A stretch of 64,000 nucleotides of DNA, taken from positions 46,517 through 110,516 of the forward strand of contig JBLFWS010000001.1 in the NCBI GenBank assembly GCA_047611865.1, read 5' to 3'. The notes below the pieces were generated by a model. That model saw only the letters and a program-made list of their open reading frames with translations, was not told the origin of the DNA and did no database searches. The translations under genes were made by a program, and so were the position numbers. The stretch comes from Chlamydiales bacterium. GTDB taxonomy: Bacteria; Chlamydiota; Chlamydiia; Chlamydiales; JBDQID01. Position 1 is the stretch's first letter; every line of letters begins with the position of its first letter. Below, piece by piece: positions 1-64,000 of this stretch.

Positions 1-2
1 GG

Positions 3-872
3 GGGCTTGGTATCGCTATCACCTTTTTGCTACTTCACAGCTACAGTGATAACTTAAACGCCGTTATTCCTTTACTCATATTACTAGGTTTATTTGGTGG
101 AATCTTCGAAGTCCCACTCGAATCCTATATACAAGCAGCAAGCCCAGAAAAATACCGGGGACAGATGATTGCTGCTGCAAACTCCCTTGGTTTCCTATGT
201 GTCTTTGGTGCCTCTGGATTTATTTACGCAAACACGAATATTCTTGGGCTACAGGCCAGCCAAGCCTTCGCCTTTATGGGAATCATTACACTCGTTTGCT
301 CATTCGCCTTTATGATAGCTACCCTAGATTATTTTGTACGTTTCCTCGCCTTTGCTGTTACACGCCTTTGCTTTCGGGTAACGATATCCAATGAAGATGA
401 ATCTACCGATAACTCTCCCTCTATTATCCTCTGCAACCGCCCGTCTTCATGGATAGACACCCTTCTATTGACAGCTATACAAAAACCTCCCCTCAGGTTT
501 CTAATTGAAAGCTCTAATTATGACAAAAAGGCTCTTACTTTTTTATGCCGCATTATGCGAATCATTCTTATTCCCGCCACACACTCTCCTGAGCAAAAGC
601 AGCGCATTTATACAGAAGCCACTACATCTCTTAGCGAGGGATACACCGTATGCCTGTTTACTAAGTCCAAGGACCTCCCCGCAGAAGAAAATAACCGATT
701 TGTTGAAGAAATTCAGAATACCTTTACTAAAGCTGGACACACAATTATTCCTGTAAGAATCAATGAAAAGCCCGCTCAACCTCCAGCCGGAAAGATGACA
801 AGTCTTTTAAAAGAATTCCCCTGGCACGTCACAATTGGTATTGGATCTGACGAAGAACCTAAGGAAAGTTAA
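3..872 (+). CDS. MFS transporter fused to a degenerate acyltransferase domain (LplT/Aas-like), 5'-truncated by the window edge
   Basis: Frame is open from position 3. Hydrophobic helices with VPLESYIQAASPEKYRGQMIAAAN are followed by a PlsC-like domain. Clear paralog of 46784..48535. Confidence 0.85.
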   Translation, partial: GLGIAITFLLLHSYSDNLNAVIPLLILLGLFGGIFEVPLESYIQAASPEKYRGQMIAAANSLGFLCVFGASGFIYANTNILGLQASQAFAFMGIITLVCSFAFMIATLDYFVRFLAFAVTRLCFRVTISNEDESTDNSPSIILCNRPSSWIDTLLLTAIQKPPLRFLIESSNYDKKALTFLCRIMRIILIPATHSPEQKQRIYTEATTSLSEGYTVCLFTKSKDLPAEENNRFVEEIQNTFTKAGHTIIPVRINEKPAQPPAGKMTSLLKEFPWHVTIGIGSDEEPKES

Positions 873-881
873 AAACTTTCA

Positions 882-2618
882 TTATGACATAAGCATGTCT
901 GAATGGATTTTGTTGAAGCCATATTTTGATGCAATGGCTAGTGCTGTTTCTCCATTTTCTGTCATCTCATATGGATCGGCCCCTTTCTCAAGTAAGTAAT
1001 GGACCATCTTCCTCTGACCATAGCCTGCAGCTGTATGAAGAAGAGACCAGCCTTTATCATCTCTAGTCGATAAAAGGTTTATCCCATGACCATCAAATAG
1101 CTTTATTAATTTCATTGACCCATTTTCTACTGCCGTAAAAATGGGAGATGATATTCCCATTCCAGTAAATGAAGAACGGGGATCAGCTCCTACTTTAAGG
1201 AGCTTTCCGATCATTTCATACTTATCTTCTCGAACAGCCCATTGAAGAGGTGTTAAGCCATTTTTCATGGGCATGTCCGGGTGGACTCCGAAATCTTTTA
1301 AGCATTCAACAACTTCTTTTCTCTCAAAATTTGCGGCCCCAAACAACAAACCCATTTCGTCTTCTAATGGGCCACCTTTTTCAAACAGAAATTTCACAAT
1401 ATCTATGTGGCCCTTTTGCACCGCTACTTCTATCGGTAAAATCATTGTTTCACTGCTACTGTTTATCTTCAAAGGTTCAGCTTCTTTTTCAAATAAAAGC
1501 TGGAGCATCTCTAGGTCCCCTTTATAAGCCGCGCTAAAAATTGGATTTGCCAAGCTAAGCTTACTCGAATTGAGATTCAGAATTCTTTCTAAAATCTGTC
1601 GCTTCTCATCTTTATTTTCCGCTGGACCCTCACTTTTACAAAACTCTTTAAAGCTCAGTGTTAAAAAAGGCTCATTTTTCTTATTCAGATTTTTTACGAT
1701 GTCTTTAGTAAGCAGATCAACACTTAGAGCTTTCTCAGGTTTCTTTGAATTGTTAGGATCATAAAAATAATATGACTCTCCATCAGAATAAACTCCACAA
1801 GCGTGACTGGTCGTCTTTGAGCTCTGTGTTATTTCAATATATTTTTCTTCTCCTGAATCAAGCCTTTCCTCAAAAAATGCCGATAGACTCGCATACTCTC
1901 CTGATTCATTGGGAGAAAATGGTGCGACAAAATTAAATGATTCATTGCAGCCTTTAATTTCTTCTCTGTCTGAAATAAGCTTTAGCTTATCAAAGTCCTG
2001 AGTCACTCCATTGCTGTCAGGAAACGACTGTAAAAAAATCATCTGGCCTACTAAGTTTTCAATTTCATTTCTCCGATCTTGAGAAACTTCTGAAATTTCA
2101 CCATTTGCAATCAACTCAAGATCCTTATAAAAATCCTCAACTCCATTTGTAAGCATATGATAAGCCCACAAACTAGATAGGCCGTAGCAATGTCCCTGTT
2201 CTATATCTGAATAAAGTTTGATTCCTCCCTGTGAATCAAAATGTTTTTTCACGTTATCTAAGAGATTGTCCTGTGAAAAATCAGTAGGAAGCTCAGTTCT
2301 CTCCCATCGCCCGAACCCGTTGTTCACCGAAAAGTCCAATACTTTTATAACAAGATCTTGCTTCTTATGTGCTTCAATTTCTCCAAAGATCTCATTAATC
2401 CTCATTGTAGTCGGATCACTCATAGAGTTCTCAAGCTTCGCCTCAATTGACTCAGCATCGTGACCGGGGCAGTTAACAAAGATAAAATCTGAAACATCTG
2501 CCAGAAAATTCTGAAGCTTTTCACCCTCTGCACTTCCTAGATCCTTGGATTTATCCATAAAATTCAGCCAGTTAGAAACATCCATATGGTAAGTAGTTTG
2601 AGCTTGTACGCCTGCCAT
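882..2618 (-). CDS. Ankyrin-repeat protein with an N-terminal YopT/C58-like cysteine protease domain (candidate effector)
   Basis: C-terminal ANK repeats (GLTPLQWAV, GWSLLHTAAGYG, GETALAIA) and triad-like motifs GHCYGLSSLW, SHACGV, YFYDPN. Start moved to ATG 2618, which follows an AAGGAG RBS. Confidence 0.8.
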   Translation of the reverse strand: MAGVQAQTTYHMDVSNWLNFMDKSKDLGSAEGEKLQNFLADVSDFIFVNCPGHDAESIEAKLENSMSDPTTMRINEIFGEIEAHKKQDLVIKVLDFSVNNGFGRWERTELPTDFSQDNLLDNVKKHFDSQGGIKLYSDIEQGHCYGLSSLWAYHMLTNGVEDFYKDLELIANGEISEVSQDRRNEIENLVGQMIFLQSFPDSNGVTQDFDKLKLISDREEIKGCNESFNFVAPFSPNESGEYASLSAFFEERLDSGEEKYIEITQSSKTTSHACGVYSDGESYYFYDPNNSKKPEKALSVDLLTKDIVKNLNKKNEPFLTLSFKEFCKSEGPAENKDEKRQILERILNLNSSKLSLANPIFSAAYKGDLEMLQLLFEKEAEPLKINSSSETMILPIEVAVQKGHIDIVKFLFEKGGPLEDEMGLLFGAANFERKEVVECLKDFGVHPDMPMKNGLTPLQWAVREDKYEMIGKLLKVGADPRSSFTGMGISSPIFTAVENGSMKLIKLFDGHGINLLSTRDDKGWSLLHTAAGYGQRKMVHYLLEKGADPYEMTENGETALAIASKYGFNKIHSDMLMS

Positions 2619-2815
2619 CCCTATTCTCCTTAATAACAATATAACTACAATATTAACATCGCCGAATTAACTATACGTAAAGGCTTTGTTTAGTTTTGTA
2701 CAATTTAGACGTAAAACCTTTACAGATTGTTATTAATTACTTAACAAAGTATTCATATTCACCCTGTATAATGTAACTATTATAGTTAAACCTATATCAA
2801 GGGAAATGGAAAGCC

Positions 2816-3463
2816 ATGATCAATAGCCTTTCAAACTCATTACAAGAATATGAAATCGTTGGCTCAATTCAGGATCGGCGCAACGAAGAATTCCCAAAAC
2901 ATTCCGAGTCTTATGGCAATATCATTAATAACTTCCTCAAAGACATGAAACAGCTCGAGAACAAAACTGGCGTTGTTATAGGTGTCGGCAACAAACAAGC
3001 CCAATGGGCAGATAAGGGCTGGGAAACCCTGGATATTGACAGCACATATAACCCTACTTTCGTTATGAGCGCTGACAACATGGTAGAAATTAAAGATGAA
3101 ACAAAAGACGTTCTTTTAGCCGAACACCTTCGAATTAGTCGTTTTGTTGATGGCAAGCAACTGCCTGGAGCAAACCCTCAACAGTTTATCGAAGAAGCTC
3201 ACCGAATCTTAAAGACAGGCGGCCAACTAATTATTAAAACAGTAGACCATAACGACGGGTTTACTTACGACCCAAACAGTCAGTCAACTTGGTACACAAC
3301 TGCCATCCCCAAAAAGAAACTATTCACCGAATGGCTCCAAAAGGACGATAAATTTGATGTCGTAATCTTAAAAGGACAATTTCGCCAAACCAATGCTATT
3401 GTAGGGGAGGGATCAAATATTCCCGCTCAGAGAAAGATCTTTTATATTGCTGAAAAAAAATAG
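2816..3463 (+). CDS. Class I SAM-dependent methyltransferase-like protein
   Basis: VIGVG motif I, GWETLDID, EAHRILKTGGQLII post-II motif. Confidence 0.65.
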   Translation: MINSLSNSLQEYEIVGSIQDRRNEEFPKHSESYGNIINNFLKDMKQLENKTGVVIGVGNKQAQWADKGWETLDIDSTYNPTFVMSADNMVEIKDETKDVLLAEHLRISRFVDGKQLPGANPQQFIEEAHRILKTGGQLIIKTVDHNDGFTYDPNSQSTWYTTAIPKKKLFTEWLQKDDKFDVVILKGQFRQTNAIVGEGSNIPAQRKIFYIAEKK

Positions 3464-3468
3464 CGTTC

Positions 3469-3765
3469 TTATTCGTTCCCCGTGGAATCCTCTTGCTGAT
3501 TTACACCGGAAGAGTCTCTTTCTTCAACAACATGCTCATAAAGCTTTGTATTGGCAGCCCTTTCCAGCTCCTGCCAATAGCCACGATCCATCCAACCATG
3601 GCTGCCATTCCAATAGCTACAAAACCAAAGTATCCCCCAGATGGGAAGAACTACATAAGTGATCTTCAAAAAAGTCGGGATTCCGACATCATCAAACTCG
3701 TCAACCTCATCCTTGCCAAAATGCACAACATGATGTTGCTCCTCGTGTTGATACTCTTCAAACAT
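3469..3765 (-). CDS. Small membrane protein resembling the N-terminal domain of cbb3 subunit CcoP/FixP, without heme motif
   Basis: H..DEVDEFDDVGIP followed by a TM helix resembles FixP_N (H..DGI.EYDNPLP). No CxxCH. Last gene of the cbb3 operon; start ATG 3765 after an RBS. Confidence 0.55.
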   Translation of the reverse strand: MFEEYQHEEQHHVVHFGKDEVDEFDDVGIPTFLKITYVVLPIWGILWFCSYWNGSHGWMDRGYWQELERAANTKLYEHVVEERDSSGVNQQEDSTGNE

Positions 3766-3976
3766 CGCCCTTCTCCTTTTCACTTATACTTTCTTCATCC
3801 TTCATCATTTGATACTTTGGCTCCTCGTCCATATCCAAACGCCCCTTCCGCCACAAGTAAACGAAAACCAGTAAAGCACTACCCACAAAGGCTATTACCA
3901 TAGAATAGTGCATTACCTCACCACAAACACCACCCCCATCAAGAGGAGTCGAATTAGCAAGCATTTTAAAAGTCAT
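3758..3976 (-). CDS. CcoS/FixS-like small membrane protein (start uncertain)
   Basis: TM helix then WRKGRLDMDEEPKYQMMKDEE, similar to the CcoS W..KSGQFDD.E.P..R motif. Confidence 0.6.
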   Translation of the reverse strand: MTFKMLANSTPLDGGGVCGEVMHYSMVIAFVGSALLVFVYLWRKGRLDMDEEPKYQMMKDEESISEKEKGDV

Positions 3977-3989
3977 TTGCACGATACGT

Positions 3990-5273
3990 CTATGCCCCCC
4001 GGCTCCTGCCTTCAATAATGTCAATCGTACGAACAGGGTCCTTTCCGAGCCACCATGCCTGAGTCGGAGGGGTAATTCTTGTGCCCTTCGTCATCAAATA
4101 CTGAAACATCGCCTCAAACTGATAGTTTGGCACCCCAAACGGACTTTTTGAAGTACCCCGAGGGTCTTCATCAAAAAAGTGATGGAAGGCCGGCATAATA
4201 GATCCAGGGCTTTCCGTTTTGGGAGACCAAAAATGTGATTTATGCCAGTCCCGGCTTTGCCGCTTTACCCCAACGCGAGATAAATCAGGCCCAATCCGTC
4301 TAGTTCCTGGAAAGCTTATATTTTGGTAGATATATTCATTCGGTGAGGATGGAGGAGCAGGAAATGAATCAGAACCATTATGAATCGTATCCTGAATTAG
4401 TGTACGCGTTTGGTCAGTATGACAATACCAGCATCCTTCCGCAGCAAAGATCCCTTCACCCATCTGAATTAATTCTTTTCGAGACAAGAAGCTCAACTTT
4501 TCACCTTTCAATTCCTCAAGTCCGTTAATTGAATTTCCATATTTGTCATATTTCCAGCCCTCTTGATTGCCCATCCGAAAATGACTAATATGATACTCCT
4601 GAGGATTGCTAACGTACAAGACACCTAAGTCTTTGTGATAGTCCTGGCGAACACCCGCATCAATAATTTTGTAGTTCTCATCGACCCAGTTTTCTGTAAT
4701 CCCATCACTGTCATAGATCGCAAACGCTTCTTTCATTCCCGGGTCGTAGAGCTCAAGAATATGAAAAAAAGGCTTACGCTCTCCTTTGTCTTTCCAGCTA
4801 GGATGATGCTGCTCCCAATCAATTTGCAGCTCCTGCTGCAATTTTTCTGCCTCAGTAACTGGGTTATAACTTAGATCTTTCCCATTATCCTGAGGATCTC
4901 TAAGTAATAGCAAACGAGAACTTAACTTAATTTCTTTCTCTCCCAATTTGGTAATAAAGCGTCTCAATTCTCTTGGGGCCACTATTCGAGTAGTTTCTGT
5001 CTCTGAAAAATTCAGCAAATCATTATCTTCACGAAGGTGGTATACAGCCTGAATATCCCCACTACCAGTTTGCGCGGTACTAATGTAGACGTTCGGGTCT
5101 GAGATTTCATACATCTGCTTTTGGTAGACACTGGAAGGCTTTGTCCAGTTTGGATCTACATACCTCGGAGCAATCACTGTCACTGCTACTGCTGAAGAAA
5201 AAAGGAGAACAACTCCAATTACTGTAAGCACGGCAGAGCTCTCTACCTTTCCCATAAATCCATTAGTACTCAT
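3990..5273 (-). CDS. ccoO: cbb3-type cytochrome c oxidase subunit II with a long N-terminal insertion
   Basis: AEGCWYCHTDQTR, GTRRIGPDLSRVG, PGSIMPAF; start overlaps the ccoN stop. Confidence 0.85.
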   Translation of the reverse strand: MSTNGFMGKVESSAVLTVIGVVLLFSSAVAVTVIAPRYVDPNWTKPSSVYQKQMYEISDPNVYISTAQTGSGDIQAVYHLREDNDLLNFSETETTRIVAPRELRRFITKLGEKEIKLSSRLLLLRDPQDNGKDLSYNPVTEAEKLQQELQIDWEQHHPSWKDKGERKPFFHILELYDPGMKEAFAIYDSDGITENWVDENYKIIDAGVRQDYHKDLGVLYVSNPQEYHISHFRMGNQEGWKYDKYGNSINGLEELKGEKLSFLSRKELIQMGEGIFAAEGCWYCHTDQTRTLIQDTIHNGSDSFPAPPSSPNEYIYQNISFPGTRRIGPDLSRVGVKRQSRDWHKSHFWSPKTESPGSIMPAFHHFFDEDPRGTSKSPFGVPNYQFEAMFQYLMTKGTRITPPTQAWWLGKDPVRTIDIIEGRSRGA

Positions 5274-6703
5274 GCTTCTCCGCCAAGATCTGATTTTTTC
5301 ATATCCTTTTTCGGATCAAGGATAATGGTATTAAACATATTGACTGCAAACAAAATATTACCCAATAAGATAAGAACCCCTGCTAAGCCTCTCAAAACCC
5401 ACCAAACTCTGGACATCTCAATAGTTTGCAGAAATGACAACTGACTGATGTTGTTGTGGAATTCAGCGTAGCTACTCCCATTTGCCCAAGAAGCCCATTG
5501 CATTCCCTGCAAGTAACCTCCAATCCACAAAGCACTAAACATCAACAAAGATCCAGCAAGATTTAGAGTAAAGTGCCAATTAGAAAGTCTTTCAGACCAA
5601 ATGGGCTTTTTTGTCATCACATGAACAGAGTGATAAACCCCAGCAATAGCAAAGTATGTAAAAGCTCCGTAGAGGGCCATATGTGCGTGTCCAATAATCC
5701 AATCTGTCTTTGACGTTATTTCATTGACGTTACGCAATGATTGTAAGGGTCCCTGTATACATGTTAGGAGATAAAAGAGCGTTCCCATCATCAAAAAACG
5801 GATCGGAGCACTTTGAGTGTACAAACCCCAATGTCCCTTAAGGGTCATGAAAAAGTTTGCAATTACTGTCCAAACTGGAATAAATAACCATATAGAGAAA
5901 ATAATAGCCACTGTTTGGAGCCACTGTGAAATAGGCCCATGAATAATATGGTGGGCACCTACCCATGCGTAAGTCAACGCTATTGTCCAAAATCCAATCA
6001 TAGAAAGTCTGTGACTATATATGGGAACCTTAGCAATTCGTGGGAGAAAGTAATATGCCGCAGCAACACCCATGGGTGTAAATATTAAGCCCACAAGGTT
6101 GTGTACATAGAAAAATGAAGCATTCACTTTTGATATACCCCCTGGAAGAAATTCCAGGCCAAAATTCCCTATTACAAAAGTAAAAGTCGTCCAGACCAAG
6201 GATCCCATCGTATACCAGAGCGATACATACATCTTCTTAAACTTTCTGTCTGCGATGGTCATGAAAATATTCACGGAAAAAGTAAGCCAAGCTACGGTAA
6301 ATATAGCTTTTACCGGTATCCACCCACCAAGCATCATAGGAAGCTCTGCATATTCCCAACCATAGTTTGTCCCAAAGGGAAATGAGTACACTCCCACTAC
6401 CAAAGAAAACCACCAAAGAGCACAGGTATAGTTCGCAAGTTTTGTGCTCCATAAGGGTGTTCCACAAAGCCTGGGAACGAAAAAATATATTAGTCCAGCG
6501 TCTACTGATAGAAGCCACAGTAACGTCACATGACCTACATGTACCGGCCTAAGCCGACCAAAGTGAACATACTCACCTCTGAAATAATCAGGAAAAACAA
6601 AGCCATTAAAAGAAATGAATACACCCATACTCAAGCCTATCACCAAAAAGATGATGGCAGGATAAATCATTTGCTTTGCAGCCCTGTCATTAAATTCAAT
6701 CAT
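5270..6703 (-). CDS. ccoN: cbb3-type (C-family) heme-copper oxidase catalytic subunit
   Basis: GRLRPVH, FYVHNLVG, YAWVGAHH (helix VII Tyr plus CuB His-His), DWIIGHAH. Confidence 0.9.
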   Translation of the reverse strand: MIEFNDRAAKQMIYPAIIFLVIGLSMGVFISFNGFVFPDYFRGEYVHFGRLRPVHVGHVTLLWLLSVDAGLIYFFVPRLCGTPLWSTKLANYTCALWWFSLVVGVYSFPFGTNYGWEYAELPMMLGGWIPVKAIFTVAWLTFSVNIFMTIADRKFKKMYVSLWYTMGSLVWTTFTFVIGNFGLEFLPGGISKVNASFFYVHNLVGLIFTPMGVAAAYYFLPRIAKVPIYSHRLSMIGFWTIALTYAWVGAHHIIHGPISQWLQTVAIIFSIWLFIPVWTVIANFFMTLKGHWGLYTQSAPIRFLMMGTLFYLLTCIQGPLQSLRNVNEITSKTDWIIGHAHMALYGAFTYFAIAGVYHSVHVMTKKPIWSERLSNWHFTLNLAGSLLMFSALWIGGYLQGMQWASWANGSSYAEFHNNISQLSFLQTIEMSRVWWVLRGLAGVLILLGNILFAVNMFNTIILDPKKDMKKSDLGGEA

Positions 6704-6713
6704 TTGGAACCCC

Positions 6714-9700
6714 TCAAGATCTATCGCTCACAAAAGTCGCAATCTTTTCTTTGTAGTTTTCATATATCTCCGCTTGCTTTGAACGAGACTGAGCTGCTAA
6801 ACGCATCTGTGAAAGCAGTACAGCTTTCATGCCCTTCATTGCTTCAAGCCGCTCTCCAACCTTAGCCAATTCATCACTTCGCTCAAGAGAGGGTAACTTC
6901 CCTCTTAATCTATCCACTTTCCTCTGATTCACATCCACCTGATGATCGAGATCGCGAACAATTTCCTGAGCCTTATTCTGCATAAAGCGCTCTCGATAAG
7001 GATCTTTTTCCATTAGCAAGTCGCCGTTGAGCCTCGTATACCGACCTTTGTTTAAAGCAATGATTTCAAATAATTTCGTGATGATTTTTTCATCTGCCTT
7101 TTTTGCTATAAATCGCAAGCCAATTTCCGAGTAAAACTTTTGTTCATCGTCGAATTCATCCTTTAAATTCAAGAGAATAGCATCTACTTCTTTTCGCTTC
7201 TTCAAATGATCCATAACTACCAGCTCTTTAGAATAGGACCGAGCAGCTTCTTCTAAAGTAATTGTTCCCTCTTGGGATTTTTCATAATTGTCTTGTCTTG
7301 CCCGAAGGGCCCGCTTGTATTCCCCCTGCAAAACATTCAGTTTTTTACCTTCAATGTTTCGGGTGTCAGAAATAGCTCTTCCTGTAGTTTCAAACGCATT
7401 AAAAAGAACACTCACCATGTCTTCCCGGTGTTTCTTTTCAACACTCAGACTTCGAATAAACATCACCAACTGAATTCTCTGCAGTGTATTTGTCTTGTCA
7501 CCCCACGGGGTCATGGCTGTGCCAGGAACCCCGTATTTAATGGAACGGAGAAGGCGCAAATCATCCCTTGTTTTCAACCAGGGAAGATTTGTTAGCATGC
7601 GGGGCTTGGCCTCCTCCATCGTAGCCGAACGAGGTCCATCTCCAGCTGCTTCCTTTCCATGACAGTGACTACAGTTAGCAAGAAACAAGCTCCCACCTTC
7701 AGAAATATTTTTCTCTGTATAATACTTCTGCTTTATGAAGAACTCCTTTTCTTCAACTCCCTCAACGGCATCCTTCACATCGAAAACCTCATCTACTTCC
7801 GGGGCTTTCCCTATTTTTTTTTCTTCTGACTTAAAAAACTTTGTGGCTAATAAAAAATTAGGAATAAAGCCTGAGCTCAGTACTTCACTCATAGAATCAT
7901 CAACTTTATCTTCTGTCTCACCCTGTAAAACATCTTTTTCTTCATACAGCTCTTTCAAGACATCTTCAGGTGTGTATTTCCATTTTTCAACATCATTCTC
8001 GGACTTAATGACGTGCGCTCCAGGTAAAGACTGAAACAACCAGTCTACAATACGTTCTATTTCTGATTCTTTTAAAAGGGCCGAGCTATCTCCCAGCTCT
8101 GCCGCTGCTGCGGTTTCCCCCCATGGTGGCATGGGGGTGCCCTGAACACCGTGGGTAATTGAATTCACAGCTCTTTCCCGAGTTAAATTTCTCAAGAAAG
8201 TAGCATCTCGAAGATTCTTAGGAATAGGATATATCCATTGAGATACCGTCCCCTTACCGTGAAAATGCTCGCCATGACACTGCATACAGTGCCACTCATA
8301 AGCCATCGCGGGGTCGAAGCCTCGCTCGTCCCAAATTTCCCGTAAGCTATCTCTATTCTGCTTGCCAAGCACCCGAAGCATATTTGTCAAAGCATAAAAC
8401 TTACTTTCATCCAGCGGCATTACAGGCATTATTGATCTTGCTGTATAAGCTGATGGGTTTCGGAAGTGACCTATAAGCCATTCGTTATCACGATATACAC
8501 CAGACCAATGCAATCGTGGGGCAATATCTCTACCTAGACCATATTCTTGAATGTACATCATGAACACGCGCTGAACGAGATCTTTGTAATGTTCATGCTC
8601 TTCTAATATTCGGCTTCTTTCAGTAGAGCTTTCCGCTTTTGCGATTAACTGCTCATAATGGTGATTCTTTGCTCTCATTGCATATTTGAAAGGGCTATAA
8701 AATGAGCTCAAAATCTTTGGAGTCTTTTCCTCAATCTTTTCCAGTATTGAAGACTCACGAACATTTTGAACAATCCGCTTATCAATCTCCTGACCCTTTT
8801 GGTCAATCATATCGACAATTCGCGAACCAATAAGATCTTCTGGAAACAGCCGGTAGAACCACTGTCGTTCTTTAAATACTTCCTTAAAAGAAGCCTCTTC
8901 TTTCTCTACTCGATAACCAACATTAGACTCAAAACCTTTCAGCCTATGACATGAAGCACAACCCTCATTAGTGTATATGTCCATAGCCACTTCCACATCA
9001 TTCCACTCTGAAACGGGTAGAGGTTTTTCCCAAGCGCGCTTCTTTCCCCCAGCCCACTCCTTGAGAGAAACTTGTGTCAACACTTCAGAAGTTGTCTTGT
9101 CTTCCTTTCTTTGTGCCATCAGAAAGGCTAATAAATCTTCCACTTCCTCATGATCGAGCTTAAAGTTTGGCATTGTTGAAGTTTTCAAATTCGATTGAGG
9201 CCAAACAATTGCCTCTTTGACATACCAAGGATACATCTGTCCAATTTCTGAAAGATCCGGACCCACCTGCCCCCTGGATAAGCCGCCAATTTTGTGGCAA
9301 GCATAACAGGCTGTACTCATGTAAAGCTGCTGTCCTCGAAAGTAACTACCCATTGCATCTTCTGCATCCGACCTTAGGCCATGTACTAACTCTTGATCCA
9401 ATATCGCTGTTTCCAGGGGCGCCTTCACCCTATCCATAAGCTGAATAACCTCACCAGCTTCTTCCATCGCAGCCATTTTAGCAAAAATACTTCCTGAAAT
9501 ACCCTTTCCATTTGAAACATGTCGAGAGAGAAAACCCAAAAGGGTCTCAGTAGGACTTGAAGCCAACGCTCTGGCTTCTGCCTCCAACTTTCTCAAATAG
9601 ATTTCTGAACCCAGAATTTTGGAAATTTCACCATTTATCGCATTTAATACCGCTTCGTCGTCTACATATTTGTCGGTTTTTTGTAGGTAGTCCTGAACTC

Positions 9701-10817
9701 CTGACAAAAGGCTTATTCGAAAAGCAAGAGCTCGCTGCTCCCCTTCACCAAGAGAAATGTCTTGCAATTCCTCACTCATCATCTCAAGAGTTCTACGGGA
9801 GCCTATGTTTTCCAATGAATCTTTTATCTCCAACAAGGCAAATAGCGCCTTTTGGTCGTTAGCAACCCCTTGCCCTATAGCTTCAGCTTGTTTTTCCTTA
9901 CGTGTTGTCACAGCTTCAACTGTTGTATACGCCTGTTGAAGCTCTTCTCCACCTGATTGGTGACACTGCGCACACTTTGCCTGCATCAATCCGGAAACAT
10001 AGAGGGGTGTTGTTTGAAAAAGCAGGTGATGTCCCGGCCTGCCATTAAACACTCTGGCCATTGCAGGATCGTTTTCTTCATCATTCTCAGTGAAAACTAT
10101 TTTATGCCCCTCTGAAGACTCTTCATAGGTTCCATCATAAACCGGCCCATGGGCCCTTCCGGATGTAATAGATCGCCCATTACCATTGTGACAAACAACA
10201 CAACCAATTTCATCAGAGGAATGATACTCAAAAGGACGCTCTTCTCTACCAATCAGTGGGTGCATAGCAAGAGCTTTGGTCATATCCAGGGAATGCCCAT
10301 GCTCTTCAATAGATTTCAAATGACTCAGACGTTCAGCCTCATCCAGGCGCCGCTGAATTTCTTCTTCTTCACCATTTTCTCTAAGCTGTTCTATAAGCTT
10401 TTTATCCGTGAGTGACGCTACCTTAGTATCAAGAAGCTTCCATACGTACTCTTCATTTTCGATTTGTACAGGACGGCCATTCTCTCCGATAATCATGTTG
10501 CCATTTATATCATAAGCTATTTTTGTAGGAGAAAAATGACTCAACTTTAAAGCTACATGACATGTGGTACAGCGATCTATAGTTTCCGGACCTTTGTCTT
10601 CCTTGGGGATAACAATCTGTTTAATTCCCAATTTAAAATCAGGGGCCCGTTCACCCGTATGAGTTGAGCGAAATTCCTCAAGATCTACATAAGTATTTTG
10701 ATAGATCTTATATTCGGGAAACATCTCATAGTAGACGAAAACCCCAAATAATAATGCCGATACCACTGATAGAGAAATCAGTATTATTTGGTAAATGTCA
10801 GCCCGATCAAAACGCAT
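6714..10817 (-). CDS. Large membrane-anchored multiheme cytochrome c (7 CxxCH motifs)
   Basis: CTTCH, CVVCH, CAQCH, CYACH, CASCH, CMQCH, CSHCH; N-terminal TM anchor; several MP axial-ligand motifs. Confidence 0.9.
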   Translation of the reverse strand: MRFDRADIYQIILISLSVVSALLFGVFVYYEMFPEYKIYQNTYVDLEEFRSTHTGERAPDFKLGIKQIVIPKEDKGPETIDRCTTCHVALKLSHFSPTKIAYDINGNMIIGENGRPVQIENEEYVWKLLDTKVASLTDKKLIEQLRENGEEEEIQRRLDEAERLSHLKSIEEHGHSLDMTKALAMHPLIGREERPFEYHSSDEIGCVVCHNGNGRSITSGRAHGPVYDGTYEESSEGHKIVFTENDEENDPAMARVFNGRPGHHLLFQTTPLYVSGLMQAKCAQCHQSGGEELQQAYTTVEAVTTRKEKQAEAIGQGVANDQKALFALLEIKDSLENIGSRRTLEMMSEELQDISLGEGEQRALAFRISLLSGVQDYLQKTDKYVDDEAVLNAINGEISKILGSEIYLRKLEAEARALASSPTETLLGFLSRHVSNGKGISGSIFAKMAAMEEAGEVIQLMDRVKAPLETAILDQELVHGLRSDAEDAMGSYFRGQQLYMSTACYACHKIGGLSRGQVGPDLSEIGQMYPWYVKEAIVWPQSNLKTSTMPNFKLDHEEVEDLLAFLMAQRKEDKTTSEVLTQVSLKEWAGGKKRAWEKPLPVSEWNDVEVAMDIYTNEGCASCHRLKGFESNVGYRVEKEEASFKEVFKERQWFYRLFPEDLIGSRIVDMIDQKGQEIDKRIVQNVRESSILEKIEEKTPKILSSFYSPFKYAMRAKNHHYEQLIAKAESSTERSRILEEHEHYKDLVQRVFMMYIQEYGLGRDIAPRLHWSGVYRDNEWLIGHFRNPSAYTARSIMPVMPLDESKFYALTNMLRVLGKQNRDSLREIWDERGFDPAMAYEWHCMQCHGEHFHGKGTVSQWIYPIPKNLRDATFLRNLTRERAVNSITHGVQGTPMPPWGETAAAAELGDSSALLKESEIERIVDWLFQSLPGAHVIKSENDVEKWKYTPEDVLKELYEEKDVLQGETEDKVDDSMSEVLSSGFIPNFLLATKFFKSEEKKIGKAPEVDEVFDVKDAVEGVEEKEFFIKQKYYTEKNISEGGSLFLANCSHCHGKEAAGDGPRSATMEEAKPRMLTNLPWLKTRDDLRLLRSIKYGVPGTAMTPWGDKTNTLQRIQLVMFIRSLSVEKKHREDMVSVLFNAFETTGRAISDTRNIEGKKLNVLQGEYKRALRARQDNYEKSQEGTITLEEAARSYSKELVVMDHLKKRKEVDAILLNLKDEFDDEQKFYSEIGLRFIAKKADEKIITKLFEIIALNKGRYTRLNGDLLMEKDPYRERFMQNKAQEIVRDLDHQVDVNQRKVDRLRGKLPSLERSDELAKVGERLEAMKGMKAVLLSQMRLAAQSRSKQAEIYENYKEKIATFVSDRS

Positions 10818-10832
10818 TATCGTCTCCCACCA

Positions 10833-12158
10833 TTAGTGTCTTGCAAAGTTCTCCGTCCATGGCCAAATCCATCCCCAGTTTGCCCCTCTGAAGTACGTTC
10901 CAATTATTACCAGGATTCCCTGTGTCGTCATAAAAAACGTGTACAAAAATATCGCCATATATCGGCTGCGGTGATACCACACGCCTGATCCATAGGGATT
11001 TCTATCAAGATAAGGGACTACCATAAGCCCCACAACAATTAACCCTGGTATTCCTACACCACCCCAGAAAGCACTATAAGCAACCATCTCTTGAAGACCC
11101 AGAAAATACCACGGAGCCTTTGAGGGATTGGGGGGTTTTGTTGCGTTCGCCGCCTCTTCCAATGGTGCATCTATAAATGATAAAATCATGATCAAAACTA
11201 CGGTAAACATAAATGCAATTAACTCGGCACGAAGAAGGTGCGGCCAAGTAAATATGTAGTTATATGGTCCCCTATCAACAGTGGGACACGTCCCTCTAAC
11301 AAGCTCCATTAAGCCGTAGGTTCTGCGAACCCCCGGCGCAAAAGTCTCCTTAGTATCCGATCTTTGTACAACACGATAGGGTTCTGGTGAAACTTTGTCC
11401 GGAGGACGCGCCAAGCCACCATCTTTTCTAATACGCCAGAAGTGTACTCCTATTAAAATCCCCGCGGCAAGGGGGAGCACCATCACGTGAAGTACGTAAA
11501 ATCGTATGAGTGCATCTTGTCCAACGCTGGTGGACGCAATAAGCATAATACGGTTAATGTTGTGTTCCATTCCGGGTATTCCCGGAGCATAGCCAGCAAT
11601 TTCAGATCCTACAGTTACCGCCCAAAATGCCAGCTGATCCCAAGGAAGAAGGTATCCAGTAAAAGACAGCAGGAGGGTAAGCACCATTAGAATCACGCCA
11701 ATTACCCAGTTAAATCTTCTTTCTCCTTTATAGGAACCCATATAGAAGACACGCGACATATGGAGAAAGACGAACAACACCATCATGTGTGCACCCCAGC
11801 GGTGCAAATTACGAAACATCTGAGCGAAAGGCGTCACATCCTGCCAGTCTTTCATAATGTCGTAAGCCCTGTCTTCTGCAGGCACATAATAAAACATAAG
11901 CACCACACCAGTGATCACCAGTGTAATAAACAGGCTCATCGTAATGGAGCCGAGACCCAAAGTCTTGAAAAAATCCGTTGTGCTTTTGTGACATTTCACC
12001 GGGTGAATATGAAGGAAGAAGTTCTTAAAAACAATTTCTGATCGGTCAACATCATTGTTGGGATAACCATGACGAAAGATGGAACGTACCACTAGTTTAG
12101 GAAGGTTCTCTAGGTACTCCAACCAGGTCTCTCTCTTTTCCCCTTTAAAAACTGCCAT
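10833..12158 (-). CDS. Cytochrome b of a Rieske/cyt b complex (b6-like N-terminus fused to subunit IV)
   Basis: RNLHRWGAH, LHMSRVF, FTGYLLPWDQ, FYVLH...VHFW; Qo-site variant PNPSKAPWYF. Confidence 0.92.
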   Translation of the reverse strand: MAVFKGEKRETWLEYLENLPKLVVRSIFRHGYPNNDVDRSEIVFKNFFLHIHPVKCHKSTTDFFKTLGLGSITMSLFITLVITGVVLMFYYVPAEDRAYDIMKDWQDVTPFAQMFRNLHRWGAHMMVLFVFLHMSRVFYMGSYKGERRFNWVIGVILMVLTLLLSFTGYLLPWDQLAFWAVTVGSEIAGYAPGIPGMEHNINRIMLIASTSVGQDALIRFYVLHVMVLPLAAGILIGVHFWRIRKDGGLARPPDKVSPEPYRVVQRSDTKETFAPGVRRTYGLMELVRGTCPTVDRGPYNYIFTWPHLLRAELIAFMFTVVLIMILSFIDAPLEEAANATKPPNPSKAPWYFLGLQEMVAYSAFWGGVGIPGLIVVGLMVVPYLDRNPYGSGVWYHRSRYMAIFLYTFFMTTQGILVIIGTYFRGANWGWIWPWTENFARH

Positions 12159-12196
12159 GTGCTTACGCTCTCCTCAAAACATCTTCATTGTGCTGT

Positions 12197-12712
12197 CTAA
12201 ACATACCATGCAACCTGTGGATCGTGTATTAGTTTTGTTTTATCTGCCAGAAGTTCTCCTGACGCTCCTTTTGAAACATTAAAATATACCAATGGGCTAG
12301 GAGCAGGCCCTCCCGTATTAAAGCCATTCCGATCATATGTTGATCCGTGACATGGACATTGATATCCTGTTTCTACAGCGTTAACAGTGCAGCCCAAGTG
12401 AGTACAAACTGCCGTTTGAACACGTACTTTTCCAGAAACCACCTCAACAAAACACTTGAACTTCTCCAGAAAAACCTTTCCCTCTGTTGCCAGAACATCC
12501 TCTGGCCTTCCAATTGAAAAAACGCTAGGCGGAATTTTCAGAGCGTTAGGGTAAAGAAAACCCATAAGCGCAACACTCACAGCTCCTCCAACACCCATAC
12601 ACACACCCGTTCCCATCAAGGCAAGAAAAGTCCTTCTTGTAATTTTTGGGTCATTGCTCTTAGGATCCACGTTTAATGAATTTCGAAACCTAGGCATAAC
12701 ACCCTCCTTCAT
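12197..12712 (-). CDS. Rieske [2Fe-2S] protein with twin-arginine signal
   Basis: TRRTFL Tat motif; CTHLGC and CPCHGS. Confidence 0.93.
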   Translation of the reverse strand: MKEGVMPRFRNSLNVDPKSNDPKITRRTFLALMGTGVCMGVGGAVSVALMGFLYPNALKIPPSVFSIGRPEDVLATEGKVFLEKFKCFVEVVSGKVRVQTAVCTHLGCTVNAVETGYQCPCHGSTYDRNGFNTGGPAPSPLVYFNVSKGASGELLADKTKLIHDPQVAWYV

Positions 12713-12852
12713 TCTCCATTTTGTTCCTCATCACGAAACATCTGGTATTTAACATCTTCCAAATCATCGAACTGCCCTTTTTTCCAAAAATAGACAAAGA
12801 CTCCAGTCGCCGCTAACCCACCAATTAATGTCGCTGCAAGATATACTACCAC
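12709..12852 (-). CDS. ccoS: CcoS/FixS-family small membrane protein (47 aa, not in the ORF track)
   Basis: Hand translation from GTG at 12852 (AAGGGG 7 nt upstream): MVVYLAATLIGGLAATGVFVYFWKKGQFDDLEDVKYQMFRDEEQNGE*. Its TGA overlaps the Rieske ATG (ATGA). Confidence 0.75.
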   Translation of the reverse strand: MVVYLAATLIGGLAATGVFVYFWKKGQFDDLEDVKYQMFRDEEQNGE

Positions 12853-12869
12853 TCCATCGCCCCTTCATA

Positions 12870-14702
12870 CTATCCAATCCACCGAAAAGAGTAATTCATC
12901 GTATCCATTGTAACAGCTTGAGTAGGACATTTTTCGGCACACAACCCACAACGTATACAAAGGTCTTCATCTTTCAACATTGCAGACCCTGCTGTATTAA
13001 GTTCTTCAGCTGTCATTTCAGAAGAATCGAATCCATAGTTATTGTCCACAGCTTTACGCATATTGCCCTCTCCCCAATCCAAGTTCAATTTCGATAAAGG
13101 TATCAACGTAAGACAATTTGTAGGGCAAACATCTACACAACCATTACATTTTATACAAAGAGATCCATCAAATACTGGACTTACATGACACTGTAAACAA
13201 CGACTTGCTTGCTGATGCGCCTCTTCTGCAGTATAAGGATTTTCAACAATATTTAGATTTTTCCGCCTCTCCTCTGCCGGCTGAAGAGAAGGAAGAGACC
13301 ATTTTGTACTCAGGTATTCTTTATCTCGCATAGGTGGAATTGTTCTGAACTCTCCAACGAACTCCTGGTAAGGCTTTGTTCCTCTCAAATCACTGTCAAT
13401 AGCCCTTGCAGATTCTTGCCCATGACGTATTGCTGTAATGAACAACGCAGGCCCATATCCGGCATCCCCCCCACAATAAATCCCATTTACAGATGTTCTA
13501 CCAGTTCCTCTTTCTACTTTTATAATTCCCCTTTCAAGGGTAAGGTCAGCTTTCTTGTCCCACCCGTCAAAAAGACTCGTATCCATTCCCTGGCCGATAG
13601 CTAAAGCTATGGTATCACAAGGCACAACATACTCTGTTCCTTCAACAAACTCGGGTGAAAAACCCCCTTTATGATTAAAAAGTCGAGAGATCTTCTGTAC
13701 ACGCAGCCCAATAATCTTCCCGTCGCTGTCACGTTCCACCGCCTTTGGACCTAGCCTGTTGAGGACCTCAATTCCCTCTTCAAGCGCATCTTCAATCTCA
13801 AATTCATCAGCTGTTTGTTCATCTCGAGATTCCAGGCAAACCAGAGTAACCTTATCAGCTCCATTGCGTATAGAAGACCGCGCCACATCGTAAGATACGT
13901 TACCCCCACCAACAACGACTATATGATTACCTATTCTCCATTTCCCCCCGCCCGTAATCACCTTAAGATACTCTACGCCTCTGATTATGTCTGCCTGGTC
14001 TGTTCCGGGAATGGGTAACTCTCGGGACTTCCATAAACCATTGCCGATAAAAATCGCGTCATACTTTTCCTGCATTTCAGTAATCGTTATATCTCGGCCA
14101 ACTTTCGTATTATAGTGGATATTAGCGCCCAAGTATTCTATCGCATAGCATTCGTTGATGATTACATCATTTTTCAGTCTGTAATTGGGGACACCATAGG
14201 TTAACATCCCCCCTGGCATACTCATCATTTCATAAATATCGACAGAATATCCCAAGCGAAGAAGGTCGTGTGCTGCCGTTAACGAGGCCACTCCCGCCCC
14301 TATGCAACCCACCTTCATTCCATTCGGTTTTGGGTTGGTCGTTCCACGTGAGTAGCTAAATTCCAGAGCTTTAATGTGAGCTTCCTTATCCACCCCGAAC
14401 CACTCATCGAGAAAACGTTTTTGTGCACGAATGGTAAGAGTTTTATCTACTCGATCTCTCCGACAGGCTGTTTCACAGGGAGCCCCGCATATCCATCCAC
14501 AGATAGACGCGAAAGGATTAGGCCCTCGAGCAATTTTATAACCCTCCAAAAGGTTACCTGCTTGTAACGCAAGCATATACCCTCGAGCATCTGTATTAAC
14601 AGGACATCCGTCGCGACAGTCGATTTGTTTCAGATAATAATCTAGATCTGGAATAACAACGTCATAACTATCTTTATAGATATCAACCAGCTCTTTTGAC
14701 AC
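12870..14702 (-). CDS. FAD/NAD(P)-binding Fe-S oxidoreductase (GltD/NfnB/DsrL-like) with a C-terminal 2[4Fe-4S] ferredoxin domain
   Basis: CRDGCP...ICGWICGAPCETAC, GGMLTYGVPNYRL, VVGGGNV, SRCLQC, CIKCNGCVDVCP, CIRCGLCAEKCP. Confidence 0.88.
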   Translation of the reverse strand: MSKELVDIYKDSYDVVIPDLDYYLKQIDCRDGCPVNTDARGYMLALQAGNLLEGYKIARGPNPFASICGWICGAPCETACRRDRVDKTLTIRAQKRFLDEWFGVDKEAHIKALEFSYSRGTTNPKPNGMKVGCIGAGVASLTAAHDLLRLGYSVDIYEMMSMPGGMLTYGVPNYRLKNDVIINECYAIEYLGANIHYNTKVGRDITITEMQEKYDAIFIGNGLWKSRELPIPGTDQADIIRGVEYLKVITGGGKWRIGNHIVVVGGGNVSYDVARSSIRNGADKVTLVCLESRDEQTADEFEIEDALEEGIEVLNRLGPKAVERDSDGKIIGLRVQKISRLFNHKGGFSPEFVEGTEYVVPCDTIALAIGQGMDTSLFDGWDKKADLTLERGIIKVERGTGRTSVNGIYCGGDAGYGPALFITAIRHGQESARAIDSDLRGTKPYQEFVGEFRTIPPMRDKEYLSTKWSLPSLQPAEERRKNLNIVENPYTAEEAHQQASRCLQCHVSPVFDGSLCIKCNGCVDVCPTNCLTLIPLSKLNLDWGEGNMRKAVDNNYGFDSSEMTAEELNTAGSAMLKDEDLCIRCGLCAEKCPTQAVTMDTMNYSFRWIG

Positions 14703-14920
14703 AGTAATCCCCTTGACATCATTTTCTTTTCAAAACCCTATCAAATATTTCTGTTTTTTAAAATCGTTTTCCAAAATATTGTTTTTAAAGCGCCTATCAA
14801 ACCCCGCCTCTTCGCGACGATCTCGAAAGACAAGCCCTTCCCCTCCTGCCTCGACAGAAACAATTGATAAACATATACTCAAGATTGAGTTTTTGATTCA
14901 ATATCATAAGGAATTGTTTT

Positions 14921-16498
14921 ATGCATCTTGTCATAGTCAACACCAGTTCCAAGGGTGGAAAAGAGTTACAAACCGCTCTACTGCAGGAATCTTACAAAGA
15001 TGGGAACGATCTAAAAACACGCACCATTGCCAAGCTCATGGAGTGTACGGAAGATGAGATCCATGCTGTACAGATGGCATTCCAACACAAAGACAAAATG
15101 CTTAAACTGAACCTTCCTAAACTACCGTCAAATACACACAGCCCTCAAGTTCTTAAACAAAACACTCCCATTGGGGCCGCATGGGTTGCAAAATCCGTCG
15201 CAGAATACTTAGGTATCGCTGATGCCCTTGGCACAACAAAGCCTGGTAAATTAGCCCTGCTCCAAATTTTGTCTCATGTTGTTGAACCCACCCTATACCC
15301 CCTTTCCAGGTTTGCTGAACAAACTCATTATTTAATTAACTCTCTTGACCTCCCCATCGACATTGATGCAAAAGACCTTCACAGAGACCTGACATGGTTA
15401 TCGAAAAACAAGTCCAAAATAGAAAAGAGAATATTCAAGTTTCGCACCAAGGGGGTTTCTGACCGCCTTTTCTTTTACAATATCTCCAGCCCATACCTCT
15501 CCACCCGCCTGAACCCTCTTGAAATTTTTGAACGAAACCTAGATCAAAGTCACTTCCCGGGGCTGGGTCTTCTATGTGATCAAGAAGGCTACCCCGTATC
15601 CATTTGCCTACCTAATCCAGAGAAAAACCAAACAGTGCTTGATAATGCTCTAAAATTAGCCAAAGACTACTCCGTAGATTCTGTTACAGTTGTACGTCAT
15701 AACTCCAGCTCTATGGAAAAAGATAACATCCCTCAGGTTGCAAACTATCTTTCACATGTCACCTCTCCCGAAGACATAGCGTTCCTCAAAGCACACATAC
15801 TCCTGGATAAAGTTGAAGACCTTAGTCTCACAAAAAGAAACGACCACAAACACTTTCTTATCAAAAGGGACCCAAAGCGCTCGAAAATTCTTAAAGAAAT
15901 GCGCGAAGACCAGCTCAAGCATGCTGAACTACTCATCAATAAAGCTAACGAAAAGCTTAAAGAACAACCCACATCTTCAACAACAATTTTACAAAGCCTC
16001 CAGAGGGCCATCGAAAACATTGGAGGCTCTGAATGGCTTAAGGTACAAGAGTCTGATGTGGGGTTTATCCATGAAGTCAACCAGGAAAAGCTCAATGAAT
16101 TTTCCACCTTAGACGGCTGTCAGATTTTGGAATCCAACCTCCCTTTTAGCGGCACTTCACCAGAAATCCTTTTGGATCGCTTTAAAAACCAAAAACTTAT
16201 CGAAGAAGCCTTTCGTAACCACAGCCCTGGTTTCCACGACCTCGAGCTTGCCGATAGCCTCTTAGAAAGCACCCTTCGAGGACACTCCTTGTTGCTAATG
16301 CTCGCCTTTCTCATTAACCGCACCCTCGGAAAGGCCTGGTCTCCCTTGGGCGTTACTCCCGAGGAGGGATTAAGGGAGCTTTCTGGTATCTGTTCAATGA
16401 ATATCGGAAACAAAACCTACATAACAGAGCCCAACAAAGCCACCCAGCAACTTCTTGAAGCCTTAAACCTTAAACTACCCACTCAGACAGACTTATGA
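14921..16498 (+). CDS. IS1634-family transposase-derived protein, catalytic Asp residues apparently lost
   Basis: End-to-end resemblance to IS1634 transposases (LLQESYKDG..KTRTIAKL, GKLALLQ, GLLCDQEGYPVS, LDGC, IEEAFR, LRGH..LMLAF, TPEEGL). No IS ends seen; stop overlaps the sfsA start. Confidence 0.75.
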   Translation: MHLVIVNTSSKGGKELQTALLQESYKDGNDLKTRTIAKLMECTEDEIHAVQMAFQHKDKMLKLNLPKLPSNTHSPQVLKQNTPIGAAWVAKSVAEYLGIADALGTTKPGKLALLQILSHVVEPTLYPLSRFAEQTHYLINSLDLPIDIDAKDLHRDLTWLSKNKSKIEKRIFKFRTKGVSDRLFFYNISSPYLSTRLNPLEIFERNLDQSHFPGLGLLCDQEGYPVSICLPNPEKNQTVLDNALKLAKDYSVDSVTVVRHNSSSMEKDNIPQVANYLSHVTSPEDIAFLKAHILLDKVEDLSLTKRNDHKHFLIKRDPKRSKILKEMREDQLKHAELLINKANEKLKEQPTSSTTILQSLQRAIENIGGSEWLKVQESDVGFIHEVNQEKLNEFSTLDGCQILESNLPFSGTSPEILLDRFKNQKLIEEAFRNHSPGFHDLELADSLLESTLRGHSLLLMLAFLINRTLGKAWSPLGVTPEEGLRELSGICSMNIGNKTYITEPNKATQQLLEALNLKLPTQTDL

Positions 16499-17196
16499 AA
16501 TTTACCTCCCCTTTGCTTTCTGCCACAATCATCAAGCGTTATAAGCGTTTTTTAGTAGATGTTGAGCTCGAAGATGGTCGCATCATTACCGCTCATTGCC
16601 CCAATACTGGAAGTATGAAAACATGTATCCTCCCTGGATGGAAGGCTCTTCTCAGCTACCACAGCAACCCCAAAAGAAAGCTATCCCACACCTTGGAGCT
16701 AATCCATAATTCAGAGTGTTGGATCTGCGTTAATACCCATCAAGCTAACAAGATTGTTCACGAGGCTATACTCAACGGTGATATCCCCGAGCTCTCTCAT
16801 TATAAAACTATTCGCCCAGAGGTCAAATACTCCCAAAACAGCCGTATCGACTTCCTTTTAGAAAGCCCCAATAAAAAGCCCTGCTTCGTTGAAGTGAAAG
16901 CTGTGACCCTTCTCGGTGAAAACGAAACCATCCTATTTCCCGACTCCGTAACCACTCGAGGCCAAAAACACATCGCCGACCTTGATCAAGAACACTCGAA
17001 AGGAAACCGGGCCGTACTGCTCTTCCTGATTCAAAGAGGCGACGGCTCCCACTTTGCCCCCGCTTCCGAAATTGACCCTGAATATACCAGGCTTCTGAAA
17101 AACGCTTATTCCTCTGGATTAGAGGTTCTGGCCTACCAAACAAATATAACCCCTGAAGGCATCTGCATTCTGAAAAAAATTCCCTTTAATATTTAA
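16495..17196 (+). CDS. sfsA: DNA/RNA nuclease SfsA
   Basis: RYKRFLVDV, AHCPNTGSM, SRIDFLL, FVEVK, FPDSVTTRGQKH. Confidence 0.95.
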   Translation: MKFTSPLLSATIIKRYKRFLVDVELEDGRIITAHCPNTGSMKTCILPGWKALLSYHSNPKRKLSHTLELIHNSECWICVNTHQANKIVHEAILNGDIPELSHYKTIRPEVKYSQNSRIDFLLESPNKKPCFVEVKAVTLLGENETILFPDSVTTRGQKHIADLDQEHSKGNRAVLLFLIQRGDGSHFAPASEIDPEYTRLLKNAYSSGLEVLAYQTNITPEGICILKKIPFNI

Positions 17197-17215
17197 TCCT
17201 TAGGCAGTACTCATC

Positions 17216-17812
17216 ATGACTCTCGAAGATCAAAACCACAGCCGCCCCTTTGTTAACCTCATAAACGAGTTCGGGATGCTTTCTCGCCTCCCCCGCTCAG
17301 GGTTCTCTTTTCTCGGAACCGGGAAACAGTCTGTTGCCGAGCATAGTTTTGGCGTAATCTCAATTGCTTTTGTTCTGGCTCACTGTTGTGAAGAGACTGT
17401 TGACGAATTGCGACTGCTCCAACTCTGTCTTTTACACGATCTTCCCGAATCCCGAATTGGTGACCATAACTATGTCCAGAAAGAATACCTCTCCACCAAT
17501 GACAGCAAAGTCTTTAAAGATATCAAAGAAGCCTCTCCATTAGGAGGGTTTATTGTAGGGGCTGTTGAAGAGTTTGAAGAGCTCAAAACTCTTGAAGCCC
17601 TGCTTGCGAGAGACGCTGACCACCTAGAGCTCCTGATCACCTTAAAAAAGGAAATCGACACAGGAAACCCGCGCGCTGCTGATTGGTTTGATCTTGGTGA
17701 AAAAAGACTTCATACCCTTGTGGCCAAAAGACTTGCTCAGGGAATTAGAATTACCCCTTTCGATGAATGGTGGCTAAAAGGCGTGATCAAAAAACAACCT
17801 GAAAGTCCTTAA
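17216..17812 (+). CDS. HD-domain hydrolase (YfbR/HDDC2-like 5'-nucleotidase)
   Basis: PRSG, SVAEHS, LLHDLPE..IGD, RDADHLE. Confidence 0.85.
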   Translation: MTLEDQNHSRPFVNLINEFGMLSRLPRSGFSFLGTGKQSVAEHSFGVISIAFVLAHCCEETVDELRLLQLCLLHDLPESRIGDHNYVQKEYLSTNDSKVFKDIKEASPLGGFIVGAVEEFEELKTLEALLARDADHLELLITLKKEIDTGNPRAADWFDLGEKRLHTLVAKRLAQGIRITPFDEWWLKGVIKKQPESP

Positions 17813-18140
17813 ACGAGGCCTTTGACCTATAATGCTTAACTTCGACATTTTCCACCTCACCATGCCTTTGTGCCTTAAGGTTTTCAAGCAGCTGATCCAA
17901 ACGCTCCCTACTGCCTTGCGCAAAAATTTCCACTGTCCCATCCGCTAGGTTTTTCACGGTACCGCTTAATCCAAGCTTTGTCGCATGTTGAAGTGTTGTA
18001 GCCCTAAAGCCTACCCCCTGAACATATCCATGCACAATTGCGTGCATCTCTGAAATCTCTTCAGCCACAGCCCCTCCCGTTGCAAAAAGTAAACACACCG
18101 AACTTAATACAGAGATTGTTTCTTTCCCTATTAAATTCAT
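17787..18140 (-). CDS. acyP: Acylphosphatase
   Basis: VHGYVQGVGFR, GTVKNLADGTVE. Confidence 0.9.
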   Translation of the reverse strand: MNLIGKETISVLSSVCLLFATGGAVAEEISEMHAIVHGYVQGVGFRATTLQHATKLGLSGTVKNLADGTVEIFAQGSRERLDQLLENLKAQRHGEVENVEVKHYRSKASFKDFQVVF

Positions 18141-18232
18141 TATTTCTTTAGGATGCTATTCTTTTTTGAAATTATTCTTTGAAAACCAACAGGATGTCCA
18201 ATCAGGAGCGCCCCCTATCTTGCTATCATCGG

Positions 18233-19219
18233 CTATTGCTCGCCAGGCCAAAACTCTTCAATAATCTTGTAAACTTCAGCCCTTGTTTCGACCTTCGTTA
18301 TCGCCCTGCGAAAATCTCTAGCTCTTTTGTCTTTTTTGAAATACCAACAGCCAAGCCTTCGGACATCAGTAACAGCCTTTTTTTCACTATAATACTGAAG
18401 TGAGTGTTCAAAGTGCTCAACAAGAGCGTCGCGATATGCCGTTTCAGGGCGAATAAGCTCTTCCATCCCACTAAGTCTGCGATAGACATCTTCTGCTATC
18501 CACGGCTGCCCCAACGTTCCCCTGGAAACCAATATCCCATCACAGTTCGTATGCTCAAAAATTCGTTCAGCTGCCTCTGCATCGAAAATATCTCCATTCC
18601 CGATCACCTTGATGTTTTTCGCAACCTGCTTACATGCTTTTATATGGTCCCAGTTTGCATTCCCTTTATAAGCCTGAGCCCTCGTCCGACCGTGTATTGT
18701 AATCATTTTAGCTCCAGCCTCTTCTGCCACACGAGTGATCTCTTCTGCGTTAATGTGGCCATCATCCCAGCCCGCTCGAATCTTTACTGTTACTGGAATT
18801 TTTACCGCAGCCACCATATTAGCTAAAACTTCCCCAATAAGCTGGGGCGTCTTTAGCATCCCCGATCCACCGCCATCTTTTGTTACTTTATCTACGGGAC
18901 AGCCACAGTTAAGGTCCACAACATCGAAGCCCAGGTCCTCTATAATTTTGGCTGCCTGACCCGCAATTTCTGGTTTACTCCCAACTATTTGCCCCCCAAT
19001 AGGATGCATACCCGATTCATAGTCGAGGAGGTGAAAGGTTGTCGCATCACTACGAACCAACGCGTCCATTTTCACCATTTCGCAAAAAACCAACCCCGGG
19101 TTGTAGCGAGAAGACATTCTGCGAAAAGGCAAATCTGAACACCCCGCAAGGGGCGCGTAAAAGACGTTACTTGGAAGCTCCAGGTCGCCCAATAGAAATG
19201 GTGTTTTCAAGTGACTCAT
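18233..19219 (-). CDS. dusB: tRNA-dihydrouridine synthase B
   Basis: APLAGCSDLPFR, DLNCGCP, VTVKIRAGWD, TIHGRTR, IGNGDI. Confidence 0.92.
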   Translation of the reverse strand: MSHLKTPFLLGDLELPSNVFYAPLAGCSDLPFRRMSSRYNPGLVFCEMVKMDALVRSDATTFHLLDYESGMHPIGGQIVGSKPEIAGQAAKIIEDLGFDVVDLNCGCPVDKVTKDGGGSGMLKTPQLIGEVLANMVAAVKIPVTVKIRAGWDDGHINAEEITRVAEEAGAKMITIHGRTRAQAYKGNANWDHIKACKQVAKNIKVIGNGDIFDAEAAERIFEHTNCDGILVSRGTLGQPWIAEDVYRRLSGMEELIRPETAYRDALVEHFEHSLQYYSEKKAVTDVRRLGCWYFKKDKRARDFRRAITKVETRAEVYKIIEEFWPGEQ

Positions 19220-19470
19220 AGCTGGAAAAGCGCCATGACAATATATTCGAGAATATTCAGGGAAAACAGCGCGACGATCGGGCTTAGGTCAAACATGCCG
19301 AGGGGCGGGATCACCTGTCGAAAGAAATTTAAGTAGGGATCCGTGTACTCGTGTACATAAAGCATAAAGCGGTACTGGTTGATCTCTGGAACCCATGAAG
19401 CCAGGATTCTAACAAAAAGCATCAGCGTAAACATAGAAAATAAAAGATGAATAAGATAAGGGAGAGACAT
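19216..19470 (-). CDS. yggT: YggT family membrane protein
   Basis: RILASW, TDPYLNFFRQVIPPLGMFDLSPIVA. Confidence 0.9.
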   Translation of the reverse strand: MSLPYLIHLLFSMFTLMLFVRILASWVPEINQYRFMLYVHEYTDPYLNFFRQVIPPLGMFDLSPIVALFSLNILEYIVMALFQL

Positions 19471-19825
19471 TCTAACTACTTCTTAAGATATAATTGTTCC
19501 TAAAAAACACACAGCCGAAATTGTAAATATCGCAGCATAAACTAACATAATACTTTCTTCTGGAACATATTGATCTGATTTCACAACCTTAACCTCACAT
19601 TCCCTAAATGACTATAATCTAACATACCACTTCCTTTATTATTTGTCACCAAACACAATTAAAATTATTTATATCATACCTTTAAGTCAAATACAGCTCT
19701 TGCTCATTAATAACATTAGTTTGTTTGATAGAGTAACTAGATTAACCCTTAAAGTGAGTAATTTGTTGAAATTAATACTCAATTAAGATAATATTTTAAA
19801 TTTAACAAAAATTCAAGGCCTGTCC

Positions 19826-21451
19826 GTGGATTATAGAATCTCTGCAGAAAACACCTTGGGTGCCGACATTTACGCTGGAAACGTTAAAACAGCCCTCCTT
19901 TCCTGGAAAAACGGTGCCCCAAAGATAGAAAGCCTACAAGAGTTTCAACAAAATAGCCGTATTTACAATAATGATGATCTCGGCAGCCCCCCCCTTTTCT
20001 CCCAAAATGACTGCGAAGACCCCCTTATAATCACCGCCATTCCCAGTAGATCCGTTCTCGTGCGCCCTCTAAACCTCCAATTAACAGATAGTAAGGACGT
20101 TGACAGCGTCTTGAGGTTTCAGGCCGAGCCGCTGCTACCTTATCCTATAGAAAGTGCCGTTATTGACCACATGGTCCTTAACAGCAACGGCAACTCTATT
20201 TCCCTCACAATTTTCGCTGTTCAAAACGAAGAAATGGGTCGACACGTCGACCATGCCCACTCTTTGGGATTTGACTCTGAAGCCGTATCCAGCACCCCTG
20301 CTGCACTAGCCTCTCTATCCGAATACTTTGCCCCTGGAGAAAACCCTCGTTTTGTCATCCACATGGAAGGAGACTACTCCCTTTGCGCTTTTGTCACAAA
20401 AGGCAAGGTCCTGGCCTCTCACCACCTATCAATCGGACACGACCACTTTATTGACGCTCTAGTAAAAGACAATGACTTATCTCCCGAAAGCGCCCATGGG
20501 CAGCTTGATGGGATTCTTAATAGTCCGGAATTTAACAGTGAAACACAGCCTGGCCTTTATGCCATCAACAGGCAGTTCAATCAAGAGCTGACTAAAATCA
20601 TTAAAGCCCTCAGCCTCCCCGTGGCGCTACCCCCTGAAAAGGAAGCCCTTGTCACCGGAAAGCTCACCCCCGCCCTCTTATCGCAAAGCGAGCTGCCCCC
20701 CCTGTCCCTTCCCGAAAAATACAAAAACTTTGCAATTGCAATAGGCTTGGCGTTAGGGCACCTTCCCAATAACGAAAATCTCTTAAATTTTCGCCAAGAG
20801 AGCTTCGCCTACCAAAACCCTTGGAAGAGGGTAAAGAGAACCCTCGTCACCTTCGGCTTTCTTTGCCTGCTTCTTACCGGGGTCGCTTTTGTCTTTAGCC
20901 AGATGCTCCTTGGGCAACACAAAGTTCAAATAAGCAAAAAATACCTTAGCTCCCTGTCGGCAGTGGGGCAAACATACGAATCCGCGGAAAAACAAATTCC
21001 CAATGGCTCTTCCCTAAAGGTCCCCGAAACCCTCAGAGGCAACGCCCTCTCTAAGAGATTAAAGTTCCTTGAAAAAATGGTCCGCAACCCCTCTGAAACC
21101 TTTCATTTACAGCCCGATACCCCCAGGGTCTGCGACTTTCTTTTTTGGTTAAACAGCCACCCCCTCATAAGCAGCTCTCTAAAAGACGACCCCAATTCTT
21201 TTCACTTAGATCAACTACACTACGTCATGGTCTCGTACCCCCAAGAAAGCAGACCCAGTAGCCCTTACCTTCTAAAGATCGAACTAGACTTCAGAACAAA
21301 TTCTTCCCAGTTTGCCCGAAAGTTCCGAGAATCTCTAATGGAACCCAGTTCTTTTGTTGACTCTCACCGGGATATTTCCTGGAAAGCCGGTGACGGCAAA
21401 TACCAGGCTATATTTTTCATCAAGAACCAAGAGAGAGGGGCCCAATCATGA
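19826..21451 (+). CDS. PilM/GspL-like protein (actin-like cytoplasmic domain, TM helix, periplasmic domain)
   Basis: LGADI N-terminus, LVRPLNL, VLRFQAEPLLPYPIE, AIGLAL...LLNFRQ before the TM helix. Confidence 0.6.
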   Translation: MDYRISAENTLGADIYAGNVKTALLSWKNGAPKIESLQEFQQNSRIYNNDDLGSPPLFSQNDCEDPLIITAIPSRSVLVRPLNLQLTDSKDVDSVLRFQAEPLLPYPIESAVIDHMVLNSNGNSISLTIFAVQNEEMGRHVDHAHSLGFDSEAVSSTPAALASLSEYFAPGENPRFVIHMEGDYSLCAFVTKGKVLASHHLSIGHDHFIDALVKDNDLSPESAHGQLDGILNSPEFNSETQPGLYAINRQFNQELTKIIKALSLPVALPPEKEALVTGKLTPALLSQSELPPLSLPEKYKNFAIAIGLALGHLPNNENLLNFRQESFAYQNPWKRVKRTLVTFGFLCLLLTGVAFVFSQMLLGQHKVQISKKYLSSLSAVGQTYESAEKQIPNGSSLKVPETLRGNALSKRLKFLEKMVRNPSETFHLQPDTPRVCDFLFWLNSHPLISSSLKDDPNSFHLDQLHYVMVSYPQESRPSSPYLLKIELDFRTNSSQFARKFRESLMEPSSFVDSHRDISWKAGDGKYQAIFFIKNQERGAQS

Positions 21452-22068
21452 ACTCTATCCCCCAAAATCGTTTACTGGCCTACTTGTTTGCCCTTGGACT
21501 CATTCCTTTATTGGTGGTTTTCTACATACACCTTTCCGAAAGCTCTGAGCTCTACAAACTCGAACAAAGAATAGATGCCATTCAGCTCACACTGCATCTT
21601 GATGATGGAAAACACTCCCGAAATGCTGCCACACGACTCCAGCACGAAAATTCAGACCCCCTCTTTATAGACTCTGAATTAGAAAGTTTGTCTTTTCTGG
21701 GTGATGAAATTAAAAACCTTAAGGCTATCACCCAAGACCCCTCATTTCCCGACACTCCTGCGATCAAAAAGCGCCTCGACTTCTTAGCTGGACCCAATAA
21801 TCGCCTTGTCTTCACTGAAGATCTTATACAGTCCTCTCCACACAGCAAGGAAACCCTTGAGGTCATGAGGCACCCGGTAGAGGTTGATATTGACGACCTC
21901 TATAAAATTCTTGCAACTGTTGAAAACGTAAGCATAGGTCCTTATAGTCCACAACCCAATAGCCCTCAGCTTATTATCACAGATTTTAAACTAGAGCGAA
22001 AAAAATATCCCAACAAAAATGAAGTTTTCGTTTTAAATATAAAGTTACTCAAAAGAGAGTTTTTATAA
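21448..22068 (+). CDS. Conserved chlamydial bitopic membrane protein (possibly GspM/PilO-like)
   Basis: N-terminal TM helix and coiled coil; start overlaps the previous stop. Confidence 0.45.
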   Translation: MNSIPQNRLLAYLFALGLIPLLVVFYIHLSESSELYKLEQRIDAIQLTLHLDDGKHSRNAATRLQHENSDPLFIDSELESLSFLGDEIKNLKAITQDPSFPDTPAIKKRLDFLAGPNNRLVFTEDLIQSSPHSKETLEVMRHPVEVDIDDLYKILATVENVSIGPYSPQPNSPQLIITDFKLERKKYPNKNEVFVLNIKLLKREFL

Positions 22069-22071
22069 GCC

Positions 22072-23355
22072 ATGCACAGCAAAACCCTTTCTATCCTCAG
22101 GTCTTCCTTTTTCTTTTGTCTATGCGCTTTTTCAGCCCCTGGCTGTTCTTCCCCCCGGCGGGTCGGACCCGGAAATATGTCAAGCATCCACATCATAGAT
22201 CGAAACGGCCTCACTGAAACCGTAAACTCCGGAGAGCGCCTCAAGCAATATGAAAACAAAAACTTTCTGCAACCCCAACCGTTTCAAAAAATCACCCGCT
22301 CCTTTGGCCGCGATTCCGGCGGAAATATCCCCTCACGAATCACAAGCTACCACCCCAACGGACAACTCAAGCAATATCTTGAGGCATTAAATTCCCGAGC
22401 CAACGGTGTTTACCGGGAGTGGTACTCAAGCGGAATAATCAAGCTAGAGGTTTCCGTCATTGGCGGCGTTGCTGATCTCAATACCGCTGCAGAAGAAAGC
22501 TGGCTTTTCGATGGACAGAGTAGCGCTTGGGATGAAGGCGGCAACTTAACTGCCACAATCAACTACCTAAAAGGGGCCCTTCATGGCAGCTCTTTGTACT
22601 ATCATCCCAATGGTCGATTATGGAAAACCATCCCCTATGAAAATAACAAAATTAATGGCAGCTTGTTCACATATCTTGAAGACGGATCCCCTTTATTGAA
22701 GAGTGAGTATCAAAACGGCGTTAGACATGGTGTAACCCAGCGCTTTTGGAACGACGGGCAGCTTTCGGCAGAGGAGTTGCACAACAAGGGCTTTCTTTAT
22801 CAAGCCAAGTACTTCAGCAGCTCTGGGAACCTCATCGCTGAAATAAATGACGGTGATGGACACAGGGTTACCTTCGGAAAAAGTCAGCCATATGAAGTAC
22901 AAGAATTTCACAAAGGCTCCCCCGAAGGATCCGTCGAAGTGTTTAATGAAGACAGCGACATTTCACGGGTTTACCATCTTAAAGACAGCCTTAAACATGG
23001 CGAAGACACCGAATACCACGAGGGCTCTAGCGTCCCCAAAATGACTATTAATTGGCACGCGGGCCTTATACAGGGCATTGCCAAGACCTGGTATAAGAGC
23101 GGCGCCCTTGAAAGCCGAAGAGAGATCAACTCGAACAAAAAAAACGGTCTTTCCACTGCATGGTACATCAACGGATCCGTCATGCTTATTGAGATGTACG
23201 AAAACGATAAGCTTGTAAAAGGTGAGTACTTCAAAAAAGATGAGAGCTCTCCAATATCTCGCGTTGTTGACGGAAGTGGCACTGCGACCCTCTACGATTC
23301 CGGAGGAAGCTTCATACGGCAAATTGCTTATCATGAGGGAAGGCCCTCTGCATGA
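22072..23355 (+). CDS. MORN-variant repeat (YwqK-like) exported protein or lipoprotein
   Basis: Repeated YHPNGQLK / WYSSG / WYKSG beta-hairpin repeats; signal peptide with a Cys (PGC). Confidence 0.75.
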   Translation: MHSKTLSILRSSFFFCLCAFSAPGCSSPRRVGPGNMSSIHIIDRNGLTETVNSGERLKQYENKNFLQPQPFQKITRSFGRDSGGNIPSRITSYHPNGQLKQYLEALNSRANGVYREWYSSGIIKLEVSVIGGVADLNTAAEESWLFDGQSSAWDEGGNLTATINYLKGALHGSSLYYHPNGRLWKTIPYENNKINGSLFTYLEDGSPLLKSEYQNGVRHGVTQRFWNDGQLSAEELHNKGFLYQAKYFSSSGNLIAEINDGDGHRVTFGKSQPYEVQEFHKGSPEGSVEVFNEDSDISRVYHLKDSLKHGEDTEYHEGSSVPKMTINWHAGLIQGIAKTWYKSGALESRREINSNKKNGLSTAWYINGSVMLIEMYENDKLVKGEYFKKDESSPISRVVDGSGTATLYDSGGSFIRQIAYHEGRPSA

Positions 23356-23912
23356 CCCCCGCCCCATCAGTCACAAACCAAAAAGCCTCTATCCGAGAAG
23401 TTTTGAGGTCAATCCGAGAAAACATTTCACCCCTCGAAAGAGAAAGGGCTGCCCTTCATCTATTTGAAGCTCTAAGGCGCATAACAAACAAATACTCCCT
23501 TGTTTTGTCCTATGCCAGCTTTTCCTCCGAAATAGACACCTGGCCCCTTAACTACCACCTCGCCACCAAAGAACGACTTCTCCTCCCCCAGCTCCAGGGT
23601 GACAAGATACGGATTTTTAAAGTTACGGATATCGACAATCAATTAAAAACATCCCCGTATGGTATTATGGAGCCAATTCCCGAGCTCTGTGCCGAAGTCT
23701 CCCTCTCCACGATTCCCTTTGCCATCATTCCCGGACTTGGCTTTGATTCCCAAAATAATCGTCTCGGCTACGGAAAAGGCTGTTATGACCGCATCCTTTG
23801 CAAGATGCCCGCCTGCCTCACCTGTGGCACAGGCTTTACTCAACAACTTGTAGGCTCTCTACTCCCCACTACAAAAAAAGACATTCCCTTAAAAGGCTGC
23901 CGTCTTTTCTAA
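23352..23912 (+). CDS. ygfA: 5-formyltetrahydrofolate cyclo-ligase
   Basis: YGIMEP, IIPGLGFD...RLGYGKGCYDR. Confidence 0.92.
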   Translation: MTPAPSVTNQKASIREVLRSIRENISPLERERAALHLFEALRRITNKYSLVLSYASFSSEIDTWPLNYHLATKERLLLPQLQGDKIRIFKVTDIDNQLKTSPYGIMEPIPELCAEVSLSTIPFAIIPGLGFDSQNNRLGYGKGCYDRILCKMPACLTCGTGFTQQLVGSLLPTTKKDIPLKGCRLF

Positions 23913-24031
23913 ATAACTTAATATAGCAGTACTAATTTGTACTATTACTCCCCTGACATTCCCCTTGACGACAACGCATAAAAGCGTAAATATCATGCTT
24001 TTTTCAACTGTACTTATAAAGGAGTAGTCGG

Positions 24032-25108
24032 ATGTCCAGCAAGGAAAATTCCTCTAGGAAACAAGCTCTAGATGCTGCAGTAGCTCTTATCAAAAAGCAA
24101 TTCGGCGAAGGTGCCATAATGTCCATGGGCGCAGGTGCCGCCACTCAACACGTCGAGGTTATCAAAACAGGGGCCATTTCCCTGGACATCGCCTTGGGAA
24201 TTGGCGGTGTTCCACGTGGTCGCGTCGTAGAAATTTACGGTCCTGAATCATCTGGAAAATCCACCCTCGCAACTCACATTGTTGCCAGTGCGCAAAAAAA
24301 TGGAGGCCTTGCCGCCTACATCGATGCAGAACATGCGTTGGATGCAAAATATGCCGCTCAAATTGGCGTCAACCTTGATGATCTATTGATTTCACAACCC
24401 GATTGTGGAGAGGAAGCTTTAAATATCGCTGAAATGCTCGCGCGTTCCAATGCGGTTGACGTTATTGTAATCGACTCTGTTGCAGCACTCGTTCCCAAAA
24501 ATGAGCTCGAAGGCGAAATAGGCGATACTCACATGGGCTTGCAGGCTCGCATGATGTCACAGGCTCTTAGAAAGCTTACTGCCACACTGGCCAAATCCAA
24601 AACCTGTGCTGTTTTCATCAACCAGATTCGTGAAAAAATTGGTGTCGTATTTGGCAACCCTGAAACCACAACCGGCGGAAGAGCTTTAAAATTCTACTCT
24701 TCAGTTCGCCTGGATATTCGCCGAATCGGCAGCATCAAGGGAGCTGAAAACCGTGATGTCGGGAACCGCGTAAAAGTAAAAGTCGCTAAAAATAAAATGG
24801 CCGCTCCTTTTCAAATAGCTGAATTTGACATCATGTTTGGAGAGGGCATTTCCCACACCGGATCCATCATTGATGTAGGAGTAGAACAAAACATCATCGA
24901 CAAAAAGGGCGCTTGGTTTAGCTACAAAACAACTCGCCTGGGGCAGGGAAGGGAAGCGGTAAAAGAAGAGCTAAAGAAAAACCCTGCTCTTTTCGCTCAA
25001 ATCGAAGCTGATATTCTGGAAAAGTTCCCTCTCCTTTCTTCAAAGAAAGAAAAGGCCCCAGAAAAAGAACGCATCAAAGAACTCAACAAAGTGCTTGCCG
25101 GCGTATAA
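24032..25108 (+). CDS. recA: Recombinase RecA
   Basis: [36 protein letters not shown]. Confidence 0.99.
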
Positions 25109-25119
25109 AAAAACATTCC

Positions 25120-25156
25120 GCACCGGGTCGAAACGAAGATCGTCGCGGCCCGGTGC
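25120..25156. terminator. GC-rich hairpin between convergent recA and ispA
   Basis: GCACCGGGTCG...CGGCCCGGTGC stem (one G-U pair) with inner ACGA/TCGT. Confidence 0.55.
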
Positions 25157-25175
25157 CTGTCTCAAGAATCGAGCA

Positions 25176-26075
25176 CTAGACCTGTTTTGCCTCATGCTCT
25201 TCTGCGGCTTTAGAAAGCCCGGAGACAAGTTCCTGAAACCCCCCCTCGAGTAGACCCAGTCCACTCAGGCTCTCCTTAAGAAAAGAAAGCTCCTCCTGAA
25301 GCACCTTTAAAGCTTTTTCAAAGCCAGCAACTACAACAAAATTTGTTTTACAGCCTCGGCTAGTGTCCTGCTCAACATCTCCAAAATCGTCTGCTATTTG
25401 AAATGCCATACCGAAATGCCACGCAGCCCTTTTAACCTCCTCGATTCGATCAATGCGTCCGCCCCCAAAAAGCCATCCAAGAACAAAGGATAATTCAAAA
25501 AGAGCAACCGTTTTGGCTCGTATGACCCGCCGTAATGTCTCAAGGGTCTGATCTGGCGGATAGATGTCTAGAAACTGCCCTCCGGTAGCCCCCGCAATAC
25601 CTGTATTGTAGGTCACGTTTTCCAAAGCGCGCATACAGATCTCATCACCCGAACCAGACAAAAAGTTATCGGGATTGTCACTTCGGGCGTGGGCATTTTT
25701 ATAAATACATCGATATCCAGCTGAAATTAAGGCGTAGCTGGCCAATAGAGCCACTGCCTCGCCATATACCTTGTGGAGAGAGGGCTTACCCCTCCTCATG
25801 TCGTCGTTGTCCATACAGGGCAAATCATCGGCTATTAAAGAAGCCGTATGAAAATATTCTGCTGCAAGAGCGACATTTGTAACATCTGTTTTTTGATCTA
25901 AGGCCTTTGCCACCATAAAAACAATAATAGGTCTCAGTCGCTTACCTCCATTGAGGAGTGCATACTCGCAAGCATCGCGAAGCTTGCTTTTCTCTCCAAT
26001 TTGAGGAATGCTTTCAGCAATAGCCTTTTCGGCATACTCTAAAAAGTCTGCGAGCTGTGTATTTTGAAGTGTCAT
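25176..26075 (-). CDS. ispA: Geranylgeranyl/farnesyl diphosphate synthase
   Basis: GGKRLRP, SLIADDLPCMDNDDMRRGKPS, GGQFLD, FQIADD. Confidence 0.93.
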   Translation of the reverse strand: MTLQNTQLADFLEYAEKAIAESIPQIGEKSKLRDACEYALLNGGKRLRPIIVFMVAKALDQKTDVTNVALAAEYFHTASLIADDLPCMDNDDMRRGKPSLHKVYGEAVALLASYALISAGYRCIYKNAHARSDNPDNFLSGSGDEICMRALENVTYNTGIAGATGGQFLDIYPPDQTLETLRRVIRAKTVALFELSFVLGWLFGGGRIDRIEEVKRAAWHFGMAFQIADDFGDVEQDTSRGCKTNFVVVAGFEKALKVLQEELSFLKESLSGLGLLEGGFQELVSGLSKAAEEHEAKQV

Positions 26076-26248
26076 GTTTTATAACCGTGTAATGTAGTTA
26101 AAAGCGACCCTGCCCTTAAAGAAAATGAAAATAAGGCTGTCGATATGATAGCCCATATCAAAATGAGGGAGCGTTAGACAATTCTGTCTAGTTAACAGAA
26201 AGAAGATTAACAAAAAAAGAACACAAACGTCAAGTTCTCATAATCAAA

Positions 26249-26947
26249 TTACTTTAATGCCTTGCTCGTCTCTGAAATCTCGGCTTTATGCGAAGGCCGA
26301 ATAGTGTGGTCACTTGGAATAAAGCCTCCAAAAGTCGTACAGGGATAACAAAGTACTCTTTTTCCAAGTAGGGTACCAGGATTCGTAACAGAGTTACAGC
26401 CAAGTTGAACGTTGTCTCCTAAAATCGCAGCAAACTTCCTGAGCCCCGTAGAAATTTTTTTTCCCTGAAACTGAACAACAATGCTTTGGTTATCTAATTT
26501 AAGATTTGCACATTTTGTCCCCGCTCCTAAATTTACTTGATTACCTAAAATACAGTCCCCAACGTAGGCGAAGTGGGCCGCTTGTGCTTTGTTGAGAAAA
26601 ATAGCATTTTTTACTTCCGTCGCATGACCAATTACGCACTGGTCTCCAGTCACAACATTTCCACGTATATAGGCGCCATGTCGAATGCTAGAGTTTTTTC
26701 CAATTATACAGGGGCCTTTAATATAGGCTGTAGGTTCGATTACAGTTCCCTTTCCAATAGAGATTAATTCAGGGTTTACGAGATGAACGCCTTCGGGAAT
26801 ATCAACTTCAATATTTCCAAGGTCGTAGGCTTCTAAGTATGTGCTAATATTTGAAAGGGCTTCCCAAGGATAAGTGCAATTTTCAAAAATCTTTGCATGT
26901 TGAAACTCATTAAGATCAAAAAAGTAGGAAGGTGAAAGTTCATTCAT
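26249..26947 (-). CDS. GlmU-like hexapeptide-repeat acetyltransferase (acetyltransferase domain only)
   Basis: AYIKGPCIIG, IGHATEVKN, AAHFAYVGDCILG, NLGAGTKCAN, TGLRKF. Confidence 0.85.
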   Translation of the reverse strand: MNELSPSYFFDLNEFQHAKIFENCTYPWEALSNISTYLEAYDLGNIEVDIPEGVHLVNPELISIGKGTVIEPTAYIKGPCIIGKNSSIRHGAYIRGNVVTGDQCVIGHATEVKNAIFLNKAQAAHFAYVGDCILGNQVNLGAGTKCANLKLDNQSIVVQFQGKKISTGLRKFAAILGDNVQLGCNSVTNPGTLLGKRVLCYPCTTFGGFIPSDHTIRPSHKAEISETSKALK

Positions 26948-26977
26948 GGGGGGGGGCTCCTTAAAATTTTCATGTTC

Positions 26978-27238
26978 TTACGAACATTATCAACAATGTT
27001 CCTTTAAAGAGGAATATAGAAAGATATTTTCTTCTTCTTCTTCAGAGGCTGTGGAGATGTTGATAAGTGTACATTTATACGTTAGCTAATAGGCTGTTCA
27101 TAATTTGTCAGTAGTAGGTTAATAAGTTCTGAGTTTTGAACAAATTATAGGTTATGAACAAATATTGTACCCATGAGTTGACAGGTTTGTGAACAAATAA
27201 ACAGAACATTTTTGTTGAGAAAACGCGATTGTGGAAAT
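26978..27238. promoter_or_regulatory. Putative replication origin, left half (degenerate DnaA boxes plus an unwinding module pointing left)
   Basis: TTATCAACA 26987, TGTTGATAA 27058, TGTTCATAA 27095, TTATGAACA 27152, TTGTGAACA 27187. Minus-strand module TTATCAACA-TCTCCACA-GCCTCT-(GAA)5 at 27029-27066. Lies at the GC-skew switch. Confidence 0.65.
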
Positions 27239-27267
27239 GAAAATATAGTGAAAAATAGAAAGAACAG

Positions 27268-27290
27268 CCTAGCCATAAAGATGGCTAAGG
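27268..27290 (-). terminator. Probable intrinsic terminator downstream of fliE
   Basis: TAGCCAT-AAAG-ATGGCTA hairpin followed by T-rich sequence on the minus strand. Confidence 0.45.
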
Positions 27291-27332
27291 AAAGAATGTA
27301 AACCCAAATATTTACAGACCAATCCTAAGTTA

Positions 27333-27692
27333 TTAGGATCCACGACTTATTTGTTCAAAGCTCTTAACGAGTTGTCCACGGATCTGCATCATCAAATCAA
27401 AGGCAGATTTTGCCTCATCCATAGCCATAACGACTTCATGAATATTTTCTGTTTCTCCAGCAACAAATCTCTGAATCTGTGCATCAGAATCATGTTGTAA
27501 AGTATTCACTTCATCAAGATACCGGGAGAGAACATCCTTAAAAGTATGAGTATTCTCTAGGTTCGCCGATTCTTGAGGTTGAGGAACATTTATCTGAAGA
27601 TCAGCACCTTTAACAAAAATTGAAGGATTTTGAAGTTTACTAGCTCGAACAGGTAAGCCTGAATTAACTTCGAGAAAACTTGAATCAACCAT
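27333..27692 (-). CDS. fliE: Flagellar hook-basal body protein FliE
   Basis: FKDVL...EVNTLQ...FVAGETENIHEVVMAMDEAK...MQIRGQLV; follows flgC. Confidence 0.88.
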   Translation of the reverse strand: MVDSSFLEVNSGLPVRASKLQNPSIFVKGADLQINVPQPQESANLENTHTFKDVLSRYLDEVNTLQHDSDAQIQRFVAGETENIHEVVMAMDEAKSAFDLMMQIRGQLVKSFEQISRGS

Positions 27693-27706
27693 TATATACC
27701 TCTAAA

Positions 27707-28189
27707 TTAGCCTCTGCCGATGGCAAGAGCTTGGCGGTTCATTTTATAGGACACGGCCATCACAGTTAAGTTAGCCTCGTAGGAAGCTGCCGCTATACGC
27801 AGGTCAGCCATTTCCTGAGAACCACTAACACTGGGATAATACACATAACCCGCATCAACACTACCGGCCTTTCGAGCCGCCGGGTGAGATGGAGCATATA
27901 TTTTTTTTACACTGTTCTTTAGTTCTATCATTTTTTTTACACGAACACCGTTAATAACGTCACCATTAACCCTGTTTTCTCTGAATTTTTCAGATAAGAC
28001 CTTGGCAAAGAGGGGAACTTGTCTTGCATAGGGGACAAAATTGCCGCTTTTATCACGGACTCCCGTATCTAATGTGTGAGAGTTTGCAATGTTATTCGAT
28101 ATTGCATTCATCCACTGACGACTAGACTTAAGACCGGACGCGGCAACCCTTGAAGCTCTAAAGACATCGTTAATGTTTGAAGGATACAT
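27707..28189 (-). CDS. flgC: Flagellar basal-body rod protein FlgC
   Basis: AASGL...MNAISNNIAN, PYARQ, YAPSHPAA, GYVYYPSV, EMADL..A..SYEAN. Confidence 0.92.
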   Translation of the reverse strand: MYPSNINDVFRASRVAASGLKSSRQWMNAISNNIANSHTLDTGVRDKSGNFVPYARQVPLFAKVLSEKFRENRVNGDVINGVRVKKMIELKNSVKKIYAPSHPAARKAGSVDAGYVYYPSVSGSQEMADLRIAAASYEANLTVMAVSYKMNRQALAIGRG

Positions 28190-28190
28190 A

Positions 28191-28559
28191 TTAAGAGCCT
28201 CCCTTAATTGCGGTATTCAGCATTTTTACTTTCTTCGTATAAAGATCTGTGTAGATCTGGTAAAACATGGCATTTTCTTGCATGGAGGCCATTTCCATAT
28301 CAATATCAACATTATTACCGTTATTACGAACAGCTGTATTAGTTGGACGATCAACAAAGCCCCTAATGTTGCGATAATCAGAAGCTTGGCCCTTAGCCAT
28401 TGCCTCACGCAAGGCTTTGGAAAACTTAAATTCTCGTCTGCGATAATTAGGAGTGTTGACGTTAGCTATGTTTTGGGCAGACACCTTATGCTTTGCTGAA
28501 TGTAAATCTAGCATCTTCCCAAGGAGGGTAAAATTTTTGTTACCTATCTTTGTAAGCAT
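28191..28559 (-). CDS. flgB: Flagellar basal-body rod protein FlgB
   Basis: AQNIANVNTPNY, RNNGNNVDIDMEM; start moved to ATG 28559 after an AGGAG RBS. Confidence 0.93.
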   Translation of the reverse strand: MLTKIGNKNFTLLGKMLDLHSAKHKVSAQNIANVNTPNYRRREFKFSKALREAMAKGQASDYRNIRGFVDRPTNTAVRNNGNNVDIDMEMASMQENAMFYQIYTDLYTKKVKMLNTAIKGGS

Positions 28560-28593
28560 AATCTTGCTCCTAGCAGTTTTATATTCTGAAACA

Positions 28594-28610
28594 AGCAAGA
28601 CTGATGCCAA
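28594..28610 (-). promoter_or_regulatory. Sigma54 (-24/-12) promoter of flgB-flgC-fliE
   Basis: Minus strand TTGGCATCAGTCTTGCT has exact GG-N10-GC spacing, 34 bp upstream of the flgB start. Confidence 0.75.
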
Positions 28611-28704
28611 AAGGTTTTTAAGGGAGTCAAAAGAAGGAGTACCCAATAATTAGGTGGGCAATTTGTTCTTATAGGGAATTATTTTCTTAAGCCATTCAAA
28701 TAAA

Positions 28705-29409
28705 TTATTGAAGCATCCAATTAATCGGAGCTTTGCCGTCCTTCTCAAGGAGACGATTGATTGTTGAAAAATGACGAGAACCAAAAAAACCAGAATTGGC
28801 TGAATATGGTGAAGGATGGGGTGAGCTTAATACAACATGATGCTTATGCTGGGAAAACTGCTCTAGCTGTTTATACTTTTCTTGAGCAGACTTTCCCCAG
28901 AGGACAAAAATAATGGCTTCTTCACGTTCTGCAAGGTGGGTAATTACAGCATCGGTAAAGCGTTCCCATCCTCTTCCATGATGGGACTTAGGTTCTCTCG
29001 TACGAACAGTAAGGGTAGCATTGAGAAGCAACACGCCCTGACGAGCCCAGTGTAAAAGGCAGCCATGCTTTGGATCGGGAATACCAAGATCAGACCCAAG
29101 CTCTTTAAAAATGTTTTTCAGGGACGGAGGGGGCCGCACGCCTTTTGCAACACTAAAGCTCAAGCCGTGGGCTTGTCCTGGTCCATGATAAGGATCCTGG
29201 CCCATTATGACTACTGAAACTTGGTGATAAAGAGTTTGATTAAAAGCGCTAAAGATTTCTTTTTCCGGGGGGTATACTTGCTTACCTGCTGCTCTTTCTC
29301 CTTCCAAAAACAGAAGAAGTTCAGCAAAATAAGGTTTTTTAAATTCTCCCTCCAATTTCGATACCCAGCTTGGATCGAGAATCATGGGTAGTTGGAGCTT
29401 ATTTTTCAT
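28705..29409 (-). CDS. ung: Uracil-DNA glycosylase
   Basis: GQDPYH, HGLSFS, PPSLKNI, GVLLLN, HPSP; start ATG 29409 after AGGAG. Confidence 0.97.
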   Translation of the reverse strand: MKNKLQLPMILDPSWVSKLEGEFKKPYFAELLLFLEGERAAGKQVYPPEKEIFSAFNQTLYHQVSVVIMGQDPYHGPGQAHGLSFSVAKGVRPPPSLKNIFKELGSDLGIPDPKHGCLLHWARQGVLLLNATLTVRTREPKSHHGRGWERFTDAVITHLAEREEAIIFVLWGKSAQEKYKQLEQFSQHKHHVVLSSPHPSPYSANSGFFGSRHFSTINRLLEKDGKAPINWMLQ

Positions 29410-29547
29410 GAGAAATCTCCTAAAAACGGTCAAAAATGAGGGGAAAAATAACATTGATTATGTTTAAACAACAAGTTGAATTTGAGATTGACGATAAAGT
29501 ACTTAGGAAACTAGAATGTTGCATTCACATTTTCAGGAAATGTATTA

Positions 29548-29802
29548 ATGAAAAATCTTGCTGATAATTTTGTAGTACGCTTCATCAATATTTCTCGTAA
29601 AAAAGAAGGCATATTCGCCAACTTTAAGGTTAAGGGAATCAAGGGTGGAACGTCAGTAACAGCTTCTATCGCAGTCGATATTTTGGAAGCTGAAGTAGAT
29701 CCAACGGATCCACTAGAAAAAATCATTGAAGAATGTGCTCGAATTGCCGTAAAAGAGTTAAAGAAATCAGAGTTCCAATTCGAAGGCATGGCTTTAGTCT
29801 AA
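29548..29802 (+). CDS. Small hypothetical protein (probably a conserved chlamydial family)
   Basis: 84-aa ORF with globular alpha/beta-like composition, directly upstream of tRNA-Pro. Confidence 0.6.
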   Translation: MKNLADNFVVRFINISRKKEGIFANFKVKGIKGGTSVTASIAVDILEAEVDPTDPLEKIIEECARIAVKELKKSEFQFEGMALV

Positions 29803-29811
29803 TTTGTTTAT

Positions 29812-29886
29812 CTGGGTGTAGCGCAGCTTGGCTAGCGCACTTGCATGGGGTGTAAGGGGTCGGAGGTTCGAATCCTCTCACCCAGA
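29812..29886 (+). tRNA. tRNA-Pro(GGG)
   Basis: Acceptor stem CTGGGTG/CACCCAG, anticodon arm CTTGC-ATGGGGT-GTAAG, T-loop GTTCGAATC; CCA not encoded. Confidence 0.95.
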
Positions 29887-30038
29887 TTTTCTTTTTTTCA
29901 CAACATAGTTCTAAATTTTCTCTAAAAATTAGATACAGATGTATCTGAGCATTCTCATGTTTTCAAATTCCCACTCTTTTTCAAAAAGTTTTTTTTATAT
30001 TCTTTCCTTAGATCAACAAAACAACTCTATTTTCGCTA

Positions 30039-30684
30039 TGTGGGGAATTGTTCACAGTAGGAGAGAAGAGAATTGTCGAGCAAAATGTCGATAGTTGTAA
30101 AGAAGTCGTATACCTGTGCATAACCACCCCACTTATAAACCTAGAGTTAACAAATTGCGAACAGGTCGCTACAGAGGAGAAAACCCCTCTTATCAACAAG
30201 TCCACAGCCTCTGAAGAAGAAGAAGAGTATCTATATTTATTATTCTTCATAATAATCTCGGTGGAAAATCGTGTCTTTTCTCAAAACTTCAAAAAATGGG
30301 CATTTTGTGGATGAAATGTTCGCAAATAGAGAGAAAGAACTTGTTCAAGGAAATGAAGGTAACTATGTCGATAATGTTAAATTGTCAGTAAGCCGAAGTT
30401 TATAGACCAATAACGAACAAGTAATGAACAGCTACATTTAGGAGACAAATATACCCTATTGCAAACATCTCCACAGCATAAGAAGAAGAAGAAAACAGTT
30501 TAAATATAAATATTATAAAACATAGAGCATGTGGAAAGCTTAAAAATGGCAAACAATTTGAAAAGACTTTGATCGTCAATATTCGATCTCTTGAAATTTA
30601 TGCCTAAACAAAATCTAAAGTAAGCCCTTAACTCGAACACTTTTTACCAAGTCACGTATTAATTTTTGAGAATGTTGTGTATAA
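30039..30684. promoter_or_regulatory. Putative replication origin, right half (DnaA boxes plus two unwinding modules pointing right)
   Basis: Consensus TTWTNCACA boxes on the minus strand at 30115 and 30676; degenerate boxes at 30048, 30155, 30190, 30306, 30317, 30366, 30422; modules at 30190-30245 and 30459-30520. Confidence 0.7.
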
Positions 30685-31006
30685 CACATCTTACTTCGAC
30701 AAAAATATGAGTTATAAGTGAAATGAAAGTAGGTCGAAATACTCCAAAAGCGGCTTCGCAATTTTAATATACAACTTCGATTTGCATATGGCATCGCCAG
30801 CTTTCTTGAATTAATTATGTGTTTCAAAACGCTAAAAAAGTCTCTAAAATAGAATTCCAAATTCGAAACTGGTTATGATGAATACCCCAAACGAAATTCA
30901 AAATAAGCAAAAGCCTAAATTTAAAAATAAATCCAGCCCTAAAAGTAAAATAATCTTGTCAAAAAGGAGTCTATAGAGGTAAAAAGGCAGATAGCTTAGA
31001 AAAGGT

Positions 31007-32464
31007 ATGCCTCAATTTATAGAGGATAGGATGACTAGATTTACACACTGGAAAGTTTTTCTTGGAATTGTAGTTTTCATTTTTATGTGCGGAGAAGCGA
31101 GCTTAGTTTCTCAAGCAACTGAAGATGAAAATCTTACTGAAAGCTCACGACCCAATATACATCGATTGAACAACAGTCAACTTCTTGCGCAGGCTGAAGC
31201 AGTGGAAAAGGTTCCTCTTGCGAAAAAATATTTTCTCGAAGGAAAAGTATTTTATGACCAAGGTGATTTTACAAATGCTTTAGAATCATTTCGAAAATCA
31301 CTCTTTGAAGACCCTACAGACCCTGTTCTTAACCATCTTATGGGTAGGTCCGCTTTTGAAATTGGGAGTTTTGAAGAAGCTTTGTTCGCCTTTGAAAGGG
31401 TTCTAGTGCTCAATCCAAACCTTGCTTTAAGTCGCCTTGAAAAAGCTCGAACACACCTTGCCCTGGGATCAAACCTGGAGGCTAAGGAAGAATTATTGCG
31501 GGTTTTAGAAGCGGATATCCCACCAGAAGTCAGAGCAAATGTGGAAACACTACTTGCGCAAATCGGCTCGGAAAGAAAACATGAAGTTAGTGGGGTAATG
31601 CTTTTCAGCAATACGTGGGATGCAAACGCAACGTTAGGAACAGGCGCCCTCCCTCTTCCACAAGCACCATCATTGACATCAGACCCGACAACACAAAGTG
31701 ATAGAATATTTTCTATGGCAGCTGTTTTAAGCCACAAGTATCCCTTGGCAAAGGAAGGGCTTACCTGGAAAAATGGAATTACTTGTTTTGCTTCGGATAA
31801 CGTAACTTTAAATACGAACGATCTTTTACTGGGCGCTTATTCGAGTGGATTGGAATATTCTTTTAAGAGACATTTATTTGATGTAACCGGTTCAGCAACC
31901 GTAATCTTGCTAGCTGAGCATTTGTATCAAAGTACTCCTGCATTAACTGTGAAGTATAATTATGCTTATTCACCAAGGCTGAGTTTTACAACAGGAGGAA
32001 ACTACACAAGAAGGCATCATTTTTCTACTGCAGGAACAGACCAAACTTTCGGTTTTGTAAACTCATATAATTTAGGTGTGAGCTTTCTCAAAGACGATAA
32101 AAACAGTTGGAATACCAGCTGGACTCAGAAGTTTGATAAATCACCTAGAGATTTGAAAGTAGCCTCTTCATATTACCGTTATGAATTAGTCCTTGGTTAT
32201 ACACGAGTTTTAACAGACAGGCTTAGCCTAACGCTTAAAGGCACTCGTAGGCATGATGAGTACGCTATAATACACGATGTCTTTACAGACCGGCAGAGAA
32301 GTGACATAACCCGTATTGGTAATTTGGCCTTAAATTTTAAGCTTACGCCAACCCTCTTGCTTGATATTGCTGGTGGGTACACTGACAATGACTCGAACAT
32401 TCCAAATAACACCTACATCACAAAGCAGGGGATTCTGACTTTGACAGCCCTGTTTGGGCCTTGA
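31007..32464 (+). CDS. TPR-domain outer-membrane beta-barrel protein (Slam/DUF560-like architecture)
   Basis: Signal peptide, TPR repeats (EALFAFERVLVLNPN, RLEKAR), C-terminal amphipathic beta strands. Confidence 0.6.
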   Translation: MPQFIEDRMTRFTHWKVFLGIVVFIFMCGEASLVSQATEDENLTESSRPNIHRLNNSQLLAQAEAVEKVPLAKKYFLEGKVFYDQGDFTNALESFRKSLFEDPTDPVLNHLMGRSAFEIGSFEEALFAFERVLVLNPNLALSRLEKARTHLALGSNLEAKEELLRVLEADIPPEVRANVETLLAQIGSERKHEVSGVMLFSNTWDANATLGTGALPLPQAPSLTSDPTTQSDRIFSMAAVLSHKYPLAKEGLTWKNGITCFASDNVTLNTNDLLLGAYSSGLEYSFKRHLFDVTGSATVILLAEHLYQSTPALTVKYNYAYSPRLSFTTGGNYTRRHHFSTAGTDQTFGFVNSYNLGVSFLKDDKNSWNTSWTQKFDKSPRDLKVASSYYRYELVLGYTRVLTDRLSLTLKGTRRHDEYAIIHDVFTDRQRSDITRIGNLALNFKLTPTLLLDIAGGYTDNDSNIPNNTYITKQGILTLTALFGP

Positions 32465-32491
32465 TGACTAAAATTTATATGGAGGGTGTGA

Positions 32492-32737
32492 ATGCTTGGT
32501 GCTTGGGAAATTATTGTAATACTATTCGTTGTTTTGCTTTTGTTTGGAGGAAAAAAACTTCCAGAACTGGCCCGCAGTCTTGGAGAGGGGATACGGGAGT
32601 TTAAAAAGGCTTCTCAGGAGATTTCTCAGGAGCTTGAGGTTCGCGATGTTGCTCAGACACCGCCCTCCGCCCACAAGTCTAAAGAAAATGAAAAAATATT
32701 AGAAGTAGAGCCAGAAGAAAAGAAGACCGGTGGTTGA
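32492..32737 (+). CDS. tatA: Twin-arginine translocase subunit TatA
   Basis: [35 protein letters not shown]. Confidence 0.95.
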
Positions 32738-33665
32738 AACTGGCGGCATTGAGGGAAGCTTCTGGGATCATCTGGAGGATTTCCGAAAGACTATACTTTC
32801 TTGTGCTTTTGTGATTATTTTTTCATCTGTGATAGCGCTATTTTTCTACGAAAATGTTTTTTATATTCTTACTACGCCACTAAGATCTTTGAATAAAGAA
32901 GAATTGGGGCGTGGAGCTGTATATAGATATCAAGTTAAGAGAGAGCGTATTGTCAATGAGGGTTCTCATGAGGTCACCTATACCATGCTTGAAGATGGTC
33001 GTGGTGACCTGTCTTTCTCGAAAGGAGTAAGGCCTATTGGAGACGGCTCTTTTTTAATTGAAAGTGGTGGATATATTGATTTTGACATTCCAGCAGATCA
33101 CGAAGGTTTAGTGGTTTTCAGTCCTATAGAGGGAATGCTTACAACTTTTAAGGTGTCTTTTTGGGTGGGTTTGGTTTGTAGTGCTCCGATCTGGATGTTT
33201 ATTATTCTGAGTTTTTTTAGCCCAGGCCTAAAGCATAAAGAGAAGAGACTTGTATTCCCCTTTATACTTATGTCATTAATTTTTATGGGATTTGGGGTTT
33301 TATTTTCTCTTACTACCATAATCCCATTGGCAAACAGCTTTTTATATGCTTTCAATGCAAATATTGGAAATAATCTTTGGGCATTATCACAGTACTTGAG
33401 TTTTACAACGGTTTTGTTGCTGTCTAACGTTTTGGCCTTCGAATTATTTGTACTTTTATTATTTTTGGTTCACTTGGGAATTTTGAGTTCGGAAGCCCTG
33501 CAGAAAAAGCGCCGTATAGCGATTGTGTCAGCATTTGTGCTTGGGGCGGTACTAACACCTCCGGACGTTCTTACGCAGTGCCTACTGGCCTCCATTTTGA
33601 TTATATTCTATGAATTAGCCATTGTATATGCGCGAGTTAGGTCTCGAAGAAAAAGACTTGCTTGA
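32730..33665 (+). CDS. tatC: Twin-arginine translocase subunit TatC (with loop insertion)
   Basis: [36 protein letters not shown]. Confidence 0.92.
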
Positions 33666-33801
33666 ATTGTATCGTGATAAACAGCGAGATATATCGTAAT
33701 CCACTGTTCGTAAATAAGATATGAGTTCTTTGGAGAAAAGGAAAAAAAACAAGCTTCTCCATGCCAAGCATTGGAGAAGCTATAAGACGTAAACAAAAGA
33801 A

Positions 33802-34353
33802 TTATTTCTTTGCTGTCACTGAAGTTCCGAGATTTGCAGCGGCCTCAATTTTGTCACGAAGCTGCAGTAGGTCATCTCTGTGTGCAGAAAGAATTTCTTT
33901 TGTTTGATCGGCTTTATCCAGTTCCTGAAGCCTTCCAACAAAATGGTTTAGTAGGTGGATTGTGCTTTCAGGGTCCGTAACAAAGTGAAACTCTTCGCCA
34001 TCAATTCGTCTAACTCTGTTCAAAAAGGCTATTCTTTCCCCTTGAGTGAGAGTATCAGAAGTGATGATGTTTACGAATTCGCCCCTTTCATGGACTTCTT
34101 TAGAAAGCCTAATTGGAATAGAGAATTCGTCAATTATTAATTTTAGCGAGTCAAGTGACTTACCCTTAGCTATTTTATCTTTGGCCTTGCCGGTAAGAAA
34201 AGATTCAAATACATCATTCACTTGATCTTTGTTGTCACCAGAGGCACTAATAATAGCGTTCTGTACTTCTCTGAAAGTAGAACGGGTAATTTTCATAGAG
34301 AAAATGCGCTGTAGGGAAGACCTGATACGCGTTACCGTGCTTTCGTTTAACAT
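33802..34353 (-). CDS. CT584-family chlamydial protein
   Basis: Position downstream of thrS-minD-gp6D as in Chlamydia; ITRSTFRE, RVRRIDGEEF. Confidence 0.7.
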   Translation of the reverse strand: MLNESTVTRIRSSLQRIFSMKITRSTFREVQNAIISASGDNKDQVNDVFESFLTGKAKDKIAKGKSLDSLKLIIDEFSIPIRLSKEVHERGEFVNIITSDTLTQGERIAFLNRVRRIDGEEFHFVTDPESTIHLLNHFVGRLQELDKADQTKEILSAHRDDLLQLRDKIEAAANLGTSVTAKK

Positions 34354-34634
34354 TTAATCTCTCCTGGTTTGATGGATAAATTTTTATCTTCCTTTGATCT
34401 GAGGCATCGCTTTTCTACTAGCCCCATAAAATATCCATGGGAAAATGATTTATCTGTATATCTAGTATACAAAAAATATTCGGGTAAATCTAGAGACTTC
34501 TTGAATAAATGAAAATTAATTTCATAAGTTTTCTCTGGTTTCAGTCTTAATTGTTGAGATAGGAAATAATTAAAAAGTAAAAAAAGTAACTCTTAAAAAA
34601 AACATGAGCGATAAAGTACTTAATTAGGAAGGGT

Positions 34635-35372
34635 TTAAAGCTCCTTTCCAATTTCTTGTAAAAGATCTTGTGCCGTTTTCTTTTGTTTTTTACTTAATGA
34701 AAATTTCCGAGAGCACAAAGTATTTTGAACTTGCATAAGCTTTTTGATAATATTTTCTCCGAGGTTTTCTTTGCGCATGTCACTAGAGGCGAGAGGAAAA
34801 TTTTCTCGGATTAAGGTCATTAGCTCATCTTTAGTTTCGCCATTGTAATCCAAAACAAGTTGTTTTTTCTTTTCCATTGGACCAGAACGACTTGAGAGAG
34901 AGTAGATAGCCTGCCGAGGCATGCCTTCAATTTGTGGTCGGAGATTTGATGGCATGGATTTCCAAAAATCGTAGTATTGCAAGAAATTATATGGGGTTTG
35001 ACGGTTTCCGTAGGTTGCTTTTAACCAGCCGGTAAAAGCACCGTCGCGATAGGGAGTTAATAGGACTTGAGTTTGCTTAATTCGCTCACCATGTAGCAAA
35101 GCAGCTTGATTATTAATAGCTTTAACTTCTGAGGTTATGGCAATTAAAGTAGCAAGGTCTTTGGCAATGTTGGTAGTTGTAGAGGAGTGGTTTTCAAGAA
35201 GGCCTTCTAGAAAAGATTTTTCCTTTTCGTTTAGGTCACTGAGACTAAATACCCCGGCAAAACTTGTAAGGTTTCCAGAGGCGGATTTTTTGGCAAGAGA
35301 AGCCATCTTGTTTTTCGAGCTGCCGTCTGCTGATTTCAAACGTTTACTGAGTAGGTCGTTGACTTTGGCCAT
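34635..35372 (-). CDS. Chromosomal Pgp6-D-related protein (CT583 family)
   Basis: ITSEVKAINNQAALLHGERIK, YRDGAFT.WL...YGNRQTPYNFLQYY, MPRQAIY. Confidence 0.88.
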   Translation of the reverse strand: MAKVNDLLSKRLKSADGSSKNKMASLAKKSASGNLTSFAGVFSLSDLNEKEKSFLEGLLENHSSTTTNIAKDLATLIAITSEVKAINNQAALLHGERIKQTQVLLTPYRDGAFTGWLKATYGNRQTPYNFLQYYDFWKSMPSNLRPQIEGMPRQAIYSLSSRSGPMEKKKQLVLDYNGETKDELMTLIRENFPLASSDMRKENLGENIIKKLMQVQNTLCSRKFSLSKKQKKTAQDLLQEIGKEL

Positions 35373-35403
35373 AAGTGTTTCCCCTTCACGGATTTAGGTG
35401 TGA

Positions 35404-36159
35404 CTACAGACGCTTCGCAATTTCCTTTGATAAGTTACGGTAGTCTTGAGCAGCTCGGCTTTTTGGAGCTGTTTCAAAGAGTGGTCTACCATATATGGAG
35501 GCTTCAGATACAGCGATGTCGCGGCGGATTTTAGAAGATAAAACTTTTCCTGGAAACGTTTTCTCTACAACATCCAAAAATGTTTGGTTGCTTTTGCCGC
35601 GGGAGTTCCAGAAGGAGAGCGCAACCCCAAGAACGTTAAGGGGGTGCCTTTGAGAGATACTGTTGATAAATAGACTTAGCCTTTCCAAGCCTTTGATGCT
35701 GTAGAATTCAGGGGTTGCACAGATAAGAGAATGCTGAGCTGCGATGAGTGCAGATTCGGTTAACCAGCAGAGTGATGGGGGAGTGTCGATGATGATATAG
35801 TCATATTTTAGGGGTTTGAGAGCCTCTTTTAATCTTTCGTGTGAGTAACGGTCTGCTGCTAAAGACTCTGTAACTTCTACTCGTTCGAGCCAGGTATCCG
35901 CTGGAATTAGGTCGACGTTCGTTACCCCCGTTTTGAGGATGACTTCGTTTAGGGGTCTTTTTTTTTGAAGAACAGAGGCAATGCTGTCGTGTTCATCAGG
36001 GTCAAATCCGAAACCGGTAGTCATATTGGCCTGAGCATCAAAGTCGATAAGTAATACTTTTTTTCTGTTGAACTTGGCTAAGGCTGTACCGAGGTGAATA
36101 GCTGTAGAGGTTTTGGCTGTCCCTCCCTTAAAGCTGCTTATAGCGATTGTTTTTCCCAT
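35404..36159 (-). CDS. ParA/MinD family ATPase (Pgp5-related, CT582-like)
   Basis: KGGTAKTS, IDFDAQAN, IIDTPPS. Confidence 0.92.
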   Translation of the reverse strand: MGKTIAISSFKGGTAKTSTAIHLGTALAKFNRKKVLLIDFDAQANMTTGFGFDPDEHDSIASVLQKKRPLNEVILKTGVTNVDLIPADTWLERVEVTESLAADRYSHERLKEALKPLKYDYIIIDTPPSLCWLTESALIAAQHSLICATPEFYSIKGLERLSLFINSISQRHPLNVLGVALSFWNSRGKSNQTFLDVVEKTFPGKVLSSKIRRDIAVSEASIYGRPLFETAPKSRAAQDYRNLSKEIAKRL

Positions 36160-36256
36160 TTGTCATCCCCTCAATTTGTGTGGCAAACAATTCTTTTGTA
36201 AATAGCTCATATATAATGAGATAGTAATAAAGTACGGTGAAACAAAAAGTTCATTT

Positions 36257-36279
36257 GGGAAGACTGTAATAGCCTTCCC
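36257..36279 (-). terminator. Hairpin downstream of thrS
   Basis: Minus strand GGGAAGGCT-ATTAC-AGTCTTCCC. Confidence 0.45.
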
Positions 36280-36298
36280 GTATTATGACTAAACGAAT

Positions 36299-38230
36299 CT
36301 AAGATTCTTTTTTGAAAAAAGGAGATTTTAGCTGACGGCTCTTTTTTTCTTTCTCCATAGAGCTAATAAAATCGGTAATGTCGACTTCGCCGTGAACATA
36401 GTTGTCTCGAGTGCGGAGGGATGCATTTTGGCTTTCGACTTCTCTGTCGCCGACAGTAAGAATGTAATTGCACTGGTCAAGTTGAGCATTTCGTACTTTT
36501 TTGCTTACAGACTCGTGACTTTCATCTAGTTCACAAAGGATTCCGTTTTCTTTCATTTGCTTGAAAATGGCTTTGGCGTGAGGGGCATGACGATCTGCAA
36601 CGGTGAGAATTCGTACCTGCCTTGGGCTCAGCCAAAGGGGGAAGCGCCCCGCGAAGTGTTCGATCAGTATCCCCATGAAACGTTCAATGGAGCCGAAAAG
36701 TGCTCGATGAAGCATAATGGGGCGCTGGCGGCTTCCGTCTTTTGCGGTGTACTCGAGCTCGAATCTTTCAGGAAGATTTGTGTCGAGTTGTACAGTTCCG
36801 CATTGCCAGGTTCTTCCGATGGCATCGTAAATGTGGTAGTCGATTTTGGGACCATAGAATGCGCCATCACCCTCGTTGATTCGAAATTCTTTATTAGATC
36901 GGACTAAGGCTTTGCGTAAAGCTTCAGTGGCAAGGTCCCAGTCTTCATCGGAGCCGATAGTATCCTTTTCCGGTCGTGTAGAAAGCTCAAGGTGATAGGA
37001 CAGTCCGAAGGTTGAGTAGAGCTCGTCTGCGAGATCGAGGATTTCTACCACTTCATCTTCAATTTGCTCTGGCGTCATAAAGATGTGGGCATCATCTTGG
37101 TGGAAGCTTCGAACACGAAACAGTCCAGAAATTGCACCTGAAGCTTCAGCGCGATGAACGTTGCCAATTTCTGCTATGCGAAGGGGGAGCTCTCGGTAGC
37201 TATGAGTGTTGCTTCGGTAAAAGAGCATGCATCCAGGGCAGTTCATGGGTTTGATTGCGAAGTCACGTTCTTCGATGGAAGAGGTGTACATGTTTTCATT
37301 ATAGTTCTTCCAGTGGCCTGATCGCTCCCAAAGTTCACGAGACATCATTACGGGAGTTTTGATTTCGAGATAGTCCCTTTTGTCCTGTAGCTCTCTTAGA
37401 AAATTGACTAACTGATTCCAAATAGTCATTCCCTTGGGGTGGATGAAGGGCATTCCGGGAGCGGCATCTTTTAGAGAGAAGAGGTCAAGTTTGGGGCCGA
37501 TTATTTTGTGGTCGCGTTTTTTTGCTTCTTCGAGGCGTTTTAGGTGTTCCTGGAGGATCTTGCGGTCTGGAAAAGTAATACCGTAGATGCGTGTTAGCAT
37601 TTCGTTTGAAGAGTCCCCTCTCCAGTAAGCGCCAGATGTTTTCATCAATTTTAGTGCTTTAATTTTTCCAAGATTAGGAATGTGCGGCCCGCGGCAGAGG
37701 TCGAAGAATTCACCTTGTCTGTAACCTGTTATTTCATCACCGTTCTCGAAATTGGAGATTATTTCGCACTTGTATTTGTTGTCAGAAAAAGTGTTTAGAG
37801 CATCGTCTTTATTTTTAAAGGTTTCTCTTTGAGATTTGTGATTTTCGGAAACAATTTTTTTCATTTCCTTTTCGATTTTGGGAAAGTCATCTTCAGAGAT
37901 TGTGAGGTTTGCGAAGTCGTAGTAAAAGCCATCTTTGATGGGAGGTCCAATCGTGGGTTGGGCATCGGGCCATAGACGAAGGATTGCCTGTGCAAGAACA
38001 TGAGCCGAGCTGTGCCAAAATATTTCTTGGCCTTCCGGATCTTCGAAGTTCCAGATTGTTACTTCATCGCCATTGCTTAATTCTTGAGTGAGGTCGTAGG
38101 TTTTTCCATTGATGTGGATGGCTAAAGCTTCGTTGGGAGCTTTTAAATTGAGTTTTTCGACGAGGTCTTTTCCGCTGCTCCCATCGGGAAGTTCGACAGA
38201 GGCCTGATCTTTTATTTTAATGGATAACAT
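36299..38230 (-). CDS. thrS: Threonine--tRNA ligase
   Basis: HSSAH, DLCRGPH, RDHK, KPMNCP, FHQDDAH, GAFYGPK, GSIERF. Confidence 0.99.
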   Translation of the reverse strand: MLSIKIKDQASVELPDGSSGKDLVEKLNLKAPNEALAIHINGKTYDLTQELSNGDEVTIWNFEDPEGQEIFWHSSAHVLAQAILRLWPDAQPTIGPPIKDGFYYDFANLTISEDDFPKIEKEMKKIVSENHKSQRETFKNKDDALNTFSDNKYKCEIISNFENGDEITGYRQGEFFDLCRGPHIPNLGKIKALKLMKTSGAYWRGDSSNEMLTRIYGITFPDRKILQEHLKRLEEAKKRDHKIIGPKLDLFSLKDAAPGMPFIHPKGMTIWNQLVNFLRELQDKRDYLEIKTPVMMSRELWERSGHWKNYNENMYTSSIEERDFAIKPMNCPGCMLFYRSNTHSYRELPLRIAEIGNVHRAEASGAISGLFRVRSFHQDDAHIFMTPEQIEDEVVEILDLADELYSTFGLSYHLELSTRPEKDTIGSDEDWDLATEALRKALVRSNKEFRINEGDGAFYGPKIDYHIYDAIGRTWQCGTVQLDTNLPERFELEYTAKDGSRQRPIMLHRALFGSIERFMGILIEHFAGRFPLWLSPRQVRILTVADRHAPHAKAIFKQMKENGILCELDESHESVSKKVRNAQLDQCNYILTVGDREVESQNASLRTRDNYVHGEVDITDFISSMEKEKKSRQLKSPFFKKES

Positions 38231-38639
38231 GGTGTTGGTAGCTCATATTTTTTGAACAGGTTTAAGAGAACTAAATAGATTAGCATTTTACCTTATGCTT
38301 CAGCAAATTGAAAGGGTAAATTGGATGAATGGAGCGTAAAGCTTTATGGCGGGAGAAAAATCAGGCCTAATAATTTTCGCAATATCCTGAGAATGTGTTG
38401 TGAAATGGATTTAATAAGAGAAGAGAAAGATAAAGGGGAGGGTGAGCGTAAAATATTTATTACAAATAATTTACATGTCTATTCCAAAGCTAGATCTTCT
38501 CATATTGTTTATTTTTTTTACGAAACAAGGCAGGATGAGACTAGAAAAGATTATAGGATCTTCCTTTTAAGTTAATTTGCTTGAAGGAATAAGAGAGGGG
38601 GGTCCTCCGGGCTTAAATACAACTTGTCTAGGAAAAAAT

Positions 38640-41588
38640 ATGGCCGACATATCGGATGAGATAAATGAGGTTTTGTCTGTCGTGAAGGCGCCCATTGAGC
38701 ATGAGGCGTTTTTTTCTCGAATCTATCTCTACTTGTCCAAAAAACAAAAAATAAATTTTAAAAAAAAAGATGTTATTACGAAGTTGGTGCGTGAAGAATA
38801 CCACGATCTTTCTTATTTGTTGGATAAAACGACAATTCAGGATAGCTGTGCCTATCGAAATAATTCCCGAACGCGAAAACTTGCAACATTGTTGGTAAAC
38901 GAAAAGGGGAAGCTTGATCAGGCTCGTCTCGAGCAGACTATAGAGTCATTGGAAAAGAACTTATTTTCCTTAGGTCCAGAAAGACAGCATGATGTTTCCA
39001 GGCAAAGACACATACTCAAAATTTTGAAGCGCTTGGCTTCCAATAAAGACGACGCCCTCTTGCTTCAGCGGATTAACCGGCCGCTTTCTCACCAGGGAGC
39101 AGAGAGCATTATCCGTGATACCTTGGGCCTTTCGGATAAGGTTGCTTTGAAAGATTATCATGCCAGAAGAGCGGCCCTTGCGGCATGGATGTCCTATTTG
39201 CGTCAAAATGTGGGGTCTTGTTTTGCGACGGCTCCTGCAATTATCATACATGGTGAGCAGGGGGATCGTTTTTTAAAAGATGTAGCAGAAATGCTGGCGA
39301 CAGGAAGATTAAAGAGGACGTATGGGGGAGTGGAATATTCGGTTCCTCTGAGTTCCAGTTGGGGCGTAGCCGACTTAAAGAAGCCTTTTGTTTTGACAAT
39401 TGAAACTCAAGTGGGGAAGTCGATAGGTTTTGTTGGAGCTTTTCAAAAGGCTGGGATTTTAAAACAAAAGCTAACGAAAAAACAGCTCTATAAAGCTACT
39501 CGACAAATGATTATGTCGGCCTATAATCTTTTGGGTAACAGGGGGGTAAGTCTCGTTACGACTCCTGAGGAAGTGATTCGAAAAGTTCTTCTTTTGCACA
39601 ATCAAATCACCGAAGATGACGTAAAGGAATATAACAACAGTTCTGGGGCTTCCCATTTTGCGAGTCTATTGGGGTATTCAACAAAAAATAAAGGCGCGGA
39701 CAAAGGCCAGGCTTGTAAGAATTTTCATCAGCAAATTGAGGTAGCTTACTCTTATTTTAAGAGTTTGACAGATAATGCATTGTTAAAGTCTTGGGAGTTT
39801 ACGATAGCTTCTTTTGCAGAAACAAAGGCGGTATTTGCCAGGTGGAATCTATACTCGAGTCTTGGACTGGCCCCCAATGATAGAGATGGAATAGGAAACT
39901 GTTTGTTTGAGATTTTGAAAGAGAAGCTTGAAAAATCCAATGACCTTGTCCATGAGATGGATGAGCAGTACGAGCGCTATTTTCTTCAGGTTCAAAATCT
40001 GGAAGCCAGGATGGGCAGGGCTGCAACAGAAGAGGAGCTGAAGTCTTTAAAGAGAGAGTATCAGACACTTGTAAGAGAGATGAATTATTACCTTGAGCAA
40101 CGGAACGCTGCTCACTCAGCGGCTCATCGATGGGCTAATCTTTTTGACTTTATTATTGATCAGTATGACGGGAAGTTTAGGGAGTACTTTCAAGAGGTGT
40201 ATGATGCTGATCTTTTGGAGGTTGCGACAGATCCTTATGATGACACACCAGCCGGGTTTCGTTTAGTTTTTAAGCACGGAAGAAGCAATACGAGCTCTTG
40301 GACGCAAATCCGGGATCACAATCAGTTTATCGACTTTTTGGCAGAATTTTTTTCGGTAACTGAGCGAGAGATTTCATCCTTAGCTGAAATGGAAGGAATT
40401 GAGCGGGATTTTGGAGAAATTGTTACGGCCATTGTGAGTCACATACGAACAAGGGCATTTTTGGAATCAGCTTTGTATCGAATGGCTGAGGCTCACGGCG
40501 GTAGAATGGTAGAAAATCCCATTGAAAATCTTGATCAGGTTGATAAAAAGCCTTGGGTTTATACTTCCGGTGGGACCATGAATCATTTGGTTAGTAGCTA
40601 CTATTGCCGTGAAGAGTTGCCGGCGACAGAAGGGCGTTTTGTAGATAATGAAACAGAGTTATTTGCTTTTCTTCTGGATACAATGAAATCTCTCCATACG
40701 AATGATACTCAGGGGTTTGTGGAAAATCCCGAGAAGTCCATGCTTATTCACTCCCCTACTCATGCGTTTGTGTTTAAGCCGGGGACAAGTCCTTTCGTTG
40801 AAGGGTGGTTGGATAAGGGTTATTCTTATACCTGGATTCGAGATCAAATTGTAATTCCTCAGCAGCATTTCATTAAGAATATAGATCTGGATCAGTACAT
40901 GATGCAGGACTTGATTGAAGAAATAGGAAATAAGCTAATTGAGCCTTATCGACATATTTTTAAAAGAGCCTTGAGTCATTTTTCTGGCATAAAAAGTGTT
41001 AATGCATTCAGAAGTGAAATCATTATGACGATGAATATGGAAACGGGGCTTCATGTTAGAGGAGAATATGTGTTGGAGCTGCATGAAATTGACAGTGTTT
41101 TGTATTCTATGCTTCCTATGCAACTTGGACACGAAATAGGACCTTGTATTCAACGGATAGTAGAGAGGATGACTGGCTTGAGTGAAGAGGTGAAGCAAGA
41201 AATGATGATGGTGTTTGGGGAGTTATCACATACACTTAATCGTTTTAAAGTTATAAGCGCAAAAAGGTTACAGGAAATTGTAAAGGCTCTTCTTTTACTG
41301 GTAATTCAGTCGCCCTCAACATCTGAAGATTTTCACGGGCAGATTTGTAGAGCAGCGCAAGACTTGGGTTTAGCCATGCCAAGGCCTGTGATTTTTGCAG
41401 ACACTAATTGGTCCAGGGATTTTTTTGCATTCGTAGTGAATCCAGGAACTTCAGAATTGGAGTTCTGGAGAGTCGATGCTATTGGTAGTGAGGGTATTGG
41501 GATGGTTAGGTGGAAAAAGTGGCTGGACGGAAGCGTCCAAAAGCCTGCATGGGGTGTTTATACTCGACCTTTCGAATACGGGGGATAG
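38640..41588 (+). CDS. Large conserved chlamydial hypothetical protein, possible papain-like Cys protease fold
   Basis: About 980 aa; YLRQNVGSCFATAPA, SPTHAF, FADTNW; central coiled coil; start taken at ATG 38640. Confidence 0.6.
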   Translation: MADISDEINEVLSVVKAPIEHEAFFSRIYLYLSKKQKINFKKKDVITKLVREEYHDLSYLLDKTTIQDSCAYRNNSRTRKLATLLVNEKGKLDQARLEQTIESLEKNLFSLGPERQHDVSRQRHILKILKRLASNKDDALLLQRINRPLSHQGAESIIRDTLGLSDKVALKDYHARRAALAAWMSYLRQNVGSCFATAPAIIIHGEQGDRFLKDVAEMLATGRLKRTYGGVEYSVPLSSSWGVADLKKPFVLTIETQVGKSIGFVGAFQKAGILKQKLTKKQLYKATRQMIMSAYNLLGNRGVSLVTTPEEVIRKVLLLHNQITEDDVKEYNNSSGASHFASLLGYSTKNKGADKGQACKNFHQQIEVAYSYFKSLTDNALLKSWEFTIASFAETKAVFARWNLYSSLGLAPNDRDGIGNCLFEILKEKLEKSNDLVHEMDEQYERYFLQVQNLEARMGRAATEEELKSLKREYQTLVREMNYYLEQRNAAHSAAHRWANLFDFIIDQYDGKFREYFQEVYDADLLEVATDPYDDTPAGFRLVFKHGRSNTSSWTQIRDHNQFIDFLAEFFSVTEREISSLAEMEGIERDFGEIVTAIVSHIRTRAFLESALYRMAEAHGGRMVENPIENLDQVDKKPWVYTSGGTMNHLVSSYYCREELPATEGRFVDNETELFAFLLDTMKSLHTNDTQGFVENPEKSMLIHSPTHAFVFKPGTSPFVEGWLDKGYSYTWIRDQIVIPQQHFIKNIDLDQYMMQDLIEEIGNKLIEPYRHIFKRALSHFSGIKSVNAFRSEIIMTMNMETGLHVRGEYVLELHEIDSVLYSMLPMQLGHEIGPCIQRIVERMTGLSEEVKQEMMMVFGELSHTLNRFKVISAKRLQEIVKALLLLVIQSPSTSEDFHGQICRAAQDLGLAMPRPVIFADTNWSRDFFAFVVNPGTSELEFWRVDAIGSEGIGMVRWKKWLDGSVQKPAWGVYTRPFEYGG

Positions 41589-41989
41589 AATAAGACTCCT
41601 AGTAATTTTTGGAGGGTATTTTTCAAAGTATTTTCTGAAAAGAGAAGAGGAAAACAGGTTTTTTGTTTTAGGAATATATTTTGGTGAAAAAAAAATGAAG
41701 ACAAGAAAATAAAAAATAAAAAAAAATACAAAGAAAAATGCTCTTAGAGCGTTCTACCGAGAGGGAAGGCGGAAAAAGGGGAAAAAAAAGATAAAAAAAA
41801 CTAGATAAAAAATCGAATTGTGTTTACAAAAAATGAACTTAGTTCCTATATATTCCGTATAGCAATTTGAAAAGATTGCTTTTGCCGGCGCTTTAAGGCC
41901 CCCAATAAGCAAATATGGCAGCGAGTCAGTTTAGGCGGGAATGAGAAGAGTTAAGACTTATAACGAACAAAAAAAAAATGGAGATTACC

Positions 41990-43282
41990 ATGGGCGTGTT
42001 AAGGTATTTGTTGCCAACGGTAGCAGCAGCTGTAGCGGTATCCTCATTCGGGTTTGCTCAGACACCGGATATGGAACGGGACACCGAAGCATTGAAAGAA
42101 TACACGAAACAGAAAAGATCTGTCTCAGTTAGTGAAAAAGGTGGCGACCTATCCTTAAGTGGTGATGTACGCTTCGAATATCAGAATGTTACAGAAACTG
42201 CAGATGGCGTTTCACAGCGTGGTTCTGGTACTGTAGATCCTAGCAATACGCTTTTTGGAAAAGCAAACCACCAATTCGATGTTGAAGTTAACCTGATGAT
42301 CGATTACAGAGCTGAAGACACATGGGCTTCTGTCAAGCTTGAGTTTGACAACAACAGCGGTGACACAACGACATTGTCAAACGGTACAACACTAGGTAGT
42401 GGCGGCGAAAGCGGCATTCATCTACAGAGAGCATTTGCTGGATACAATGTATTCGAAGAAGATACAGCTCGCTTTGATGTTGAAGTGGGTCGTCGTAAGC
42501 TATATGACTTGTTTACATCCAAAGTTCAGTTTGGTGGAACAATGGATGGAGCGGTATTGAAGTATGCTAACAGCCTCGAAGGTGTTGGAGATTTCTCTGC
42601 TACCGGCGGAACATGGATCGTTGACGATAGAGTAGATCAGTTTGCATGGGCAATGGAAGCTGGCTTGTCCGATATTACAGACACAGGCCTCTATGCTAAA
42701 TATTCTTACATCGACTGGGACAGCACAGGCGTTGACCGTTGGGGCAACAGGCCTGGTACTGGATCCGGCAACGGTATGGGAAGATGGTGGCAGTCAAGAA
42801 ACTCACAAGTTATGCTTGGATACAAAGTAGAGCCTGAAGTTCTTAACGTCGACGTAAACCTTTACAGTGGTTACCTTGTAAACCATGCTGCTAAGAAGCT
42901 TATCAAGACTAACAACAAGAAAAAGAACAAAGCTTGGTTCCTTGGAGCGCGCTTTGGTAAAATCGAATATGCAGGTGACTGGTCATTAGATCTAAGCTGG
43001 CAGTCAGTTGGAGCACAGGCAGTTTTGGATCAGGAAGTTGCTGGAATTGGCCGTGGTAACACAGCTAAGAACCACTTCACTGACTCTCTTGATGGTGCAA
43101 ATGCTGATACAGCAAAGAACGGCGCTGCTAACTACAAAGGTTACTCTGCTGAAGCCCTCTTCGCCCTTACTGATAACTGGACAGTTGCTATGGAGTATGA
43201 ATCTTCTAATGCTGCAGACCAGAAAATCGGTGGTAGAAATGCTTATCACAAATTGGAACTTGAAACCGTCTACAGCTTCTAA
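41990..43282 (+). CDS. Chlamydial outer-membrane beta-barrel porin (probably highly expressed)
   Basis: Signal peptide (SFGFA-Q), amphipathic strands, C-terminal beta-signal ETVYSF, C-ending codons against the local G skew, strong terminator; start after GGAG. Confidence 0.75.
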   Translation: MGVLRYLLPTVAAAVAVSSFGFAQTPDMERDTEALKEYTKQKRSVSVSEKGGDLSLSGDVRFEYQNVTETADGVSQRGSGTVDPSNTLFGKANHQFDVEVNLMIDYRAEDTWASVKLEFDNNSGDTTTLSNGTTLGSGGESGIHLQRAFAGYNVFEEDTARFDVEVGRRKLYDLFTSKVQFGGTMDGAVLKYANSLEGVGDFSATGGTWIVDDRVDQFAWAMEAGLSDITDTGLYAKYSYIDWDSTGVDRWGNRPGTGSGNGMGRWWQSRNSQVMLGYKVEPEVLNVDVNLYSGYLVNHAAKKLIKTNNKKKNKAWFLGARFGKIEYAGDWSLDLSWQSVGAQAVLDQEVAGIGRGNTAKNHFTDSLDGANADTAKNGAANYKGYSAEALFALTDNWTVAMEYESSNAADQKIGGRNAYHKLELETVYSF

Positions 43283-43314
43283 TTTTAGTTGATAGATAGT
43301 AAACAGTTTTTTAG

Positions 43315-43345
43315 AGAGCCCTTGAATCAAGGGCTCTTTTTTTTT
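43315..43345 (+). terminator. Rho-independent terminator of the porin gene
   Basis: AGAGCCCTTG-AAT-CAAGGGCTCT followed by a T run. Confidence 0.9.
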
Positions 43346-43472
43346 GTTTTTTTGACAAGAATATCCGGAAGAGAAAAAAAACAACCGTTCGTAAAAAGGA
43401 CTTGATGGAAATAGTTTTGCATCAGGGTAAATTTTACTTCACCGAGAAAGTATTAAAGTGTATTTTTAGTGC

Positions 43473-44909
43473 ATGATTAATAAATATGTTTCCAAGATTC
43501 ATAATTTTATCAAGAAGCAAGACGGTCAATTTGTTACTGGGGACGTTGTCAGTGTCGTTTTTCCCAAGAGGAAAAAAGTAACAGGAGCTGATGTACGAAC
43601 TTTGAAGCGCTGGCTGCAGCAGCACCCTGATCTTATACAGGTTGAAGATGAAGTGTGGGATACCAAGGAAAGAATTTTCCGAGGAGCACTATTTCGTGTT
43701 ATTCTTGATCCTTTTGAACTGGCTCTTCGAGCCTTTATACCCGGGCAAAGGATTATTCCGTATCTCAGTAGTTTTTTAGGTCACGGAGATTGTAAGTTCT
43801 GGGATGGTGAAGGAAAATTATTAGATGAAGCCTATAAGAAATTTTCGTTTGAAGAGGTTTATCCGTTCTTTTTTTTATTACCCATTGACATGTGGGATAG
43901 TGCGAATGAGGATTTTGATAAGTCTATAGTAGACTTTGATATGAATACTGTTGATGTGCCTCTTTATGATCTCTCAACGGTTCTTCCAGACGATGCTGAA
44001 GAAGGAGCAAGCCTCGTGATAGAGGCTATTTCTTCGAATAAGGGTGAATATAGAGTTAGGTATGTAAGTGCAGAAGAGACAGGTCACGAGCTTCTTCAGG
44101 CATCAATTTTAGATGCAAGTCTTGAGAAGGAAATGCAGAAGATAATGCAGCAGCAAAAATTTGCGATTATGTCTCCAGACATCTTGTTTTTTCGTGCTTT
44201 GGCTAGTTTGGGAACGGACTTAAAAAGAGTACCTGGGCATTCAATTTCTGATCTTGTGATAGCTTCAAAACTTTTTGCCTTGCATAGAAGCTCCACAGGG
44301 CTTGTATCTATTGGGCTAGAGGGTATGGCCTCTGAATCTGATTGGGAGCCCATGAACGGCTTTGAAGAGGACGTAGATGGGGTGTTTGAGAGCTTGGATG
44401 ATATATTCTCAGATTTTGAATTAAGCCTTAGCAGGGTTGAGTTGGAATCTCTAGCATATGGTGCGATATTTTTAGATTGGGACAACGAAGAATTACTCAA
44501 GCACCTCTTACCCGAAAGGGTTATGAGTTTACTATACCCTGAAGAGTTGAAAACTGTTGATGAAGAGATAACAAAACTCTTCTTAAAAGTACGTCGTAAT
44601 ATTTCTAAGAAGGAATGGAGTGAGGAAAAGCAGAGGTTTATATGTGAGATAACTTTATTTTATTTTGGAAATATCGATACGCTTCGGAAAATAGACGAGG
44701 CTCAAATTTCTTTAGAAAAGGGTTTAGAGCAATCGCTTATAGACAATGCTGAAATTACCTGGTTGCTGATGTCAATGCTATGGTTGCTTGTGGATGATGA
44801 GACATCATCAGTTCCGTCTGAGATAGAGCAACTAATGGATATGGCCAGTACGTCTAACAATTCCCTAAGAGAAGTCTTGGCTGATTACCTTAGCGCATCC
44901 CTGCAATAG
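43473..44909 (+). CDS. Acidic hypothetical protein
   Basis: 478-aa ORF, no motif recognised. Confidence 0.7.
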   Translation: MINKYVSKIHNFIKKQDGQFVTGDVVSVVFPKRKKVTGADVRTLKRWLQQHPDLIQVEDEVWDTKERIFRGALFRVILDPFELALRAFIPGQRIIPYLSSFLGHGDCKFWDGEGKLLDEAYKKFSFEEVYPFFFLLPIDMWDSANEDFDKSIVDFDMNTVDVPLYDLSTVLPDDAEEGASLVIEAISSNKGEYRVRYVSAEETGHELLQASILDASLEKEMQKIMQQQKFAIMSPDILFFRALASLGTDLKRVPGHSISDLVIASKLFALHRSSTGLVSIGLEGMASESDWEPMNGFEEDVDGVFESLDDIFSDFELSLSRVELESLAYGAIFLDWDNEELLKHLLPERVMSLLYPEELKTVDEEITKLFLKVRRNISKKEWSEEKQRFICEITLFYFGNIDTLRKIDEAQISLEKGLEQSLIDNAEITWLLMSMLWLLVDDETSSVPSEIEQLMDMASTSNNSLREVLADYLSASLQ

Positions 44910-45039
44910 CCGATCTGGAATAAAGGGATATTTAGAAAGCTTTATTTTTAGCATTTTGTTATTTATGGATATTGGCTTTTGCTATTATTTTTTATCGTAG
45001 GGCGGCAAGGAAAAATCGAATTCTCTGGAGGGATCTTTA

Positions 45040-45762
45040 ATGGAAGTGCCAAGTGCAGATGTTACCGAGGAAACTCTTCGTCAAATGGTGGGAGTGCCGA
45101 TCCTAGGCCCTAAAGAGTGGATGGATCAAGTTTATGAAGAGGCTTTTACAAAAGCCTTTGAGTATATACTTTATACTGGGGATTTTTGTGGTGATATCCT
45201 AGAATTTGGTACGTTCAGGGGTTATACTGCTCATATTCTGGCCAGAATAATGAGGGGTTGTAATTTTAATGGTCAGCTATGGCTCTACGATTCATTTGAA
45301 GGTTTACCAGAAATATCTAATTCTAATGACTCAGAATGTTATCTCAATAAAAAGGGTGATTGGGTTACTGGAGGGATGAGCCTTCCTAGAGGTTTTGAAC
45401 AATATATTTCTGAGTCTTTGGAAAATATTATTTCTAAAAATTCCTTTTCAATAGTTAAGGGTTACTTTGAAAAAACTATGGAGAAGAACTTGACGAATGA
45501 AAAAGCAGTCCTTGTTCATTTGGATTGTGATCTCTTTTCGTCATCGAAATATGTTTTGGAAAAGCTAATAGAAAAAGATGTTTTACAGGATGGGACTTTG
45601 CTTTATTGCGATGACTATAACTGTAACAGATCTAACCTTAGGATGGGGCAAAGAGGTGCATTGTCTGCTGTATTTACGGATAGCTGCCGCTTTACTTATT
45701 CAGAGTATATTTCTTATGGTTGGTTTGGGAAAGCTTTCTTTATTCATGACAAAGAGGCCTAG
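45040..45762 (+). CDS. TylF/MycF/NovP-family O-methyltransferase
   Basis: GDILEFGTFRG, YDSFEGLP, VKGYF, VHLDCDL, DDY. Confidence 0.88.
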   Translation: MEVPSADVTEETLRQMVGVPILGPKEWMDQVYEEAFTKAFEYILYTGDFCGDILEFGTFRGYTAHILARIMRGCNFNGQLWLYDSFEGLPEISNSNDSECYLNKKGDWVTGGMSLPRGFEQYISESLENIISKNSFSIVKGYFEKTMEKNLTNEKAVLVHLDCDLFSSSKYVLEKLIEKDVLQDGTLLYCDDYNCNRSNLRMGQRGALSAVFTDSCRFTYSEYISYGWFGKAFFIHDKEA

Positions 45763-45884
45763 GTCCTGTTTTCAATCGGACCCAACTCACTTGCTTGTCT
45801 AAGTATGGAGAGTTATGACCAGTCCCAAATCAAAACAAAATGCTCTTAAAATCAGGCATCCCTTAATTTTAATACACGACCTAG
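45759..45884. mobile_element. Short MITE-like element with CTAG-bounded imperfect inverted repeats
   Basis: Left CTAGGTCCTGTTTTCAA versus right end (reverse complement) CTAGGTCGTGTATTAAA. Confidence 0.55.
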
Positions 45885-45910
45885 ATTTCAAGTGTCTGGA
45901 GTAGGGGGAA

Positions 45911-46777
45911 TCAACTGGTGTAAGAGTCTATTCTGTTAAACCATCCTTTTAACCATCGGTGTTCATTGCGTTCTTTGGGAGAGTTTTGAACCCGGAGTTT
46001 TAGGACTTTTTTCGCTGAAAGTGCAAAGGCTTTTACGGGATCTTCTTTACTGAGTTTGTCATCCATATTATTTAGAACCTGTAGCAAGCCCCATCCCTGT
46101 TTATTGTAACTTTCTTTTGCCGAGTAACCCTCTCCTTTAAAGTTAACATAGTCAATAAGAGCATATAGTCCTTTTGGCGCATTGGCGACAAGGAAGAAAT
46201 TTTGAGAGATGTGGTTTTTTTGTTTTTTGGGAAGTTTCTGGGTAATTTGTGGTAGCGTTTTCTCTAAACGTTTTGTAATGAACACAGCTTGGAGGTCCAT
46301 TGTGTTGTAGAGGAGTTGGCGAAGTTCATTCATTTTACGGCCGTGGAATTCATTTTTAAATGCAGCCCGAGTTTTCCAAGGGCAATATCGAGAGGTTTCT
46401 AACCAGCGTGGAAGTTTGACGCCCTCTTCTTTTAAGAATTCCAGTAGTTGAGGAAATCGTTCTTTAAAAGGACCTTTATAAGCTTTTGGATACCAGATAA
46501 AGTGACCTATTCCTAGGGAGGGGAAGCTTTCATTTTGGCTCCAAAAGGTTAGGTTGTGAACTTTGTTTCCACATTCATTTTTCCATATAAGTTTGCCGAT
46601 TTCGAGGGCTTTTTCTTTAGAGATATTTAAGTGCGCTTGTTTTTTGTTGTGCTCAACTGAAATTTCAGATTGTTTTACGAGAGATCCCGTGTCCCTGGTT
46701 TTTACTTGGCACCCGTAGGGCAGGAAAAGGAAAAGTGTTTGGATGGCTACAAGAGATGCTGTTCTGAGATATTTCAT
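45911..46777 (-). CDS. Basic exported lipoprotein of unknown function, possibly lysozyme-like
   Basis: Lipobox-like PYGC; IWKNECG, SLGIGHFIW, C-terminal GWFNRI. Confidence 0.55.
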   Translation of the reverse strand: MKYLRTASLVAIQTLFLFLPYGCQVKTRDTGSLVKQSEISVEHNKKQAHLNISKEKALEIGKLIWKNECGNKVHNLTFWSQNESFPSLGIGHFIWYPKAYKGPFKERFPQLLEFLKEEGVKLPRWLETSRYCPWKTRAAFKNEFHGRKMNELRQLLYNTMDLQAVFITKRLEKTLPQITQKLPKKQKNHISQNFFLVANAPKGLYALIDYVNFKGEGYSAKESYNKQGWGLLQVLNNMDDKLSKEDPVKAFALSAKKVLKLRVQNSPKERNEHRWLKGWFNRIDSYTS

Positions 46778-46783
46778 AAGGGC

Positions 46784-48535
46784 TTAGTCGTGGTGGGGTT
46801 TTCGAATTGGACCAAAAGAGATGCTTACAGACCAAGGGAAGCCTTTTAGTAAATCAATAAGTTTACCCGATTCAGGATGCAGAGGTTTTTCATCAATGGT
46901 GACGGGAATGATGAAGTAGGAGGTGTGCTCGAAGAATTCGTGGAATTCTTCCATATATTTTTTCATCACGTTGTTATTGTCTTCGTTTACTTTTGTAAAA
47001 ATACAGACAGTGAATCCTTTGTCCAGGCCTGCTTTGGCGATGTTACAAACTTTTTCTCTTTCCTCTTCGAGGTAGTGAGGGGGAATCAGAACGACTCGGA
47101 AAAGTCTAAAAAATCTTTTCATCCAGATGTTTTTATATCGGTCGCTTTCAATGAGAAATCGCAAGGGGGGTCTCTGGATGCTTGTTAAAAGTAATGTATC
47201 AATCCAGGAGGAGGGGCGGTCACAAAGGATGAGTGAGGGAGATTTGGTGGGGACATTGTCGTAGCCAGAAACGTTAAGATTGAAAAATATTTTAGACAGC
47301 GTGTGAGAAGAAAAGCGTAAAAAGAAATCCAGAGTTGCCATCGTAATGGCAATTGTAATGCCTAGGCAGATAAAGCTCATGATGAGGAAGCCTTTCGCTG
47401 CTTGTAAATGCAGAATTTCACTCAAAATATAGATGAGAGCCGATGCACATAGAACACCAACGAAGCCGAGGAAATTGGTGGCGGCGACCATTTGCCCCCT
47501 TGCATGATCAGGACTGAAGGCTTGAATAAATGAGTCGAAAGGAACAACCCAGATGCCTCCAAAAAGTCCTGTTAAAATAACGACGGGGATGACAACGGAT
47601 AGTTTTGTGGAAAAGAAGTAGAGAAGAAAGCAACAAATAACCATTCCCAATCCTGCAAATGGAGCGAGACCTAATTCTACATGTGAGCCTGAAAGCTTTC
47701 CTGCAATAGCGGAGCCTGTTCCAATTCCAATCGCGGTTATTAGAAAGAGGTAGCTTCCTTGTACGTCTGTCAGTTCGAGCGATTGTATAGCAAAGGGAAT
47801 GATATTGAGCTGCATGTATGCGCCCATAAAGAGAAAAAAGGCAGATCCCCACATGGCACAATAGAGGCGATTATGTTGTCTGGCACTTTTCAAAGTTGTG
47901 TATACTTCAGATAGAAAGAAGTCGAATTTTTTTTTGGCTCCTGCCGGAGGAGTGAATTCAATTTGGAGGCTTGTCCAAAGCCCTATAATTGCGATAAGGG
48001 TGCAGATGAGTGATGCGACTATGAAGTTTCTTCCGGAGACTTCGGTGAGAAAGCCAGCCAGAAAGGTTCCCACGATAATGGCAAGGAAGGTGAAAGTGGT
48101 AAGTAGTCCATTTGCTTGGGAGAGTCGTTCATAGCTTACAAGCTCAGGTACGATGCCGTATTTAGAGGGGCTGAAGATGGCACTTTGGGTAGCCATAAGA
48201 AAAAGGATGGAGTAGGCACCTACAGAGCTACCGAGAAAAAAAGCAAGAACACCTAAAGACATTACCAATATTTCGAGGGCTTTGCTGAAAACGATGATGT
48301 TGCGTTTGCTGAAGCGGTCAGCAAGTTTTCCGGAGGGGGTGGAGAAGAGAAGAAAGGGGATAACGAATATTCCGCCGGCATAAGCCATGATACGAGGGCT
48401 TTCGTTAACGCCTTGCATATCGATAAGGAAAAATATAATTAGAAATTTGAATACATTATCGTTCAATGCACCAAGAAATTGTGTGGCATTGAGGTAGGTA
48501 AAAGAGCTTGAGAATTTTCCGGAGAGGAGTTTCAT
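46784..48535 (-). CDS. MFS transporter fused to a degenerate acyltransferase domain (LplT/Aas-like)
   Basis: TQFLGALNDN, GKLADRFSKR, QSAIFSPSKYGIVPE; C-terminal PlsC-like domain. Confidence 0.9.
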   Translation of the reverse strand: MKLLSGKFSSSFTYLNATQFLGALNDNVFKFLIIFFLIDMQGVNESPRIMAYAGGIFVIPFLLFSTPSGKLADRFSKRNIIVFSKALEILVMSLGVLAFFLGSSVGAYSILFLMATQSAIFSPSKYGIVPELVSYERLSQANGLLTTFTFLAIIVGTFLAGFLTEVSGRNFIVASLICTLIAIIGLWTSLQIEFTPPAGAKKKFDFFLSEVYTTLKSARQHNRLYCAMWGSAFFLFMGAYMQLNIIPFAIQSLELTDVQGSYLFLITAIGIGTGSAIAGKLSGSHVELGLAPFAGLGMVICCFLLYFFSTKLSVVIPVVILTGLFGGIWVVPFDSFIQAFSPDHARGQMVAATNFLGFVGVLCASALIYILSEILHLQAAKGFLIMSFICLGITIAITMATLDFFLRFSSHTLSKIFFNLNVSGYDNVPTKSPSLILCDRPSSWIDTLLLTSIQRPPLRFLIESDRYKNIWMKRFFRLFRVVLIPPHYLEEEREKVCNIAKAGLDKGFTVCIFTKVNEDNNNVMKKYMEEFHEFFEHTSYFIIPVTIDEKPLHPESGKLIDLLKGFPWSVSISFGPIRKPHHD

Positions 48536-48870
48536 GTTTTAAGCCGTTTGTATTTCTGTTGGGATAATAGCGAGCAAAATATTAGTTTCCCCATGGTAGG
48601 AAATAGTGAAAATATTTTATCACATGAAGATATGAGTGTCGAGAGTAGAATTTTCCCTATAAAAGAATGGAGGGGTTTCTATCTTAATATTATTAATGAG
48701 CTAATTATTGACATTAGAATATATCTTAAGATGGGTAATAGTACATTAGTAATAGAGCAAAAAGCAAGGTTTTAAAGTGTTTGATGAAGGGAGCTTTTTG
48801 CTGCGATGAATTTCATTACGAGCTATTCTTGAAACCCAATGGGCTAAATTAATCTTTTTCAGGAATTCTC

Positions 48871-51800
48871 ATGTCTGATCCCGTCATCTTTTACAGTAAT
48901 GAATTAGAGCCTTTATACCAGCGTCTTCGACGACTTTTATTTAACGAAAGCGTCGGGCCGTTTGCGAAACGCATTGTTGTGGTTCCCCATCAACTTTTAA
49001 AGCATTGGTTATTTTTTCGTATGGCCCAAGATCCAGAGGTTGGGGTGGCAGCTGGAGTGGAGATATCTTTTTTAAATCATATTGATGCAAAGCTGGAACA
49101 AAATGGGATACTGAAACCAGGAACGAATGAAGGGCTTAAAGCGGTTTCTATTTTGGAGTTGAGCTTTCGCCTTGAAATAGAAATTATAAAGATCCTTTCT
49201 AATTTCAGTACAATGCTTCCTGAAGAGCAGGAGGTATGGAAACCTTTAATGGATTACTTGAAATTTCGGGGGCAGGTTTTTTGGACAGTAAGGGTTAAAA
49301 AGAGACTTATACTACTCTGTGAAAGGCTTTCTAGGCTATTTTCGCAATATGAGCGCTTTGGGGAAGGGGTTGTTTCAGGGTGGGAGATTTTGAGCTTACT
49401 TGCTTGGCAAGAACGGCTTTGGGTAAAGTTATTTGGCGAGGAGGGGGCATATTTACCTTTTTTCAAAAAAACTTCGGCGGAGATTGAGGCTGGAGAAACG
49501 GCCAATAATGCTCAGGTACACTTGTTTGCCCCTGAATATTTTCCAAAAGTTCAGCATGAATTTTTTCGTAAGCTTAGCGGAATTACCTCTGTATTTTATT
49601 ATGTTTTATCACCTTGTCAGTTGTTTTGGACGGACCTTCTATCCGATTCAGAGAGTCGATATATTCAATCCTTATGGAAAAGGAAAGGAGTGCGGGATGC
49701 TCTTCAAGAAGATCTTGAAGATTTTTTGAGAGACCGTAATCCCTTACTGGCAAATCTTGGCCGTCTTGGCAGAGAATTTTTTCTTCTATTAGAAGATGGT
49801 GAAGCCCAGACCTTCGAACAGTATTTTCTTCCCTCTGGTCTTGAAGATGTCGGTCAGTATGAAGAGTTATTATATGAGGATATCGTTGTAAGGGATAAGG
49901 CAGGTAAGCGTAGTGTATTGGATTTTATTAAAGCTGATATGATGCTCCTGAGGAATCCTCTGTCATCGGAGAGAGTTTTTTTGGAGTCATATGATGAGTC
50001 GATACAGATTCATGTGGCCTGTTCGAGGCTTAGAGAGGTACAGGCGATTTATGATGTGATAATGGGGATTATTTCCAATCATGTTAATGATGATGAACCC
50101 ATAAAAGCTAGTGATATTCTAGTGGTACTTCCGGATGTGGGGGAGTATGAGTCGGTAGTTCGAGCAATTTTTGGTCATGAGAATAGTCAGCTGGATTACA
50201 GAATTATTGACTTCCCCTTTCTTGCAAAAAGTTCTATTGCTCAAGGATTTCTTTCCTTACTTTCTCTTGCAGAGGGTAGGTGGGATGTGGCTTCAATTTT
50301 TCAGGTTTTCGAACATCCGGCGTTTCAATATCGGCATGGTCTTTCAGCAGATGATGTTCAGTTAATGAGATATTGGGTAAAGGATACGGGGATTCGTTGG
50401 GGGCTTGATCATGCACATCGAGAGGAAGTACTTAGTAAAGACTATTGTCAAAATGAAATGGTGGAAAAGTCTTCAGTTGCGACGTGGGATCACGGAATAG
50501 GGCAGTTGTTAATGGGCCTTTCCATGGTAATTGATGATGAAGAGTATTTATGTGGAGATTTTCTTCGAGATATTCCGTGTCAAAATATAGATTTTAGCCA
50601 GTCTGAGCTATTAGGTAAGATGATTCAGCTCCTCGATTCACTTCGTGATGATTTGACTGTGTTGTCTGATGAAACAGCATTGACTTTGGAGGAATGGTCG
50701 AGTTACTTGACATGTATTCTTGATGCATATTTTTCAGTAGCTTTGGGAAAGGCTAGTGAACAGGCTCACTATGATATACTTTTGCGTAACCTAAAATCGT
50801 TGTCAGGGGTTTCAGATGCTATTAAGGGAGAGAAATATACATTTCTTTCAGTTTTTCGTCGCTTGGATATGTCTTTGAAGAAGGAAAAGTCAAGATGGCA
50901 AGAGGGGCATATTGAATCAGTTTGTTTTGGGGGATTAAAATCACTAAGGGCTATACCTGCGCGAGTTATATGTTTGATGGGAATGGAGGACGGAAAATTT
51001 CCTCGGGTGCAGAGCCCTCATGTCTTGAATTTGATGACTGGTAGATCAGAGGCGGATTATATTCCTCGTAGTTCTGATGAAGATCGTTACTTGTTTCTGG
51101 AATCTATTCTTTCTTCAGGAGAATACTTTATTATGAGTCAGGTGGGAATGGCTCAAGGTGACTCTAGGGAGATTTCCCCCTCTTTGGTGGTGACGGAGTT
51201 ATTGAATTATCTTGATGCTACTTTTGAGATGGCTGACAAAAAGCCTTCGGATTTATCTGTGATAAAACATCCACAACTGCCTTTTAATAGCGCATATTTT
51301 TGTGAGAGTAATTCGACTCTTAGAAGTCATTCATCCAAGTATTTTCAAGTAGCCAAGTCGTTATACAAAGTAAAAGAGAAGAGGGAGAAGGGTTTTGTTC
51401 CTGAGCTGTTCTCTGAAAAGGTCTCTGCCCTCACGGCTATTGGCGACCTTCAAAGTGAATTGACGATTGATGTAAAAGACCTCGCTGGAGCTGTTTCGAA
51501 TCCTTTGAAGCTCTTTTTTAATAAGAATTTGGGGATTTATCTGGGGAAAGAGGGAGGAGGAGTCTTAAAGTCCGAAGAGGATTTTACACTTGGTGGATTA
51601 GATCATGCACTATTGAAAAGAGAAGCTTTACGAAGGCCTGTGAAAGAAGTTCTTAAGCTTGCCGAGAAAAGGGGGCGTTTGCCTATGGGAGCTTTTAAGG
51701 AGGTTGCTTGCCGCAGACTGGAGAGGGATGTAGAATCCTGGAAGGAAAACATGGATAAAATGGGGGCTGATCCAAGATCTATTTTTAGTGTCGAAATGCG

Positions 51801-52401
51801 GAAAAACTGTGATAGTGCTTTTTCTCTTCCTAATGGAGACTGGATTGTACCTTCTTTAGAGATTGAATATAGTGATAGTACTAAAGTTCATATTGTTGGA
51901 AGGCTGCCCTCTTTGACACCACAGGGTCTGTTGGCTTTTGGTAAGGATTCTCCGGAAGATATACTGAAAGCGTGGCCTCAATATGTAGTATATGATGCCT
52001 TGGTATCTACTTTTGAAAAACCTTTGGAGCGACAGCTTCTTTTTCTTAAGGATGGGAAGGTGAAAACCGCATTTTTTGATGATGCTTACCCTGTCTTGCG
52101 TTTGCTAATCGACTATTACTTCACATGTATGAGAAATGTGTCTCCTATGATTCCAGAGTGGTTTGAGGTGATATGGAAAAAAGATCCCTACAAGCTTCAG
52201 AAAAAGGTTAAAGATAGTCTTGGAGATGGTTTTCAGGGGAGCTACAACGACTACCTCAAATGGATGATGTCTAGTGGAGAGCAAGTTCCGTCTGAAGGAG
52301 TACTGGATCTTTGGAGAGAATACTCCTTACATATTTTCGGTGAGTTGGTTAAGCAGTGGATGCCAAAAGTTGAAGGGAAGGGGGGGAAAAAAAATGCGTA
52401 G
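48871..52401 (+). CDS. recC: Exodeoxyribonuclease V gamma subunit
   Basis: YSNELE, NPLLANLGRLGREF, SIQIH, GIRWG, DRYLFLE, PS.VV.EL. Confidence 0.93.
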   Translation: MSDPVIFYSNELEPLYQRLRRLLFNESVGPFAKRIVVVPHQLLKHWLFFRMAQDPEVGVAAGVEISFLNHIDAKLEQNGILKPGTNEGLKAVSILELSFRLEIEIIKILSNFSTMLPEEQEVWKPLMDYLKFRGQVFWTVRVKKRLILLCERLSRLFSQYERFGEGVVSGWEILSLLAWQERLWVKLFGEEGAYLPFFKKTSAEIEAGETANNAQVHLFAPEYFPKVQHEFFRKLSGITSVFYYVLSPCQLFWTDLLSDSESRYIQSLWKRKGVRDALQEDLEDFLRDRNPLLANLGRLGREFFLLLEDGEAQTFEQYFLPSGLEDVGQYEELLYEDIVVRDKAGKRSVLDFIKADMMLLRNPLSSERVFLESYDESIQIHVACSRLREVQAIYDVIMGIISNHVNDDEPIKASDILVVLPDVGEYESVVRAIFGHENSQLDYRIIDFPFLAKSSIAQGFLSLLSLAEGRWDVASIFQVFEHPAFQYRHGLSADDVQLMRYWVKDTGIRWGLDHAHREEVLSKDYCQNEMVEKSSVATWDHGIGQLLMGLSMVIDDEEYLCGDFLRDIPCQNIDFSQSELLGKMIQLLDSLRDDLTVLSDETALTLEEWSSYLTCILDAYFSVALGKASEQAHYDILLRNLKSLSGVSDAIKGEKYTFLSVFRRLDMSLKKEKSRWQEGHIESVCFGGLKSLRAIPARVICLMGMEDGKFPRVQSPHVLNLMTGRSEADYIPRSSDEDRYLFLESILSSGEYFIMSQVGMAQGDSREISPSLVVTELLNYLDATFEMADKKPSDLSVIKHPQLPFNSAYFCESNSTLRSHSSKYFQVAKSLYKVKEKREKGFVPELFSEKVSALTAIGDLQSELTIDVKDLAGAVSNPLKLFFNKNLGIYLGKEGGGVLKSEEDFTLGGLDHALLKREALRRPVKEVLKLAEKRGRLPMGAFKEVACRRLERDVESWKENMDKMGADPRSIFSVEMRKNCDSAFSLPNGDWIVPSLEIEYSDSTKVHIVGRLPSLTPQGLLAFGKDSPEDILKAWPQYVVYDALVSTFEKPLERQLLFLKDGKVKTAFFDDAYPVLRLLIDYYFTCMRNVSPMIPEWFEVIWKKDPYKLQKKVKDSLGDGFQGSYNDYLKWMMSSGEQVPSEGVLDLWREYSLHIFGELVKQWMPKVEGKGGKKNA

Positions 52402-55400
52402 TTTTAATGCTGTGGGGAGGGAAGTAGAGGTTTATCGGAACCACCTTTTAGAAGCTTCAGCGGGAACCGGAAAGACCTATTCAATTGAAAATGTTGTTGT
52501 CCGTTTATTGATTGAAGGGAAGGGGGAAGACGATCCTCTAACGATTGACCGTATTTTGGTAGTGACGTTTACTCGTGCTGCAACTCAGGAGTTGAAAACC
52601 AGGGTAAGGGGGAATATAGAAAAGGTAGTTCTTTTCCTTGGGCAATGGTTGGCGAATTCGGAATTAGCGGAAAGGGGATGGTTAGAGGAGGCTCCACCTG
52701 AATACGTTTTGGGAATTATAGAAAGGGGGGAGGGGGAAGGCCGCCTTGCAAAGAAGCGCTTGGAAGTGGCTCTTTTCGCATTTGATGAAGCACAGATATT
52801 CACTATCCACTCTTTTTGCTTTAGGATATTGCGGGAGAAAGCCTTCGAACATGAAATTGGGGGGGATTCCTGGAGTGAAGATAATCCGATGCCAATGACG
52901 CGAATTTTCAATGTGATTAAAGATTTTTTTCGCACAGAGCTGCGTGAAGGACCGTATAGTCCAGAGCAAATTAGGATTGTTCTTAGGCATCACAAAAATG
53001 ATGCTGATGAATTGGTTAAGGCTTTAGCCAGGATAGCGATGAAAGGGGTGGACATTGAAGTCGCTCCAGATTTTGAGAGAGCATTTGACTTTTTTCGCTC
53101 TAAGCTTCGGGAGTTGAAAGAGCGTTATACTTGGACGTCAGAAGGGTTAATAGAAGACTTTATTTCTCTAGCATCTCACCATGGGGGGCTTTGTGATAGA
53201 AAGAATCAGCTTAAACCTGAAAATCTTCAGGATTTCAGTAATTTTGCTCGTATATTTGATCAAAATGAATGGAACCAAGACTTGTTTGACAGGTTAATTG
53301 GACAGGGAATTTCTGTTGTAAATAAAATACACCCCGACAATCTACGAAAGAGTGGAAAGCCGCCTGGCGATGAAGAACTAAGATTCTCAGAGTTTTTTCC
53401 TGTAATTAGGGAAGAGCTTTTGCCTCTTCTTGAAACAGCGTCATCATATTTGGATATTTTAAGTCGTATGGGTCGAGATTGCTCTTCTTTGTTACAGAGG
53501 GTGTTTCGTGAAGAGGAGGTCTTTACCCCGGATGATATTTTAAAGGAGATGCAAAAGGCCGTAAGAAGTGAGGATCTTGTTCGGGAGGTTCGTAAAATGT
53601 ACGGTGCAGCGATTATTGACGAATTTCAAGATACAGACCCTATACAATGGGAAATATTCCGAAGCCTTTTCATTTCCGAAGATGGCTCATGGGCCCCTCT
53701 TTATCTTGTAGGTGATCCTAAACAGTCAATTTATGGTTTTCGACGGGCGGATATTTACACTTATCTTGACGCGGTACGGTGTATGGGAGCGGGAAGTCTA
53801 GCGACACTAGATACTAATTATCGTTCGCAGGCTGGTCTTGTGGAAGCTTTGAATGCTTTGTTTGCTCCGGATGTGACTCCTGGTTTAATGATGCTTCCCC
53901 GAACAGGAGAAGAAATTGAGGTGGGACCCGTGAATTCTTCGGAGAGGGTCGAAAAGAAGTTGTTTTCTGATGACAAAGGTTTTGTTCACTTTTTTGTAGG
54001 AGAGGGGAAATTAGACCGAGGGACTAGGTGGCCTAAAGAACTAATGCAGGAGGAATTATTCTTTCCTTTCATTGCTGAGGAGATACAGAGCTTAAAAAAG
54101 AACGACTCGATGAGGTATGAGCAGTTTGCCGTACTTGTTCGTGATCGTTTTGAGGCTGAAAGAATTCAGTCGTATTTTAACAAGTGGGAGATTCCTTCTA
54201 TAACGCGGCGTAGCATTAGTCTCGTGGATTCTTCTGCATTTGGATCCTTAAGAGAAATTATTCAGGCTGTTATTTGCCCTAGTTCCCACAGTGATGTGGC
54301 AATTGCTTTAGGGGGACAAATTATTGGATGGACCCATGACAAACTACAGGATTTCCATGATGGGAAGAATGTGGAAAAAGTGTTGACACAGTTCTTTTTT
54401 CTGAGAAAACGCCTCCTTTCATTTGGCTTCGCTCACTTTTTTCAGGACTTTATGGAGAGTTGCTGGGAAAGTGATGGGTTATCGATTTTAGAAAAATTAG
54501 TAAGTACAAAGGAGGGTTTGGATGTTTACCTCGATCTTCAACAGTTGTCGGAGTTATTTACTGAGCATTACAAGCATGAGCATTTTTCAGTTGAGACCAT
54601 GGTGGCCTTTTTCGAAGATTTAAAAAATATGGATATTAATGAGGATGATAGAATTAAGGTGCGTCAGAGAAATGATAGTGATGCGGTGAATATCTTAACC
54701 ATTCACGTGAGTAAGGGTTTGGAATTTGATGTGGTATTTGCCTTAGGTTTGGCAAAACGTACATCTCCGAAAGAAGATTTGGTCCCGTCTCGTAGAAATG
54801 ACAGAGATTGTCTATTAGTTTGTGATCCCGAGAGCGAGCCATATAAGGAATACAAATCTGAACAAGATGCGGAAAAGATGCGACAGCTCTATGTGGGGAT
54901 GACTAGGGCTAAATATCGCTTGTATGTTCCTGTTGCAATAGATTTAGCTAATAAACCTGTAGTGTTCGGCTCAGCCTCTCCCGTGGAGCTCTTTCTTGCG
55001 CGATTCTCCCAAGAAGCTGTTGAGGAAGCTCAATTGTACGTGAGGATTGAAAACTATAGCTTTGAAATACTGCTAGAAAAAATCAGAGAGCTTCCGGAAG
55101 GGGTTCAAGTTTCAGTATCTAAACTTAATGATAGTAATTTCCACTTGATAAAAGAGAAGGCTGATATTCACAATATAGAATTACTGCCTCCGAAAAAGTT
55201 CAAGGTGCCAGGTGAGCCATTGTATATAGAGTCATTCTCTAGCCTCATGACATTTACTGAAAAAAAATCTAGAAGAGTAGGGGCCCCTACTAATTGGGAT
55301 GAGGAAAATAAAACCATTCATAACTTGCCTGCGGGTAGTGATACTGGCGTTAAGCTCCATGAAATTTTTGAGAAACTTTCGTTTGAGAAGGTGAGTTCTT

Positions 55401-55966
55401 TAACTGGTCCTGACTTACTTGCTCCTCTAATAAGACCTATGCTTGTGGGTCATGAAATGATGGACTGGGAACAGGCTATTTCTGAGATGGTTTTTAAGGT
55501 TCTAAAGACGGCGCTGTGGACCGGAAAAGATTCTTTTTGTCTTGCAGATGTGAGTGTGGAAAATATATTCAAAGAGATGGAGTTTCTCTTTGCCTCTTCG
55601 GTTAATAGCTTGCGAGAAGAAGGGATTCAATCTTCAGGGGGTTTCGTAAAGGGCTTTATAGATTTAGTATTTCAACATCAAACTAAGTACTACATCCTTG
55701 ACTGGAAGTCAAACTGGTTAGGATCAACGACAGACTCCTACAATGCAGAAAGTCTTGAAGAGGCAATGGAAGAGCATCAGTATTTATTGCAGGCAAAAAT
55801 TTATTCGTCAGCTTTGAGACGTTACCTAAAGCTTGTAGAAAGTCGTCCTTTTGAGGAATGCTTTGGCGGAGTTTTTTATCTTTTTCTTCGAGGAGTTGAT
55901 ATGGAGAGAGGTAACTTATATGGGGTATATCATTGTTTGTCACCAGAAAGGGAAAGGGTATATTAG
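52394..55966 (+). CDS. recB: Exodeoxyribonuclease V beta subunit
   Basis: EASAGTGKT, IDEFQDTD, GDPKQSIY, YVGMTRA, nuclease GFIDLVF..LDWKS; start at ATG 52394. Confidence 0.96.
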   Translation: MRSFNAVGREVEVYRNHLLEASAGTGKTYSIENVVVRLLIEGKGEDDPLTIDRILVVTFTRAATQELKTRVRGNIEKVVLFLGQWLANSELAERGWLEEAPPEYVLGIIERGEGEGRLAKKRLEVALFAFDEAQIFTIHSFCFRILREKAFEHEIGGDSWSEDNPMPMTRIFNVIKDFFRTELREGPYSPEQIRIVLRHHKNDADELVKALARIAMKGVDIEVAPDFERAFDFFRSKLRELKERYTWTSEGLIEDFISLASHHGGLCDRKNQLKPENLQDFSNFARIFDQNEWNQDLFDRLIGQGISVVNKIHPDNLRKSGKPPGDEELRFSEFFPVIREELLPLLETASSYLDILSRMGRDCSSLLQRVFREEEVFTPDDILKEMQKAVRSEDLVREVRKMYGAAIIDEFQDTDPIQWEIFRSLFISEDGSWAPLYLVGDPKQSIYGFRRADIYTYLDAVRCMGAGSLATLDTNYRSQAGLVEALNALFAPDVTPGLMMLPRTGEEIEVGPVNSSERVEKKLFSDDKGFVHFFVGEGKLDRGTRWPKELMQEELFFPFIAEEIQSLKKNDSMRYEQFAVLVRDRFEAERIQSYFNKWEIPSITRRSISLVDSSAFGSLREIIQAVICPSSHSDVAIALGGQIIGWTHDKLQDFHDGKNVEKVLTQFFFLRKRLLSFGFAHFFQDFMESCWESDGLSILEKLVSTKEGLDVYLDLQQLSELFTEHYKHEHFSVETMVAFFEDLKNMDINEDDRIKVRQRNDSDAVNILTIHVSKGLEFDVVFALGLAKRTSPKEDLVPSRRNDRDCLLVCDPESEPYKEYKSEQDAEKMRQLYVGMTRAKYRLYVPVAIDLANKPVVFGSASPVELFLARFSQEAVEEAQLYVRIENYSFEILLEKIRELPEGVQVSVSKLNDSNFHLIKEKADIHNIELLPPKKFKVPGEPLYIESFSSLMTFTEKKSRRVGAPTNWDEENKTIHNLPAGSDTGVKLHEIFEKLSFEKVSSLTGPDLLAPLIRPMLVGHEMMDWEQAISEMVFKVLKTALWTGKDSFCLADVSVENIFKEMEFLFASSVNSLREEGIQSSGGFVKGFIDLVFQHQTKYYILDWKSNWLGSTTDSYNAESLEEAMEEHQYLLQAKIYSSALRRYLKLVESRPFEECFGGVFYLFLRGVDMERGNLYGVYHCLSPERERVY

Positions 55967-57892
55967 ATGTTGGGACTTGCGAAAGCATTATTTTATGAAA
56001 GGGAAAAGACCTTTATTTCACCCATGGAGAACAATAGTAAGTGTTCTTGGCCAATTATTGAGAAGTTGTTGTCTAGTGGGCGACTTCAGTTTGTTGATTT
56101 TGCCTTTGCAGAGAGGTTGTTGAAGAGTTTGTCCGGTGTAAATGAGAGTAATGTCGCTTTCTTGTGCCACCTTCTTGTATCAGCTCGAGAGGGGCATCTT
56201 TGCGTTAAAATTGACTCAGAAGGAATATTTCCTGATCCGGAGTTGTCATGGCTTGCTCCATTCAATCAATCATTAGATAAGAAAGAGATTTTTCCTTCCT
56301 TAGAGGAGATGTGTAAGATTAAACTGGATGTAAGGGAGGGCAGTAAAACTTTTCCAAATTCTTTAATTCAGAATGTAGAAAGTTCTTCAACACCACCACT
56401 TGTACCTATTTGTCGCTTCGGGAATTTGTTTTATTTACAAAGGCATTGGGCTTATGAATCGTTGTTTTTGGAGCATTTTCAGAAATTAGTATCTACAGAA
56501 CCGTCATTTAATCTTAGGGATGACTTGGTTAAAGACAAGGTGGGTATTTTGGTAGAGCAGGGGAAGCTGCTACCAGAGCAAGCTCATGCTATAGAGTGTG
56601 CCTGCCGCAATCGTTTTACGATTATTACTGGTGGTCCGGGAACGGGAAAAACGTATACGGCAGGATATCTGATTAGAATTGTTATAGAATCTTTGTTCCA
56701 CGGAGAACAGAAAAAATTTGAAGTTGCCCTGGCTTCACCGACAGGAAAAGCTGCCGCTAACCTCCAGGCTAGTTTGACAAAAGTTTTAGAAGGTTTTGAC
56801 TCTACCTTGGAATTAAGCTCTAAAACTCTGCATTCATTTTTGGGAATTTCACGAAGGGGAAATGGGAAAGTCTTTGATGCTAACAACCCTTTATCAGCAG
56901 ATTTTATTCTGGTGGATGAAAGTTCGATGATTGATGTGCGCTTAATGTCTCAACTTTTGTCAGCAGTCAAGAATGGAGCCAGGCTAGTGTTGTTAGGTGA
57001 TAAGGATCAGTTACCTCCCGTAGAATCCGGTAGTTTGTTCGCTGACCTAACAAAGTTATTTAGGGAGTCAGAGAGGTATGCGGGGAATATGGTAGAATTG
57101 AAGCAGTGTATGCGATCTGATTTGAAAGAAATCGTGAATTTTTCTCACTTGGTAAATCATGGGAAGAGTGATGAGGTGCTGGAAGTTCTTTCGGAAGCTA
57201 CGAAGGACTCTCCAATACAAAGGTTGATAAGTGGGAAAAAAGAAACAATGGACACATCTCTTGTACTAGAAGAGGCTAAGCAAAACTACCCCTCATATAT
57301 TGATTCTTCTCAGAATCCAGGGGAAATCATTGAGATGTTCCAGAAATTTCGTATTCTTTCACCCTTGCGTAAGGGTCCTTTGGGGGTAGATAAAATCAAT
57401 AAAGAACTTCTCGAACATTTTATGAAGTTGTCCCGCTATGGAGAATGGTTTATTGCCCCAATAATGATTGTCAGTAATCATTATCGTATGGAGCTTTATA
57501 ATGGAGAGGTTGGAGTTCTTTTTAGACGACTGGATAAAGGAGAGGGGGATTCTGAAAATGAGCAAGGAGACTTTGCAATTTTTCATGGTAAGAGTCCGAA
57601 TCAGCCTTACTATGATGAAAGTTTACAGGTAAGACGATTTCCTGAGATTTTACTACCCAGTTATGAATATGCGTATTGTTTATCTGTCCATAAAAGTCAG
57701 GGTAGTGAATTTGACACAGTACTTTTACTTATGCCAGAAGGGTCAGAGATCTTTGGAAGGGAGGTTTTGTATACAGCTGTTACACGTGCCAGAAAAAAAC
57801 TAAAGATTTTTGCTAGTAATCGAGTTATAGAGGCTGTATTGCAAAAGTGTCCACAGAGAGTATCGGGGGTTGGAGAAAGAGTTTTGAGGTAA
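55967..57892 (+). CDS. recD: Exodeoxyribonuclease V alpha subunit
   Basis: TGGPGTGKT, VDESSM, GDKDQL, SVHKSQGSEF, YTAVTRA. Confidence 0.95.
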   Translation: MLGLAKALFYEREKTFISPMENNSKCSWPIIEKLLSSGRLQFVDFAFAERLLKSLSGVNESNVAFLCHLLVSAREGHLCVKIDSEGIFPDPELSWLAPFNQSLDKKEIFPSLEEMCKIKLDVREGSKTFPNSLIQNVESSSTPPLVPICRFGNLFYLQRHWAYESLFLEHFQKLVSTEPSFNLRDDLVKDKVGILVEQGKLLPEQAHAIECACRNRFTIITGGPGTGKTYTAGYLIRIVIESLFHGEQKKFEVALASPTGKAAANLQASLTKVLEGFDSTLELSSKTLHSFLGISRRGNGKVFDANNPLSADFILVDESSMIDVRLMSQLLSAVKNGARLVLLGDKDQLPPVESGSLFADLTKLFRESERYAGNMVELKQCMRSDLKEIVNFSHLVNHGKSDEVLEVLSEATKDSPIQRLISGKKETMDTSLVLEEAKQNYPSYIDSSQNPGEIIEMFQKFRILSPLRKGPLGVDKINKELLEHFMKLSRYGEWFIAPIMIVSNHYRMELYNGEVGVLFRRLDKGEGDSENEQGDFAIFHGKSPNQPYYDESLQVRRFPEILLPSYEYAYCLSVHKSQGSEFDTVLLLMPEGSEIFGREVLYTAVTRARKKLKIFASNRVIEAVLQKCPQRVSGVGERVLR

Positions 57893-58222
57893 TTAAGGAT
57901 GAAGATTTTATAATGTCTGTATTTTATACCGAAACGATTTCAAGAATTGGTTTTGGAGCCGATCTTTATCCGTCTGTTAAAACGCATAAATTTTACCTAC
58001 AAAGCCATGGTATGAAGCGGTTTATGCGATTCAATAGACAAAAAACGCGGGGCCAAAATCCCAATTCTTGAAGTCGTTTCAGTATGCGATCATCTTATTA
58101 TGACACTTCATTTTTCTGGACACTACAGCTGCTTTAGAGTAAAATTCTACTTATATCGGACTTGCTAGCAAGGTTAAAGTTTGTGACCTAGTCGGGTATA
58201 CCGCTTAGGTCGTGTATGAAAC

Positions 58223-58432
58223 GGCGTTGTTGCATAATTTAATACGTTTACAATCATTTATTTAACCACCGAGAGCACAGAGAGATAGAAAAATGCATAA
58301 AGTCTCTCAGAATATGCTATCAACCGATCTGTGATTTTTTATTTTCTCTGTGCCCTCTGTGCCCTCTGTGATCTCGGTGGTAAAATGTTAATCATAAGCC
58401 TCTTGTAGACGCATGTTTTATGCAACAACGCC
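58223..58432. mobile_element. 210-bp MITE with perfect 15-bp terminal inverted repeats (IS5 family, IS903-like ends)
   Basis: GGCGTTGTTGCATAA at 58223-58237 and TTATGCAACAACGCC at 58418-58432; flanks GTATGAAAC / ATATGAAAT. Confidence 0.8.
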
Positions 58433-58458
58433 ATATGAAATTACGAACGCTTGCCCCT

Positions 58459-59169
58459 ATGGATAAACAGATTAAGCTTGGAATTTGGCAACCTTATTTT
58501 TTTCCTTATATTGGATACTTTCAATTGATCCAAGCTGTAGATCTTTTTGTACTGTATGACGATGTTACTTTTCGGAAGAGATCGTGGATTAACAGGAACA
58601 GAATTCTAGTAAATGCTAGCCCTAATTTTTTTAGCATACCTCTCATTGATCTTAGCCAGAATCGGCTAATCAATGAGAGTTTTGTTGTAGAGGATTCTCA
58701 CTGGAAGAAAAAATTCCTTAAGAAATTAGAGGGGCAGTATAGAAAAGCACCGCAATTTCAAGATGTATTTGAGATCGTGTCATATGTACTTTCTCAAGAT
58801 CATGAGACGATCGTTGGATATGCTCTTTCTAGTATTCGATCTATAATGATTTACCTTGAGATTTCTACGGAATTGAAAGTGTCTTCTGAGAGCTATAAAA
58901 ATACCCATCTTAGTGCTTCAGAAAGGATTCTGGATATATGTCAAAAAGAACAGGCGGACGAGTATATCAATCCGATTAATGGACAAGAGCTGTATTCAAA
59001 GAAGGAATTTTTATCTAATCAAATTAGCTTGAACTTCCTAAAGACGAGAGATTTTTTTTATCAGCAGTACTTAAATGATTTTGTTCCAAACTTGTCTGTT
59101 ATTGATCTTATAATGTTTAATGATAAGAAGAAGAGTATTGACCTGTTAAAAGAATATGATTTAGTCTAA
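58459..59169 (+). CDS. WbqC family protein
   Basis: QPYFFPYIGYF, FVLYDDV, WINRNRI, YINPING, FVPNLSVID; the upstream ATGs of the ORF track lie inside or at the edge of the MITE. Confidence 0.9.
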   Translation: MDKQIKLGIWQPYFFPYIGYFQLIQAVDLFVLYDDVTFRKRSWINRNRILVNASPNFFSIPLIDLSQNRLINESFVVEDSHWKKKFLKKLEGQYRKAPQFQDVFEIVSYVLSQDHETIVGYALSSIRSIMIYLEISTELKVSSESYKNTHLSASERILDICQKEQADEYINPINGQELYSKKEFLSNQISLNFLKTRDFFYQQYLNDFVPNLSVIDLIMFNDKKKSIDLLKEYDLV

Positions 59170-59216
59170 TAAGAGGGTATAGTTTATAAATGTCCTTAAT
59201 GGGATAAGGTTATTCG

Positions 59217-60401
59217 ATGAAAAAGCGTACAGTATATATTATTGATTCAGGTCATGATCATGATGCTCTTTATATAAAAGGAATAAAAGAGGGTTGGGGA
59301 GAGGAAAGGTGGAATATAGTTCCCGTTAATTTTCTGGACGCTGAAGAAGTAGGTAAATTTCTCTATAGGGATGTTAGGGAGAAAAGGGAAGAAATAGCTG
59401 CTATTATTTCTATGAATCTACACTTATTTTCTATTGAGACTAAAATACGAGATTTCGTTCTAGCATCGGGAATCCCTATCGCGATCTGGCTATTTGATCA
59501 CCCGACTTTAAAAGAGTATATAAATAAGGATCTCCTTGATGGTGTGAATCTAAATCGGCTGTGGCTGATTTGTGGAGAGCCGGATTTTATTGCATGCTGG
59601 CAGCGCTTTTTTTCTTCTGATATCAAAATTTACCACAAGAGTGCTCGTTTAAATTCTCGTGAGTGCTATGAAAATTGTGATGAGAGTTTTAGTTCTTTTC
59701 AAAAGAAAGAGATCCCTCTTTTAATACCCTGCGGTATTGGAACGAATCCGCAAAAGGCAATTGACTGTATCGGGAAACCTCAGCTAAAAAAAATGTTCTA
59801 CTCAGCTCTTAATCTTTTAGTAAAAAACCCATACATGTCTCCTCACAAAGGTATTGAATACCTATTTAGAAAAGGAAACGCCAGGGCAGATTATAATCTA
59901 GCTCTTTTTTTTACAGGGATGGTGCTGAGATATATAAAATATCATCGCCGTTTAGATGTTCTTTTTAATTTACCAAAGGATGCAAAAATTGTTTTTCTTG
60001 GGCAAGATTACCCTCCGAAATTTTATGAGAAATTTAAAAATGCAGTCTTTATTCCTTGCGTTCCCCTTGATGAATTTTACAATCTCATAAAAAAATCGCA
60101 GATTATTATTAATTTCGAATGTGGTCCTAGCAGCCTTCATAACCGGGCGTATAACGCTATTTTGACACAGACAGCTTTTGCCTCTCATGGAAATAATTTT
60201 GTCGATAATGTGTTTCAGGGTGGAGAGGACTTTATCAAGTATGATCTCAAGAAGAATGATATTGCAGAGGTTCTTTCACCGTATTTAGATAATCCAAGAA
60301 AGACTTATGAACTCACGGTAAATGCGAGAAATAAGATTGTAGAAATGGAAATGTTGGAAGATACTGACCAAATTATAGAGTTGATGACTTCGGGCCAGTA
60401 G
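59217..60401 (+). CDS. Putative glycosyltransferase (CgeB/GT-B-like)
   Basis: WLFDHP, KSQIIIN...LHNRAYNA, FQGGEDFIKY. Confidence 0.55.
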   Translation: MKKRTVYIIDSGHDHDALYIKGIKEGWGEERWNIVPVNFLDAEEVGKFLYRDVREKREEIAAIISMNLHLFSIETKIRDFVLASGIPIAIWLFDHPTLKEYINKDLLDGVNLNRLWLICGEPDFIACWQRFFSSDIKIYHKSARLNSRECYENCDESFSSFQKKEIPLLIPCGIGTNPQKAIDCIGKPQLKKMFYSALNLLVKNPYMSPHKGIEYLFRKGNARADYNLALFFTGMVLRYIKYHRRLDVLFNLPKDAKIVFLGQDYPPKFYEKFKNAVFIPCVPLDEFYNLIKKSQIIINFECGPSSLHNRAYNAILTQTAFASHGNNFVDNVFQGGEDFIKYDLKKNDIAEVLSPYLDNPRKTYELTVNARNKIVEMEMLEDTDQIIELMTSGQ

Positions 60402-60581
60402 GCAGCTAAATAGAACTTAGACGAAAACTGAAAGCGGAATAGGACGTCAGCAAAGTTTTAATACTAAATTGGCTGAAGAAGATGAATAAAAATGGAATAA
60501 TTTCTCAAGTTAAGGCCTATCTTTCGGAAACGACGGTGAGCAGTGAGCAAGCATCTATTTAATGTGTGGAAAGGGGAAGCC

Positions 60582-61286
60582 ATGACAAAGAAATTGGTGA
60601 TTTTTGGAACTTCGGCTTATAGCCGTATTGTTTATGAGTACTTTACACATGATTCAGATTATGAAGTATCTGCATTCACAGTCAACGAAGACTATATTGA
60701 AGTTGAAGAATTTTGTGGATTGCCAGTTGTAGCTTTTGAAAGGGTAGAGGGAGTATATCCTCCTAACGAATTCGATATGCATGTAGCGGTAGTTTATGGA
60801 GAGATAAACCGATTACGAGCGCGTATATGTGAGCAAGCTTCAGGTAAAGGGTATCTTTTACCTAGCTATGTCAGTTCTCGTTGCTTTACTTGGCATAATA
60901 CAGAAATTGGTGAGAATTGCTTTATTTTTGAAGACAACACAGTTCAGCCATTCGTCAAAATTGGGAACAACGTAATCCTGTGGAGTGGAAATCATATAGG
61001 TCATGACACTGTGATTGAAGATAATGTTTTCATTACATCGCATGTTGTAATTTCTGGGTTTTGTGAAGTAGGTAGGAACACTTTTATTGGTGTGAATACA
61101 GCTGTTGGTAATAACCTGAAAATTGGCAAGGAGTGCTGGATCGGACAGGGAGCTGTAATTAGTAAAAACATCCCGGATCAATCAATGGTCAAGGGACAGC
61201 TTTGTGAGGTAAGTGAGCTTAATATTGACCGATTATGTAAATATTTAGAGAGAGAATCCAAAAAAGCTAAGATTTTGGTAAGCTAA
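60582..61286 (+). CDS. NeuD/PglD-like sugar acetyltransferase (hexapeptide repeats)
   Basis: LVIFG, IGENCFIFEDNTVQPFVKIGNNVILWSGNHIGHD. Confidence 0.88.
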   Translation: MTKKLVIFGTSAYSRIVYEYFTHDSDYEVSAFTVNEDYIEVEEFCGLPVVAFERVEGVYPPNEFDMHVAVVYGEINRLRARICEQASGKGYLLPSYVSSRCFTWHNTEIGENCFIFEDNTVQPFVKIGNNVILWSGNHIGHDTVIEDNVFITSHVVISGFCEVGRNTFIGVNTAVGNNLKIGKECWIGQGAVISKNIPDQSMVKGQLCEVSELNIDRLCKYLERESKKAKILVS

Positions 61287-61369
61287 ATGGCGCTCTAAGA
61301 TTTTAGCTTTCCTAGAGAAACAGGAGTGGCATTGTACGATTACATTTTTGTTTGCCAGGTAAAGTTAAG

Positions 61370-62293
61370 TTAATTTTCCCAGACGGCGTAACCGAAGCCT
61401 GTTTGACCGAATCCGTTACCATTATAAAACATGTGTAGTCTATCATTTAATTCTACCGCATAGGGATAGCTAATCATTGTTGAGTCCCATCCTTCTTTGG
61501 ATTTTTCGAATCCGGGTACTTCATCTGTTCTGTTCCAGGCCTTGCCATCTTCGGATTCAGCATAGCCCATTTGATAGCTTCCTTTACCATCTCGGTAATC
61601 GTGGCATTCTCGGTAAGAAAACCACATATGGAACTTGTCATTTTTTTTGATTACTGTAGGGTGCGAAAATACTTCTGATTCGCTTTTTCGAGGGATACAG
61701 TCGATATTTGGTCTGTTCCAATGTAGGCCGTCATCAGAGTAGGCATATTTGATACTGTAGATGGGTTCGTATTTTTGATTTATCCACTCCCAGGAAAGGC
61801 CTGAGACATACCACACATGCCAAATATTATGGTCTTTTAACACCCATGGTGTTACTGCGAGATAGGGCTCAAGGGGGGTGCGGTCTAGAAGAGGCCCTTC
61901 AAATGCTCGTTTAAAAGTGTGCCCTCCATCTTTACTAATGGCTAGGCCGATTGAATTGTGGTAAGGAATGGTTTCGCGTAGATTCCATCCATTATAGTAA
62001 AGATGTACTTCACCATCACGTTCTCTAACAAAACCGCTCATTGCGCCTTCATCATCGAAAGTTCCTGGTTTTCCTTTGGATAGAACAGCTTTCTTGTGGC
62101 AGTAGAGAATATCTTTGGGGTTTTCTTTACTTAGGTCAACATAAGTTGTATAGCTTTTCCCCTTTTCATCTCTGTCTGTGTAGTACACTCTGAGGCGGTC
62201 TTTTTTTACTAATACAGTTGGAACCTGTGCGTGTGTGCCAGTCCAATCATAATCACGAGGGTCAAAAACCTTTCCTTTTTTTACCCAGACCAT
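61370..62293 (-). CDS. Five-bladed beta-propeller glycosidase-like protein
   Basis: GKPGTFDDEG; Asp-box-like SKDGGHTF, SDDGLHW, SEDGKAW; MFYNGNGFG. Confidence 0.7.
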   Translation of the reverse strand: MVWVKKGKVFDPRDYDWTGTHAQVPTVLVKKDRLRVYYTDRDEKGKSYTTYVDLSKENPKDILYCHKKAVLSKGKPGTFDDEGAMSGFVRERDGEVHLYYNGWNLRETIPYHNSIGLAISKDGGHTFKRAFEGPLLDRTPLEPYLAVTPWVLKDHNIWHVWYVSGLSWEWINQKYEPIYSIKYAYSDDGLHWNRPNIDCIPRKSESEVFSHPTVIKKNDKFHMWFSYRECHDYRDGKGSYQMGYAESEDGKAWNRTDEVPGFEKSKEGWDSTMISYPYAVELNDRLHMFYNGNGFGQTGFGYAVWEN

Positions 62294-62503
62294 ATTGCAC
62301 CAAGAGTTATAAATTCGAGAAAAAAGATATTAATTTATATAGCGAAAAGATTGCAATCATACAGGATAATTTTATTCACGAGGTTAAGATTTTTGAGTAG
62401 ACCCTGAAAATGAGGCGAAGATCTTATCCGCAGGTATAATGAAGCTATCCCTGTTCCTTTTGAAGATGGAGTGAAGTAATAAGTTAAGTAGATGTCAAAT
62501 TAC

Positions 62504-63655
62504 TCATTCACTCGAAAAGTTATTGGAAATAGTTACGGGTAGAAAGGATTGATGAACTTTAGATATGATCTTGCAGATTTTTTTGATGATTTCTTCAGTT
62601 ATGTGAGAAAAAATGGGGAGACAAAGAATTTTTCGTGAAACAGATTCTGTGTGGTTTAGGTTAAATTGAGGACCATATTTTTTTAAATAGACGTGCATTT
62701 CGTGTAGGGGAGGATAGAAATATTTTTTTGTGTAGATGCATTCTTTTTTTAATTCTTGAGCTAGGTGGTCACGATTACAACCAAATTGTTTTTCATCGAT
62801 GAGGATTGCCAAGTCCTTATAGGCACTCACGGAATTTTCTGTAATTTTTTGAAATTTTATTCCTGGGAGCACCTCGAGATATTTTCTGTAGTGTTGGGAG
62901 GCTATATTTCTTTGAGTAAGGTAGTCATTTAATGAGGGTAAGCCTTGTAAAGCTAGTGCAGCGTGAAATTCGGACAACTTTCCATTTAGGCCAAAATACT
63001 GACAGTTATAGTCTTCGTTTGCTCCATAGTTCCTAAAAAGGGCGATCTTTTTCATGATTTCGCTCTTATTAGAGCTTATAAAGCCACCTTCAGCTCCTGT
63101 GATGACTTTTGTTCCTGAAAGTGAAAAACATTCAAGATCGGCAAAGGTTCCTAAGGGGAGATTGTTATATTTGGAACCGAGGGCGTGTGAAGAATCGAAA
63201 ATAAGCTTCAGTTTGTGGACTTTAGCAATGTGATGAAGAGATTTAATGTCTACGGGGTTTCCGAAGATATTGACGGCTAAAATTGCAGAAGTATTTTTTG
63301 TAATTTTTCTTTGTACATCTTCGGGATCAATATTGAATGTTTCGGGGTCAATATCTGCAAATATGGGAGTGAGATTATTCCAGACGACGGCGTGTCCTGT
63401 GGCTGAAAAGGTAAAACTTGGTAGAATAATCTCTCCTTGAAGGTCGAGTACATTTATGGCTGCAATTAGAGCGGTAGTTGCATTTGGAAAAGTGTATACT
63501 TTATCAGCATGGAGATATTTTTCTAAATTCAGCTCTAACAGTGAAGCGTATTTTGCAAAATTAGAAAGCATTTTCCCTGAGATGATATCTCGAAAGCTTT
63601 CTTCAAGCTCAGAATACTCAGGTAGTGTTGGTTCCATCACATAAATATTTTTCAC
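62504..63655 (-). CDS. DegT/DnrJ/EryC1/StrS family nucleotide-sugar aminotransferase
   Basis: NATTAL, PSFTFSAT, IFDSSHALG, FSLSGTKVITGAEGG, GLNGKLSE. Confidence 0.93.
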   Translation of the reverse strand: MKNIYVMEPTLPEYSELEESFRDIISGKMLSNFAKYASLLELNLEKYLHADKVYTFPNATTALIAAINVLDLQGEIILPSFTFSATGHAVVWNNLTPIFADIDPETFNIDPEDVQRKITKNTSAILAVNIFGNPVDIKSLHHIAKVHKLKLIFDSSHALGSKYNNLPLGTFADLECFSLSGTKVITGAEGGFISSNKSEIMKKIALFRNYGANEDYNCQYFGLNGKLSEFHAALALQGLPSLNDYLTQRNIASQHYRKYLEVLPGIKFQKITENSVSAYKDLAILIDEKQFGCNRDHLAQELKKECIYTKKYFYPPLHEMHVYLKKYGPQFNLNHTESVSRKILCLPIFSHITEEIIKKICKIISKVHQSFLPVTISNNFSSE

Positions 63656-63777
63656 GGTAGTTTTTCTCAGTATTTGGATTTTTAAGAAATAGCTAAAATC
63701 ATGGGGAATATTATAAAAACTTACTTAAATAGTAACTCCTTTTATGTTAAAAACACTCATTTTTCTCGTTTATAATG

Positions 63778-64000
63778 CGCCCTTTCAACCGTGAAGTGCG
63801 ACAAATAGTCTAAAGAAAAATGGCCAGACATGGCTAAGACCTCTATAGTAATTTTTACTACAAAATATTCTACGGAGAAATTATGCCCGAAGACTACCAT
63901 CATCTGACCAGAGACCAAAGATGCCAGCTTTATACCTTAAAGAAAAGAGGTGATTCTGTTTCCATAATTGCTAAGGAGCTTGGAGTGCATCCCTCAACAA
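63778..64000 (+). mobile_element. IS30-family element: left end and transposase N-terminus (truncated by the window)
   Basis: ORF from ATG 63883 reads MPEDYHHLTRDQRCQLYTLKKRGDSVSIIAKELGVHPST (IS30 HTH). Candidate left IR ...TTCAACCGTGAAGTGCGAC near 63778-63802; boundary approximate. Confidence 0.8.

Follow-up and report, generated by a model that had tools for sequence, protein, structure and literature searches.

A nine-gene chlamydial operon that may encode an oxygen-driven, NAD+-reducing Rieske/cytochrome b-cbb3 assembly

The locus described here places a flavo-iron-sulfur oxidoreductase beside genes for a Rieske/cytochrome b complex, a multiheme cytochrome and a cbb3 oxidase, raising the question of whether a chlamydia uses them together and, if so, in which direction electrons pass between menaquinol, NAD(H) and O2. 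Reduction of NAD(P)+ by bifurcation in flavoprotein-linked Rieske/cytochrome b complexes has been debated since the anammox proposals, and a 2025 anammox paper gives Rieske potentials and models, with no turnover (PMC12954380). Chlamydial complexes III and IV are treated as separate gains, with the flavoprotein unmentioned, in the accessible part of another study (PMC9816063). The comparisons below indicate that these complexes travel as one gene set with the flavoprotein.

Gene content of the locus

The window (the whole 64,000-nucleotide stretch of Chlamydiales DNA that was analysed) had been described in a preliminary description as carrying nine tightly packed minus-strand genes at 3469..14702, and all nine open reading frames were recovered across that span (Table 1). 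From the flavoprotein to the last reading frame, the intergenic gaps are 17, -4, 38, 15, 10, -4, -35 and -26 bp (longest reading frames), and spacing alone suggests that the genes are co-transcribed. Scans of the operon returned 21 promoter-like sites, with 22.3 expected, and 15 terminator-like sites, with 8.7 +/- 3.3 expected. The two CcoS-like peptides share 53% identity over 34 aa.

Table 1. Genes of the operon, listed from the flavoprotein to the last reading frame.
Product	Position	Strand	Remarks
Flavoprotein, GltD/NfnA-like, 610 aa, FAD + 4x[4Fe-4S]	12870..14702	-	family and structure matches
CcoS/FixS-like cbb3 maturation peptide 1, 47 aa	12709..12852	-	E 3.5e-6
Rieske [2Fe-2S] protein, twin-arginine-like N-terminus	12197..12712	-	
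Cytochrome b6 + subunit IV fused, 441 aa, subfamily G	10833..12158	-	
7-heme cytochrome c, membrane-anchored, 1367 aa	6714..10817	-	exactly 7 CxxCH
CcoN, family C heme-copper oxidase subunit I	5270..6703	-	
CcoO monoheme subunit, 427 aa	3990..5273	-	
CcoS-like peptide 2	3758..4024	-	probable start ATG at 3976
Single-helix membrane peptide, weakly like the CcoP N-terminal anchor	3469..3783	-	

Conservation and distribution

Among relatives, 18 loci extend beyond cytochrome b on its upstream side; 17 of them retain the gene order and the eighteenth has two inserted genes, so the arrangement is not a product of chance. Among 61 relatives, cytochrome b was found in 22, the flavoprotein in 21 and ccoN in 23; the three share the same genomes, both mismatches lying at contig ends. 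An ortholog of the flavoprotein is present in 71 of the 296 genomes of the phylum, and its mean identity (74%) exceeds that of Rieske (67%) and CcoN (64%); cytochrome b is 76-88% identical across the order. The flavoprotein is thus conserved beside Rieske/cytochrome b in relatives, a point on which the preliminary description had itself asked for a survey, and the genetic side of its proposed link between complexes III and IV is upheld.

The module extends beyond chlamydiae and the PVC group, since loci of Acidobacteriota contain these genes too, there with the flavoprotein gene in last place, so that the link survives rearrangement. Rieske/cytochrome b or cbb3 genes adjoin the flavoprotein in 54 of 56 informative non-chlamydial metagenome loci (best 80 of 405 matches); a scan of genome contigs gave only chlamydia-like records, the other phyla being known from metagenome contigs. 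Close relatives of CcoN are encoded by cultured soil bacteria, e.g. Occallatibacter savannae. In the cytochrome b tree (31 of 54 rows) the cbb3-linked group has support of 91/92, with one long-branch row inside it, and the flavoprotein tree (31 of 54 rows) gives an SH-aLRT of 94 on a midpoint-root branch that is very short. The main groups match between the two trees, and the sequences suggest that the cbb3-linked form arose once. Carriers of the nine-gene set include many environmental chlamydiae and some Acidobacteria from soil, and the nine genes very probably form one unit.

Rieske protein and cytochrome b

The Rieske signature HGS-x-Y, with the Ser and Tyr of high-potential clusters, occurs in 44 of 44 chlamydial copies. 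In the PDB the Rieske protein is matched best by 9rk3 and 9rk4, both from Kuenenia, which bears out an earlier suggestion of kinship with anammox Rieske/cytochrome b complexes. In cytochrome b, the heme ligands His 119, 133, 224 and 239 are invariant (54/54), as is a fifth histidine, His50 (55/55); the Qo motif is APWY, with K-A-P-W invariant. The Cys that would bind heme ci is absent from all 55 sequences, Gly68 occupying its position. Of the 55 sequences, 45 retain Glu312, at what we take to be the position of a heme-ci ligand, and a site on the inner side may therefore remain. Arg244 lies five residues past the last heme His, where bc1 presumably has its Qi His.

Cytochromes b of Waddlia, Parachlamydia, Estrella and Rubidus were placed in the alignment and tree of subfamily G in the accessible sections of Dibrova 2017 (PMC5600118), which report that this subfamily co-occurs with an NAD(P)-binding FeS oxidoreductase. 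Excerpts of Kao and Hunte 2014 (PMC4122944) class Waddlia as APWY with an S-Y Rieske and interpret APWY as the mark of reverse-running complexes. By its motifs, and by orthology judged from the 76-88% identity within the order, the cytochrome b of the window belongs to this subfamily G/APWY clade, already present in published trees; in those parts of the two papers, no mention was found of cbb3 linkage, of NAD versus NADP or of the chlamydial operon.

Multiheme cytochrome and cbb3 oxidase

The seven hemes of the 1367-aa protein map one-to-one onto an acidobacterial protein of ~610 aa. This protein probably serves as a wire from Rieske to CcoO, replacing both cytochrome c1/f and the CcoP hemes. 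An origin of the last two hemes from CcoP is not backed, the only PDB match being the anammox cytochrome 6h5l_B.

CcoN keeps its six His ligands and the TM7 cross-link Tyr in all 31 chlamydial and all 5 acidobacterial sequences, with a CcoO partner present, and scores 265 bits against a TIGR00780 cut-off of 583. In 36 of 36 sequences, Gln317 and Gly237 stand in place of Glu323 and His243 of P. stutzeri, residues we take to be important for proton handling, although a literature search found no paper on what either of them does. CcoO has 427 aa here versus 189 aa in acidobacterial loci. The operon contains no intact diheme ccoP. Its last reading frame had been read as a ccoP-N stub, and the single membrane helix and faint likeness to the CcoP anchor agree with this, while the identity is weak: no Pfam or NCBIfam match was obtained, FixP_N was matched by 1 of 13 family members scanned (E 0.006, below cut-off), and CcoP supplied the first and third of three PDB matches (E 0.21 and 0.89) to a 21-sequence profile. 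The peptide is kept in chlamydial and acidobacterial loci.

Identity and cofactor of the flavoprotein

The flavoprotein has no predicted transmembrane helices, an AF2 model with a pLDDT of 91, a C-terminal domain with 2x[4Fe-4S] and, within its final cluster motif, an invariant R584. Its best PDB matches are 9bov_A, 8oh5_C and 9n5u_A, with NfnA/StnC subunits closest. It shares fold and cofactors with DsrL, NfnB/NfnL, NfnA/StnC and GltD, and with DsrL the domain order Fd - FAD/NAD(P) - linker - Fd. The earlier label NfnB/DsrL-like needs correction as to identity: DsrL was rejected because the window's genome (95.5% complete) gave no dsrA match, and NfnB because of the missing YRR motif, the lack of an NfnA-type small subunit in the operon and the closer NfnA/StnC structures. 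GltD was also rejected; a separate GltD adjoins gltB on contig C73 of the same genome.

CLES occupies the position of YRR, the NADP-binding motif, which is missing from all 54 and all 31 rows; its absence predicts NAD(H), not NADP(H), as the cofactor. The NAD(P) of the preliminary description would thereby narrow to NAD(H), and its suggestion of bifurcation toward ferredoxin is dropped, no supporting evidence for ferredoxin reduction having been found.

Quinones and NADH dehydrogenases of carriers

Menaquinone synthesis genes are present in 23 of 23 carriers tested (12 menB, 11 futalosine). UbiG exceeds its cut-off in 2 of 23, and ubiquinone was rejected as the substrate for most carriers. Another NADH:quinone oxidoreductase is encoded by 70 of 71 carriers, and Nqr or Nuo by 69 of 71; the notion that carriers do without a further NADH dehydrogenase was rejected accordingly. 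Nqr is the sole NADH dehydrogenase found in the window's genome. One carrier, G009 (94% complete), has the module and gave no match for NqrB, NqrF, NuoF, NuoH or NDH-2. NqrF also occurs in 19 of 38 non-carriers, so that its co-occurrence is weak evidence, and related genomes are not independent of each other.

Direction of electron flow

The nine genes likely build one membrane assembly, and we favour, at somewhat short of even probability, a reading in which it splits menaquinol electrons between O2 and NAD+. Menaquinol would be oxidized at the APWY Qo site; its first electron would enter the high-potential Rieske cluster, cross the seven hemes and arrive at CcoO/CcoN to reduce O2. The second would follow hemes bL and bH and then, instead of returning to a quinone, pass to an additional heme that His50 would bind where the two monomers meet, and on to NAD+ via the four [4Fe-4S] clusters and FAD. 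Na+-NQR or complex I would re-oxidize the NADH, refilling menaquinone and pumping further ions, such that part of the wide menaquinone-to-O2 span, otherwise lost in a normal Q cycle, would be captured. The genomes show the gene set, the motifs, the co-occurrence and the quinone pathway genes, from which we infer the assembly, the extra heme, the potentials and the direction; the link may be reversible. Bifurcation is preferred over NADH input because of the menaquinone genes, the Ser and Tyr of Rieske, the absent heme-ci Cys, the fifth His and the presence of another NADH:quinone oxidoreductase. Kuenenia homologs of Rieske were measured at +303 and +335 mV, heme bP was inferred by the same authors to lie near -475 mV, and the anammox models predict a heme at the dimer interface, with an N-terminal His as its ligand and an Arg of the flavoprotein opposite (PMC12954380). 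His50 may correspond to Kuenenia His43/His62.

The margin for NAD+ reduction is narrow, about +30 to -20 mV at a membrane potential of 100-150 mV and a Rieske potential of +300 mV (assumed textbook values), which counts against bifurcation. So do a heterotrophic host without obvious need to make NADH, the absence of any other NADH dehydrogenase match in G009 and the inner-side site that the retained Glu312 may imply. The link of APWY to reverse operation in the excerpts of Kao and Hunte 2014 (PMC4122944) points the same way.

A rival reading has the same assembly with the opposite flow, NADH being oxidized by the flavoprotein and electrons passed along the FeS chain to an inner quinone site, giving a self-contained NADH-to-O2 chain equivalent to NDH-2 plus Q cycle plus cbb3. 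Such flow would be downhill and suit a heterotroph; the predicted NAD(H) specificity, G009, a window genome with Nqr only and the mostly kept Glu312 agree with it. We nevertheless consider NADH input somewhat less probable, as ~250 mV per electron would be lost where the Nqr or Nuo kept by nearly all carriers would conserve it, an argument made before for anammox, and as the high-potential Rieske of menaquinone users and the missing heme-ci Cys are left unexplained.

It is unlikely that the flavoprotein has no fixed Q-cycle role, acting instead as a redox valve or O2-protection branch (a NADH dump or b-heme buffer) or in NfnB-like flavin bifurcation to ferredoxin. Its NfnB/GltD fold, a CcoN whose pumping may be altered without Glu323 and His243, and a bd oxidase also encoded in the window's genome would fit this role. 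However, an NfnA-type partner is missing, the GltD-like domain of the closest structures, NfnA and StnC, is presumably a plain two-electron site, and identity of 70-78% across families together with all-or-none retention argues for a core role. Reverse electron transport, in which the 7-heme protein takes high-potential electrons from outside and sends some to O2 and others uphill to NAD+ by running the Q cycle backwards, in the manner of iron or nitrite oxidizers, appears very unlikely: a close flavoprotein homolog from Nitrospirota and a separate DmsE/MtrA-like multiheme gene in the window's genome are in its favour, but in neither chlamydial nor acidobacterial loci does the operon encode a donor oxidase, and the hosts are known as heterotrophs. 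The published tie between APWY and reverse operation, cited above, would also suit it. That the flavoprotein is an unrelated neighbour of an ordinary bc-cbb3 operon is highly improbable, for although 2 of 56 informative metagenome loci (best 80 of 405 matches) show it without a partner and synteny is broken in 6-7 of 30 chlamydial loci, co-occurrence, retention after gene-order change, matching tree groups and the co-migration reported for anammox subunits (cited in PMC12954380) argue otherwise. A ccoN ortholog is kept by each of the 7 genomes in which synteny is split.

O2-driven bifurcation, in its full form, is proposed tentatively: a one-operon NAD+-reducing oxidase, or quinone-bifurcating III-IV supercomplex, whose low-potential branch would lead via a fifth heme b to NAD+ in place of a Qi-site quinone. 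Its cbb3 would be a divergent one (Glu323Gln, His243Gly), and a 7-heme chain would take over from both cytochrome c1 and CcoP. If true, looping through Na+-NQR or complex I would constitute a new, higher-yield aerobic respiration for menaquinone users. Given the O2 sink and the cultured CcoN relatives, an assay of the reaction is feasible, with menaquinol and NAD+ supplied and O2 followed by electrode.

Relation to known complexes

No description of cbb3 coupling for this Rieske/cytochrome b type was found in the literature searched. The bc1-cbb3 supercomplex of P. aeruginosa likewise wires Rieske/cytochrome b to cbb3 via bound c-type cytochromes, but has a canonical bc1, cytochromes c4/c5, a full CcoP and no cytoplasmic flavoprotein (PMC10556555); the present system has a single chain with seven hemes and a divergent CcoN, and lacks an intact ccoP. 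Further close counterparts are Kustd1480-1485 and Kuste4569-4574 of Kuenenia stuttgartiensis (PMC12954380), which have in common with it the Rieske protein with high-potential signature, a b6-like cytochrome b, a multiheme cytochrome c substituting for c1/f, a four-cluster FAD oxidoreductase and a menaquinone host. In Kuenenia, b6 and subunit IV are split and heme cN is covalently bound, whereas here they are fused with Gly68 at the Cys position; the sink there is a proposed nitrite reductase rather than a cbb3 O2 reductase, and the host here, unlike Kuenenia, is a heterotrophic endosymbiont.

Operon organization and conservation in chlamydiae

Genomic comparison indicates that the flavoprotein–Rieske/cytochrome b–cbb3 operon is a real unit, ancient in chlamydiae and also present in Acidobacteriota, with a putative biochemical function. 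Its nine ORFs occupy window positions 14702 to 3469 of the minus strand, and the gaps between them range from -35 to 38 bp. Every respiratory gene of the operon occurs once in the host genome, where its CcoN is the sole heme-copper oxidase and a distinct GltD adjoins gltB at another site. The named near relatives of the host are environmental chlamydiae.

Genes of the operon as assigned by family scans
Operon gene	Product	Window coordinates	Strand
1	GltD-like FAD/FeS flavoprotein with additional C-terminal ferredoxin domain		-
2	CcoS-like peptide		-
3	Rieske protein		-
4	Cytochrome b6/subunit IV, fused		-
5	1367-aa protein, seven CxxCH motifs	6714-10817	-
6	CcoN	5270-6703	-
7	CcoO	3990-5273	-
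8	CcoS-like peptide, second copy		-
9	Small membrane protein, weakly CcoP-like		-

Within the order, cytochrome b, the flavoprotein and ccoN are encoded by 22, 21 and 23 of 61 genomes respectively, and 38 encode none of them; in the mismatched genomes, a contig edge falls at the cytochrome b start (G018) or the 7-heme gene runs past the contig end (G011). Among the 20 loci fetched in the order, 18 extend upstream and 17 of these have the flavoprotein immediately ahead of ccoS; in the remaining one, from a single-contig genome, the flavoprotein and ccoS are separated by a pair of unrelated genes encoding 520 and 562 aa (L035:12146-15697). Thirty additional chlamydial loci include 17 that are complete through ccoO, 6 that stop at the locus edge and 7 flagged as broken (one borderline), and a ccoN ortholog is retained elsewhere in all seven genomes with a flagged locus. 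Across the phylum, a flavoprotein ortholog is present in 71 of 296 genomes sampled at a completeness of at least 92%. Mean identity to the window proteins declines from cytochrome b (80%) through the flavoprotein (74%), Rieske (67%), CcoN (64%) and CcoO (58%) to the 7-heme protein (43%). One chlamydial genome carries a second full-length flavoprotein copy, 42% identical (G311:C155:292-2127). In many chlamydiae, dusB precedes the operon at a short distance (L025, L028, L029, L030, L036, L038, L039, L040; window copy 18233-19219), which suggests that the chromosomal position is old and fixed.

Occurrence outside chlamydiae

Relatives from outside the chlamydiae (29 sequences sharing 40-53% identity with the first row) were combined into a flavoprotein profile, and the best 80 of its 405 matches yielded 70 metagenome loci. 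Among these 70, 46 adjoin Rieske/cytochrome b genes with cbb3 not seen, 4 adjoin both, 4 adjoin cbb3 genes with Rieske/cytochrome b not in view, 2 show neither partner, and the remaining 14 are of insufficient length to judge. The cbb3-linked order is ccoS, Rieske, cytochrome b, 7-heme, ccoN, ccoO, ccoS-like, CcoP-N-like and flavoprotein, followed by DsbD-like, ccoG-like and ccoI-like genes, and protein clusters of these loci bear acidobacterial names (Bryobacteraceae, Terracidiphilus, Occallatibacter savannae). Trees, which took in 31 of 54 paired rows, group the chlamydial and cbb3-linked acidobacterial sequences with moderate support only. Chlamydial CcoO is 427 aa, whereas the acidobacterial protein is 189 aa, and the 7-heme cytochrome is 1078-1450 aa versus about 610 aa; the extra length consists of poorly conserved inserts between heme domains. 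Queried with the acidobacterial ccoG-like and DsbD-like genes, the whole host genome yielded no homolog; it encodes two CcsA-like cytochrome c assembly genes.

Passages of earlier work touch on parts of this system. Waddlia, Parachlamydia, Estrella and Rubidus cytochromes b have been placed among subfamily G sequences, for which an oxidoreductase association is stated, and Figure S1 of the same paper, a map of gene neighbourhoods, may already draw the operon (Dibrova 2017; PMC5600118). Waddlia is given as APWY with an S-Y Rieske by authors who also state that characterization of any APWY complex was still lacking (Kao and Hunte 2014; PMC4122944), and PetBD and CcoN/O are recorded in chlamydial ancestors in passages that do not link them together (Dharamshi 2023; PMC9816063). 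No description of a flavoprotein–Rieske/cytochrome b–cbb3 operon was found in the open-access literature searched.

Oxidase and electron transfer

Since CcoN retains its metal ligands in full as well as the cross-link tyrosine, it is expected to reduce O2. Gln and Gly occupy the positions of Glu323 and His243 (P. stutzeri numbering) in 31/31 chlamydial and 5/5 acidobacterial CcoN (L082, L085, L092, L094, L109). Both residues are important for proton handling, and their replacement may mark a cbb3 subtype that handles protons or Na+ differently. An intact ccoP gene is absent. The 7-heme protein, with seven hemes in all 39 full-length copies, is the operon's sole candidate for a wire from Rieske to CcoO, which provides a genetic argument for a supercomplex; a canonical bc1-cbb3 supercomplex has been described (PMC10556555). 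As to a possible use under microoxia, expression of a cbb3 oxidase at nanomolar O2 was reported to be undetectable in two Acidobacteria, but the operons concerned, described there as ccoNO plus one gene, may differ in type from that in the window (PMC8407424).

Rieske protein, cytochrome b and flavoprotein

The two best PDB matches of the Rieske protein are Kuenenia proteins. Ser and Tyr follow the second cluster motif in 44/44 chlamydial copies; the 48 non-chlamydial sequences comprise 44 Ser/Phe, 3 Ser/Tyr and one with the motif missing. Kuenenia Rieske proteins, one of each type, are reported at +303 and +335 mV (PMC12954380). Menaquinone synthesis is encoded in all 23 carrier genomes tested (MenB in 12, futalosine route in 11), two of which have UbiG above cut-off. 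Cytochrome b has the APWY motif, and the heme-ci cysteine is absent from all 55 aligned sequences. Beyond the four canonical ligands, His50 is invariant. In models of the anammox complexes, a novel heme b sits at the dimer interface between two N-terminal histidines, beside an oxidoreductase arginine (PMC12954380); by analogy, His50 and flavoprotein Arg584, in the last cluster motif, are likely their counterparts.

The flavoprotein has a high-confidence predicted fold (pLDDT 91) with no transmembrane helix found, retains the cysteines for four clusters and is structurally closest to NfnA and StnC. The YRR motif, described as marking NfnB and DsrL-2 as users of NADP(H) (PMC7596348), is absent from 54/54 and 31/31 rows, with CLES and variants at that position; NAD(H) is thus the predicted cofactor. 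No dsrA was found in the host genome.

Proposed mechanism and alternatives

The proposed mode of action resembles that of the NAD(P)-linked complexes of anammox bacteria. Two features of those complexes, the split cytochrome b and heme cN, are missing here, and an O2 sink is added. Our tentative preference is for O2-driven NAD+ reduction, in which the low-potential electron of menaquinol would exit to NAD+ and the NADH would be re-oxidized via Nqr or Nuo. This exit is favoured by the combination of an altered inner site with a high-potential Rieske in an organism that uses menaquinone. With assumed values (menaquinone -74 mV, Rieske near +300 mV) and the symmetry rule of Hauser et al., heme bL is estimated near -450 mV, below NAD+; on the same values, the reaction as a whole keeps a surplus of about 1.3 eV, but a membrane potential of 100-150 mV brings the local margin for NAD+ reduction down to about zero. 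Nqr or Nuo is encoded by 69 of 71 carriers, and NDH-2 by one more.

Several points stand against NAD+ reduction. A heterotroph would not need the NADH, Glu312 is kept in 45/55 cytochromes b, NqrF is also frequent in non-carriers (19/38), and no other NADH dehydrogenase (Nqr, Nuo or NDH-2) was detected in carrier G009 (L153, L154), in which two soluble transhydrogenase (SthA) genes exceed the NCBIfam cut-off. The opposite flow, with NADH as the input, is a serious though less probable alternative. A valve or flavin-bifurcation role for the flavoprotein is unlikely, and reverse flow in the style of lithotrophs more so. That the flavoprotein is an unrelated neighbour is very improbable; it stands first in the chlamydial set and last in the acidobacterial set, and has therefore been kept with the set despite a change of position.

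Genomic surroundings

An IS1634-family transposase-like gene (14921-16498, +), scoring slightly below the model cut-off, sits immediately upstream of the operon in the opposite orientation. Elsewhere in the host genome, contig C185 (230-1045, -) encodes a small c-type multiheme cytochrome (7 CxxCH motifs) that by eye resembles DmsE/MtrA; such a gene is unusual in a chlamydia and could be contamination. An ankyrin-repeat protein (window 882-2639, -), with an N-terminal region that is weakly C58 peptidase-like, looks like a secreted effector.

Follow-up and report, generated by a model that had tools for sequence, protein, structure and literature searches.

The oriC of Helicobacter pylori is described as having two parts (PMC8235120). 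In bipartite origins of this kind, such as that one and the incAB/incC arrangement of Bacillus subtilis, no more than one part is known to carry an unwinding element. The row of the B. subtilis basal unwinding system (BUS) is given, read 3' to 5', as AATAGGTGT / TTAGGTGT / CCGG / GAT... (PMC8287927), and in this organism cytosine is able to replace the central adenine of a DnaA-trio (PMC10721633). At the E. coli oriC, with its DUE and R1 box, ssDUE binding involves the T-rich strand (PMC5742627). For the Chlamydiae, Ori-Finder proposes the DnaA box TTTTCCACA (PMC2275245), and the DoriC box 3'-AATAGTTGT-5' stands in the rows for Simkania and Parachlamydia (PMC8287927). The published BUS finder requires (.A.){3,}, and its chlamydial calls, with low scores of 3–10, are sites other than the one described here (PMC8287927). 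A search that covered few subscription journals found no published account of the fixed composite core, of its GAA run, of conservation throughout the order or of origins with several cores.

The locus lies in a window of 64 kb (the whole stretch of DNA that was analysed) from a member of the Chlamydiota and holds three modules of one layout: a distal DnaA box TTATNAACA, NN and TCCACA, the latter ending a proximal box that abuts the distal one, then a 6-nt C-rich spacer, (GAA)4–5, an AT-rich stretch and, at about +60, an inward-facing DnaA box. Module 1 (26987–27066, minus strand; HMM E 2.5e-12) comprises, all read on the minus strand, the distal box TTATCAACA (27058–27066) followed by TC, TCCACA (27050–27055), the spacer GCCTCT (27044–27049), (GAA)5 (27029–27043), the AT-rich stretch (26996–27028) and the inward box TGTTGATAA (26987–26995). 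Module 2 (30190–30268, plus strand; E 3.5e-13) has the same distal box (30190–30198) followed by AG, TCCACA (30201–30206), the same spacer (30207–30212), (GAA)4GAG (30213–30227), an AT-rich stretch (30228–30259) and the inward box GGTGGAAAA (30260–30268). In module 3 (30459–30537, plus strand; E 2.1e-8), the corresponding elements are TTGCAAACA (30459–30467) followed by TC, TCCACA (30470–30475), GCATAA (30476–30481), (GAA)4 (30482–30493), the AT-rich stretch (30494–30528) and TGTGGAAAG (30529–30537). The earlier note had read the sequences and positions of all three as we find them, but overlooked the inward box, which in every module stands about 60 nt downstream of TCCACA (core TGTTGA at +61 in module 1, GGTGGA at +60 in module 2, TGTGGA at +60 in module 3). 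As it had also reported, modules 1 and 2 are inverted and identical at 36 of 38 positions (27030–27067 versus 30189–30226); 3121 nt separate the arms, which reach 52 nt at 85%. Module 3 repeats module 2 in direct orientation at a distance of 269 bp, with 71% similarity over 55 nt.

The gene block between the cores (27333–29454, minus strand) consists of fliE (27333–27692), a flgC-like gene (27707–28189) and the uracil-DNA glycosylase gene ung (28705–29454), all three recognized by Pfam, together with an ORF in flgB position that has no Pfam match (28191–28646); the block from fliE to ung also adjoins the origin in G028, a genome of a second family. On the plus strand follow an 84-aa ORF of no family (29548–29802) and tRNA-Pro(GGG) (29811–29887), which is conserved as a neighbour of the origin core on its left. 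The position upstream of the tRNA is likewise conserved, being taken by an 84-aa ORF in the genome G125 and a 98-aa ORF in G028, a likeness by place and not by alignment. A hexapeptide-repeat transferase gene (26249–26947, minus strand; Pfam) is attached to module 1 and forms, with a polyprenyl synthetase gene (25176–26075), what in relatives is the conserved right flank of an origin core; the order module, transferase, synthetase recurs in G028 and G125. Module 3 is followed on the plus strand by genes for a TPR protein (31007–32464) and TatC (32730–33665), a flank that in G028 lies behind the distal core.

The proposal that degenerate DnaA boxes cluster around each module is borne out strongly for module 1 and less so for the other two. 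No 400-bp window of the genome is denser than the one here, with seven TTATNNACA-type boxes at 26978–27195 (0.47 per kb genome-wide); those behind module 1 (27067–27332) stand at 27095 (minus) and at 27134, 27152 and 27187 (plus), together with a TGTGGA at 27230. The region of modules 2 and 3 (30115–30684) contains four boxes of this type and, at 30201–30535, four TCCACA/TGTGGA hexamers (0.57 per kb genome-wide). The intergenic leader (29888–30189) has scattered sites that resemble DnaA boxes, among them TTATGCACA at 30115 (minus). A second dense DnaA-box cluster, which counts against the origin case, is found upstream of dnaA-a on an unplaced 4.4-kb contig.

The cumulative G–C minimum of the 110-kb contig falls at window position 26,664, at the modules; the earlier note had expected it at 27–31 kb. 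The skew in 2-kb bins is about −0.1 to −0.24 to its left and +0.1 to +0.28 to its right. ORFs of at least 200 aa are divergent, 31 of 46 lying on the minus strand on the left and 12 of 19 on the plus strand on the right. The modules exceed what chance would yield and are confined to this locus: the pattern TCCACAGC-N4-GAAGAAGAA with at most one mismatch has three matches in the window versus none in each of 100 shuffles, the regular expression TCCACAGC-N2–5-(GAA)3+ has three in the whole 3.59-Mb assembly, all at the origin locus, and the module HMM retrieves exactly modules 1–3 from the assembly (next match, E 0.33). Immediately beyond each GAA run lies a minimum of duplex stability. Among 30-bp windows, the one starting at 27004 is the least stable in the intergenic region of module 1, the one at 30228 (module 2) is the least stable of the entire 64 kb, and the minimum of module 3, at 30498, reaches the 99.97th percentile. 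Both dnaA genes are on contigs other than that of the module, and in five relatives with large contigs dnaA is distant from it; the locus thus agrees with the reported lack of linkage between Chlamydiales dnaA genes and the skew minimum (PMC2878342). Like the chlamydial oriCs of Ori-Finder and DoriC it is placed by skew and DnaA boxes, and the two catalogued boxes recur in it, TTTTCCACA as the inward and TTATCAACA as the distal box. The origin reading is therefore borne out by the skew minimum, the divergent genes, the densest box cluster, the stability minima, the uniqueness of the module and its position at the skew switch in relatives (see below), and the locus is very probably the chromosomal oriC of this member of the Chlamydiota, with the module as its conserved core. 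DnaA binding, the strand and register that are read, and which cores fire, are what we infer.

A model of the module built from sequence only was run on two sets of sampled genomes of the order. It matched in 133 of 151 genomes (105 of 117 of high quality), leaving 18 without a match, and in 97 of 101 genomes of the second set. A strict pattern with at most one mismatch was present in 115 of 401 genomes; its reversed control gave 21 matches by our count. The full architecture was recovered in 28 of 37 fetched matches. At the best match, GC skew turned from negative to positive clearly in six of ten relatives and partially in three; the one relative without origin-like skew, G050, has a weak match. 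The module is therefore not peculiar to this genome but an order-wide oriC core, which makes the non-canonical repeat a clade trait. From +13 to +24 the logo (n = 91) reads [G63/A24/T13]AA GAA GAA GA(A71), with C at 0% from +13 to +23 and T at no more than 2% from +14 to +23; it is ascertainment-biased, because the underlying modules were gathered with a pattern or model containing GAA. An inward TGTGGA at +57 to +64 occurs in 40 of the 91 modules versus 0.7% of controls.

In H. pylori and B. subtilis, as here, clusters of DnaA boxes are split by intervening genes. Those clusters flank dnaA, whereas the chlamydial split consists of fliE-flgC-ung-tRNA-Pro with dnaA elsewhere, and each chlamydial part has its own complete core of boxes, repeat and AT-rich stretch. 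Since each of the three cores is complete, the separate outward-facing sites of the earlier note stand as an architectural fact. It is possible, although we regard it as doubtful, that a single core opens at this origin and the others are by-products of inversion or duplication, serving as accessory DnaA-binding sites (titration, regulation) or slowly decaying. This alternative concerns multiplicity alone and fits either reading of the GAA run. Most relatives have a single strong match per genome, modules 2 and 3 are far less stable as duplexes than module 1, the distal box of module 3 is degenerate (TTGCAAACA) and the HMM scores this module lower, and the flanks, set against those in G028 and G125, imply inversions that broke at the modules. 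However, all core elements, including the inward box at +60/+61, are kept in all three modules, and G028 shares the three-core set, with flanks that correspond one-to-one to those of modules 1, 2 and 3. Tandem, divergent or kb-separated core pairs occur across many families; the tandem pairs recur at a conserved spacing of 252–330 bp, into which the 269 bp between modules 2 and 3 fall, and such recurrence speaks for selection on the additional copies. For the genes that lie between the cores, the pooled third-codon GC skew (+0.021 ± 0.064, compared to −0.22 for left-type and +0.49 for right-type genes) is neutral, which fits replication from either side but could also be explained by a recent inversion; genes beside the modules have intermediate values too, so that this measure singles out none of the cores as the one that fires. 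According to the reading that we prefer, the three cores would be old and maintained, having been shuffled by inversions, and therefore more than one may open.

The resemblance to the BUS of B. subtilis is closer than the earlier note had claimed. Read 3' to 5', the chlamydial row is AATAGTTGT / AGAGGTGT / CGGAGA / CTTCTT..., and both systems have two abutting DnaA boxes of equal orientation (a 9-mer and an 8-mer with the same core end), a short G+C-rich spacer, exact 3-nt repeats and then an AT-rich stretch; moreover, in 45 of 86 modules the final two spacer bases are 3'-GA-5' at the place of trio 1. The chlamydial core differs in its spacer of 6 instead of 4 nt, in its distal box, which is systematically TTATNAACA and not TTATCCACA, and in the second, inward-facing box that closes the unit at about +60. 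Above all, the repeats are 3'-CTT-5' (GAA on the top strand) where 3'-GAT-5' trios are due, so that the expected bound strand is pure pyrimidine and essentially lacks adenine, whose absence from the central position had been noticed; at least three central-adenine trios on the box-distal 3'-to-5' strand, the defining BUS feature, do not appear in the logo. Since box pair and spacer share BUS geometry and orientation, a DnaA filament would be expected to grow from the boxes along the lower strand and to open the AT-rich stretch. In our reading, the GAA/CTT triplets would be the trio equivalents, one per protomer. The register is ambiguous, as the 12-nt distal-box spacing of B. subtilis yields 3'-GAC TTC TTC-5', the modal 13-nt spacing the cytosine-centred 3'-ACT TCT TCT-5', and 14 nt CTT. 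The triplets might be read as cytosine-centred 3'-TCT-5' units or by a divergent DnaA paralog. Two paralogs were indeed expected, and both are present in 41 of 41 genomes. Single-strand recognition may or may not be altered, as had been suggested. In DnaA-b, both base-contacting Asn are changed across the order (of 30 orthologs, 26 have E or D at the position of B. subtilis Asn187 and 26 have Gly at that of Asn196). DnaA-a keeps Asn187 in 30 of 30 orthologs; as it retains the residues by which the B. subtilis protein contacts G and A of a trio, an adapted reader is not evident for this paralog. Overall, we consider the chances evenly balanced that DnaA reads the GAA run as single-stranded triplets.

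Alternatively, the GAA run of a genuine origin could act at the duplex level, either as a homopurine-homopyrimidine tract, by shaping the helix or making it easier to melt beside the AT-rich stretch, or by serving a different factor, for example a nucleoid protein or the DciA/DnaB loading step, as its site. We consider this unlikely, although several features point to it. The three triplet positions are about equally conserved, resembling a duplex-level site as much as a trio whose third base is free, and what is strictly constrained is that one strand holds purines only; a pyrimidine tract beyond the AT-rich stretch mirrors the run (TTC-like pentamers in 58 of 91 modules versus 15% of controls), the canonical trio-contacting residues of DnaA-a would not suit CTT, and the genome encodes a DciA-type helicase operator. 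On the other hand, the exact 3-nt period matches the footprint of a DnaA protomer, and the run keeps a fixed offset from the box pair, in the position and orientation of BUS trios. DNA folds give no hairpin signal in the modules (z-scores −0.7 to −1.4), a run of 12–15 bp is short for a stable triplex, and the duplex element has no known candidate binding protein. The E. coli oriC, as far as it is described in the cited account (PMC5742627), is alike in its box-to-DUE arrangement, in the T-rich, pyrimidine-biased strand bound by DnaA and in that specific T-containing motifs and not adenine-centred trios matter; it is unlike in its 13-mers, its IHF-assisted recruitment and the lack of both an exact trinucleotide run and a tandem box pair abutting the repeats.

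That the locus is no origin at all and instead a regulatory or promoter element linked to tRNA-Pro, a mobile repeat or a site of the terminus type is hardly credible: of 37 module loci of 3 kb in relatives, 21 include tRNA-Pro(GGG), which is for the most part upstream of the module and on its strand, but the other 16 have the module with no tRNA within 3 kb, Rfam finds no family at the locus besides the tRNA, the genome's three copies share one locus with DnaA-box architecture, and the sign change of the skew, negative to positive, is that of an origin rather than of a terminus. The explanation as a whole, an oriC with three conserved cores, a GAA/CTT equivalent of the trios and maintained multiplicity, is one that we favor with some reserve. 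The chlamydial core would then represent a clade-wide variant of the basal unwinding system, in which the repeat at the opening site departs from the usual bacterial rule.

The locus at 27-31 kb of the window is almost certainly the chromosomal replication origin. An earlier note on this DNA had expected the skew minimum here, and along the 110-kb contig (C1, with the window at C1:46517-110516), to which the curve is confined because the assembly of the source genome (G000) is in 272 contigs, cumulative G-C is lowest at window position 26,664, about 320 bp from the first of three copies of a putative origin core (modules 1, 2 and 3). GC skew changes sign across the locus (about -0.1 to -0.24 on its left side, +0.1 to +0.28 on its right), and long ORFs diverge from it: on the left the minus strand carries 31 of 46, on the right the plus strand carries 12 of 19. 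Seven predicted DnaA boxes of the TTATNNACA type, identified with a position matrix for the distal box of the module, lie in 26978-27195, the densest 400-bp window of a genome that averages 0.47 such boxes per kb. Similarly, 30201-30535 contains four TCCACA/TGTGGA hexamers as compared to 0.57 per kb genome-wide. The least stable 30-bp duplex windows of both intergenic regions, starting at 27004, 30228 and 30498, are each located directly past a GAA run, and the one at 30228 is the stability minimum of the entire 64-kb window. A strand-asymmetry switch, a DnaA-box cluster and an AT-rich candidate unwinding element beside the boxes, the features by which an oriC is recognized computationally, are all found here.

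Linkage of the origin to dnaA was rejected, because both dnaA genes of G000 reside on small contigs away from the origin contig. Five relatives agree in having dnaA unlinked to the module, and a genome paper reports that Chlamydiales possess dnaA in duplicate, with no linkage of either copy to the skew minimum (PMC2878342). The two paralogs, DnaA-a and DnaA-b, already mentioned for Chlamydiae in the earlier note, were present in 41 of 41 genomes sampled, and the nearest Atlas clusters of one of the G000 genes belong to Chlamydiota. G000 also encodes a DciA-type helicase operator on contig C3 (C3:8960-9223; locus L193; PF05258, 45.9 bits), so the expected mode of helicase loading at this origin is the DciA type.

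The sequence of all three modules is exactly as first described. Each begins with a distal predicted DnaA box of nine bases, followed after two bases by TCCACA, a 6-nt spacer, four or five GAA triplets and about 30 bp of AT-rich DNA, and each is closed by an inward-facing predicted DnaA box that had been overlooked. Counted from the T of TCCACA, the inward boxes start at +60 or +61, and the module units therefore span 26987-27066 (module 1, minus strand), 30190-30268 (module 2, plus strand) and 30459-30537 (module 3, plus strand). Modules 1 and 2 share the distal box TTATCAACA and the spacer GCCTCT and end in TGTTGATAA at +61 and GGTGGAAAA at +60, respectively; module 3 has the distal box TTGCAAACA, the spacer GCATAA and the inward box TGTGGAAAG at +60. 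The box TTATCAACA has one mismatch to TTATCCACA and none to the chlamydial box of DoriC, and abuts an 8-mer ending in TCCACA. Directly upstream of the hexapeptide transferase start codon, at 26948-26956 and 30 bp away from the inward box of module 1, lie nine consecutive G (C on the coding strand), possibly a slippage-prone tract or else an artefact of assembly.

A dispersed or mobile repeat, which would place the motif at many unrelated loci, can be dismissed, as the whole assembly holds only three copies, all inside 3.6 kb. The pattern TCCACAGC-N4-GAAGAAGAA with at most one mismatch matches the window three times and none of 100 shuffles, and a looser module expression has three matches in the entire assembly (3,592,277 bp, 272 contigs, 95.5% complete), all at the origin locus. 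Runs of (GAA)4 or longer occur at 24 sites in G000 and the box pair alone, with at most one mismatch, at 13, of which only two are followed by a GAA run, both at this locus. A hidden Markov model built from 28 modules retrieved the three G000 copies with E-values of 3.5e-13, 2.5e-12 and 2.1e-8, the next match having E 0.33. Three near-identical stretches of about 50 nt elsewhere in the genome (C4:12851, C91:2375 and C105:613) end in the box-pair-like TTAT(A/T)GAGAT(C/A)TCCACA; they probably represent the terminus of a dispersed repeat or an insertion sequence and bear no relation to the origin modules. Modules 1 and 2 are identical at 36 of 38 positions, in inverted orientation with 3121 nt separating the arms, and module 3 repeats module 2 in direct orientation at a distance of 269 bp. 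A recent duplication is not needed to explain the 36/38 identity, since the spacer GCCTCT and the boxes recur in other families. Folding of (GAA)n...(TTC)n into a hairpin or cruciform was no better in the three G000 modules than in shuffled sequences (z -1.18, -0.66 and -1.37), and among RNA families only tRNA matched in the locus.

The earlier note had proposed a search for the module near the skew minima of other Chlamydiota, and the module proved to be distributed throughout the order. The exact pattern was present in 4 of 41 relatives; with up to one mismatch allowed, it was found in 115 genomes among 401 from the order (77 of 216 genera). A control with the pattern reversed gave 21 matches (counted from the table). 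Among 37 pattern matches with flanks, 28 had the full architecture and the remaining nine resembled chance matches in other contexts. A sequence-only covariance model built from these 28 modules found matches at E <= 0.01 in 133 of 151 genomes (105 of 117 of high quality; 105 of 111 genera) and none in the other 18. In a second sample, drawn at phylum level and consisting of the same order only, 97 of 101 genomes matched, including 22 of 23 from a genus with small genomes (1.0-1.3 Mb). In several single-contig genomes the match lies inside the first 50-210 bases of the record. Skew was followed over 20 kb on each side of the best match in 10 relatives with large contigs: six (G148, G042, G069, G115, G073 and G095) show a clear negative-to-positive switch at the module; G110, where another module follows after 10 kb, G118, and G134, with 7.5 kb available on one side, switch partially; G050, with a weak module match, has no switch. 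For 21 of 37 modules, the surrounding 3-kb locus includes a tRNA-Pro(GGG) gene, usually immediately upstream and on the same strand. On this comparative evidence, the module is the predicted origin core of the whole order; a literature search that reached few subscription journals returned no description of it.

Alignment of 91 distinct modules defines a common anatomy (base frequencies in percent). The distal box occupies -11 to -3 (T93 T99 A80 T93 N A78 A100 C97 A98) and the proximal core TCCACA +1 to +6, with each position conserved at 84-100%. The spacer from +7 to +12 is SCNYCT-like, CT at +11/+12 being found in 45 of 86. As the modules were collected with a GAA-containing pattern or model, positions +13 to +44 are ascertainment-biased and those beyond +44 unbiased; with this reservation, the triplets at +13 to +24 read [G63/A24/T13] A96 A91, G89 A96 A95, G93 A93 A91 and G90 A95 A71, without any C from +13 to +23 and with at most 2% T from +14 to +23. 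Mostly A and T follow until about +42, and then a pyrimidine-rich stretch from +43 to +53 (T 52-67% at most positions, C 15-31%, G at most 5%). TTC-like pentamers occur in this stretch in 58 of 91 modules, as compared to 15% of controls, and TGTGGA at +57 to +64 in 40 of 91, as compared to 0.7% of 5000 control windows. In genus g36, which has small genomes (e.g. G222:C1:547520-547610), an opposite-strand model match with E of about 0.001-0.002 overlaps the main match, and the same overlapping copy is seen in family f26 (loci L045, L048 and L057). Such matches suggest that the far side of the AT-rich stretch is a weaker mirrored module copy, which would make these convergent double cores.

The module closely resembles the basal unwinding system (BUS) of the Bacillus subtilis oriC, as the earlier note had pointed out. 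In the BUS survey, the system is defined by one or more DnaA boxes from which no more than 16 bp of spacer separate three or more trios of the form 3'-NAN-5'; the central adenine of the trio is conserved, and the consensus is 3'-GAT-5', read on the strand that extends 3'->5' from the box outward (PMC8287927). Read 3'->5', the B. subtilis row comprises the distal box AATAGGTGT, the proximal box TTAGGTGT, the spacer CCGG and the repeats GATGATAATGAAGATGAT (PMC8287927), and the same strand of the chlamydial module comprises AATAGTTGT, AGAGGTGT, CGGAGA and CTTCTTCTTCTT. Both have an abutting 9-mer and 8-mer with a common core in the same orientation, so that the two anchors are superimposable. As in the B. 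subtilis and S. aureus rows, this 9+8 box pair points toward the repeats; the distance from the first box to the repeats is 12-14 nt depending on the register, which is under the 16-bp limit, and an AT-rich region lies past the repeats. However, the chlamydial repeat strand lacks the three or more trios with central adenine. The 91-module logo bears out the earlier observation of a trio strand without central adenine, with CTT, TCT or TTC in the three registers; because T is at most 2% on the top strand from +14 to +23, the strand bound in a BUS-like reading would be almost devoid of A. Canonical box-plus-trio sites in 26000-31500 did not exceed chance, the two T-run sites found there having poor boxes (genome rate 0.24 per kb). 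By construction, the published BUS finder is blind to this module, and its chlamydial rows, in the portion of the survey accessible, are other sites with low scores of 3-10 (PMC8287927).

How the triplets might be read depends on the register. The 12-nt register of B. subtilis, counted from the distal box, gives 3'-GAC TTC TTC TTC-5', and about half of the modules have the canonical GA in its first unit; the 14-nt register gives CTT units. The 13-nt register, which is the commonest in the BUS survey (PMC8287927), gives the cytosine-centred units 3'-ACT TCT TCT TCT-5'. In B. subtilis, Asn187 bonds with the amine of the central trio adenine. Cytosine likewise carries a primary amine; it is described as the sole substitute that retains strand separation in vitro, and at the centre of the trio it supports growth better than G or T (PMC10721633). 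This tolerance makes a cytosine-centred reading of the chlamydial triplets biochemically plausible by analogy. Binding of a pyrimidine strand would also have a precedent in E. coli, whose DnaA binds the T-rich strand of the unwinding element via TTGT and TTATT rather than trios (PMC5742627). Conservation is similar at all three triplet positions, which would also suit a site recognized as duplex. The chances that DnaA reads the triplets as single-stranded units appear about even to us. The module itself is, judging from its anatomy, a clade-wide variant of the DnaA-box/trio unwinding system with a putative mode of opening.

The triplicated, divergent arrangement, with core 1 on the minus strand and cores 2 and 3 on the plus strand, was correctly recognized, but it is no peculiarity of this genome, as origins with several cores also exist in others. 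Bipartite origins of the B. subtilis/H. pylori type have two box clusters flanking dnaA and a single unwinding element. In contrast, dnaA lies on other contigs here and each sub-region contains a complete core. Core pairs on the same strand, 252-330 bp apart, were found in ten genomes (G037, G028, G160, G095, G052, G012, G008, G045, G076 and G031), divergent pairs that face outward at a distance of 650-900 bp in G125, G140 and G026, all from a single family, and pairs 1-10 kb apart in six (G110, G064, G137, G111, G120 and G127). The gene order in G000 is polyprenyl synthetase and hexapeptide transferase (-), core 1 (-), fliE, flgC, x and ung (-), orf84 (+), tRNA-Pro, cores 2 and 3 (+), TPR and TatC (+). 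In G028, from another family, it is kinase (-), core (+), TPR, TatC and Aldh (+), fliE, flgC, x and ung (-), orf98 (+), tRNA-Pro, two cores (+), hexapeptide transferase and polyprenyl synthetase (+). In G125, ung (-) and a core (-) precede orf84 (+), tRNA-Pro (+), a core (+), hexapeptide transferase (+) and polyprenyl synthetase (+). From shared flanks, namely hexapeptide transferase for core 1, tRNA-Pro for core 2 and TPR-TatC for core 3, every G000 core has a counterpart in G028, and the two genomes differ by inversions with breakpoints at the cores. Retention of a three-core origin in two families argues that the extra copies may be under selection.

Third-codon GC skew of the fliE-ung block between the cores is +0.021 +/- 0.064, as compared to -0.22 and +0.49 for genes of that strand in the left and right replichore, respectively. 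Values for the flanking genes are also intermediate (hexapeptide transferase +0.227, TPR gene +0.013), indicating a 7-kb transition zone that spans all cores. A recent inversion and two-sided replication both fit these values, which point to no particular core as the one that fires. The genes between the cores include a flagellar basal-body block of fliE, a flgC-like gene and an ORF in the flgB position (window 27333-28646 and L191 7322-8534), also present beside the G028 origin, and an 84-aa ORF without Pfam family at 29548-29802 (+), between ung and tRNA-Pro. Matched by position, its counterparts have 84 aa in G125 and 98 aa in G028.

The single-strand-binding residues of DnaA-a (L001, 973-2325, minus strand; 450 aa, 346 bits) and DnaA-b (L002, 240-1634, minus strand, beside yidC; 464 aa, 200 bits) were mapped onto B. 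subtilis DnaA (PDB 8btg) and compared among 30 orthologs per paralog (loci L131-L190). The altered recognition suggested by the earlier note would have a candidate in DnaA-b, in which N187 is E or D in 26/30 and N196 is Gly in 26/30, and is not evident from DnaA-a, which keeps E183 and N187 (30/30 each), N196 (26/30) and E228 (30/30). In DnaA-b, E228 and R202 are kept in 30/30, K222 in 29/30, and E183 corresponds to E193 in G000 (E in 22/30). I190 and I193 are Val and Leu in DnaA-a (30/30) and V200 and I203 in G000 DnaA-b; DnaA-a has an invariant Lys aligned near R202, and Arg at K222 (30/30; R227 in G000). Upstream of dnaA-a, the second densest DnaA-box window of G000 (C247:3200-3800, loci L001/L161; six boxes) begins with the degenerate box pair TTATCAACA aggt TTCCACA, followed by GAAGATG in place of a GAA run, and includes an additional box pair accompanied by an AT-rich stretch. 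Candidate roles for this window are an autoregulated dnaA promoter and an accessory or relic origin; its 4.4-kb contig is too short for a skew test.

The recognition helix of domain IV, which reads the TnCACA part of the DnaA box (PMC5742627), is RDHTTVIHA in B. subtilis. It is K-T-H-S-T-x-L-H-A in DnaA-a, with Asp->Thr in 28/30, and R-D-H-S-T-V-M-[S/T/A]-S in DnaA-b, with the last His replaced in 29/29. These changes are reciprocal and order-wide, and the distal (TNAACA) and proximal (TCCACA) boxes differ exactly in the part read by the helix. The pattern would fit paralogs that read different boxes and different single-strand units. In one such reading, the composite pair of TTATNAACA and TCCACA would be read by two different DnaA heads, the paralogs carrying the reciprocal Asp->Thr and His->Ser/Thr changes; the pyrimidine triplets would be captured by the paralog with N187->E/D and N196->G, and two- or three-core origins would open at more than one site. 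That re-coded origin opening, division of labour between the paralogs and multi-site opening all hold jointly seems rather unlikely to us.

For the biology of the order, a chlamydial origin so far placed by GC skew only (PMC2878342) is now defined as a predicted cis-acting core some 80 bp long. This core is open to searching, annotation and testing, and it provides a practical origin marker in fragmented metagenome assemblies. The core would constitute a natural, order-wide exception to the central-adenine rule of DnaA-trios, and the choice of strand by DnaA becomes testable with two natural variants, a conserved paralog and one with altered base-contacting residues. Two- and three-core origins that survive rearrangement bear on the need for a single unwinding site in bacterial origins, and the long-unexplained second dnaA gene of the chlamydiae gains a concrete candidate role.
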